A stretch of 61,163 nucleotides of DNA, the filler included, from Collodictyon triciliatum (taxonomy: Eukaryota), in NCBI GenBank assembly GCA_043381765.1. It is 4 parts of 4 records of this genome, joined end to end, with 100 filler letters (N's around TTAATTAATTAA, not from the genome) between each part and the next. Parts side by side here need not be neighbours in the genome. Positions count along the whole stretch, not along the records: positions 19,395 to 37,321 come from JBHJMP010000553.1; 3 more parts are not named here. One strand, 5' to 3'. Shown here in pieces: positions 1 through 61,163 of the stretch. How positions within the stretch are numbered: position 1 is the first letter of the stretch; each line of letters opens with the position of its first letter. Made by a program: the position numbers and the translations under genes. The notes under the pieces were generated by a model that worked only from the letters and a program-made list of their open reading frames with translations, did not search any database and had not been told where the DNA came from.

Positions 1-105
1 TATCTTTTTCTATTATCTTTTTCTATTATCTTTTTCTATTATCTTTTTCTATTATCTTTTTCTATTATCTTTTTCTATTATCTTTTTCTATTATCTTTTT
101 CTATT
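1..105. repeat. 13-bp tandem repeat (TATCTTTTTCTAT)n
   Basis: About 8 direct copies at the window start. Confidence 0.9.
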
Positions 106-315
106 ACATTTTGGTTCTATGTTTACTACATGTTTGTTGCATTTTTGGTTGAATTTTTATTCTATCAATTGTTTCATATTGTGCTAAATAATTTTCTGTA
201 TGATGAATAATCTCTCATTTTTGTTTGTCAATTATAAACACCAATCTGATTTTCTATTTGCTTTCTTGGCTTTATCTACTAATGCTAAACCATTCCACTT
301 ATATCTACCTCGCAG

Positions 316-728
316 CTCCTGCTCATCAAATGACTGTTTATACTCGTACCGGTATGGTGGATGATTGCTCATTGCCTGTGAGTAATACTTTATCTACCCA
401 TCGGTATATATTAGCTTATCTTTTTGTTTATTTTTTTCCATGCTTCCGAAAGATTGAATGAGTTAACTGAGCAGTGGAAGAAGTTTTACGAGTGCGGCAA
501 ACTGCAGATGGGCCATCCGAATCCTACTCGAGTCAGACTTCTTTTCTTTTTCTTTTCTATCTTAAAAATATCATTATTGAAATAAATGTGGGTTATTTAT
601 CATCGCTTAATTTACAGGAAGATCTGGAGCGCAGGTTTCCTCGGCCAAAGTCTCATTTTGAAGCGCTGAAGAAACAAGAGAGAGAGGCAGCAAGCAGCCA
701 GGCAACCAGGAATAAAGCAACTGAGTAA
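316..728 (+). CDS. Probable 3' exons of an unidentified spliced gene (partial; frame uncertain)
   Basis: GC-richer blocks bounded by AG/GT at about 316-351, 475-531 and 618 onward. No recognisable motif. Confidence 0.3.
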
Positions 729-1260
729 TCATAGCAAAAGGGTCGAATCTGACGGAATTATCTGGGCTCTTCTGTTTGATGCGATCACTCCCCAAGGCTT
801 CACTTTTCGGATCAAAAGAAAACAATAGCAAAGATATTACAAAAGAACAACACGCAAACTGCAGATCAAGCGAGGTGACGTTGTTGAGAAAAGCCCAGGC
901 TGTGAACCTCTTATGTCCTCAAGGTCAACCTGAAAGCCTTGGGAGACTCCACACTCTCGCATTTCATATTCACCCACTTTTCGCTTTGAGCCTCCTGCCA
1001 CAAAAGTTACGACCGCGAAGAGCCGAGCCGATTAGTTTTTTTTTTTCCAAAATCAACCAACGCAGAAGTATTGCAGTTCTTCAGGGATATGACTGAATAC
1101 TTTTTTTTTGTGACTCCCTTAGCTCTATTTCCAATGTTATCTGCTCTTTTTCGCTTCCCCTTGCTCGTCTCTCTTATTTTTATTTTTATTTTTATTTTTA
1201 TTTTAAAAAAAGAAATTGTTTTTGGTACATAGAAGAAATATCCTACACAAAGACAGCAGG

Positions 1261-2141
1261 ATGGCCGACGCGATGGACACCAAAGAAGAATCCGCTTCGT
1301 CAGCATCCGGAGCACAGACATCAGAAAAGAAGGCGAAGCGCTTCGAAGTAAAGAAATGGAATGCAGTTTGTCTCTGGGCTTGGGGTAATCTTTGATGAAG
1401 AGATTGTTTCTTCAAATAGTAATAACGAAAGAAGGAAACCTGAAACATCATATCTATACACAAATCTCAGTTAACTAGACAAAAAAAAAAGTCTGCCCAG
1501 AATGTTATGATTGGTGACATAGCTTATGTTTGTTTGGAGATCCCTGTTGTTGTGGCTGATGTGTATATCCTTTCGTGCTTAGACATCGTCGTGGACAACT
1601 GCGCCATTTGCAGAAATCACATTATGGACTTGTGTATCGAGTGCCAAGCAAACCAGAACGCACCGTCAACTGAGGACTGCACCGTTGCGTGGGGAATTTG
1701 CAACGTAAGTATATCAAACGCACATCCCATATGTTTGTGTCAAGGAGACTAGAACGCGTGAAATGAGTAAAAGAATCATTTACTATCGTGTGATAACAAT
1801 CATTTTTTGATCGCAATTGCTTCCTACACATTAGCATGCGTTCCACTTCCACTGTATCTCTAGGTGGCTCAAAACTAGACATGTGTGCCCACTAGGTATG
1901 GACTAGACAATATCAATCATGATACAATCCGGTCATACTCAAATATGTTTTCATTTTTTCCCCTCCTCTTCTTATAAATCATGTCCCGAACCTTTGGAAA
2001 AATCGAAAGACAACAGAGATTGGGTGAGTAAACACACATCACACATCCGTACGATTTGCCTTCTCTCTTTTTCTTTTTCGTTTTCTTTTTTCTTTTTCTT
2101 TTTTCTTTTTCTTTTTTCTTTTTCTTTTTCTTTTTTCTTTT

Positions 2142-2210
<69 letters not shown>

Positions 2211-2395
2211 CTTTTTCTTTTTTCTTTTTCTTTTTTCTTTTTCTTTTTCTTTTTCTTTTTCTTTTTCTTTTTCTTTTTCTTTTTCTTTTTCTTTTTCTTT
2301 TTCTTTTTCTTTTCCAGCTTAACACACGTCTAAACGATATCAAAGGCTCATTGTATCCACTCCGTCTCTAGGAATTCCAAAAATACGGACACTAA
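1261..2395 (+). CDS. RBX1: RING-box protein 1 (cullin-RING ligase subunit), 5 exons
   Basis: Exons 1261-1384, 1583-1704, 1835-1895, 2010-2023 and 2372-2395, all with GT-AG introns. They give [41 protein letters not shown]...[41 protein letters not shown]. Confidence 0.98.
2065..2315. repeat. Poly-T/(CTTTTT)n tract in the last RBX1 intron
   Basis: Directly visible. Confidence 0.9.
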
Positions 2396-2993
2396 AGACA
2401 AGAAAAATTCTCTGGGAAGCGGCGCTGATGAGCATACAGATATGATGGACTGCTACATAAACCCACCCAAACAAACAAACAAACAAACAAACAAACAAAC
2501 AAACAAACAAACAAACAAACAAACAAACAAACAAATGGTTGGTGGCTGTGTCTGGAATCAAATCCATTTTCTAAACTTGGAATTTATTTCTTCACAGGAT
2601 TTTGGCTGCAACAGTTGAGTCAAACCCAAATTATAAGCACACTATAATACAAAAAGCTGTATTGAGTTAATTATATTATGTGATAGAATTAGGATATGTC
2701 TATGAGCAAGGATTTTCCTACTTAAGCATTCTAAAAAAAGAATTTCCAAAGAGATGAACATTAGATTTGCCCAAATTCGTCGCATCGAAATTGCTTAATA
2801 AGGAAATGGCATCTCCCCACCAACGGCCCCAATCGTCACTTGCTTACACACACATTGCAACACGCAACTTTTCCTATACAACACACAACCACAACCAACA
2901 AAGGCCAATCAGATCAGCCCAATCAATTCATCACTCATCACTCATCACTCATCACTCGCCGCTCATCACCTAATCGCAGACCAACACCCCCAC

Positions 2994-3653
2994 ATGCCGC
3001 ACCCACACACGCCCGCAACAGCCGCATCACCGACGAGCGAGTCGCACTCACCCGAACCAACACCCCCGCCCACATCTGCGAGTGCGCTGCTCGATGAATC
3101 GCTGCTTATCGAGATCGCCTCGCTTCAAGACTTTGAGAGCCCCGGCTTTATCGACTCCCTCTATGCGCTTTACTTTGCAAAAGTCGACGCTGCACTCGTT
3201 CACATCCACCAGGCCATGTTTGTTTTCCACTCCCCTGTCCTCACCTCCTGCCCCGTCCTACTCTCCTCCGTGATTACTGCCGCACCTTTCATGATCCTTT
3301 CAGCTAGCTTCTGCCTCATTTTTTCTTTTTTTTCCGCCTTACAGCCTCGATGGCAACTTCTCTGACGCACTGCGATCGGCACACCAGTTACGAGGCAGCT
3401 CAGCGGCAGTTGGGGCGCTCCAAGTGTCTGAAGTCTGTGCTGAGATTGTGCAGCTGTCAAAAGCAACCAACGCTGCAGGTCTGCCTCTCTTGCTCTTTTT
3501 CTTTTCTTCTTATTCCGCACACAGCATGATGAGTGATTCCCAGACTCACACACCCGCACATATCTCTCAGGTATCGGCGCTGCCCTCCACAGGCTTCACA
3601 CGGCGCACTGTTTCACCAAACAACAGATACAAATCTTCTTTCGCCTGCATTGA
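2994..3653 (+). CDS. Histidine-containing phosphotransfer (HPt) protein, AHP/Ypd1-like, 3 exons
   Basis: Spliced product LLDESLLIEIASLQDFESPGFIDSLYALYF...LDGNFSDALRSAHQLRGSSAAVGALQVSEVC. It matches the HPt HxLKGSSxxxGA motif with the phospho-accepting His intact. Stop at 3651-3653. Confidence 0.88.
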
Positions 3654-3728
3654 GTCGCACCCCCACGCCAGCACGCTTCCAGAGTATTTGCACGGCCCTG
3701 CTTCTGCCTCCATCTGCTCATCCCTTCC

Positions 3729-3809
<81 letters not shown>

Positions 3810-4058
3810 AGTCTGCATCGCTCCTAGGCTTTTTGCTTTGGTACCAAAGTAGGGCATCCCCTCCTTCCTTGTAAAACACACCTGCTCCCCACCAACGTAA
3901 TAAACCTGCCCACCAAACAGCAGCACGACCCGCATCGATTCCCTTTTCCTGCCTCAGAACGCAGAGCCACAGAGCAGACGAAAAGAAGCCCGCACTAAAA
4001 GCCTCAGCCTCTGAGCAGGAAACGCAGACGCAAAGACTCACACGCACAGCAGGGCCAA

Positions 4059-5660
4059 ATGCTTCGACTTCTGCTCCAGCACACACCGCAAGCTGTCCGC
4101 TCCTCCTCCGGGCCACGAGTTTCCCAGGCCTTCATGTTTCAGCGCCGCTTCTTGCGCGATGATCCACTCGCCTCACAAGACGCACCCGTCTCTGACGATC
4201 GCGCCGATCTGCCGGTTGCCAAACTTGCCCGGAGTCTTGTCCAGCTGCGCATCAGTGGGACGCTGTGCACGCTGGATGTCTCGAAACTTGACAACAACGA
4301 CAAGTGAGTGTTTCCGGAGTGCCGTGAACATGTTTGGTAGACCTTTGCATCTGCTTCTGTGCGTGTGAACGTGCGTGTGTCTCTTGTTTGTTTGTCTCCA
4401 CTGCGGTTGCCTTCGGCATTGTTTCCCTGTGTGGCTTGCTCTGTTGATTCTCTGGGTCTATCATCATCCATATATCCACCGTAACAACAACCACCCGTGT
4501 GAGATGTTGCGACTAGACGACTTGCGCGCCAGCTGCTAACGAACCCACACAGGCGTGATGCTGTCCACTGCACGATGATGCCGTACGTGAGTGATGAGCG
4601 AGGAAATCCCATCATCAAGCTGAGTCATGATGAGCTGCACTTTCAGTATCTGGAACGGTACGACGAGGCTTCGATGGTCATTACGCCTCTTTGTCCTCGC
4701 TTTGTCAATCCCAACCACGCTCCTCTTCCCCGCCTCAATCTCGTGACCACTCCCCAGGATGTCTCCAAGTTTACTGGTGTATGGATACTTTATCATCATT
4801 ATTATTGTCATCATAACTACGCGCAACATAAAGCCCATGGGTTTACACCATCAATCAGATATATGTTTGTGTCATTTTTTATATGTATATAGGGTTTCAT
4901 ATATATCTATATTCATCAACTAAATGTTCGTTGCGGGTATTTCATAAGAAATGTGTTAACCTATTAAGTGATACAAAATAAGGAGAAGAAAACTACAAAG
5001 TAACTGTTCTTACTAACTCCTTCCACCTCATTAGTTCGTCGACATGTTTGCAAAGGTTCATCCCAAAAGTGCCGAAATGGAGAAACCAGGCCAAAAATAC
5101 AGCTATATTCGCCTCAATGTAGACCGCGCCATCTGGAAGTCCAGGTATTTTCTTCATCGCCCTACCTTTGCTGCATAATCCGACCACCAATCCTATTTTA
5201 ATGATTCTCATCTGATAAGCACCTCAATCCAACACCAAGCACTTCTGCCACCACGGAGCTGGACGTTTTCGCGTATCGCGCTACTAACCTCGACCCTGTT
5301 CTGTCAAACTCCCGCCACCTTCTCACCCACCTGAATGAGCGCTACCACGACTGGATTTGCAAGTTTACACAGTTTGTTTCCTTACTGAATGAATAATAGA
5401 AGAGAAAATGAAATATAATCATTTGTAGAAATATCACTGTTTTGATGAGTAGCACATATTATCGCCTCATATTTCCCGGTTTGTTGCTCAGGTCCAAGGA
5501 TGCATTCATTTACATCGTGGATCAGCAGGGGTTCAATGTTTTGTCAAAGCCCGACCCTGCAAAGGACGAGTGGCAGGATAATCGGGTCCTATTTGAAACT
5601 ACAGCCCAGAACGAAGATGAATGCCGATGGAGAATCGAGTCTATTTTGCAACCAAGCTGA
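4059..5660 (+). CDS. HugZ/GluBP-like split-barrel (pyridoxamine-phosphate-oxidase-like) protein with a probable mitochondrial presequence, about 5 exons
   Basis: Arg/Ser-rich N-terminus (MLRLLLQHTPQAVRSSSGPR). Motifs ARSLV..ISGTLCT, MPYVSDERGNPIIKLS, LPRLNL, DPVL..SRHLLTHLNE and VDQQGFNV..NRVLF resemble the split-barrel plus DUF2470 architecture. Confidence 0.65.
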
Positions 5661-6021
5661 GCTGAGCCGAGCCAAGGCAAGGCCATGGAAAACGCGTAGA
5701 TAAAAGAGCAAAACACAGAAGCACACACACACACACACAAAAAAAAAAGGCAGTCTTTGTATCACAATCACCTTTTTTTTTGGTAGAATAAAATTACAAA
5801 AGAAAAGGATATATGTGATTTTCGTATTATTTATAATCGAAGCAAGACCACGAGTCGGAACGACAATCTGCTCCGCCCAGTTCGATGTCCTATTCATCTG
5901 AAGGTGCAGCTGGAAAGAGGAGTGGGCATATGGGGGTAATAGATAAAAGATAAGAAAAAAAAAGAAAGGAAGAAAAGTAGGAACATAGCATCGACCCTGA
6001 CAACAGCATCACCCCGTCACA

Positions 6022-9000
6022 TCACGCTCCAATCATCTGCTGTAAGCGAAGCACATCATCCTCGGCCCTGTCAAACCCAAGCTGCGCAGCCATCTGATAA
6101 TAGGCCAGCGCCTGGGGATAATCCTGCTCCACCCCGCTTCCAGCCTCCAGGCTTGTCGCATAGTTTGCAGCCCCGCTCGGGTCGCCGGCCTCGGCTGCGG
6201 CTCTGAAAAGCTCGGCTGCTTTCTGGAAGTCCTGGTTGACATACTTACCCTTCTTGTAAAACAGGCCCAGAGACGTCATTGCCTGCGGATGCCCGCTTTC
6301 GGCTGCTCTTCGGACGTAGTAGAACGACTGCTGTGCATTGGATTCTACGCCCACACCGCGCTTGTAAAAGAGAGCTACCGTGACTTGTGCTGATGTGAGT
6401 CCTGCGTCGGCAGCTTGTTTGTAGAAGTGAAACGCAAGGGCTTCGTCCTTGGCTACGGTCACCCCATTCTCATAGAACCAGCCGATTTTCTCCTGTGCCA
6501 AGGAGTCGCCATCCTCGGCTGCAATCTTGTAGTATTTAAACGCCTGTTCGTCGTTTCTCTCCACTCCAATACCGTTCTGGAAGCAGGCTGCAAGAAACGC
6601 CGCAGCCTGATTCTCTCCACGTTCAAAGGCATCCATGTATGACCGGAATGCGCGCTCATAGTTTTGCTCCGCACCACGGCCGTTTTCAAAGCACCAGCCC
6701 AGGTGAATGAGAGATTCGAAGTTGCCGTGCTCAGTGGAACGGACAAGCAAATCAACAGCCTTCCTGTCGTCTTGTTTGACTCCTTCTCCCGTAAGGTAGG
6801 CCAGGCCGAGGTGCATCTATCAAGTGAAACAGAAATTTGGCAAATATTCATTTGTGAATAAAGACTCTGGATTTACAAAATTAGATGCTACCAATAATAA
6901 ATAAGTAATGCGTGAATCAAGTCGATTTCTATGTATCAAGGCAAGTAAATGGCAAGATGAGAGGAAGTTTGCTTTGTTTTCGTTCTTTACTTGCGCAATA
7001 ACATCGCCTTTGGTAGCAGCCAGAGAAAAATAGTACGCAGCCTTCATCAGGTCCTTTTCAACTCCGTCACCGTCTCGATATAATATCCCCAGATTGAGCT
7101 GGAAATATAAAGTGCTTAGAATAGATGTGAGATGAAAGGAGTATGTACCCACACAACCAGGCTAATTTTTGGCGAGTACAGCGTGAGTGCACTTCTTTTT
7201 TTCTTTTAGTAAAAGTAAATGAATAAAAATAAAATAAAAAGAACAATTAAACAGGGCAGAGCTGATAGAATAAAAAGAGCTAAATAAACATTTTCCCCCT
7301 TTATCCCATTCCAAGAAGGAGCAAATAAATCATAAAGTAGAAACCTGTGCCAAAGAGTCCTGCTTTGCAACGGCCGACAAAAGTAATTTTACAGCCTCTT
7401 CCATGTTCTTATCAGCCCCGACACCGAATTTGTAACATAGTGCGAGATTCGACTGCGCTGTGGCATTCCCCATTTTAGCTGCTGTCTGGAAATACAGGAA
7501 TGCTTGCTCGTAATTCTTTTGAACACCTATTCCATTTGCAAAGCAATATCCAATATGTGTGAAAGCAACAGGGTCCTTTAGCTTGGCAGCCTCAGAGAAG
7601 TGACGTACAGCCGCTTTCACGTCTTGAGTCACACCAATTCCTTTCTGTGTATATTGATTTTAGTATAGTTAACTCTTGACGAAATGTAGAGGAGTATCAA
7701 ATGTTTTTATTTTGGAGACTAGTGTCGGCGGCCAATATAATACCGCCCCAATTGGGAGTAAAATTTGTAAAGGTGATAAGACAAAAGAAGGAGAAAAGAA
7801 AAGAAAGAATTAAAAGAAATGATTACATAAAGAGCCAGTGAGTGTTTCATCAAACAATTATTTTTTTTATTACCTGATAGCATATACCAACATTCACGAG
7901 ACCAGGTGGATATCTCTTATCGGCAGCAGCGAGGTAGCATCGATAGGCTTCTTCTGGGGACTTTGCAATACCTAGACCATGCTCGTGAAGGAACCCCAAT
8001 AATACGAAAGCTCTAATCATTATTTTTTTTTTATAATGAGGACCCAAATTACACTCCATATTGCACAATAGTAGTTTATCTTTTATCCTATAAACTTTGT
8101 AATAATTTCCCTCATATAATTACCATACAGACCTTGCATGCCCCTTCTCTGCAGCCAGTTTGTACAAACGTGCAGCTTCTGTGTAGTTCAGAGCAACTCC
8201 GCGTCCATTTTCATACATAGTCCCTAATTCTGTGATTGCTTTCAAGTCTCCTAGTATTTTATTCCGTCAACTGCTTAGTTGATAAACAAATAAGTCATAT
8301 CAAATATACCAATTCAGAAAAAAAAAATCAAGATAGGGTAGCTAGGAAGTGCAAAACTCTGGCAGTCTAACCCATCTGTTGATAGATTATACCTTGCGAT
8401 GCCGCTCTGCTAAATAGCTCGAATGCATGTGCATAATTTGCTGTTACTCCTAATCCATATGCATAACAGAACCCAAGACTTGCCTAGGGCATTATGAATT
8501 CATAATTTGAGTGTTTTTCTTAAAATTAATTGAAGTAAGCAAATAAGCAAATAAACCCGTGATACTTTACTGGGCACTTTGTTGATTTTGGGGCAAACAT
8601 AATAGTGGCAGAGATCATATTTCCTATTATTGTTTTTTTGTTTGCTTATTACTCTTATTAAAAGAAGCATCTGTCAGTTACCAAAGCGCGTATGTGACCG
8701 AGCGACGCAGCCTTTTGGTAAAACTCCACAGCTTTGATGAACGACACGGAAGTCCCGAACCCTTTCTCATAGCACCAACCGATGTTGGTCATGGCCTCAG
8801 GGTCCCCACGGGCCGCCAAGGAGAGATATTGCTGGAATATGCCGGCTGGAGGCATGTTTGCCATGAGACTGGGAAGCGGAGCTGCCACCTCATCCAGATA
8901 CTGTGGGGACGGGATTGGCTGGTTGAGGCTGCTGAACGGGTTTGGATTGGGAGCCGCAGTCGGCTGGATTTGCTGGCCATACGACCGCACTGCGCGAAGT

Positions 9001-12000
9001 GGCTGCTGCTGGCGGTCCCATGTCTCAAGGGGCTCGAAGGCCTGTGTGAGTTGGGGCCCCAGAGGAACAGACCGCCCAAAAGCAGGTGCCTGCTTGTGAG
9101 CTTGATGATAGATTGGCTGTTGTTGCAGCTGTGATACAGATGCGTGTGGGTTGTGTGTAATATGTGCCGTGCTTGCCTGGTGAGGAGTCTGGACATGACT
9201 CGGGAAACTGCGCTCTTGTGCAGCCATCGCTGGGATGTCATGTGGTATGCGCTGGTCGGGCTGTGTGAGTTCGAGAGAGCCGTGGGGGTAATTGCGGTGA
9301 TGATGCTGGTATTGTCTGTACCCCTGATGGGGCTCGTGTGAGACGGTCGGAACGTATTGGCGTGCTGAGTTTGACTGGAATATCGCTTCATCGATTTGCG
9401 GCTCGGCCTCTGCGTACTGACTGCCGTAAGGGTTGTGGTGCGTTGGTTGCTGACTGTAGTTGTGGACAGGCTTTGGCGGGGCGGTTTGGGCCTCGGTCGG
9501 GGCATATGGCGTCTCTGATGACTTGAGCAGGCGTATTTCCTTCTCAGCCATGCAAGCAACAAGATTGGCCTTTGCAACTTCGTTTCCGAGGTCGCTGGCA
9601 CGCTGAAAGTAGCGGATGGCTGTATCTATATCTTTTTCCACGCCGGTGCCGTTGGAGTAGCAGCACGCTAAGTTGGTCAGCGCAGCAGGGTCGTTCTGGT
9701 CACTTGCTACGCGGTAAAACTGAACAGCTAGTTTGTAGTCGATTTCAACCCCGAGTCCGCGCTCGTAGCACCAGCCCAGATTGGCTTGACTGCGCGGGTC
9801 ACCTTTGCCGGCAGCAACTTTGTACCATGTGACAGCGGCCGAGTGCTCTCCTACTTGGCTGTAGCAGAACCCAAGGTTGGTCTGTGCCCGTGTGTCGCCC
9901 TGGTAGGTGAGATGGCTTAATATCTGTGCATTTTGCGATAATAATCTGATAGCAACGAAGAGGAGGAAAAAGGGGAAATAGTAGAAAAGCATTTGTTTTT
10001 TGTTTTTTTCCAATGACGGAAAATTCTGTTCAAAATATTTGATGAAACTATTATGACTGGATCGCTGTTCACGAAAGATAACCAATGAATATCTTGGTCA
10101 ATTTGTATTATCAATCTTTTTGAAAGAAAGAAGAAAGAAAAGAAAAGAAAACACGATCAAGTGGGTCAATACCAGATTTGCTGCCTTTAGGTAAAACTCG
10201 ATGGCCTTTTGGGTGCTCAACTCAACACCATATCCCTTTTCGTAGCACCACCCTATATTTGAAAGAGACCGAGCGTGCTCATGCTTTGATGCGAACGTAA
10301 ACAGTTCGTACCCTCTTTCATGGTCTTGAACAGCACCGTGGCCCTCGATGAAGCAGATGCCGAGGTGGCAGATAGAGTCAAGGTCATGGAAATCTGCAGC
10401 CAAAGTCCACCATTCGACTGCTTGAGAATAGTTCTGGTCAAAGCCACATCCATTGTAATATGCATAGCCCATAATCAGCATAGCAAGAACGTTTCCTTGC
10501 TGCGCACAGCCACGAATCACATCCAAAATGCGCAAGAATTGCGGTTGAGGAACACTATCCAGAAAAGACCGCATTGCACGCTCGGAACCATCTTTCCATG
10601 TCGATGTTTCCTTCAGAAGTCGAACTAGATAGGTTGTTGTATATTTACTCTGGGTGGGGAGACTGTCCAACAAGATTCCAGTCAGCGCAGCTTCGCTCCC
10701 CGAGTGGTTAAATGGCGTACTCGAGTGTTTTGGTCGAAATGAATGTCTCTTCGGTTTTGCAGGTGGGTTGTCTTTTTCAGTTTTTGTGAAATTGATTTCT
10801 GGTCCAAGAGGATTACTTTCACTCAGCTTTCTTATATTTCCATATCTAACGTATTCATTTTCTCCTCCTCTATCCGAGATCTGAAATTGAACATGTTGAG
10901 CAGATTCTGCAGTAGTCTTTTTAGCTTGGGGGACTTCATAATCTTTTCTGACTAGGTCAGCAGGGGTAAAAGAACGAGCAATGGTTTGCTGCACATTAGG
11001 GGATGCATCTACGGGCTGTGAAAATCCCATAGTCTGTCCATATGCTTCGCGATTCTCAAATTTTTTTGGGAGAAAGTTGGAAGCGGCTGGCTTAGCTGCC
11101 TCCTGAATTACTGATGGGATTGTCTTGGAGCCGTAATGAGAGGGAAGAGAATGTTCTGGTTCATCGATATTGGTTTGGCTTGTAAACTGCTTGTCTGTTT
11201 GTGATTGTGATGCAAGCAGGGATTGCTGTGATGGTAAGAATGAATGAGTTTGACTCTGACTTTTTGTGATAACTTCCAGTAAAGTCTTTGAAGTATCCAA
11301 ATGTCGCGGGGTGACGTATATTTGATTCAAATATGGGGATGAAGATATTTGCGTTAGTTTGGAGGCATAGTCAACATACAGAGCTATCGACGGAACAGTA
11401 GTGTGGTCTGTAAGTGCTCTGATCTGGGGTAGGTATTGTAAGGTAAATCCGTTCCATTCCTTTTCAATAAGAGACCATTCCATGCTGATTTTGTCCCATT
11501 CCTTCTCCACATTATGTGACAAAAAGTCTCGTTGACTCAATAGCGATTCATAATGCTGTTGGTAAAAACGAGCCTGAGTTTCCAAATTCATTATTATCCT
11601 CGAGTCTGTTTCTTGTTCGATGGATGAGTATATGGTTTCTTTATCATTCTGGACTTTTTCAATCTCTTCAGCCAAGTATTGCCACTGCAGTTCAAGAAGT
11701 TTAAGCTGAGGGTGATCGGTGAACCTCCATTTATCACAAAGCTCTCCCAGCTGGATGGCCTTCTGTCTTAGTAATTTTTCAACTTTAAGCAACCCATCTG
11801 CGCTCGCTGAGCCACGAGCCGATAGGTTTACCTGCTGGTAGCTGACGGCTCGTATCAAATTCTGAATAATCTCATGTTCCGAAGTAATGATTCCGAGTCC
11901 AAATCTCCATTGCAAGTCGGGTGTTAGCGTCTTTCTTGAGGAGTAGAAATCCAGGAGCCCCACGAGGCGCTGATGATTGGATGACTGTCTTCCTTGGTAT

Positions 12001-12977
12001 GCCCATGTCTTGTGCTCTGGTTCATCTACACTGACTATAATGTGAGTGAGAAACTGGATAATAGAGATGGCAACTCTCCAATTCAAGCAAGAAAGGTTGT
12101 TGTGATTCAAGACCGGGACGAGACATTCGACTAGAAAAGGATACTGCTGGATGTATGGTGTTAATTTTTTGAGCAACAGAACGGTAGGAAACCAAGCTTC
12201 GAATGGGGTCATCTGAGAACAAGAAGCTGACGCCAATGTGATCAAATGTGACAGTATTGATATGATTTCTTCTCGTCCGGGAGAAAATGGTGAGTGTGAG
12301 GATGAAGCTGGGCCATCCTCAGCAAAGTGCGATGTTTGACCGTAGGCCTTATACATCTCCTTGGAACTTATGGACGAATGGGATTGCCCTGGCTGCGGCC
12401 ATTGAGACAGTTGCCTGAAGAGCTGGATTGCAGACGGGGGAAGCGAGAGAAGAGGCTCCATAGCAATGAGGCGGCGGCACGTCTCCCAACAAAAGTCCAC
12501 CGACAGCAGGACGTTTGGATCGAGCTTTGCAGGGAAGTTTCTGCAGTGGCCAATGACCACTTGCAAGGACTGCACGTCTTCTGGAGACAAAATCTGCGTT
12601 GCATCAGTCGGGATTGTCGAATGCAGCACGTTGTGTGGAGATGAGGACTCCAGGAACTGCATAACGAGCAGTTGGCACAGCTCCCGCAACAGCGCCACGG
12701 TCGGGGCAAGATGGGAGTCATGTCCTGGGAAAGAGTGTTGGCTGTGTTGCAGGATTTTCTGGCAAACAAACTCTGCGGCTGCGCATAGATCAGACACGGA
12801 CTGGATTTGAGAAAAGTGTGGATCTTGAAGGACTTGTGCGGCCTCCTTCAAAGCCTGCTGCTGCTGCGGGGTTTCCAGGGCACATTGCACAAGGATGCTA
12901 CGCAGATCGCGTCCGTTGGCACTTGCTGCGTCGTGTCGGGCCGGAATTACCGGAAACTCTGCTCGGCTAGCGTGCAT
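6022..12977 (-). CDS. Large multi-exon SEL1-like (SLR/TPR) repeat protein
   Basis: Many A..NLG.CY..G.GV.KD...A..YY..AA..G repeats across the exons between 6022 and about 10520, a Q/P-rich spacer, and a long non-repeat N-terminal exon starting at ATG 12977. Confidence 0.9.
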
Positions 12978-13729
12978 CTGCAGACGAAACAGCCGTTCGA
13001 GGTTAGTTTGCTAAGGGTGGTTAATAGTGCTCTTTTGAACGGCTTTTGTCGGGTCATAGGGCTAAAGGCAAAGTTGTGTTGGCTCTAACATTAATTAATT
13101 TTTTTTTTTTTTTTTTTAGAGGAAGTATTGATCTTTTTCTTTTCATTTTCTTTCTCTTCTTCTTTTCCTTGATCTCCGAAATAAGTGCAAAAACGATAGA
13201 AGGACTCGGTCGGTTGGATTAGCGTCACTTGGGTGGGTTTGGCTTCTTTGTTTTTTGGCTGGTTTGCTGGTTCGCGTTTGCTGTCCCGCGCCTTCGTCCT
13301 TGTCTGATTTGATCTGGGATGCACACAGGGGACATTTCTCTGTGATGGAGACACTATTATTCATGAGTTTATTTATAATCTGGAATATATAATATAATAC
13401 CTCAGTATCCCATTAAAACAAATTAAATACTAAATAGTATATCTACTATTACAACTAATACTACAATAAATAAAATACAAATCCATATTATACAGTTAAA
13501 AATATATGGTAATTCGTCTCATGTTCCTTTTCGCCTTTTTTTCGGTGAAACATCGGCTCGGCATTCGAGCAGTCATAATGTGGGTGGGACGCAAGGGTGA
13601 AGGTTGGATTTGAGCGCGACTTTGGTGTACCTGACCCGCCAAGCATATAACCCCCGCCTTTCCTTATCTTCATTCCTTTTTCTCTACAATTTCTTTTATT
13701 CCTTTATTCTTTTTTCTTATCCCTTTTTC

Positions 13730-14690
13730 TTTTCTTTTCATTTCTTTTCATTTCTTTTCATTTCTTTTCATTTCTTTTCATTTCTTTTTTCATTTCTTTT
13801 CATTTCTTTTCATTTCTTTTTTCATTTCTTTTTTCATTTCTTTTTTCCTTTCTTTTTCATTTCTTTTCTTTTCTTTTCTTTTCATTTCATTTCTTTTTTC
13901 ATCTCTTGTTTCCCTTTTTTTCTTTTTCCTTTATTCCTTTGCTCCTTTTTTCTTTTTTCATTTCTTTTTTCATTTCTTTTTTCATTTCTTTTTTCATTTC
14001 TTTTTTCATTTCTTTTTTCTTTTTTTCATTTCTTTTTTCATTCCTATTTCATTCCTATTTCATTCCTTTTTCTTTTTTTCATTTCCTAGTTTCTTTGTTC
14101 TTTTCTTATTCGTTTCTTTCTTCTTTCTCTTTTCTTTTTTCATTCCTATTTCATTCCTTTTTCTTTTTTTTCATTTTTCATTTCTTCTTTCTCTTTTCTT
14201 TTTTCATTCCTATTTCATTCCTTTTTCTTTTTTTCATTTTTCATTTCCTAGTTTCTTTGTTCTTTTCTTATTCTTTTTTCTTATTCTTTTTTCTTATTCT
14301 TTTTTCTTATTCTTTTTTCTTATTCTTTTTTCTTATTCTTTTTTCTTATTCTTTTTTCTTATTCTTTTTTCTTATTCTTTTTTCTTATTCCTTTTTCTTA
14401 TTCCTTTTTCTTATTCCTTTTTCTTATTCCTTTTTCTTATTCCTTTTTCTTATTCCTTTTTCTTATTCCTTTTTCTTTGTTTCTTTGTTTCTTTATTCCT
14501 TTTTTCCTTTTTTCCTTTTTTCCTTTTTTCCTTTTTTCCTTTTTTCCTTTTTTCCTTTTTTCCTTTTTTCCTTTTTTCCTTTTTCTTTGTCTCTTTGTTT
14601 CTTTGTTTCTTTGTTTCTTTATTCCTTTCTTCCTTTTTTTTCGCTGCCTTTGTTTCTTTGTTTCTTTATTCCTTTCCCCTTTTTTTTCGC
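13730..14690. repeat. Compound pyrimidine-rich low-complexity tandem repeat
   Basis: Successive arrays of TTTCA-, TTCTTA- and TTCC-containing units. Confidence 0.9.
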
Positions 14691-14746
14691 TGCCTTTGCG
14701 TCCTCGCTCTGCAACTTGGGTAACTTCATGTTTCAATCGACAACAG

Positions 14747-16993
14747 ATGGACCAAGAGCCCAAACGCGCTCGATTAGACCCCCTAGACGACTATGAGGCT
14801 GGCTTCTTGAAAACTTTGGAGAATGTGGGGGCGCAAGTAAAGCACATCCGGATCTTATACAATGCAGAGCGCTTCTTGCGCATTTATGCGGAAGGAAGGA
14901 AATCTGCCGACATTGAAACTCTGCACTCAGAGACCGGTGCGCACAGAGTGGAGGTCGATCGTAGAGCAAGTGACGGATTCACAATAGTCAGCCCCATCGG
15001 AATTCGCATTCTCGCACGTCATGCCACTATCTGGAGACGCATTCTGCATAATGTGGAGAGCATAGAGCTTGTGGTGGAGCAACGAAGTGATGGGGATGAT
15101 GGTCATACAGATGAAGGCTTTGGAGAAGCCCTTGCTCAAATTATCAGTGCAGATGTCGAATTAATTCATCTGTATCGGATCCGAATCGTGGTGGAGGGCA
15201 AGGCACGAAAAGCCTCCAGAAATGTTAGTATCATCGAAGCATTGTCAAGGATTAAGGAGATGAGAGGGCTTCATAGTATCGAATTAGTTGGCTTGGAGCC
15301 ACAAGCTGGATTCATCAAAGGATTAGACGCATTTCCAAGACTAAATCGTTTATTTCTCGAAAGGATGAGGGAGACCAGGATACCGGATGATATATTTGCA
15401 TATGCTAGCCAACTTGAGGATGTCTCGTTTGGGCAAAATCAACTTGGAGACATCCCTGACGGGCTTATCTTTTGCCCAGGATTAACACGCCTTGATGTTG
15501 GATTCAACAATCTTTCATCCTCTCCGCTATGGACAGGAAACTATGCTAATGCAGCCGGGCTGGTCTCAGTTTTGGAAAGACTTCGGTGGCTTGATATTTC
15601 TGGAAACGGATTTACAAATATCCCTGTTGTTGTTACCCAAGGCAAAAGACCAAACCTCAGAACTCTTATTGTTTCCAATAATATGATTAAACTACTTCCC
15701 GACGCCATGTTTTCGAGCTTGACCAACCTCGAGTGCCTCAATATTTCGCACAATCAGATAACATCGCTTCCAACCAATTTTGTAAAGCTGAATAACTTGA
15801 AGGAAATTAACATGTCTCAAAACCCAATACAAACCCCGCTGTCGATTCTTGCAAAGTGCAACGGTCTTCGTGTGATAAAAGCGGATCAGAATAGTGTTTC
15901 CATGTTGCCCCGCTGCCCTCCTAATATCGAAACTATAAGTCTTGTGGGAAACAGTATCACCCAATTACCAAAAGGTTTTTTCAATTACCATGCCTTACGA
16001 TGTCTCCATCTTTCTAGCAACGCAGTTTATTCCATCCCTGTAGACGTCACGACACTAACTACATGCGAAAACATTACTGCTCTGGGCCTTTCACTTAATC
16101 GATTCTCAGTTTTCCCCAAACCGGTCCTATCATTTCGAAATCTGAGGTCGCTCTCTTTCTCTCTTGACCCCCGTATATTCCAAAGAATTGAGAGAGCAAG
16201 AGAAGAAGAAATGGCTCGTATCAACCAATTAAGATATCACCGTCAACAGACTTATGGTGTAATGAATGTGCCTGTATTTTTCAATCCTATGCAGGAAATG
16301 GCACCGAAATATAAAGAGGAGGTCATAGCTCCAATACCACTCCGTCGAATTGCACAATCCCTCCCTTCACTTTATCATCTTTCCATTAACCTGTGTGGTT
16401 TGCGGTCTTTTAGGGTTGATGAGCTTTCTCGCCTAGACTCTTTGGAAATTTTGGACCTCAGCAATAATTATATAAGCCACGTCCCAGATTCAATTGGAGT
16501 AGGATTTCCTAAACTCCGCACCCTCAATCTGAGCCGAAATCAAATACGCATGTTGCCAGAAGATGTCATGATAGAACATATGACTAGACTGCAGTATGTA
16601 GATTTGAGCAACAATCATCTAACTGTCATTCCAGGGAAATTGAAAAAGTATCTTGGGTCCTCTTTGCTGGTACAAAACAATCCTTACTTGGAGGTAGATG
16701 CAAAACTTGCTGGGAACGAGCTGAAGTGGACAAACTTTAGCTGTTCGTCTTGCAACTATCCTGCACTGCCTGATGGACTATCCCTCTTCACAAACCTTAC
16801 ATCCATCCAAGCATACAATAATTTCATTTCTTGTTTGCCAGACCCGTTGTCGAAACTTTCTGGGATTGTTGATGTGGACTTTTCTTTTAACAAGTTCAGC
16901 CATTTTCCACTGCAGATTTTTGGGTGGTCTCGTCTTGTGCGGCTGTCTTTGAATTCTAATCAAATTACCTGCATAGATGATACATTTGCCTGA
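14747..16993 (+). CDS. Intronless leucine-rich-repeat protein (about 748 aa)
   Basis: About 20 LxxLxLSxNxIxxLP repeats. The likely start is MDQEPKRARLD at 14747; the upstream ORF extension is repeat-derived. Confidence 0.88.
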   Translation: MDQEPKRARLDPLDDYEAGFLKTLENVGAQVKHIRILYNAERFLRIYAEGRKSADIETLHSETGAHRVEVDRRASDGFTIVSPIGIRILARHATIWRRILHNVESIELVVEQRSDGDDGHTDEGFGEALAQIISADVELIHLYRIRIVVEGKARKASRNVSIIEALSRIKEMRGLHSIELVGLEPQAGFIKGLDAFPRLNRLFLERMRETRIPDDIFAYASQLEDVSFGQNQLGDIPDGLIFCPGLTRLDVGFNNLSSSPLWTGNYANAAGLVSVLERLRWLDISGNGFTNIPVVVTQGKRPNLRTLIVSNNMIKLLPDAMFSSLTNLECLNISHNQITSLPTNFVKLNNLKEINMSQNPIQTPLSILAKCNGLRVIKADQNSVSMLPRCPPNIETISLVGNSITQLPKGFFNYHALRCLHLSSNAVYSIPVDVTTLTTCENITALGLSLNRFSVFPKPVLSFRNLRSLSFSLDPRIFQRIERAREEEMARINQLRYHRQQTYGVMNVPVFFNPMQEMAPKYKEEVIAPIPLRRIAQSLPSLYHLSINLCGLRSFRVDELSRLDSLEILDLSNNYISHVPDSIGVGFPKLRTLNLSRNQIRMLPEDVMIEHMTRLQYVDLSNNHLTVIPGKLKKYLGSSLLVQNNPYLEVDAKLAGNELKWTNFSCSSCNYPALPDGLSLFTNLTSIQAYNNFISCLPDPLSKLSGIVDVDFSFNKFSHFPLQIFGWSRLVRLSLNSNQITCIDDTFA

Positions 16994-17239
16994 GACTTCA
17001 TATGGGTATTTTTATTTACGAATTATCAAGTATATACAATGACGATACGATATGCTTTTCTTTTTTTCTTTTTTTCTTTTTTTCTTTTTTTCTTTTTTTC
17101 TTTTTTTCTTTTTTTCTTTTTTTCTTTTTTTCTTTTTTTNNNNNNNNNNNNNNNNNNNNNNNNNNNNNNNNNNNNNNNNNNNNNNNNNNNNNNNNNNNNN
17201 NNNNNNNNNNNNNNNNNNNNNNNNNNNNNNNNNNNNNNN

Positions 17240-17287
<48 letters not shown>

Positions 17288-19294
17288 CTTTTTTTTTTTT
17301 GCAGAGAATTAGGCCACAGTTTCATGAACACTTTCCTTTTTATCTATATCTAACATTTCTGAAAAAATATGGCAAAATATGTCTGTTTGGTCTCAGGAGA
17401 GACTATAATTATAGTTCATGTTTTATTTGAAAGTTTATGGAAAAAAGTGATGATGATAAATTTTCATCAACGTTAGATTTACCGAGACTGACACTGCCAC
17501 ATCGTAGATGTCCTTTAAAATATATCCCATTGTTATTTGGAGCACCTTTTTTTTCTACAACGTGGATAGATATTGTCACAACCTTTTGGATACACGTTTT
17601 ACCCCGCAGGCGTCTCTTTGACAAATAAACAGTTTTAAACCAGACAGGAATATTGGTACTGGTGTATTAGTATAACATGCGTGCTTTGTCTTCTTTGCAG
17701 GTGAATATGGAAAGCCAGATTAACTGCATGAATCACAAACTCTTCGACTGTGTGACTTTTTTTTTTTTACATGTATTCCCTCGCTACGCCAAGAAAGACA
17801 TGAAAATGTGAAAATGACCTCATTATGCCCTCATCTTTAAAAAAAAAAAAAAAGAAGAATTTTTTTAAAATGACCAAAAGTATGTGGTATATCGCACATA
17901 TGAGGTCGCCCAAAGAAGCCTCTTTCGAAACACAATTTTGAAGGGAAATATATATGTATACATTTTATTTTTTTTACTTCTTTTTTTTTACTTATATGAA
18001 GAAAGAATCCTGCAGACCTAAATGGCAAGCTTTGTGTGTTCAAGAAAAACAGCTTCCTTCTCATCGTCACATGTAACCTTCAAGAAGAGAAACTCAATGG
18101 ACTTTTCGGATCTGGAGATGCCTTGGAATGAGGTGCTCTTGCTTCGGTTTGTGCAAAGAGGAAAGCTTTTTCGAAGGACAAAGAAGTGGCGTGTTCGAAG
18201 CATATAGATGTGTCTTTATATGTTACTTGACGATTATTTTTTATTCTCTCTTTCAAATTGTGCGAGCTACTGGATTTTGATTTGATTTCATTTGATTTCA
18301 TCATCGAACTAATCTGGCTTGGTATTTTCGAAACGACATGAGGCTGGTGATTATAACTGCTGCAGCTCCCACAATAAGTCCTCTGATCACCAATCTTATG
18401 AGTGAGATACAAGAGAGAGCGACACTTTTTTTTTTTTTTTAGGTAGAGCTGATTTAGGATTGGTTATATGCATAAATGATTTGCCTCTTAGTCTCCATAG
18501 CACGTCCGCTGCCAAACTTTGTCGGAGGTCTCGTGAGTTTTCTGTCAAAAAGAAAAAAAGAAAGGGAAATGACATAAAACAGTCCCATTCTCGAGGTGTT
18601 ATCGCGTTGGTGGTGGCCTCTTTTCAAAGATATTTGTTTGGTAGAAGAACTGGTTTTCGAGATTTTTGTCCCCTGTTTGCTGTTTGATTCATTTTGGCGA
18701 AGGGGCGTTCCGCAAAAGCCTGATGTATTCATTATATTTGTGGAATTTACACATAAATTGTTATAAGCGCCGTTTATTTTCTTAAAAAATTTTATAAGCA
18801 TATACTTATATATTGCGCGCATTGTTATTAATTGTTATATTTTGAATTAAGATTTGTGCTAGCATGACATCAACACGAAAATCAACCACAGTATCCGGAA
18901 CAAAAATTTCGATTTTGAATTGGGTGTTGCCATCGGTTTCCCAAAGAGTGCATTATAAATGTTTGGATGAATAAGGGAGGTTTCTGATTTATTGGTGACG
19001 TGGCACTTGACCAAAATATAAATTTTTAATCTTGTTATGGAATGCCCTGCGACAAAGATGGCTCTTTTCTATTCAAATAGGGATTCCGGATTCAACAGCT
19101 CCTCTTGATGCGGATAGATGTCGTCAATTATACGTCATGTGACGACTTAAATGCTATTTGTGTGAAAGAACGACAACTTGTAACGGAAATCGATAAGCAA
19201 ATGTGGAAAACTTCCGTGGCTAGAAATTTGTCTATCCACATTTGGATGGATAGTGAGAATTCTCTGTCGATTATCGAAAATATGATGGCGCTAT

Positions 19295-19394
19295 NNNNNN
19301 NNNNNNNNNNNNNNNNNNNNNNNNNNNNNNNNNNNNNNTTAATTAATTAANNNNNNNNNNNNNNNNNNNNNNNNNNNNNNNNNNNNNNNNNNNN
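19295..19394. other. Artificial contig-joining spacer (N-TTAATTAATTAA-N)
   Basis: Stop-in-all-frames 12-mer embedded in Ns, identical at three places in the window. Confidence 0.95.
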
Positions 19395-19515
19395 CTCGCT
19401 CCACCCGTCGCGTCCGGTAGTGCTCGTAGACCACATTCTCGTCGTCAAGTTGAGGCACCTCACTCTTGTGCGTTTCGCTTGCGCTCACCGCACTTGAGCT
19501 CGGCTTGGTTGCCAT
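19395..19515 (-). CDS. 5' fragment of an unidentified gene truncated by the contig end
   Basis: GC-rich open frame MATKPSSSAVSASETHKSEVPQLDDENVVYEHYRTRRVER running into the gap. Confidence 0.4.
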
Positions 19516-20641
19516 TCGTGTGGTTTTTGTGCAAAACCAAAGGGAAACGTGGTTTTTGTGCAAAACCAAAGGGGTCGAACTACTCAATTGATATAACGTA
19601 TTATCCCTGTTTACATTTACCTCTATCATTTTTTGGTGAAAGGGAACCCAATCGACCTTTTGTGTGGCCCTCGAAAAGCTTTCTATGTGTCGCATTAATC
19701 ACCCGTCCTATATGCATATATGACAACAAGGAAACGGTGATTCCCTTTAAAACCCCAATCCCTGGTTCTTTTCATGCAGCTTTAGGCAAAATATGCCAAT
19801 AGGACACCAGAAAAGGCCCGGATATGGATATATATAAGATGCCATCTCATCCAAGAATCTTGCAGCTGCACACAGTCACCCAGAAGGGCCAAAACTGGTA
19901 TATAAGGCCTTTGCATATGTGTATATTTAAGATAAACGAAGAGATATACATTTGAATAACGAGGATAAAGACGAAGAAATAGGAATGAAGGGTATCTATC
20001 AAAAACCATAAAATGTCAAGTGGGTGAAGACAAAAATTCGTAGGTAATTAGAGTGCCTTCATCAACTCTGAGCCCTTGGATGAAGCAAACAAGAGGAAAT
20101 ACCTAGCATCTTTTGACATAAAGTATGCAGATATTTCCATTCTTTCAAAATATAAAGGAACCTATCCATACACTCACTTATCTGAAATATTTTCAGTTCA
20201 TGTCGAATAAACAATAAAAAAAAAAAAAGCAAAGAGAAAAAGGAGAAATAAATGAACACAATTTATCCAAGTGTTCGGTGATTTCAAAATATCAATTCCG
20301 AGATGTTAAAGCTTTTTAATTTTTTTTAGTCGGTTTCTATTTTAACAACACCATGATGCCAGCAGTATGTAAACTAGACAGCTAAAAAGGACTTTCAGAG
20401 ATAACTCCTTCCTTCACATCTAATGTAGAGAATAAAAGAATTTACAAAGGCAAAATGTAGAAGATATACCATTTCTAAATAAAGGTATGATTATGACGCA
20501 TGATTGATTATATAGTATAATCATATCCACTGTTGTATTTTGTGATTCAGGGAAGCAAGAAGTGGGAATGTTATGGTTGTCTTTGTTATAAATGTATTGG
20601 TAGATTTATATCGGGAGTATTCCCTTTTTCCGTTCAATACT

Positions 20642-22137
20642 CTAGAACATAGAACACTTATTCTTTCTATCGGGTGATTTTGAAAATCCCAGAGTAATAC
20701 GGGCAGCATCTTCAAATACATTCCTTACATTCACTCGAGTTAGAGCAGATGATTCTATGTACTTTAAAGCACCAATATCGGAGGCCATTCGACGACCCTT
20801 TCGTTTGAAAGAAGAAGTATTTCAATACCAAATAGACCAATTGCATAGCGAATATTTTTTCCCTTTATTCGATTCAAAGTGCAAGAGGGTAAATTCACAA
20901 GGAGTATGAATCGAACAAAAGTACTGATATTAATACTAGTACTACTACAAATAACATCAATACTACTGCGACTAATACTAATAAATCAACTCCATTTTAA
21001 AAAGGACAACAATAATGAACAACATATATAGCTGTACACCTTGATTATTTTACCTCTTCTTTGGTTACAAAAAATGTCTCCTTGCTTATTTGAGTTTCGG
21101 TCAAATGCAATTCATCCCTTAAATCCACCTTTGTTCCAACCAATAAAACTGGGATGTTATTTGCATATATTTTCGCTTCAGGAGCCCACTATGAATGTTT
21201 TGAACAAATCAATTCGAAAGTGCTCAGGTAAATCAGAATATTGGAATACTGTCAATAAAAATACAGACCTTCTTCTTTACATTTTCAAATGAAGATTGGT
21301 TCATAACTGAGAAACATATGATAACAACATCTTTATTTCGATAAAACAGAGGATGTATGACACTTTCAAATTCATCGTGGCCTATGAGTGGCCATCAATA
21401 TAAAAAAAATGCGAACTTGAGTTCTATTCATAGTGCAAAGACCATTTCTTTGAATCGAATAAAGGAAAAAAATAGTGCAAAGACCATTTCGCAAAATAAA
21501 TAAATACATAGATGAAAATGACGAGGTATTTTTATCTCCATAATCTATAAAGAACAAATCCGCAATACTTTTTTTACACTTTGGAAAAGAACACAGTCCT
21601 ATGTTAAAGGATATATCTTTTGTTTCGAACGAACCTGTTGAGTCCGAGATTCCCAGTGTCACTTGCTCTCCATCAACATCTATTTCTCTCATCATATAAT
21701 CATAAACGGTCGGAATATATCCTTCAGGGAAAGTGCAGGATGTATAAGTCATCAATAGGGATGTTTTCCTATGGTATATGTGTATAAAGATTGCACATTA
21801 AGTTTGCACTCAGTACCCTCCACCAATCCATCATCTATCAATTAATTTTCAAGAGCCGACGTCATACTATTTACACATGGCTAATTTGTATTTTCGGTCC
21901 ATTTTAGACCTACGAGAAGATATACTTTCCATTCTCGAATGTTTTTCAATAAAGAGATCAAACCTTTTTATCCTTCTCTATTCGATTCAAGAGGAGGGTT
22001 ATATGCTTTTCTTGTGTAGTTGAAAAAAAAACATAGCAAAAGAAGACTTGGCCATTGAAGAATTCTTTTTAAACCCACCCACTTCCTGAATCTCCAACCA
22101 CAACGCACTCCAGGAGCTTCTTACTGGATGGATCCAT
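20642..22137 (-). CDS. Atypical Rho-family small GTPase, 198 aa, 5 exons
   Basis: Exons 22137-22079, 21768-21635, 21381-21269, 21188-21054 and 20797-20642 splice in frame. Motifs: CVVVGDSGSGKT, YIPTVYD, DSTGH, CFSV...SFENVKKKW, VGTKVDLR, YIESSALT and C-terminal CAAX CSMF. Confidence 0.93.
21430..21490 (+). mobile_element. 5'-truncated poly(A) retro-insertion with 19-bp TSD
   Basis: ATAGTGCAAAGACCATTTC at 21430-21448 and 21472-21490 flanks TTTGAATCGAATAAAGGAAAAAA. Confidence 0.85.
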
Positions 22138-22596
22138 GTTATCTAACCGCCTAAACTAACGATCAAAAAACCTGACTGTTTCACAGCACCTTGTTTCTCG
22201 ACTTTCTTCCATACCTCTATTCCCAAGAGGAGTAAACTCTGTGCGTATCTTTCAGGGTTTGGGCTGATTTTCTACGTGTGTTTAACATCATTAAATCTCG
22301 CTTGATCGAAAAAGCTTTGCGAGTATGATACTGCTGGCTTCTGACTTCGAAGAAGTGTGTGCTTCTTTTTTTTTTAAAAAAAAAAAAATCCAACAGTGAA
22401 AATGGTGATTGAATGAAGCGCTTCCTGAAGAAGATAATCACATTTAATTTTGCATTGTAAACCTTGAAAAGGGTAATGTAATGCCAGTGATCACATTTAC
22501 AAAATATTTGCAGTTTGTTTGTTTGTTTGTTTGTTTGTTTGTTTGTTTGTTTGTTTGTTTGTTTGTTGGCGTGAGGCATGAATTCTCAAAGGTTGA

Positions 22597-25500
22597 TCTA
22601 ATCTACAACTCACAATGTGAGTAAATGTGGTGATCACACCGAGAGAGACATAACGCAGGGGAGCAATAAAATAAAAAAAATAAATCATTATGAAAAAGAA
22701 AAAGTCTCTTTTGCTGAGAAATAAACACTGCGAAAGACAAAGGACACATTTTCTGAAAAGTAATGCTATTAAACTGGGGCTCTTTCCTTCTTCTCTCGAC
22801 CTGCCACATCCTGAAGCCTGAAAAAAAAAACACGAAAGCCATCGAAAAGGGCGATCCTGAGAAGGACGAGACCGCCTTCCAGGAGACCGGTGCCACAACC
22901 CTGCCCCGTGGGATGCCTACTAATCGTACGCAAAACGAGAAGGCTGACACAGCCAACCCGAAGAGCGAAAAGGTCACTTTATCACATCCCCTGCAATACA
23001 ATTTATGCACCAAGACACACCGACGAACAAGACGCCGGCTGCCACCGACTCGTGAGTACGAAAAACTACTAATAAGACGGAGCGGGCTCTTTGAAACGAA
23101 TAAATAACAACGGGGAATAAAGACTTCTTCTCCGCCACCCAGCCACCAAGTAGCGTCCGTGCAAACGATGGCCAGCGAACCAAAGCCAACATCTCCACCA
23201 TCCTGCACAAAGTTGAAAGGGAGAATAAAAAATAAAAATAACGGGGAATAAAAAAGACGGATCGAGCCCAAGCAACCGATCCACTTGTAGCAAGAGAGCA
23301 TGAGACACTGGAGAAAGGGTTTATATCATTCAAGCTCAAGCTATCAACTCATGGGTAGCAACATACTTATGAACATATTGCTCGATATTAGTTGTTCAAA
23401 TTCATTCACCCGTTTCTTTTTCTTTTTTCTTTCTCTTTTTCAGCCTGTAAATGGATAAACTTCATTACAAAGGTTGTGAGGAAGTTGGTTTTATCCCTTT
23501 CAAGGCATGACACTTTTTATACAACGAAAGTGTACCCATATATAATGCGGTTTATTGCACAGACAACCGTCGAGTTAAATCTGGATTGACAAGAATAGGA
23601 GCTTTGATAAATCCAAGAAGCAATTTGAAAAATATAATAGTATAGTTAGTATATATAATAAGGTTAAAAATACATAATAATCTTGACATATTCCTATAAT
23701 CAATTTATACTTTATTTACCATTTATGTAATATTAATTCAAAAATCCAAAAATCCAAACAAGCCGTTGTCTTTGCCCAGACAGAAACCACCCTGTAAACC
23801 TGCCACCAAATATGCATTTCAAAAAAGCATACATTCCGCACTTGCGGCAGTAATCATGTTGCTTGGGGCCGATATCTTGACTTTCAGTCGAAATGGCTAT
23901 ACGGCTGTCCTTTCGAACTCGCCGAGTCGGCTCTCAGTGTTTTGTCTCAAATCATTTATAAAAAACTTTGTGTGTTTGTTTGCCGCAATGCGCGCATTTT
24001 GAAAGTCTCGGTAAATGCTTAATTTTACATAAATTGATTTTATGCAGTTTTTAAATTGATTAATTGACTAAATTTTTATTAAGATTGAAAACTCGGTAAG
24101 GAAAAAAAAAAAGATTGAAAACTCGGTAGTTTTCTAAAGGAAAAAGTAAAACAAATACTTTTAGATGAAGAAAAGAAAACGCCTTGAGTCTGGGAATCTA
24201 AAGTCTGCAAAACCACACTATCCGAATGTGAAAACATCTCGAAAGTCGATTGTAAAGAATGCGAATGACTATGACAAAATCAACGATACGGTTTTATTGT
24301 GTCATAATTTGGTTACCGACACTTATCTGTTTGCAAGATGTTACATATTGAAATCACAACAGCTCCCAAGAATCGATGAAATTTTTTTTTTGTACGCTTT
24401 AAAGACAGTCGTAATAGTTTCACAAGATAGACCCACAAGATGAAAGCATCCAGAAATGAGAGAAGACATGATGACATTTTATCTCTACGATTTTCGATTC
24501 CTTTTGTCCCGATAAGAATGCTTTCCGTTGGTTGGACTGTCTCATGCATTACCGTACTAGGCGAAGCAAATGTTAACAGCTTATCATAATAACACTGAGG
24601 AACATTATGTAAAGAGGCTACTGCGCTTTACAAATCAAACAGTTCCTGAAGATGAGAATATTACAGAAGCTATTAAAAAAGGCAGAGTTACGAAGTTAAA
24701 AAAAGCCATCCTCAAGAAACTCGAAATACCGGAACAATAAAAAAAAAGTGGGCTGTAATACAATTGAATCGTATCATTATCAGCGATATTGTAAATGGTA
24801 TCGAATATGACGCCAAAGTCAATCCAAACAAGTACATTTCATGTCTGATTTACATGAATCGCATTTTTGGGGACATTAGAGCCAAAAATTTTCAACCAAT
24901 CTCTATAAGAGAACTAACAATATACCATGTTATATTACTCTAGATACCGCATGTTTGATAGATATATTAGTATTATCTAGAAAAAAAAATCATTAATGAA
25001 GAATATATCAGGTTGCAAAGAAACCCTATGGGATGACTTCTTTGAAATGAAGAAGAGGGTCTTTCATCAAAGAGATTACAATTTTAAATATATGATACAA
25101 ACAGACAGCTTGGCGGGTCATTATTGTTTGAAAAGAAATGAATTTCAAATTCAAAATTCAAATATAATCAAAAAAAAAAAAACCAAGAATATGTTTTATA
25201 TGAACTTTCCGAAGAGCATTTATCTTTATTAGCGAAAAAAAAAAGTTGGAGTGGACGCAGGCAAGTTTAATTTGGTTTACACGGTGGATGAGACAAGTAA
25301 GAAATTACGTTACACGGCACACCAAAGAAGACATGATAGCAAATCTCTTAAAAATCACAAAATACTCTTGCGCGAGAAAAAAGAAAAGTACAATGCTTCA
25401 GGGATATGTATGGCAACATGTTTACAAAGTGCTGTTTCTTTTGGTCCCATTACTTTTGAAGAGAATCAGTGGTTTGAGACATCAAGAGTATCTTTAATCG

Positions 25501-26132
25501 ATTTAGAGACATAATTGAGTAAACATAATTCATACACGGTCGATTATGAAAAATTTCGAAAATATGTATCTATGAAATCAAGATACCAGATAGAATTATC
25601 CAGATTTTATGAACAAGTAACTTTTCGAAAGATGAGATGGAGACAGTATGTTAATACAAAAAGAAGTGAAATTGTTTATGAACCGAATCGAAAAGACAAT
25701 TGGTAAGGATGTTGTACTGGCGTATGGAGACTGGAGCAGAAGATCTCCGATGAAACATTTTATGCCAACAACCGGAAGAGGATTACGAAAAATACTATCC
25801 AAACGTTTTGATACCAGTAAGTGTAAATGGATTTAGAACCTCCAAGGTGTGCTGCAACTGCGAAAAAGAACTGGAATATATGACACTGAAAGGAAACTCA
25901 AAAAATGTATAGATGTCTCATGTGTAAAGAATGCGATCGCTCAGAAAGCAAACAAAGTGTATTCTTGACAAGGGACTTTATCAGCACTAATAATATACTC
26001 AACAAAGTTCTTTTAACCCTTCAAAATATGCATACACCTCGCTCTAAAAAACAATAGGCTGTCAGGTCTTTCCTGGCAGCCTTCACCACTGCACGGTCAT
26101 GGTGAAAAAAGTGGTGAGACCTTGGATACTAG
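22597..26132 (+). mobile_element. Fanzor-carrying transposon, copy A (non-autonomous, possibly Helitron-type; ends inferred)
   Basis: 22690-24385 is clearly homologous to the reverse complement of 51231-52934. It contains the Fanzor pseudogene. Candidate ends are A|TC at 22597 or 22602 and hairpin + CTAG|T at 26129-26133. Confidence 0.65.
24165..26057 (+). pseudogene. Fanzor1 (TnpB-derived RuvC nuclease), frameshifted
   Basis: Fragments in successive frames: MKKRKR...VKTSRKSIVK; FKYMIQTD; RuvC-I VGVDAGKFNL; YTAHQRR; FRKMRWRQY; VVLAYGDWS...MPTTGRGLRKILSKRF; RuvC-II region VNGFRTSKVCCNC; CLMCKEC; RuvC-III TRDFIS.NNIL; stop TAG at 26055-26057. Several stops and frameshifts. Confidence 0.9.
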
Positions 26133-26152
26133 TGCACAAAGTTTACCAATGG
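26056..26152 (+). ncRNA. Candidate Fanzor omegaRNA (scaffold plus putative guide)
   Basis: 11-bp stem 26056-26066/26072-26082 with one G-U pair. Second stem 26082-26088/26100-26106, or 26083-26090/26110-26117. AGGTCT at 26064-26069 is complementary to AGACCT at 26117-26122. The structure starts at the Fanzor stop codon. Confidence 0.65.
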
Positions 26153-26595
26153 AAAGATTGATATACTCTAGTTTAAAAAATATTAGTGAAATAGTTTTAC
26201 TCTTGAAGCAAAGAATTGCTATACAAATTATATAATTTTCATATTTTCCAGAAATAATATCCGGTTGTGATGGTTTGAGTGATAGTCAAATTGGGGTGGC
26301 TGTGTCTGCTCTTGGGATGGTGAAGCACGCCAACCTCCCCGCCTCTTTTGCGCTTCTGATCACTTGCACCCACACAATTAAAGGAGGACCCATATGCTGG
26401 TCGGTCTTCAACAACGATGATATTAGCTCAGGCCTGATATGCACTTCTTAGCTTATATTCATGTTTATTAAGAAACACAAAAAATGACGGAGACTTCCCT
26501 TTCTTTTTTTTTTTCCTTTATTCGATCGAGATTTCCCTTTCTTATTCTTTTCCCTTTTTATTTTCTTTGTCTTTGTCTTTATTGGATTTCTTTTA

Positions 26596-26656
<61 letters not shown>

Positions 26657-26933
26657 ATCTACTGATCTTTTCCTTTGGTTGTGCTCTTAAAAGATTTAGC
26701 GCTGGTGGGGTTAAGCTCTCGTATAATGGCGTCTCTCTCTCTCTATTGAATTTTCATAATATTTGAAAGGTCTAACTTCACCATACATTCAAGAGAAACC
26801 CCTAGACTGGGGGCAGGTTTAAATAATACTCGGGTTAACTTGAAGCCTGAGAAGCCATAATACCATATTTATTTCCGAGGACCAGATATAATTTTTAGGA
26901 GCATAAAATAACTGATATGAATAGCAGAAATCT

Positions 26934-27022
26934 ATATAACATATATAACATATATAACATATATAACATATATAACATATATAACATATATAACATATAT
27001 AACATATATAACATATATAACA
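26934..27022. repeat. 9-bp tandem repeat (ATATATAAC)n
   Basis: About 10 copies. Confidence 0.9.
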
Positions 27023-27239
27023 TACAAAACATACAAAATAACTATACCAGTAAATAAAATAACCGAAAATAAAATAAATAAAGGATTAACTATGACTCTA
27101 TCATAACATAATCTGCTATAATAATTAAAACGAACATATATTTTCCTTTATTCGATTCAAAAAAAAAAAGAACATATACATATATGAGAAGATCAAGCCA
27201 TATAATTAAGGCTTAGTCATTTAGGTCTCGGAACCATTA

Positions 27240-28194
27240 ATGGATGGATCTGGACTTCCCAACCTCTCCTTGCATACATCTACGATTACAACTGGTCTAG
27301 AATCATCAGAAACGTTTTTTCAGACTCAAAACCCACAGCTAAGACTACCTTCCCTCAACGTAAAATATGAATATAATCTCCATCAGATGTTATATTTTAT
27401 TTATCTAAATTAAGTTTTTTAGGACGTATTTTTTTAAAATATTAATTGATAAACCCTTGATCAAAAATAGCCTTTTTTTTATATAAATACGAAATATTAA
27501 TTGATTTTCTTACATTTTTCATGAAGGTCAAGTTAGATGCTGTCAAACCAGTTATTCCTGGAGACGAGCATATTATTCACGATGAAGATAACATACTCGG
27601 ACCACGAGCAACTTATGGATATCAAAAAAATGATAGAGAATATACAAAGGTTCACGCTGTTTTGAAGGCAATACGGCAACGTATGTCTAGTTTCATAAAC
27701 ATTTCTATCATATTTTTTTTATTCTTCCTTTCAATTTTGTGCCTAAATATTTCTATCATATAAGTTTATTCTCGCCTCCAATACGTTCGTATATCAAAAA
27801 AGGATAATTTTTAATTACCCTGTCATTTTTTTTGTCATAAATCAGGAAATGTCTCATAGATGAGACTTTAAAATAAAAAAATGTGTTTACTTAGACGAAA
27901 TCAACAACTTTCGATTAATTAAATAATTTTTGACTTTTCTTTCTTTCATTCTTACGTTTCTGTTTTTTCCTATCAGTCAGAATTTTTTTTATCTCTCTGA
28001 AAGTAAAATAAAGTAAAAATAAACAGAAAAGACCTCGGTATACTTTGATCTTCTAGCAGATCTAACTGCAGAGCAGCTTCTTATACTCCACAAAGAGTTT
28101 TATCGGAATGGATCTTTGACTATGTGCGAGGTATTCTTCATTCGTGATGAAAGGGAATACTATTGAAAAGTTTCATTCCGAAATGATACGTTCG

Positions 28195-28263
<69 letters not shown>

Positions 28264-31200
28264 TCTGCCCTTCATCTGAATAGGATACACGCTATCAAAA
28301 TATTTTATTCTCTATATAAATAGTTTACATCTATATTGGAGGAAATTCTAGACATCAACGAAACCGAAAAAACGTGTGTATTTCGCTTCATACAAATCAA
28401 CGCCTAATAACTCGCGAACAACAGGATGAATATATTACAAAAATTTAAGCCCATACATGCTATAAATCAATTTCAAAAAATTTTGTACACAAACTTTCCT
28501 GACAGAGAGGCTCAAAACACTCAAGTCGTTTTAAGACAACTTTTAGCTTTGTATGATCAAATCAATACAAAACAAACATCAGGGGTAAGGGAAAATTAAA
28601 TGAGATGCTTTTGTAATACAATATTTATCTTCATTCATGGTAACTTTCAAGAAAGCGATACTTAGAAAAATATATAACTTGATAAATACTTTCATACGTC
28701 AACATATTCAAATTAATAAATCATAACAGATAACATGGGATGATTTCTCAGACTTCTTCAGCTATAAGACAAGCAGAACACGAAGCGACGCTACTGATAT
28801 TCCTTCAGACATTGTCAGGGTATATCTTCTCTTTATTTTTAGATAATATGAGGGCTGTAAAGAAACATAGTATTAATAGGATTAAATTAATTCATATTCA
28901 CGGATAGTTATTCATATATATTAACTCCAATTTGAATTCTATCTATTTTCATGACATATTTATCCATCTTCGTTATTATTTTAGACTTGACTTTTGCTAT
29001 ATGTTCATGTTTCTATGTGGTTATATTTATTTTAGTATCAATCCCAACCAAAAATGCTTCATCCTGGAGAAAAGTTTGTCGATAGAATGATATATATACC
29101 CCAAATACAAAAATTGGTCACTTCTGACAAATCTAAGGTATTATTATAATTAAAAATCTTTATTTAAAGTTTGTATACCTCAATCATTAATGTTTTTGAA
29201 AAGTATGCCTGTAAATAATTTAATTTTTTTTGGAAAAATCGAGCGCCCTAGTATCTTCAAGTATTATTCTTCCTCCAAAATATATTCATATAACTATGTA
29301 CGTATTCAAGATTGCATGTGTAAGGGAAGTTTCCAATGGAAAAATTGTGAAAGAACTTATCGGCCATAGTGCTGCTGTAATAAGTGTGGGTATGTAGAAG
29401 GGAATGTATTATAATTTCATGTTGTATCTAACTTTATTTTTGGGAAAATTTCAATACACTTGCCTTTTTCTCTCTTCATTCTGAAATTTTTTTTTTTCAG
29501 AAAATGCATTATTCTTTGTAATTGTAGGTTATGTTAAAAAACTAGAGATGTATGTTACTGGTTCGGTAGACAGGTTTCCCTCAACTTTAGATAAAATCAC
29601 CAATAACCAAGTTCGTGTGAGCGCACGATATTATTTTATAATTAATTTCGCGTTTAAATTGCCATTCTCAATCTTTTTAGCACAATTGGATGTTGGGATG
29701 TAAATGGAATCAGGTCTAGACCAATCGATGCTGAGTACCCGCAATTATGTTTTGAGTGGGTTGACAGTATAGGCACACTCATGTCGGGTGATACCAAGTA
29801 TGAATAAATACAAACAAAAAATCTTATGTAGAGAAAATCGAGTGAAAACATATGCGCGAATGTACTTCTTTAAATGATGACTTTTAAATTCGGTATAATA
29901 TAAAAATCAAAGGGGAAATATCCATCTATGGGACCTCAAGGAAAGACTCTCAGTTCATAGCCCCATACTAGCCCACGACGATTGGGTCATGGATTTAAAA
30001 GAGATACCTGAGTACTCTATGATCGCATCCGCCTCTCTAGATAGGCTGATAAAGATATGGGACGAAAAGTGAATATTTTATTCGATACAAAAAAGATTAG
30101 TTGTCGATTGAATATGCTACTGATAAAGTCAAAACAGAACCCCAGTTAAATAGAAAAGCCAGAAGAAGAGAAATGAAAACAACTTTTCTATTTAATTTTC
30201 CTCAAAGGACAGTTTTTCTTTTTAATTAGAACTCTGAGTCCGATAGTAGCACAAAAAGGACATAACCTCGGAGCGACATCCCTTGCATACTCTGGATTTG
30301 CCACAATGCTTTTCTCCTGTGGTTCGGAGAGGTGAATTTATGTTATTTATTTGGATTGTGTGTTCGTTTGAAGATAGATTCTTCTACTTCATTATCTTTA
30401 TCTTTTTCTTTTCTTTTCTTTTCTTTTCTTTTCTTTTCTTTTCTTTATCTATATCATTATCATTATCTTTATCTTTATCTTTATCTTTATCTTTATCTTT
30501 ATCTTTATCTTTATCTTTATCTTTATCTTTATCTTTATCTTTATCTTTATCTTTATCTNNNNNNNNNNNNNNNNNNNNNNNNNNNNNNNNNNNNNNNNNN
30601 NNNNNNNNNNNNNNNNNNNNNNNNNNNNNNNNNNNNNNNNNNNNNNNNNNNNNNNNNNGTTCTTGTTCTTGTTCTTGTTCTTGTTCTTGTTCTTGTTCTT
30701 GTTCTTGTTCTTGTTCTTCTTGTTCTTGTTCTTGTTCTTCTTCTTGTTCTTGTTCTTGTTCTTGTTCTTGTTCTTCTTAGTAATGCTGATAAAAACAATA
30801 ACAACAACTATTAATAAATAATCTAATTTTTCGATGAGTTTCTAAATTTATTCATCTTTCATAAAGTTAATTCATATATCATGGAATATCTTTGAATTCG
30901 ATGAAGAATTTTTTATGATACATTATCACATAAAACCTTGTTTCTTTATTGAAAAGAGATATATTTGCGTGGAATCCGTCAAAACGTGGGGCCGTCCACA
31001 AAATGAAGGGTCATGAAAAAGGAACTGTGGCTGTATACTGCAAAGACAAATCACCTGAGCTAATCTCATGTGATGTAAGTGGATGCATAAAAGTATGGGA
31101 TATTAGAAGGTAAAATTTGCATAATTTATTCAACGATTTAGTTAAATTACATAATATACTTGATTATACACAGAGCGATGCACTAATTCTACTTCTACTT

Positions 31201-34200
31201 TGCTTTACCCTCTTGCACTTTGAACCAAATAAAGGGAAATAAACTTATGCGCCCCGCCCCGCCCCCCCCGTCCTCTTCTGAACCTGGTGTGTTGACGTAG
31301 TTCCTGATCAACCGAATATTTTCCATACAGATTTCTGTGCGTGCAAACACTATCCTTTAGCGGAGGGACTGACGAGGATCCAGACACGATGAAAATTTCG
31401 TGCATGTGCTTTGATGAGGAACACAGGTTCGCATTTTTTTTTATTCTCATTTCTTTTCTCCATTTCGTTTTTCATGTCTAGCCTATGAACATGTATTTTT
31501 TTAATTTTTTTTCTTGGCATCGCTCTATGAATCAACGGGAAGTCAAATCATTACGGGTGGTCAACGAATTCAAATGTGGAAACCAGTGCAAGACCGAAGC
31601 AATGATGTAGCCTCGCATAACCCTATCACATGCATATCTTATCTTGACTATCAGGTCTATCTATTCTACAAAACGTCCATGATATTATTTGACACCTGCA
31701 AAGGTTGGCGGAGCTATGTAATCAAATTTACCATTTCATTAGGCATACAAGAATTTTGTAGTTGCATCAAGTAATGAAATCAGTATCTGGGATGGATATA
31801 GCGGGTGTATAGAACATGCTTTTACTGCTAGTTGCGAAATTTCAAAAATCTTGGTCCTGGAAAGAAAAGTAAATCAACATATCTATTTTTCATATTTAAA
31901 ATACCATCAATATGCATGCATTATGTGTGAAGATGTATGTCTGAACTATATTCATATTTGATCAATATTTTCAAAATATTTTGTCAAAAAACAGGTCATA
32001 GCTGGTTTTAGTAATGGATCGCTTGAAATATTCAACATATCAACTGGGGGTCTCATGCATTCTATGAAGGTATTTTTACTTATATGCTAAAATTGAAGAA
32101 TGGTCATGATCAATATGATTGTAAGAGCAGTTTACTTTTATTTTTCTGTATCTCGAACACAAATATTCATGCATCGATTGAATTTATTAATTAAATAGTT
32201 CCCTCGTTGTATTTAATGACTGATTAATATATAAAATTAGGCTTTTCAAGATGAAATATCTCACCTAGTGAATACAGGAAAGCGCAATTTCTTGGTAGGA
32301 AGCACCACCGGAAAAGCCCATGTGTATTCGCATCAATCTTTTACTGATGTTGTCCAGAAATTCTCTCTGGCAATACCCATGAAATCAACTCCTTACATGA
32401 TTTGTTGCCTTGATTACCGAATCATAGTCGTCGGGGGAGAATCTACAGCTATGGTGTTTCGAGCAGAAAGTGGTAAATTTTGTTTTTATTATTGTGATGA
32501 TTATTTTATTCCTATTGCTATTGTAGTCAGTATATCATTCTTCATTTTATTAATCATTATTATTAATCATCATTATTATTCTTGTTTATCTTGTTTTCTC
32601 AACTCATTTCTCTGTAATTTAAATTCTGTTAGTAGTCGATCCTACCATGTAAGTTTTGCTATAATTAATGCTGTTAAAAACGTTTCCAGGGGTGCCCATT
32701 TCCTCTATTGCTTTGGATTCAACTCTCTCTGGAATTACTCTATCTTCGTCACTACCGGCTCTCATAACATCGGAAGGATCCCTCTTAAAAATATGGTCGA
32801 TTGGAAACTTCCAACTTCTAATCAAAATTGATTTACATTCCAGTTTAATGAAAATATTAACGACAAAAGGACTAGGAGAGGCAACTTCTGTTGATTTGCA
32901 TCAACCTTACGATTCTTTTAAAAAAGCAGCAACATCACCTTTAGCCCAATCCGGGCATATCGTACCCCGGGTGGCTGACGAGCCCCGAAGGAAGTCAAAT
33001 GGTAACGCTCCTTTGGTTATTTTTCCTCTGTTAGATGAGAGTATCTTTACACAGAGATGCTTTCAATACCCAAATGAATTCACAATATATTTTCCCTTTA
33101 TTCATTCAAAGTGAATGCATGCATAAATATAATTAAAATAACGAAAATTGCTCATGTGCTCTAGGCATTGTAGGAGAATTCTCGCCCATACTTTCCATAT
33201 CAGTGACCAACACGACTTTATATCTTGTTATTGAGGTTGTTGAGAACAACGTTATCATTCTGGATATGCTTAAAATCTTAATGGGACATACGATGTCTAC
33301 TTTGAAAAGTATTACTTAACCTGTAATTATCCTGAATTGTAAATGGGAGCGTATGAATCAAATAAAATTCTCTATTTTGTATATATTAGGATTGCAAATA
33401 TGAGGAATTACAACAATATGTTAATGAACTTACAATAGGAGAGCCCTTCCGGATACCTACGGAATCCGAAATCCACAGTTTTGTGATAGATTGCTCGAGG
33501 CCTGGACAAGCAAAGCCAAATAATGAACTTCCCAAATATCCAAGTCCTGGTCAAAGGTTTATATATATATATTCAAAATATATTGTGTATCTTGTCTGTT
33601 ATTCGTGAATGTTAACAAATGGTTTTATTTATTTATTTATTTATTTATTTATTATTTATTTATTATTTATTATTTATTTATTATTTATTTATTATTTATT
33701 TATTATTTATTTATTATTTATTTATTAAGACCCGGGTTTCAATTATCACCTTAATTCTAGCGTGCACTGCAGATACTTATTTCCTCTTAAGATACATACA
33801 AAATCAATCAATACTATTTGGTAATTCAGAACACGGAGCATAATTTATTACTTCTTCGTAGCGAAATATGCATTCAGGATATCAAATCGTTGATCATCCA
33901 AAAAATAAAGCTCCCAACGCCAGTACGTTAACATTCGTGCATATACTTCTAAAAATGAGTTCAATTTTGGACTTTTTCATCATATTTTTACACCATTTTC
34001 TCTATATATATGATTTTCTTCACGTTTGAACTTATGCTTCAGGAAAAAAAAGGGATCTATACCAAAAACTAAAGTGTTGCTGTTTTTAACCAAATTAGAC
34101 AGAAATTAGAGTGTCTATCATGACAGTAGTAGATGACCCTTTTGTTTTTGTCACTGGTTGCACAGAGGGCAGGGGTCATCTGTGGAATATTAATGGAGAC

Positions 34201-34522
34201 AATATAGGTTTTCCTATTTTCCCTGAAAACTTAATTAAGGCATAACTAATTATATACTGCGCATCTAATTCATATGCATGCATGTTAATAGGAAAATTTG
34301 CCAAGAACGGAGAGAGTCTATGGACGTATCGCCCTAATGAAAAATTCGGGTCTAGAAAGCCTTTTGGATCTGAAACGCAGGCGCATGAGTTTGACGTAAT
34401 ATGCGGCATATAATTACATTCTTTTGATGTATCATTTCCTAATATGCATAATATTGCTTTGATTATCATATTACCTTACTATTTGAATACACTTCGACCT
34501 TCAATTTACTCACACCACTATT

Positions 34523-34621
<99 letters not shown>

Positions 34622-35372
34622 GGTGTTTGGACCACCCAATAACCGACTAGCCTATGAAAGAATTGTTTGATTCTGATTTGACCTATAAGAACCCTAAAAA
34701 ACTGAACAGGTAGACCTCATCAACTTCTCCAAATGTTTTCAAAAAAAAGATAAATGATACATGTATCGTTCGAATAACAAATCTAGTGAATTTATTCGCT
34801 ACTTGACCAGAAAATACCAGGAGAAGCCGCAAGACCGAGCGCGGTCCATGTACCAACTTTCTCCCTTTTATTCTGATTTGAGGAGTGTAGGCGAAGTGTG
34901 TGTCTCCACATAAGGAGTTTTTACGTTTATAATCTCTAGCATGATTCTGATGACACCTTAATTTATGTTAATTTTTTTTTATGAACTCATTTATTTAATT
35001 ACCCTTCCCCCAGGAATATGAGAAAAAACTTATACGCTACAGAATGAATAATAATAAATAAATAAAAAAAGGGAAGAGGGAAAAAATTGCATACTAAAGC
35101 ATATCTTTATAAAAGGAAAGTGAAGTTGTCCATCCGTTTTACATGGTGAGAAAATCCTTCAAGTACGCCCCAACACCCGAGAGACAGTCCCCGACGTCAA
35201 CATTTATACCAAGCAACTCTCTTTCTTTTCAATCTCATCTCCGCCCTGGGTCAGTTTCACCTGACCCTACAACCCGAAGAATGGGCCCTCGATCAAAGGT
35301 AAATACCCGTATATCCCTCTCATAAATAATAACTACTGCACTTACATCCATACGGATATGCAGGATGACTGA
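27240..35372 (+). CDS. Large multi-exon WD40 protein with an N-terminal EF-hand-like region (WDR49/WDR64/EFCAB8-like)
   Basis: Exons encode LYDQINTKQTSG-ITWDDFSDF (EF-hand-like) and WD motifs (ELIGHSAAV, AHDDWVMDL..IASASLDRLIKIWD, MKGHEKG..LISCDVSGCIKVWDIR, SEGSLLKIWS, TGCTEGRGHLWN). The 3' end is approximate. Confidence 0.75.
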
Positions 35373-35981
35373 TGAGAACGAATCTTGAATATATTTTTAT
35401 ATTATCCCTACATATGATGTTGAACATCTAAGTGCTCCATCACACTCATATGCGTCCTTAATGCTCCTCTTCTTATTGGTGACCCGTTTTGTTCTCTGCA
35501 GACCCCAACCGACATGTCCTCGTCATTTGGATACGGTTCTCAGCAACACAATCTCCCTCATCTCGAGAGAAAATCAGCCGAGGCCGAGACGCATTGGCGA
35601 CCAAACTCTAGAAGTCTGCGCAGGTCGGCATCCCCGAATTCCACTATAAAGTAGTTAGGTTGGTTTGCAGTACGCTTAAAACAAACGTCCTAATTGTGTC
35701 GCAACATGCACACGCACCCACCGCAAGGAGTAACACCAGGAAAATAAATATATTCCAGAAAAGGGCCATTCAAGTTTCTATCTGTCTTTATGTGGCACTT
35801 TGCGCGCAAAGCAACTTGCAGTCCGTGCCAAAGCGAGGAGTGGCGCTTGTCTGGCTGCTTGCGGTAAGGGCCGGAAAAGAATCACAATAATAAAACAAAC
35901 AGACAAAGAAACAAAGAAGCAAAGAAACAAACAAAAAACAAACAAACAAACAACCCAAAAACTAAAGAACAGCGCAGGTCC

Positions 35982-36635
35982 ATGAGTTCTATTCTACGCC
36001 GGAGAACACAACTCGAAGGTCTCCCCACCGAGGCAGAGACGACACAGAGACCACCACTTACATATGAGCGAACCTTCCCAGAGTACCATCCGGTCTTTGT
36101 CGTCCTTCTATCCGCGCTCTTCATATTTGCTTTCTACCACACCTCCATGTGGTATTTGTCCACCCCGAGCATTCACGTCGCCAATCTTACCGAGAACAAG
36201 TACTTTGCCATGGTGACGTGCCACCCAAAAGTCGTGGATATCCGCATCCACGAACAGACCGGCCTTCCCGGCGTCTCCATTGGAGGCGGCAGCAATACAA
36301 AGAATGCAAATGACGATGTAGACGAGGAGCTTGAGCAGGCCGAGCAGAAGAGGCTTGAACAACGGACTTTCTTTGTTCGGCAGAGGAAGGTGCAGGAGAT
36401 TCTGCCGCAGGCCATGGCTGAGTTTCGCATGCTTAAGAACGAGAACATGAGCCAAATCACATGCTTTGTGGCATACGGCTTGGACAAGTCCTTGCGTCGC
36501 GTCATGAATCTGCACGACCTCAAGGAGGCCTTCAAAAACCTTCAGACTCGGGTTCCGCTTGACCCAAAGAACAAAGTCATCCGTGCCTTCCCTCTTGCTT
36601 TGCCGCTTCAAACTGCTGCAGAGATCGCCGTTTGA
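35982..36635 (+). CDS. Hypothetical single-pass membrane protein, 217 aa, intronless
   Basis: GC-rich ORF with hydrophobic segment VFVVLLSALFIFAFY. No family recognised. Confidence 0.7.
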   Translation: MSSILRRRTQLEGLPTEAETTQRPPLTYERTFPEYHPVFVVLLSALFIFAFYHTSMWYLSTPSIHVANLTENKYFAMVTCHPKVVDIRIHEQTGLPGVSIGGGSNTKNANDDVDEELEQAEQKRLEQRTFFVRQRKVQEILPQAMAEFRMLKNENMSQITCFVAYGLDKSLRRVMNLHDLKEAFKNLQTRVPLDPKNKVIRAFPLALPLQTAAEIAV

Positions 36636-37226
36636 TTGCTTTCCATGCGACCACTCCTCTCGTTTCCAAGCATCCCAGCCTTTTTCCTCTTTCTTTCGTG
36701 CTTGCTTCCATCCCAACGTGCATGTGCTCTATAGCATTCATCTCTTCACTCTCTTATACCCAAAAGCTTGAATAAATCATCCATGGCCAAAGTATATGTA
36801 AAATGCTGCATAAAAGAAGCGTTGTGTATTAAGACAACTACCCGTGGCAGAGCGACTTGATTCATCGTAACATACTACTATGTATTGAATGCAGTCGCAG
36901 TTATGTGCCCTTTCTCCCCCCTCCTTTATCCTTTCTTCTTTATTCCTTCCTCATAAATCACAACCCAGTCGGCTTGTCTGGGCGATGGGAGTTTGTTGAG
37001 ATAGTCTTTATTTCGCTTCTTGTGAGTTTTCAGTGGGTGTCTCGGAATCGTGCTCACCATCTTTTACCTCTCGCACTTCTGTGACCTCTGGAACATAATG
37101 CTTGAGCATGTTTTCAATACCACTCTTAAGAGTAAGAGATGAACTCGGGCATCCTATAAAAATTTAACCAATATCAGAACAATTTTTTTTTATAATTTTT
37201 TTTTTTTTTTAGAAAAAGAGGCGCAA

Positions 37227-37321
<95 letters not shown>

Positions 37322-37420
37322 NNNNNNNNNNNNNNNNNNNNNNNNNNNNNNNNNNNNNNNNNNNNTTAATTAATTAANNNNNNNNNNNNNNNNNNNNNNN
37401 NNNNNNNNNNNNNNNNNNNN
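37322..37420. other. Artificial contig-joining spacer
   Basis: N-TTAATTAATTAA-N. Confidence 0.95.
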
Positions 37421-37876
37421 NAAAAACAAAAAAACAAAAAAAAACAAAAAAACAAAAAAAAACAAAAAAAACAAAAAAACAAAAAAAACAAAAAAACAAA
37501 AAAAACAAAAAAACAAAAAAACAAAAAAACAAAAAAACAAAAAAATAAAAAAAACAAAAAACAAAAAACAAAAACCAGAATCAAATACTCTTCCATTAAT
37601 CCATACGCCATATTGCGATTGTTACTATACCATTCTCAATCATTTATCTTATATTTCAAAAATAAGAATCAAGAGAATGATATAATTAGTAGTATATACT
37701 TGCACCGTTATTTGTTTCTTGACATCGGTATATACTTAATATCAAGTATATACATCGATAAGATTACATAACCTTTCATTATTTTTATATGCATTTTTTT
37801 ATTTAAAAAAAAGCTGATTTAAACTCTCGTTTTTTTTTCTTCCTTCCTTCCTGTTTCGTACTATCTCACTCACCAG

Positions 37877-37968
37877 AAGGGTAAAGTCAAAGTTCGTCTG
37901 GAGGTCATTGATACCATATTGTATGACGCGGAAAATAATATTATAAGATGGTTCTCAACAAACGAGGT

Positions 37969-38047
<79 letters not shown>

Positions 38048-40664
38048 NNNNNNNNNNNNNNNNNNNNNNNNNNNNNNNNNNNNNNNNNNNNNNNNNNNNN
38101 NNNNNNNNNNNNNNNNNNNNNNNNNNNNNNNNNNNNNNNNNNNNNNNTTTTCCTTATTATATAAAGAGAAAAATAATATTATATTTTTTTTTTTTTTATC
38201 AAAGGTTTTTTTTTTTTTTATTGTTATCATTAATTTATGCAATCCTGTATGAATGTGCATTGGTTATACGGACAAAGAATCAATCAAATAATACTTTCTT
38301 GTTTTAAGGATACTATTCGAATCACAAGTGCGATAGTGAATAAATGATGACACTTTACGTCCTTTTCCTATTTCTCGATGACTGCCGATAACTTTTTTTT
38401 TTGATTCATTCTAGATAGGAAATGTGGATATCATCTACGAGGGAGATCCTGACCCTTTGCATTTAAAAAAGTTTATTCAAGTGGGTCGATCCTCTCGTTT
38501 TCTTCATGATAGCTCTGCCCCTGCTTGTATCATAAGACATGGTTCATTCAAATACATATATAGTCAATTTAAGTTCCTTCGTTTCGCTTAGCTCTCGTTC
38601 TCTCACCTCTCTTTTTTTCCTCTTTAAACAGAAAAAGAAATGGAAAGTAGTACATCATAGAATAATACTTCTCCAACTCTACTCACAAACATTTTTTTTA
38701 TCTTATCAAAGTTTATATACTCACTCAAATGTGTTGTATAATAGAACACGATATACCGAGAGTTATAGACGGAAAGACCTTTGAAGCAATAGTTGAAAGA
38801 TATGAAAATAGACATGATAGTGAAATACTACCATATTGTCTTCAAACATACACCTCACCGTATCTCAATATTAGGTTAAAAATAGCAGTGTGAAGTCTTC
38901 TATTTTTTAGTATTGAAAGTTATTTTCAAAAAAAGTGACTCATACAGTTTTTTTATTTAAAAAAAGACAAAAAAAAACATACAAAAAGATAAGATTATAT
39001 TATAAATGTTCCCGTTTCAATATTTTTTCCCCTAAATTCATTTTTTTCTCATTCATGTAACGCATAGATTTTTAAGTACATTCACCAGAGATAGGGATGG
39101 AATGAGAGTTCATACTTATAATTCAAAATATACAGAAGCGTAGGATACATTACTCTTCATTATTTATAAGCTTGTTTGTCGAATAAAGGGAAAAAATTTT
39201 ATAAGCTTGTTTCATAAATGTTACAAATTAAAAAATCAATAGGCAGATTATATAACAACACAACATTTATAAAATTCAATTTCAAATTTTCTCTTTTCGG
39301 TATCATCCATTTTTAATTAATATTTATTGCTTTTGCTTCCTTTTCTCGACACACTTCGTCATAATTTATTATCTAATTTTAAATTTATTTATTCGCACAG
39401 TAGATAACTAATTATTATTATTATCGTGTTAAAAAAAGATACCCTGGAAGTATTCTTATTCACCCAATTTCAAAAAAGAAATTGAAGGAAATGCAGTCTG
39501 ATTGTAATAATATTTCTCCTGCCATTCAATATGCAATATTACTTCTGTTAACATCATTAAGATACCTTCGTTTTCTTATGTTTAATCTAAAAAAAAATTT
39601 GCAGCCTTACTTGTACAGGAAATTGAATTAATTGTCAATCGGATCGTTCGTCACTTTGAAAGGAGTCGTGGTACAATATCCTAATGTATGCTCGAATATC
39701 TATAATTTCCTTTATATTTTCTTTCTCAAAAAACGCTAATTAATACATGATATTTAATATGCCACTTCTCCGGGATACAATTGTATAAAATAATGAATCG
39801 AGCTAAAATAAAGAAACAAACAAAAGAAACAAACAAAAGAAACAAACAAAAGAAACAAACTAAAGAAACAAACCAAACCAAACCAAACCAAACCAAACCA
39901 AACGAAAACAAACGAAAACAAACGAAAACAAACGAAAACAAACGAAAACAAACGAAAACAAACGAAAACAAACGAAAACAAACGAAAACAAACGAAAACA
40001 AACCAAAGCAAACCAAAGCAAACCAAAGCAAACCAAAGCAAACCAAAGCAAACCAAAGCAAACCAAAGCAAATCAAAGCAAATCAAAGAAACAACCAATG
40101 GAAATCAGCAAATAATTTTTCTTGACATATTGGTACTTGTTGACTGGGTTAGTTTGTGAATTTATAATGGACGAAGGCGGACAGGTTTATAACCGATTTT
40201 TTTTATTTGAGCTACCAATCATATTTATCTTATAGAATGCTGCGATGAATATTACTCTGTACGATAATAAAACATAAATAACAACATAATTATTGTTCAA
40301 GATAAAATTTCATGGGTTGCAAACAATTACTTGGCCTCAGAAGGTTAATATTGTTCCAACATCCAATATTTCTGTGAGTACCAAAAAAAACTCCCTTCCC
40401 TCCTTTCTTAAATCTGCGATTTGAATCCAATAAGAACTCAAATAATAAGCTTTTCATCGAAAATGGATAAACAAGCACTACTAGAATTTCTAAAATGTAA
40501 AATACCTATCATTTAGCGCACCCATGAAACATTCTTACATAATTTTCTATGGAATTCATTATTTAGAGGAAGACCAAACCATTTAGCTCAACTTATAATG
40601 CCTCATGTGAATTTGAGAAAGTTTCATCTAAAGTGCCGGGGAAGATACTAGAAGAACCAAACAG
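37877..40664 (+). CDS. Multi-exon hypothetical protein (partial)
   Basis: Short AG..GT-bounded open exons: KGKVKVRLEVIDTILYDAENNIIRWFSTNE; HDIPRVIDGKTFEAIV..YCLQTYTSPY; EIELIVNRIVRHFE; CEFIMDEGGQ; IKFHGLQTITWPQK. Confidence 0.6.
39163..39212 (+). mobile_element. 5'-truncated poly(A) retro-insertion with 15-bp TSD
   Basis: TTTATAAGCTTGTTT duplicated around GTCGAATAAAGGGAAAAAAT. Confidence 0.75.
39810..40095. repeat. Compound minisatellite (AAACC, AAACGAAAAC and AAACCAAAGC arrays)
   Basis: Directly visible; intronic. Confidence 0.9.
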
Positions 40665-41594
40665 GTGCGTAATATTACATCTAAATTCTTGGACGTTTTC
40701 AATCACAATCATCCCCTCATGAATCTGCCCATCTGTGCCTTCATTTCTTTTTNNNNNNNNNNNNNNNNNNNNNNNNNNNNNNNNNNNNNNNNNNNNNNNN
40801 NNNNNNNNNNNNNNNNNNNNNNNNNNNNNNNNNNNNNNNNNNNNNNNNNNNNNNNNNNNNNNNNNNNNNNNNNNNNNNNNNNNNNNNNNNNNNNNNNNNN
40901 NNNNNNNNNNNNNNNNNNNNNNNNNNNNNNNNNNNNNNNNNNNNNNNNNNNNNNNNNNNNNNNNNNNNNNNNNNNNNNNNNNNNNNNNNNNNNNNNNNNN
41001 NNNNNNNNNNNNNNNNNNNNNNNNNNNNNNNNNNNNNNNNNNNNNNNNNNNNNNNNNNNNNNNNNNNNNNNNTGATGATTACTAAAGCGACTGCTCTTAG
41101 CTTCTGGCCGTTTGCATTTGGGGAACACGGCTCTGCGTGGTTGGCTAAGGCTTTGTTGTTTACATATGATTGCTGCTGTCATTATAATCATTATTATTAT
41201 TTGGACAGAAACGAAATCTATCGCAGTTCATCATTAAGGTCCACGTCCTTTTTTCTTTTATCATCGCGAACAGACACCCATCTTAATAAATTTAGACGAA
41301 AAAGGACAAAATAACATATGGTATCCATTCTTTGCTTGGTTGAATAGAGATGTTTGTAAAAAACCAAGTGAGATGCACATGGAGAAATGTGACAAAAAAA
41401 AACCAAAGAAAAAAACCAAAGAAAAAAACCAAAGAAAAAACCAAAGAAAAAAACCAAAAAAAAAACAAAAAAAAAAAAACAAGACAACAACCAAAAACAA
41501 AGGAGAGAAGGATGGAGGGAAAGAGAATGATGTGATATGACCTCACTTGATGACTTGCTGCGATGAAGAGTAATCGTTACCAAAATTCTGTTTT

Positions 41595-44500
41595 CTAGGA
41601 TGCATTATCTGTATGATACATCGACTCTGAGTGCAGTGCAGCTCGGAGCATGTTGAAACGATGGCGCGCTTGCTCATCGCTCGATGGGAATGGTGTTTGC
41701 GACCTCTTACTCTGCTAGGCCAGAATAATTTTTTTGATTTTTTTAATTAAAAGTAGAAAAGAAACAGAGAAGCATCATCAATTGAACACTATTTGTAAAG
41801 CCTTGCATGATGAATCATCTCAGTGCATCATGCTTCGCTCGCTTATGTATATGTATATATCCCAGTTAAACTTTAAGGAATTGATACCTCAGTTGTACTC
41901 CTCAAACATCCGTCACAACTTCGGCTCCTTGCTGCTGCAAGCATGTCTGGTGAGTCAGTTTCTTATGTGATAAATGCATGACCAAAAGCGCGCCTGTCAA
42001 TGATGAAAAAATGGTGGAGGGGATGGAAGGGGGTGTATCATACATCGTGCCATCGAGCCAGATGAAAATGGTTTTGGAGGAGGATGATAGGTATCCTTCA
42101 GTAGATGCTAAATATGAATCATACATCGATTAAGCCATCAATTCATATAATATGCATTTTTCTTTTGAGTGTCAACCATATTCCTCTCCTTTTCTTTCTT
42201 TCGTTAACGCACAATATACATAGAAAATACAATTAGGGATAATATTCTTTATTACATATAGTTTTTACATTTATTTTTAAGGAAGACAGGTGTGACAAAG
42301 TGAATGTAGGAAATGAAAAATAAATGAAAGGACTTCTTTTTTTTTTTTTACCTTGGATAGACCTACAGAATTCCAACCATCGTAGTCTTTGCGACGGTGT
42401 GGAGGGAGTTCATAGCATACACGCAACGATGATGCAGGGGCACTAACCCTATATTCAAAGATACCTCCTAATTTTATTGATAATTTTGGGAAATTTATCG
42501 AGATGAAAACTATGCACTATGTGAGAAAAATAAAAAAAAAGATATATCATAACAGATACATCGATGTGGGATATACATATAAAAGGAGAGAAAATAAATG
42601 CAATCAAGATTGATGTTACATAAAACAATCATTGGAGTTGAGTTGTTATCACGATTAAATTTAGTACCTTATGAATGAATCGTGCGTTCCAGGGAGTCGA
42701 CCGGGTTGATCACAATAGTCCTCAACCCAGGCATTTCCTTTTACTGCTGGGTTAATTTCGTGAGCTCGGAGTCTATCATCAAGGCGATATGATTCTATGG
42801 GGGTAGTATGCGCTTAGCTTTATTATATATGCCTTTTTTTTAAAAAAAATAAATACAGAAACAACCCTACTGCCAAGATCTAAACTGAATCAAAGAAATA
42901 CTGGCAATATCGACATACTTCCGCTCATATCAAAATCCGGTTGATCAGCTTGGTGGCAAGAGTGCCTTTCACTCGTAATTCCTAATATATTTTGTGTGCT
43001 ACCTACTGAACCCCGTGAGTATAAAGGACCAAAATGACATGCACTGAAATCTCCTATCTCCTCAAAGTAAGACTCTGGTAGGTCATAAATATCAGGAGCC
43101 TGTTGTAATAAATTAGTGATTTTTACGTTAATGTCTTAATCTCCTTTTACGACAGATCCTTTTATTAAAATTAATAATAAAAATAAAAAGTGGATTGTTA
43201 AAAAAAATTAATTAGAAAGTTGTTATAAAATAAAGTTAAAATGAAATATATTATAGGGTCGGGTAAGAGCGTACGTATAAAGAGAACTTGATTTACCTTT
43301 CGAGGTGTCCCAGAGAAAGGAAATGCCCTCGATGGGAAATCATAGAACCCCAAAATCCTAGACTGAATATTTTCTTCGGATTTGTGAGATTCAATATTAC
43401 TCGGCAATTTTTTGTTAATAAATTGTCTTGGCTTGAAAGCTAGCCCTATTACCGAAGTATACGAGAGAAAAAAAAGAGAAGAAAAGATTGGACAACAGTC
43501 AACAAATTCACCTATATCTTGCGTAAACATTCACATCTATGTTACGAAAATGATAAGATATAACACGGACGTGGTTCATCAAACATCCTTGAAGGAAGGA
43601 GCTTCTGCCCAAAGTGAGGGTGGTGGGTACAGTGCATGTCAGACCCCCACGAAGATGGTTGTTTCAGTAAATGAGGACATAGAGGTTTATTCGTTAACCT
43701 CCGCACAAACTCCTCGGCAAAGTGGGCACAGTTTCTGTTATGATTTGTAATGGAGTGAGTAAGTGACATACAAATTCATTTCCAATTATCTATTCCAAAT
43801 TCAAAAAGTTGAAAACTTTCCTTCCCAGTGATAGAATGAAACAAGAAAATAATATGAGCTAATCCATGAGTTAACATAGAAACCAACACCCATGTAAATA
43901 TTTTGCTTAAAAATATTGACACACCGAAGTTTTTGATGAAACTTGTTTCCCTGAAAATCGTGACCAAGATCATTCAAAATACTACGTATCTGCTCTTCTG
44001 TATATCGTGTATCACCAACATAAACTGTGTCTCTGTTGCATTCAGATTGAAATAAAACCACAAAAATATGAATGAGTACATGCATAATGCTGGTAATCGT
44101 TAAATATATGTATTCTGGATGAAGGGGAAAATATATGTAGTATATTATGGAGAAAAAATTATAATACGAGTTGTACTTAAACATGGCTCTTGGTCCCTGC
44201 TTTGGGGTGACTGAGAGGTTATTAAAAAAAATGCGCGATAAATAGTGTGATTACAATTTGTCTCCTTTAATTCTATTTATTTAAACTTCCTTAACTATTC
44301 ATTAATCGTCGATATACTCAATAATTCAATTTAATTGTAAATGACGAATATATGCATAAATGTTCTAAACTGAAATAGAATACTATAGAAAGTATTTTTG
44401 GCTGCTTGATTTGTTGATGGAATCGTCTTCATGTATTTTAGCCACTTACATAATAACAAGCAATATGAATGAAAGTTAAGTACCAGGAAAAATTCCACTT

Positions 44501-44883
44501 ATTGCATAGGGATGGGCACCATAAGCAAATTCTGATAAGGGAGAATATTGGTGGTGAACAATTTGATGGTACTAGATATATAAACATATACGCCGTTGTA
44601 CAATACTCCTAATAAAGTTTTTCCCTGTGATAAATCACATTCTTAAAATGTAGTATGGTGTATTTCTCGTGATTTGACAGCGAAACGAAACGTACGAAAA
44701 TAGATGAAATAAAAAAAAAACTAGGAGTTGTGAAGAGAATGAATTATCTGACAACCAGTTGGGAACGGGGCAGTTTATACCTTCGTGATCGACTTCAACT
44801 CCATAGTGGCCAAACGAGTACCGATTCAAATACACTGGCTTTGGGCTTCTTTCATCGACCCCACGACAAGGGGTCAGACTCAT
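41595..44883 (-). CDS. DeSI/PPPDE-family cysteine peptidase with a long C-terminal extension
   Basis: Spliced PVYLNRYSFGHYGVEVDHE-EFAYGAHPYAISGIFP-VTPKQGP..FK/RDTVYVG.T...GNKFHQKLR-NCAHFAEEFVRRL. Catalytic His and Cys are present. The 3' exons are less certain. Confidence 0.85.
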
Positions 44884-45439
44884 TTCTACTCCGAAAGAAA
44901 AAGAAACACTCGTCACTTATTTAGATATTCGCTGTTTCATAAGTGTATATGAGTCTGTGAATGCCCATAGAAAAGAGAAAAGAACGGATGCTAAAAAAAG
45001 GGACTACTCCCGACGCGTTGCACTCAAACGAGACAGACCAAGTCACACACAACTCCCCAGGGGAGGAATTCATCTCTCTTTTTTCTTCTTTTTATAAAAA
45101 GAAACATCAAATATTATCATTATTTTCCAATACAAATGGATGGCTCAAGTCTCTATCGCAACTCGTTTAGATAGATACGTGGCATACAGCTAGAGAGACT
45201 CTGGCACGAAGGCCTATTGAGGGAACCATAAAGAAATGAATCTCTCGTCCTTGTTGGGTGTTGGACTGTCCACGCAACGATCAAATCAACCTCCACACAT
45301 CAATCCACAACGTTTGCGGTCAACCTCCACAAAACGCTCCATCTCGCGCCGTTGATCATTAAAGGCCTCTCCTAATTCTGGAATTTATTGTTCTTATTTT
45401 TTATTATCAAAGGGACAAAGGAAGGAGGGATTTGCATCA

Positions 45440-45505
<66 letters not shown>

Positions 45506-45538
45506 AAGCGGTGCTTCGAACCAACTATAGGAGGAGCC

Positions 45539-48500
45539 TTAGGAATCGAGGTTGAGTGTCCTGGTTGGTGGGAGAATGAGCTCGTGGTTGACTTTGGCTC
45601 CCAGGTACTGGTTGAGAAGCATCTTCAGCTCTTCATTTTGTTGCCTCATCGACGCAGTCCTGTGGGATGTAATACATGCGTTGTGAATAGGAGGGCGAGT
45701 GGATTTAAAGTGGGATTGCATCGGTAACCTACTCTTCAATTAATTTTGCGCGAGAGACAAGGATAGATTGATACTCTTGTAGCGATTTTTCAAGCATCTA
45801 AGGAAAAACAAGAGGTAAAAGAGTGGCATGATTTATTAATTAACATCGCAACAACAAAATGCTATGGATATATTGAGTATTCTTAATATTCTGTTGATTC
45901 TCTTACATCCCACACTTCAAAAGTATCGTCGGATATCACGTTTCCGAGTGCTTCCCAGAATTCCTTCTCTTCCTTCCTTGTGCGGTTCTTAATTGCCTCG
46001 GCGTCAGCCTCGGTCTTTGCTGTTTGTATGATTAGGATGTTCACTTAGGCATTATCATTGCTTAAAGAAGAATTGGCAGATGATTAGACGACCGGCTTCA
46101 TTGTTGATACGAGGCTCCACATTGAGCTCTTTCTAACCGCAGGAGCATAAATGAATTATTATTTATTTTTTTTTAAAAAAAAACCTGTAACATGCGAGCG
46201 CCCTGTCCCAGGTCTCTGCCCGTTGATTCGTTGGTCTTCAACAAATGATTTCAGTGCTTTCACAGCGTCGATGGCATTAATCATCTCCAATTGAGAGTCC
46301 TTTGTATATGATATGGGTAGACCGTGTGTCAGTTTTAACACTTACGATGACATAAAATGCCGTGCTTAAGTGATGTATAGAACACTTACATCTTGGGACA
46401 CCATAAAAAACGTTAGTAGCTTCTGAACGTCTTCTTCCGTAGTGATTCCCAAAGCGCCAAGGATGGACTCCACTTTCATGCGCTCTCGCTCATCTTTTGG
46501 TATTCCTTCAAGAATTCGGCGAACTTTATCTTCCACCTAGAGCGGATTGCATCAGAGTTCAAAAAAAAAAATCTTTAAAGAGAAATATCGCAACAGCTGA
46601 AAAATGTGATATTCCTGAAATATTCCAATGTAACACTATCGCATAATGACTAGTAATGGGTTAAACATTCTCATAGCTTACCAAAAAGCCAGCTTCTGTA
46701 GTCAGCATTGTAAGCATACGACGAACAGGCTCAGAAAGCTCATCTAATAGGAGAGTCCTCCCACTATATAAAGATGGAATGAATCAAATGATTCGCTGTT
46801 ATTTTGTACGTTCAATAATCAATATATTTGGCTCTCAAATTCTCATTTTCTTCTGGCACAGGTGTTATCTTGTGAGAGATTTATTTCTTACGATTTCAAT
46901 TTTACAGAGTCATGCATGGCGGAACCCTCCTGACTCACAGACTCCAATACAAGAGATTCCGATGCTTTTGTATCCACAGCTACAATAATTGGGCATGAAC
47001 AAATACATCTCATTATTTTTTTCTCTAAAATGATAAAAAGACTTGCCCACAGAGCCAGGTGCTTTCGATGATGAATGAAAAATATCATCTGAAGGAGGGA
47101 ACCAACGATGACCCAATTGTTGTTCATGTATCACCTTGTCCGCCTAGTATTTGTAGCTTATGTATTATGATGCAGTTTGGCATGGCAATATAAATACATA
47201 TGTTTTCTACTGAATATAAGAGAAAAAATTGTCAATGATAGAGAACGAGAGAATGAACGAATATACAAATAAAATAAAATAAAAATAGAATGATACAAAA
47301 TAAGTAAGCCATTATTACCTCCATCACCCTTTTCATCATCTCTCTAACAGTTTCTTCGTTCATCATCCATACTTCTTGGTGTTTTTTCTGGTCGGCTGCC
47401 TCAAAGTGGCGAAACTTGGTTTGTAAGTCCTACGGGAAAAAAATATTTCAGAGACAAACTTAAATTGCAATGAAGCAATTGTAAATAATTAGTAACAAGT
47501 TGATTTTTCCTTCATTCGGTTCAAAGTGCGATAAGTTACTTTATATTGCTCAGTAATTCTCTTATATTGCTCAGTGAGCTCTACGTTTTCTTGTCTATAT
47601 TGTTTGTCTGTCTTTTGGTACCGTGACATAAGCCCGCTCAAAGCATCCTATAAATTAGAGCTAATTCAGAACAACTTTCGAGAATAGCTCTTGGTTGATT
47701 TTTGAATTATGATAAATATATAATAAAATTCGAAACTGTGACCAATTGAAAAGAACCTGTAAGCGAGATATTTTCCTCTTCTGTTGAGCTTTTGTGTTGT
47801 TATTTTCTTGGTCACGCTCAATTAAGACTCGGTAATTGTACTCCAGTTTTTCCGTATTCAGTTGATATTCGGCGCGTAGCTATCGTCAGAGCCATGAGAA
47901 AAAGTACCCATATTCTCATGTATGTGAGAAACTCAAGCAATACAAAACCAAAGATCTCATTTGAGAAGGAATCTGAATATACCTTTTCTTGGTCTTGCTC
48001 ATAATTCTGTATCTCTGTTTCCAGTTTGATTTTAAGCACGTTGTAATCCTCGGCATCCTGCGTAATTTGAATTAACTAAGTAATCTTTGCATCCCGTATT
48101 TTTTTTGGAAGGGAGTGCAAATATAATAATTTCGCTGATTCATACGTTGATGCGCAATATATCTAGTTGTCTCTGATCTTCTTCAAGTCTTTGCTGCCTT
48201 TCATCCATGAAGCGACTAGAAATATTTTTTTTAATGATATTGTCTCGTTTATCATTATTGAATTTTTTTAAAAAAAAAACAACAACAACGTTGAGTGTGT
48301 AGTTTTGGTGGGCATTTTAATTTGTTATTTTAAGAAAATAAGCCTACATTTCCATCGTTCTTCTTTTCTCAAAGAATGACTCTATTTCCCCCTTGTTCAT
48401 GGTTAGTAATTCGGACCTTTCTTGTCCATAACTCTCCTCAATTTCGTGAAGCTCTTCTTCGTAAGCCTAATTTGGGGTTTGGGTTTGTTTTCTGCCAATT

Positions 48501-61163: not shown

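Follow-up and report, generated by a model that had tools for sequence, protein, structure and literature searches.

A broken Fanzor1 gene within a repeated element of the Collodictyon triciliatum genome

Fanzor1 proteins are eukaryotic and giant-virus relatives of the bacterial RNA-guided nuclease TnpB, and they are under development as compact genome editors. According to the sections of Jiang 2023 (PMC10530073) cited here, 3655 Fanzor clusters have been catalogued, Fanzors commonly have N-terminal nuclear localization signals (NLSs), and Fanzor2 also has a rearranged glutamate. The portion of Yoon 2023 (PMC10711439) on which we draw takes an 'alternative Glu six residues upstream of the zinc finger' as defining Fanzors and gives DPG as the RuvC-I motif. 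The element described here is of this already well-known kind, and our copy is an additional member; because thousands of Fanzor copies are already catalogued, one more dead copy adds little. We read it, with a probability of about 90%, as a Fanzor1 pseudogene belonging to a repeated element, the likeliest reading being an old insertion, non-autonomous or decayed, amid ordinary intron-bearing host genes.

The window, that is, the whole 61,163-nt stretch of C. triciliatum DNA analysed (filler between its four parts included), holds the pseudogene at full family length at positions 24165–26154 on the plus strand, as delimited by a family HMM, tblastn and frameshift-aware alignments with five guide proteins. 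A sequence-only reading had proposed that several small ORFs here concatenate into one broken gene, and this is what alignment recovered: 614 aligned codons form a single reading homologous to P0004, an intact relative of 634 aa, from its Met1 to its last residue, and 272 of them (44%) encode the P0004 residue. The proposed start at 24165 held; the proposed end at 26057 was too early, as the homologous reading continues to ~26154, beyond a TAG at 26055. The frameshift-aware and HMM comparison with Fanzor sequences suggested in the same reading gave a match of the reconstructed gene to a Fanzor1-family profile. That HMM, built from 29 intact relatives (alignment A1), scored 283.6 bits (i-E 8.6e-88) against the six-frame translation of the window, with profile positions 4–597 of 616 lying on 24201–26039, and P0004 as a tblastn query matched the locus at E 1.3e-64. 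Across the window, the HMM returned no i-E below 0.85 beyond this locus and the second copy described below. The fragments of 24165–26154 join into one homologous reading, far beyond chance.

A search with the read-through fragment P0001 returned 447 proteins at E ≤ 1e-3, of which 84 reached E ≤ 1e-10, with full-length matches of 585–700 aa; at E ≤ 1e-10, a separate homologous-protein search with the same fragment gave just 4, none closer than 55%. Pfam searches of eight separate locus fragments and of a 242-aa read-through gave nothing relevant, and P0001 alone matched no PDB chain at E ≤ 1, so the Fanzor1 assignment of the window copy goes via intermediate sequences. The family profile matched the solved Fanzor1 structures PpFz1 (E 2.4e-102), SpuFz1 (8.9e-101) and GtFz1 (6.3e-78), with the next PDB match at 1.2e-4. 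An AlphaFold2 model of P0004, the closest intact relative (pLDDT 84.2), gave TM scores of 0.78 and 0.81 to SpuFz, as against 0.2–0.3 to TnpB, Cas12f and Fanzor2. The RuvC fold check made on this relative returned a Fanzor1 fold, a fold made up of WED, REC carrying long helical insertions, and RuvC; with the profile matches to solved Fanzor1 structures, this supports the Fanzor1 identity that had been claimed.

Every motif of the proposed layout was found at its place in the sequence and its translations. The gene opens with a basic cluster, MKKRKR (24165–24182, plus strand), predicted to be NLS-like; P0004 begins MKRKK. IQTD follows near 25095, and YGDWS..PTTG.GLR in the frame starting at 25702. 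The RuvC-I catalytic Asp is retained within GVDAG at 25254–25256 (plus strand), and 25254–25262 reads DAG where the motif is DPG, the Pro being lost. Since D372 and P373 of DPG are invariant in 29/29 relatives in A1, DAG is decay of the window copy and not a family trait. The zinc finger (25850–25934, plus strand) has both CxxC pairs intact, CCNC at 25850–25861 and CKEC at 25923–25934, with a frameshift between them, and is followed downstream by the retained RuvC-III Asp of TRD at 25974–25976 (plus strand). Both catalytic Asp residues that the sequence-only reading had listed as remaining are therefore in place. Among ten intact relatives, three exceed the cut-off of the Pfam family Cas12f1-like_TNB. 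Six residues before the first CxxC, at the alternative RuvC-II Glu site, the stretch VNGFRTSKVCCNC carries GGA at 25829–25831 (plus strand), as had been noted: the window copy has Gly where E530 is Glu in all 29 relatives, and the loose-end consensus of contigs of other copies from public run X1 has Glu at this site. D581 and N583 are likewise invariant in A1, and the window copy has Ile for the Asn two residues after the RuvC-III Asp.

Frameshift-aware alignment placed five in-frame stops in the reading (24441, 24513, 24558, 25139 and 25512) and eight frameshifts between ~24714 and 25901, with a possible ninth near 26055; the same five stops and eight frameshifts were recovered with 5/5 guide proteins, and the window copy has no open reading frame for the protein. 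With the substitutions at three invariant columns (P373, E530 and N583), these lesions bear out the description of the locus as a dead copy. For the gene to be alive, its breaks would have to be short introns, or its stops read as sense in this organism. Introns are present in the host and the 25816 break coincides with a GTAAGT...TTTAG string, but each break shifts the frame by 1–2 bases between immediately adjoining homologous residues, leaving no room for introns. All three stop codons are used, facing different residues in relatives; five long host ORFs in the window use TGA or TAA as normal terminators; two of the stop positions are occupied by sense codons in other copies; and the loss of the catalytic Glu speaks against a living gene. 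We consider a living gene extremely unlikely.

Errors of assembly or sequencing could also hide a gene that the organism has in intact form. A-runs of 6–10 bases hold three or four of the frameshifts, which could in principle be such errors; those near 24738, 24979 and 25235 sit in runs of 9–10 A, and the scaffold, with 13 N-runs, is a draft. Homopolymer errors, however, account neither for the five in-frame stops nor for the three substitutions at invariant columns, and the remaining frameshifts lie outside homopolymers. The one contig from run X9, an independent contig from an RNA library that does not demonstrate transcription, is letter-identical over 24220–24464, the stop at 24441 included. 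An intact gene masked by error is, in our judgement, very unlikely. The decay of a genuine pseudogene can be followed further in other copies of the element (runs X1, X2 and X4), which carry another letter at 2/5 stop positions (24441 and 24558) and differ in length by 1–2 bases at the frameshift sites 24908, 25116, 25234, 25670 and 25812; these lesions are thus private to the window copy.

The gene does not stand alone. An upstream repeated and apparently non-coding segment (22690–24164, plus strand) accompanies it and is shared with an inverted second copy: in a self-blastn comparison, 22690–23110 and 23414–24391 matched 52924–52511 and 52252–51223 on the minus strand at 76–80% identity. This second copy (51216–52924, minus strand; tblastn, HMM and blastn) is cut off, comprising the upstream segment and the first ~70 Fanzor codons. 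P0004 residues 2–78 match it at 51443–51234 by tblastn, HMM positions 4–73 lie on 51413–51216 (i-E 4.8e-10), and it terminates in an (AACAAA)n run and an assembly gap. In six frames, the upstream segment 22690–24164 contained no Pfam family and no relative of the virus-borne DDE transposase described below, and 23400–24100 is multi-copy in public run X4. An exact-match search found two direct copies of an 18-nt word within 24081–24128 (plus strand; starts at 24081 and 24111), 37–84 nt upstream of the ATG, possibly a candidate promoter element. One X4 contig joins 23937 to 24129, omitting 23938–24128, so that the whole first word is lost and only the last base of the second is left.

Three public runs yielded 455, 152 and 43 variant contigs of the element, whose copies are highly repeated and 10–25% diverged; public runs contain at most 0.11 of the sampled words of the stretch, a share that on its own supports no claim on habitat or strain. 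The second copy and these contigs uphold the earlier claim that the family is multi-copy, and the window copy belongs to a repeated element, at least 1.5 kb of which lies upstream of the gene. Searches around the locus for inverted repeats gave only A/T-run matches and no terminal repeats, and no target-site duplication was identified in the window. On the suggestion that intact copies might be reconstructed there is a hint: contigs of other copies that lack several of the lesions point to less damaged copies of the element. In a high-copy family, some of whose copies are without the lesions of the window copy, a working member may exist.

The nearest intact relatives, ~44% identical, lie on giant-virus contigs (up to 255 kb) from aquatic metagenomes of lakes and seas, and the nearest Atlas clusters are 92–100% Viruses, most commonly Nucleocytoviricota. 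The family is an abundant one, a single metagenome scan containing at least 423 relatives. Related loci were gathered with a single protein, P0004, and a narrower alignment, A3; by tblastx, identity between the window element and each of 85 virus or metagenome loci reaches ~48% at most, counted over the segments that match best. One of these loci (L001) has an ORF with DDE_3 and HTH domains beside its Fanzor gene, and relatives of this ORF, a Tc1/mariner-type DDE transposase oriented opposite to the Fanzor gene, occur in 19/85 loci. Searches of the window for transposase remnants gave a best tblastn E of 1.9 and a best profile i-E of 0.59, the latter in an unrelated place. Two candidate signals in the viral loci were set aside. 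The word AAAATTGA is the mimivirus early-promoter word; sought upstream of viral Fanzor genes, it was found in 1/70 loci, and the idea was dropped. A conserved word ~50 nt upstream of the viral ATGs was considered as the left end of the element and rejected, the DDE_3 ORF being found further upstream.

Relatives of this kind raise the alternative that the locus stems from an integrated giant virus and is not a cellular transposon copy; a case of Fanzor1 elements found both in an alga and in a giant virus endogenous to it is described in the parts of PMC11398304 cited here. The flanks of the locus speak against this alternative: Ras/Rho-family exons at ~20.2–21.8 kb (minus strand) and a WD40 exon near 29.9 kb (plus strand) belong to intron-bearing genes and not to dense, intronless viral ones, and there are also long ORF-free tracts rich in AT and in microsatellites. 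The 4.5 kb to each side of the locus yielded no viral hallmark family, and high repetition with 10–25% divergence is the pattern of a transposon family. An integrated virus is accordingly improbable. Elsewhere in the window, an ORF at 10101–13010 (minus strand) had Atlas matches to bacterial Sel1 clusters only (score 0.80). Stop-codon reassignment was considered where one in-frame TGA splits two Sel1 ORFs, and was rejected: the TGA lies in AT-rich, low-complexity, intron-like sequence.

At the 3′ end of the pseudogene, an omega-RNA-like region (26054–26198, plus strand) overlaps the end of the reading frame. It was located with covariance model R1, built from 6 viral or metagenomic loci and run with filters off. 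In these viral-group loci, the conserved structure has 49 predicted pairs, 10 with compensatory changes. Over the 61 kb, both strands included, the best R1 match is this gene 3′ end, where an omega RNA would be expected (16.1 bits, E 0.0084; next E 1). The match is weak: the E-values are rough, and it extends over no more than the 5′ half of the model, a half that overlaps homologous coding sequence. Stem-loops are predicted at 26056–26082 and 26083–26117, and nothing recognisable corresponds to the 3′ domain of the viral model. The RNA fold of 26050–26135 has a predicted energy of −32.9 kcal/mol (z −3.58; 0/200 shuffles as good), and repeat depth in run X4 drops after ~26127. An Rfam search of the window returned no family. 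An omega-RNA-like structure may persist at the 3′ end of the pseudogene.

With its stops, its frameshifts, Gly for the catalytic Glu and two more invariant substitutions, the window copy would presumably be unable to cut DNA. An intact member of the family would be a protein of ~620–635 aa whose N terminus forms a basic, NLS-like tail and whose RuvC domain is interrupted by a CxxC...CxxC zinc finger, its catalytic triad probably consisting of the Asp of DPG, the alternative Glu six residues before the finger, and the Asp of RuvC-III. Such a protein would bind the omega RNA that its gene's 3′ end and the right end of the element give rise to and, by analogy with other published Fanzor1 proteins, may cut DNA matching the guide of that RNA.

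More tentatively, and with more doubt than belief, the locus may represent a separate Fanzor1 subfamily, high in copy number in a freshwater eukaryote, that still has intact, possibly active members and its own compact omega RNA, and that has been exchanged between the host and giant viruses bearing a sister clade with a Tc1/mariner-type transposase. If so, it would offer a new natural pair of Fanzor1 and omega RNA and would point to virus–host transposon traffic in a host group for which such traffic had no earlier description. The intact sister clade in giant-virus genomes has a well-supported predicted omega-RNA structure. The locus also adds a data point on Fanzor elements common to giant viruses and their hosts, a recently described phenomenon and a subject of the parts of PMC11398304 used here.

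Fanzor2 (Acanthamoeba polyphaga mimivirus, PDB 9b0l) and TnpB (ISDra2, 8h1j) also combine a split, zinc-finger-bearing RuvC with a 3′-end omega RNA. The P0004 model matches them far more weakly (TM 0.21–0.23), they are absent from the nine profile matches at E ≤ 1, save for Cas12-like zinc-finger stretches at E ≥ 1e-4, and the window family, in contrast, has a length of ~630 aa and carries the large helical insertions typical of Fanzor1. Compared by description, as given in the sections of PMC11398304 cited here, the Fanzor1 elements of the Chlamydomonas endogenous giant virus likewise combine a Fanzor1 gene with a right-end guide region. Their full-length elements have an IS630-Tc1-mariner transposase partner, like L001-type loci, whereas no remnant was found in the window; Fanzor-gene-only copies and degraded fragments also occur in that host genome. 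The solved Fanzor1 proteins SpuFz1 (Spizellomyces punctatus, PDB 8gkh), PpFz1 (Parasitella parasitica, 9cf0) and GtFz1 (Guillardia theta, 9cer) belong to the same family by profile, and SpuFz has the same fold as the P0004 model, yet only 19–23% identity in structural alignment. The window family has the DPG, alternative Glu, CxxC...CxxC zinc finger and RuvC-III Asp of these proteins. The window copy differs from them in being a pseudogene with Gly at the catalytic Glu, and its subfamily by an insertion of ~30 residues after RuvC-I, common to fragments P0002, P0005 and P0007.

Fragments of a Fanzor1 gene lie on the plus strand between 24165 and ~26150, where every motif listed in the sequence-only reading was recovered by translation. 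These are MKKRKR at 24165, IQTD near 25095, GVDAG with the RuvC-I Asp at 25254–25256, YGDWS..PTTGRGLRK, then VNGFRTSKVCCNC with GGA at 25829–25831, CKEC at 25923–25934 and TRD with the RuvC-III Asp at 25974–25976. Pfam matched neither the separate fragments of this copy nor its 242-residue read-through. Searched against 1.84 billion representative proteins, P0001 (the read-through of 24981–25706, stops as X) retrieved 447 proteins at E ≤ 1e-3 and 84 at E ≤ 1e-10, the full-length matches being ~585–700 aa long, plus a few short, closer fragments at 50–80% identity. The Pfam family Cas12f1-like_TNB scored above cut-off in 3 of 10 full-length matches scanned and below it in 5 more. When the window was translated in all six frames, an HMM of 29 full-length relatives (A1) aligned with 24201–26039 over profile positions 4–597 of 616 (283.6 bits, i-E 8.6e-88), with additional pieces in the other two frames marking the points of frame change; beyond this locus and a second, truncated copy, it found nothing in the six frames of the window at i-E <0.85.

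Against the PDB, the A1 profile matched three Fanzor1 proteins of known structure, from Parasitella parasitica (E 2.4e-102), Spizellomyces punctatus (8.9e-101) and Guillardia theta (6.3e-78), followed by Cas12-like zinc-finger stretches at 1.2e-4 and worse. Because the window fragment by itself matched no PDB chain, the Fanzor1 assignment runs via intermediate sequences. P0004 (634 aa) is the closest intact relative; its AlphaFold2 model (mean pLDDT 84.2) superposes on SpuFz along its full length (TM 0.78/0.81) and also on PpFz and GtFz, whereas TnpB, Cas12f and a mimivirus Fanzor2 reach TM values of only 0.2–0.3; profile and model together bear out the proposed Fanzor1 identity. Fanzors are defined by a RuvC-I motif DPG together with a Glu that precedes the zinc finger by six residues, according to Yoon et al. 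2023 (PMC10711439), and Jiang et al. 2023 (PMC10530073) showed the alternative Glu to be essential in a Fanzor2. Invariant in A1 are the Asp and Pro of DPG, the alternative Glu (E530 of P0004), the RuvC-III Asp and the two following Asn.

Frameshift-aware alignment of 24100–26300 (+) with five guide proteins (P0004, L002, P0011, L013 and L050) gave the same lesions with all five: in-frame stops at 24441 (TGA), 24513 (TAA), 24558 (TAG), 25139 (TGA) and 25512 (TAA), and eight frameshifts, near 24714–24738, 24908–24929, 24979–24991, 25113–25116, 25193–25235, 25656–25671, 25816 and 25889–25901. The TAG at 26055 is either a ninth frameshift or the frame end. From Met1 through the last residue, 272 of 614 aligned codons (44%) are identical to P0004. 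Still in place are both CxxC motifs and the Asp residues of RuvC-I and RuvC-III; the invariant Pro of DPG is replaced by Ala, the first invariant Asn following RuvC-III by Ile and, as the sequence-only reading pointed out from GGA at the RuvC-II position, the catalytic Glu by Gly. The copy is dead, as had been proposed, and its lesions and substitutions read as a pattern of neutral decay. Introns are ruled out as the cause of the breaks, since homologous residues directly adjoin across shifts of 1–2 bases. Reassigned stop codons are likewise ruled out: all three stop codons are present, facing different residues, and ordinary stops end host ORFs in the window.

The gene is part of a repeated unit. 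Positions 22690–24391 (+) match 52924–51223 (−) at 76–80% identity, so the unit takes in 1.5 kb or more ahead of the ATG, a part in which no coding potential was found. The second copy holds the first ~70 Fanzor codons (A1 HMM, 51413–51216 (−), i-E 4.8e-10), then an (AACAAA)n tract and a gap. At most 0.11 of the sampled words of 23400–26400 occurred in any public sequencing run. When four runs were compared with this interval at ≥85% likeness, covering contigs numbered 455 in X4 and, in two freshwater metagenomes, 152 (X1) and 43 (X2), with identities from <90% up to >99%; a multi-copy family had been suspected from the sequence, and these contigs and the second copy support it. Summed contig depth drops sharply beyond ~26127. 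The element is a diverged, high-copy family with its right boundary near 26130. Two of the 5 stop positions carry another letter in contigs of other copies, which are also off in length by one or two bases at five of the frameshift sites, and at the catalytic position X1 contigs encode the Glu typical of the family; these lesions are therefore private to this copy. An RNA-library contig (X9) agrees with 24220–24464 letter for letter, stop included, which is no proof of transcription; it independently supports the assembly there.

In six loci from the group nearest the window, the final ~110 nt of the frame and ~55 nt past the stop are far more conserved than the flanks, and their common fold has 49 pairs, 10 with compensatory changes. 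In giant-virus and metagenome relatives, the Fanzor 3′ end and the ~55 nt after it are conserved as a structured RNA ending in ...GGTGTAAA. A covariance model of the six loci (R1), run without filters over both strands of the whole window, matched best at 26054–26198 (+) (16.1 bits, E 0.0084; next match E 1). The matched part comprises stem-loops at 26056–26082 and 26083–26117, in which pairing is kept and the sequence is unlike the model; no recognisable counterpart of the 3′ domain of R1 was found at 26054–26198. The fold of 26050–26135 has −32.9 kcal/mol (z −3.58). The score is modest and may come partly from coding homology; we read this segment as a putative omega RNA of the family, either a remnant or a shortened form.

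No transposase was found near the copy by Pfam in six frames over 4.5 kb on each side; in the window, tblastn gave a best E of 1.9, and a profile of 11 viral transposases a best i-E of 0.59, away from the locus. Flanking Ras/Rho-family exons in two frames (~20.2–21.8 kb, −; Pfam Ras E 1.6e-9 and 4.1e-9) and, near 29.9 kb, a WD40 exon indicate a cellular, intron-bearing neighbourhood rather than a viral island. The Ras/Rho gene (~20200–21800) reads DSTGSFE where small GTPases usually have DTAGQE; it is an unusual GTPase or else a further gene in decay.

As a draft, the window contains 1261 N; it is rich in AT and eukaryotic in appearance. Its gaps at 19295–19394, 37322–37421 and 51052–51151 are 100 bases each, 44 N + TTAATTAATTAA + 44 N; TTAATTAATTAA is an all-frame stop linker, and the scaffold is therefore a joined pseudomolecule. 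The remaining gaps consist of N alone, in lengths of 100, 267 or 320. Intergenic DNA is full of very long homopolymer and microsatellite tracts, (ATT)n, (TC)n, (AAAC)n and (AACAAA)n, and a T-run of ~57 stands just past the downstream side of the element (tract 26595–26656). A block at 6025–16990 has 42–48% GC, against ~30–38% elsewhere, and long open frames for Sel1-repeat proteins (6025–7161 and 8661–13010, −) and an LRR protein (14702–16990, +). For the 970-aa Sel1 frame, the closest Atlas clusters are without exception bacterial Sel1 families, with a weak score (0.80); the block may hold repeat genes that were acquired horizontally or that evolve fast. A lone in-frame TGA at 10098–10100 divides the 970-aa and 479-aa Sel1 frames, and the ~100 nt around it are AT-rich and of low complexity, so that the region looks like an in-frame intron, less so a reassigned stop.

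Atlas clusters nearest P0004 are 92–100% viral, with Nucleocytoviricota the commonest group, and carry PF26935; genes resembling P0004 sit on giant-virus contigs 57–255 kb long. A single metagenome scan yielded 594 candidate stretches, of which 423 were confirmed as relatives and 80 kept. The window shares 40–48% identity with the best of them and therefore represents a separate subfamily; a 90%-clustered protein collection held only 4 proteins of comparable length at E ≤ 1e-10 (32–55% identity). Of the 85 fetched loci, 17 (L009 and L010 among them) either have no single long open Fanzor frame with the searched motif (16 loci) or have a shortened one (L009). Broken copies may thus occur on virus-like contigs also, or the simple ORF rule used may have overlooked the frame or motif.

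By analogy with published Fanzor1 work, an intact member would bind its omega RNA, enter the nucleus via its basic N-terminus and cut guide-complementary DNA beside a TAM; cutting would favour persistence of the element, which a Tc1/mariner-type transposase would mobilise. The window's copy performs none of these steps. Both pseudogenes of Fanzor1 and its presence in giant viruses are already established (PMC10711439, PMC10530073, PMC11398304). The worth of this copy is that it points to a high-copy subfamily in which some members are apparently less damaged and, second, to an abundant viral sister clade whose omega RNA is well supported.

In one such viral locus (L001), an IS630/Tc1-mariner-type transposase gene (DDE_3 and HTH_28; 2638–3678, −) lies 320 nt upstream of the Fanzor gene, in divergent orientation, amid ribonucleotide reductase, glycosyltransferase and other genes. 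Relatives of this transposase were found in 19 of the 85 loci, among them every locus in the group most similar to the window; with L001 and 18 others, the gene lies divergently upstream of Fanzor1. As described for an endogenous giant virus of Chlamydomonas (PMC11398304), Fanzor1 elements with an IS630-Tc1-mariner transposase are accompanied by Fanzor-only units and by degraded fragments in the host; these giant-virus elements have the same arrangement as the L001-type loci.

Follow-up and report, generated by a model that had tools for sequence, protein, structure and literature searches.

A probable omegaRNA scaffold abutting a decayed Fanzor1 gene of Collodictyon triciliatum, and its counterpart in a sister family

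Among characterised omegaRNAs, that of the Fanzor1 nuclease SpuFz1 comes closest to the RNA considered here, as far as it is described in two recent papers (Saito et al. 2023, PMC10432273; Xu et al. 2024, PMC11423790). The omegaRNAs of SpuFz1 (90 nt) and PpFz1 (75 nt) are reported to form two stem-loops ahead of the guide, with SL1 at the 5' end (PMC11423790), and the right inverted repeat of the SpuFz1 element is described as lying within the scaffold (PMC10432273). Non-autonomous 'ghost' copies of SpuFz1 retain the RNA part (PMC10432273, PMC11423790). In GtFz1, the guide RNA was found to come from the 3' end of the element, where it overlaps the end of the nuclease ORF by 17 aa (PMC10432273). 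An association of Fanzor with Mariner/Tc1 elements is likewise already known, according to a further report (PMC10530073).

The locus analysed here lies in a stretch of 61,163 nucleotides of the Collodictyon triciliatum assembly (hereafter the window), a draft scaffold with 13 runs of N of 10-320 nt. It had been predicted that an omegaRNA scaffold starts at the stop codon of a Fanzor gene and ends at 26132, with the guide following at 26133-26152. All the sequence features named in that prediction within 26056-26152 are present where they were placed. The stretch adjoins the 3' end of a Fanzor1-type gene on the same (+) strand and its helices match a covarying structure in a sister family, which upholds the idea of a scaffold at the Fanzor stop but not the proposed right end. 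The helices, their conservation, their homology to this covarying structure and their strand suggest that the interval from 26056 to about 26160 (+) is probably the guide-RNA (omegaRNA) scaffold of a Fanzor1 transposon family (Table 1). Elsewhere in the window, long open frames (6022-13010 on the - strand, 14252-16993 on the + strand and 21233-21797 on the - strand) encode Sel1 repeats, leucine-rich repeats and Ras-family GTPase fragments. These frames are GC-richer than the AT-rich spacers between them, and microsatellites and long poly-T tracts (45442-45502, 26599-26657, 2060-2320 and others) are found as well, the (GT)n and the T runs each being about 60 nt long. The context looks like that of a eukaryotic nuclear genome with few introns.

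Table 1. Coordinates of the features discussed, counted along the whole window.
Feature	Position	Strand	Remarks
5' part of repeated unit	22690-24391	+	second copy in window
Second, truncated copy of 5' part	52924-51223	-	76-80% alike to 22690-24391
Fanzor1-type nuclease gene, decayed	24165-26057	+	nine frame pieces, two in-frame stops, frame changes
TAG stop of the window's copy	26055-26057	+	in model alignment, in phase with Arg codon of sister RP motif
SL1, 11-bp hairpin with loop TCTTT	26056-26082	+	fold, model R1, family variants
P2, outer stem TCACCACT/AGTGGTGA (26083-90 with 26110-17) and weak inner stem (26092-95 with 26100-04)	26083-26117	+	
Remainder of family-shared 3' part	26118-26160	+	right limit approximate (26153-26167)
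Guide of the original prediction	26133-26152	+	within shared part
Candidate flank-derived guide	26161-26180	+	tentative, from contigs only, if right end near 26160

The gene had been called a Fanzor and is indeed a Fanzor1 homologue, but in the window's copy it is a pseudogene, homologous over its whole length and with a broken reading frame. There is no long ORF in the gene region; stop-to-stop frames between its two limits yield the nine pieces, which are interrupted by TAG at 25230 and TAA at 25512 and by frame changes, those directly seen being near 25690, 25808 and 25905. Eight of the nine pieces match, in order, a protein of 634 aa (P0004) from residue 3 to residue 602 (3-88, 138-184, 200-264, 369-413, 425-479, 473-525, 526-555 and 556-602), and the ninth lies inside a read-through translation of 24981-25706 with stops written X (P0001), whose match to P0004 spans residues 279-414 (E 2.1e-27). 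P0001 has 447 homologous proteins at E<=1e-3, many of them of 600-700 aa. P0004 in turn matches the solved Fanzor1 structures of SpuFz1 (8gkh, 9.2e-37), PpFz1 (9cf0, 7.2e-34) and GtFz1 (9cer, 7e-16), and Cas12f1-like_TNB exceeds the Pfam cut-off in two of the eight relatives scanned. Searching the PDB with P0001 itself found nothing, Pfam returned nothing relevant for the nine frame pieces, no locus was confirmed in viral contigs searched with P0001, and homologue searches with the last frame piece (among longer proteins) and with the open frame 26017-26232 found none. The terminal TAG is retained in one contig of run X3 (one of the four public runs introduced below). One contig of run X6 apparently has CAG in its place, going by loose-end letters, and its frame would continue to the TGA at 26103; the position of the stop may therefore vary among copies.

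The gene is part of a larger repeated unit. Its N-terminal 73 aa recur at 51449-51231 with 77% identity, in the truncated second copy that stops at a poly-T tract and N gaps, and this copy implies that the repeated unit extends 1.5 kb or more upstream from where Fanzor starts. An inverted repeat between the 3' end and 22000-24300 was looked for and only matches of 10-13 nt were found (E 0.27-1.1), the best inverted matches in the window being one of 10 nt and one of 12 of 13 nt at E about 1. No transposase remnant was found in the window, and blastn against a phage collection gave no match.

Immediately 3' of the gene, the arms of SL1, AGGCTGTCAGG and CCTGGCAGCCT, form 11 pairs around the loop, and the hairpin shares two bases with the TAG. 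One of the pairs, T26062-G26076, is the G-U pair that had been said to work on the + strand only. It is present, and the - strand fold is weaker: folded alone on the + strand, SL1 reaches -19.9 kcal/mol (z -6.76, with none of 200 shuffles as good), while its reverse complement gets to -14.9 kcal/mol and contains an internal mismatch. Among the uninterrupted hairpins of at least 10 pairs listed, none has more than the seven G-C pairs of SL1. P2 follows at a spacing of 0 nt; its outer stem is of 8 bp, and these 35 bases 3' of SL1 fold with a z of -2.35. Two second stems had been proposed to compete, TTCACCA/TGGTGAA and TCACCACT/AGTGGTGA. Both exist, but the minimum-energy fold uses, and comparison favours, the latter, and the former would be broken by the family variant 26101 G>T. 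The arms of a further proposed helix, the pseudoknot AGGTCT/AGACCT, are present (26064-69 and 26117-22), but the helix is unsupported because the sister-family alignment has no counterpart of it. As a whole, 26056-26152 folds at -36.4 kcal/mol with a z of -3.16 on the + strand versus -2.33 on the - strand, and 26118-26182 folds no better than its shuffled versions do (z +0.65). The description of this stretch as a GC-rich island in AT-rich DNA was accurate, with 52% GC in 26056-26132 as against 0.33 on the left (25900-26055) and 0.27 on the right (26133-26290). An Rfam search at E<=1 over 23000-28000 matched nothing, and the hairpin pattern, searched as DNA in viral contigs and in genome contigs, had 0 matches in each.

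Other copies of the family were seen in contigs from four public runs (X1, X2, X3 and X6) aligned at 80% likeness, each of the runs sharing a small share of words with the window (<=0.20). None of the runs listed is recorded as RNA, X3 and X6 being RNA by guess only. With 202 contigs aligned from X3, 167 from X6, 49 from X1 and 26 from X2, the window's Fanzor1 family is clearly multi-copy. Other copies appear, from these contigs, to lack several defects of the window's gene: every contig that covers 25512 reads G there (GAA, not TAA), one T near 25812 is absent from most contigs in three of the four runs, some contigs differ from the window at the 25670-71 and 25905 indels, and 25981 T>A with 25986 A>G changes RDFISTNNI into RDFNSANNI. 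The family differences considered here are those listed, a subset beyond which there are 247 further differences and 28 further indels. The best supported of those listed in the candidate region are 26063 C>T, 26064 A>G, 26091 G>A, 26096 G>A, 26099 A>T, 26101 G>T and 26133 T>C. Only the first two of these fall in SL1, where they turn C-G into U-G and A-U into G-U and thus keep pairing on the + strand only. In P2, 26091, 26096 and 26099 are unpaired and 26101 G>T, a frequent change in three of the four runs, disrupts one pair of the weak inner stem, while the outer stem has no best-supported change among the differences listed. As far as these differences go, the stems are kept among family copies. 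Four deletion joints (25811>26047, 25811>26058, 25859>26047 and 25985>26056, each in one contig per run) all retain the sequence from SL1 (~26047-26058) rightwards.

The same contigs bear on the right end of the shared part, their end points being inferred from the distance-to-end columns of summary tables. Those with the 26091, 26096 or 26133 variants end at 26159 in X1, 26160 in X2, 26167 in X3 and 26160-61 in X6. The 26133 T>C change is read in four contigs of X3, four of X6, two of X2 and one of X1, all continuing 26-34 letters beyond it. Summed depth in X3 and X6 falls from 290 and 170 (26061-26101) to 38 and 44 (26102-26142) and then to 10.5 and 11 (26143-26183), and is zero in both runs from 26184. 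Family likeness thus appears to extend to about 26160, and contigs of four runs that are alike to about 26159-26167 speak against a scaffold end at 26132. The proposed guide at 26133-26152 is probably scaffold rather than guide because it falls inside the family-shared part, and a guide, if there is any, probably starts near 26160. Two further possibilities were considered and rejected. A right end at 26179 is unsupported since the 3' half of the full sister model (R2) adds no score, and an 11-nt direct repeat, TGCACAAAGTT (23204-23214 and 26133-26143; E 0.07 in a 2.3-kb search), was dropped as a candidate target duplication, family likeness passing 26133.

A sister Fanzor1 family, found by a locus search with a C-terminal protein alignment (A2, a wider alignment, A1, being too variable), provides the means to interpret this fold. 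In metagenome contigs 10 loci were confirmed among 132 pattern matches and in viral contigs 4 among 34, two of the viral loci being on the same contigs as metagenome loci L002 and L007 and one bearing a giant-virus bin name; in genome contigs there were 24 pattern matches, none of which was confirmed. The loci (L001-L014) are on long contigs, e.g. L007:1336-3287 and L005:378-2654. Six of them have intact ORFs of 641-699 codons (counted stop to stop), and upstream in these elements there is a divergent DDE_3 (Tc1/mariner-type) transposase (1.3e-13). The sister protein ends in ...RPSVFRRTEGLTITPAGEKVGQSVDFTVGKATVS, after which there are about 50 conserved bases and then complete divergence between loci. 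The conserved 3' part, which begins at the RP codons and reaches the right end, is about 150 nt long, and in all six locus pairs compared by BLAST the likeness ends no more than 1 nt from there, with different flanks beyond. In L005, a 32-nt perfect inverted repeat was found, its right copy forming the 3' end of the conserved RNA part, inside the scaffold. The RNAalifold prediction places a hairpin of 11 bp within the RP...EG codons, directly adjoined by TGACC/GGTCA around CCCC/GGGG, a structure that overlaps the last ~34 codons of the ORF. In its 81-position 5' part, 97.5% of cells pair versus 91.7% in shuffled alignments, and 8 of 22 pairs are changed on both sides versus a shuffled mean of 2.3, values that none of 500 shuffles reached in either case; slid controls were 42-52% paired. 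The compensatory changes in L005 are non-synonymous (S to D with E to S), and therefore selection acts on the RNA.

The window's fold was compared with this structure using a covariance model of the first 81 positions of the sister alignment (R1), run unfiltered on both strands of the whole window. The best match, at 26055-26133 (+), is end to end and scores 19.4 bits with a rough E of 0.0036, the next match in the window scoring 9.6 bits, and no - strand match at 26055-26133 is found among the matches listed. It was found in the unfiltered run only, cmsearch with default filters having missed it, and the score is modest, since the sister's own palindromic SL1, in its reverse-strand copies, also yields 19-20 bits. 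Of the 22 model pairs, 21 agree with the window in this alignment, itself fitted to the model, and 11 are changed on both sides relative to the commonest sister pair. SL1 accounts for 7 of these changes and fits all 11 pairs of helix 1, and all five model pairs of P2a fit, the central one being C-G in the window versus G-C in 9 of 9 sister rows. Covariation had been named as a check on the stems: it is found in the sister family, but changes within the window's own family, among the differences listed, are only one-sided and wobble-keeping. The two families share an SL1 of 11 bp that directly adjoins P2a (TGACC/GGTCA in the sister, TCACC/GGTGA in the window), a similar linker (GAGAAAGTTGGTCA in the sister, GAAAAAAGTGGTGA in the window) and an equal codon phase through SL1, and the window's GGTGAAAAAAGTGGTGAGACCTTGGATACTAGTG is recognisable as the GEKVGQSVDFTVG-coding stretch of the sister. 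They differ in that the sister ORF runs on across SL1, P2 and P3 to a stop about 50 nt short of the right end, whereas the TAG of the window stands at the foot of SL1. In the sister, the scaffold measures about 150 nt and has further hairpins, P3 and P4, both of which the window lacks; its 3' hairpins are without a counterpart there, since R2 (152 positions) scores only 18.3 bits on the window, no more than the 5' part alone. The transposase and the 32-nt inverted repeat of the sister were also not found in the window. In the window, the RNA helices are kept where coding has been lost, the frame being split and stopped at 26055 and 26103.

Since the sister's scaffold is at the same time coding sequence, the stretch might instead owe its conservation to being a present or recent Fanzor C-terminal coding tail, with incidental helices. 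The same positions do encode RPSVFRRTEGLTITPAGEKVGQSVDFTVGKATVS in the sister family, frame +1 of the window reads GEKSGETLDTSAQ where the sister has GEKVGQSVDFTVGK, and the X6 contig with CAG for TAG, if its loose-end letters are correct, would be open to 26103. Yet the ancestral frame is split in the window, running in frame 0 through SL1 and the 5' strand of P2 and in frame +1 past the loop, in addition to the two stops; the three frames after 26020 have no significant protein match (best E 0.067, to a region other than the tail); and close relatives end 5-25 aa past the RP motif with unrelated tails. Together with the non-synonymous compensatory changes of the sister, this makes a coding tail an unlikely explanation.

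That the palindrome and the next stem function at the DNA level, whether as subterminal binding sites or as a terminal structure recognised by a transposase, is slightly less probable still. Sister elements do have a transposase and a terminal inverted repeat near the region, and the deletion derivatives that keep the 3' part could equally be explained by transposon ends. However, SL1 and P2 are to the left of the sister's inverted repeat rather than within it, the 32-nt repeat stands alone at the left end of L005, where neither SL1 nor P2 has a copy, and the G-U pairs of the window and of most family contigs work only in + strand RNA. It is very improbable that SL1 is a chance or generic 3'-UTR hairpin with no relation to Fanzor function, even though there are other hairpins of at least 10 pairs in the window and the R1 E-value, itself rough, is only about 0.004: position, strand, the 0-nt spacing between SL1 and P2 and the length of 11 bp agree with the sister family, hundreds of family contigs conserve the stretch, and SL1 has a z of -6.76.

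Taken as a guide-RNA scaffold, the stretch would consist of a 5' hairpin (SL1), P2 and about 40 more conserved bases up to the right end of the element. By analogy with characterised Fanzor1 systems, from which we infer transcription, protein binding and guide use, the RNA would be produced from the 3' end of the Fanzor mRNA or transcribed together with it, the RuvC/TNB face of the nuclease would bind SL1 and P2, and the guide would be made of 15-20 bases of flanking DNA past the right end, placed tentatively near 26160. Since the nuclease gene is a pseudogene, the scaffold would be either a relic or open to use only by a nuclease that an intact copy elsewhere provides. Such copies, should the source organism have any, could offer a further compact RNA-guided nuclease together with its guide scaffold. 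A wider reading, which we put forward tentatively and still hold to be doubtful, is that a family in a eukaryotic genome and a giant-virus-borne Tc1/mariner-Fanzor1 family share a homologous guide-RNA core (an 11-bp SL1 abutting P2), which is the C-terminal tail of the protein in the virus-borne family and has been freed from coding by the stop at the foot of SL1 in the eukaryotic one. If true, this would document an exchange of Fanzor1 elements between virus and host, the unit under selection would be the RNA rather than the protein tail, and the scaffold would be a compact one, of at most roughly 105 nt. For the annotation of the locus, the gene should be recorded as a pseudogene, TCACCACT/AGTGGTGA as the preferred second stem, and the guide, if any, as starting near 26160 instead of 26133.

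The find leaves the general picture unchanged, because Fanzor1 guide RNAs are known and their 3'-end position is established. It does add a family whose scaffold core can be set beside that of a sister family still using these bases for coding, and the comparison of window and sister is a clean natural case of selection on RNA pairing over protein sequence. With respect to GtFz1 and the ISDra2 TnpB, as described, it is the sister family that shares a guide RNA at the 3' end of the element overlapping the end of the nuclease ORF, whereas in the window the overlap is reduced to two bases of the stop codon. SpuFz1 differs from the window in an SL1 reported to be of 7 bp instead of 11 bp, in a 75-nt scaffold as against a shared part of about 105 nt, in its inverted repeat, none having been found in the window, and in that the window's gene is a pseudogene; the SpuFz1 layout, as published, with the right copy of the inverted repeat inside the scaffold, is matched by the sister family (L005). 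The window nevertheless has in common with SpuFz1 a related protein family (P0004 against 8gkh) and, as far as the published accounts go, the retention of the RNA part in reduced copies, the deletion joints in the window's family keeping the sequence from 26047-26058 onwards, and with both SpuFz1 and PpFz1 the layout of two stems with SL1 at the 5' end.
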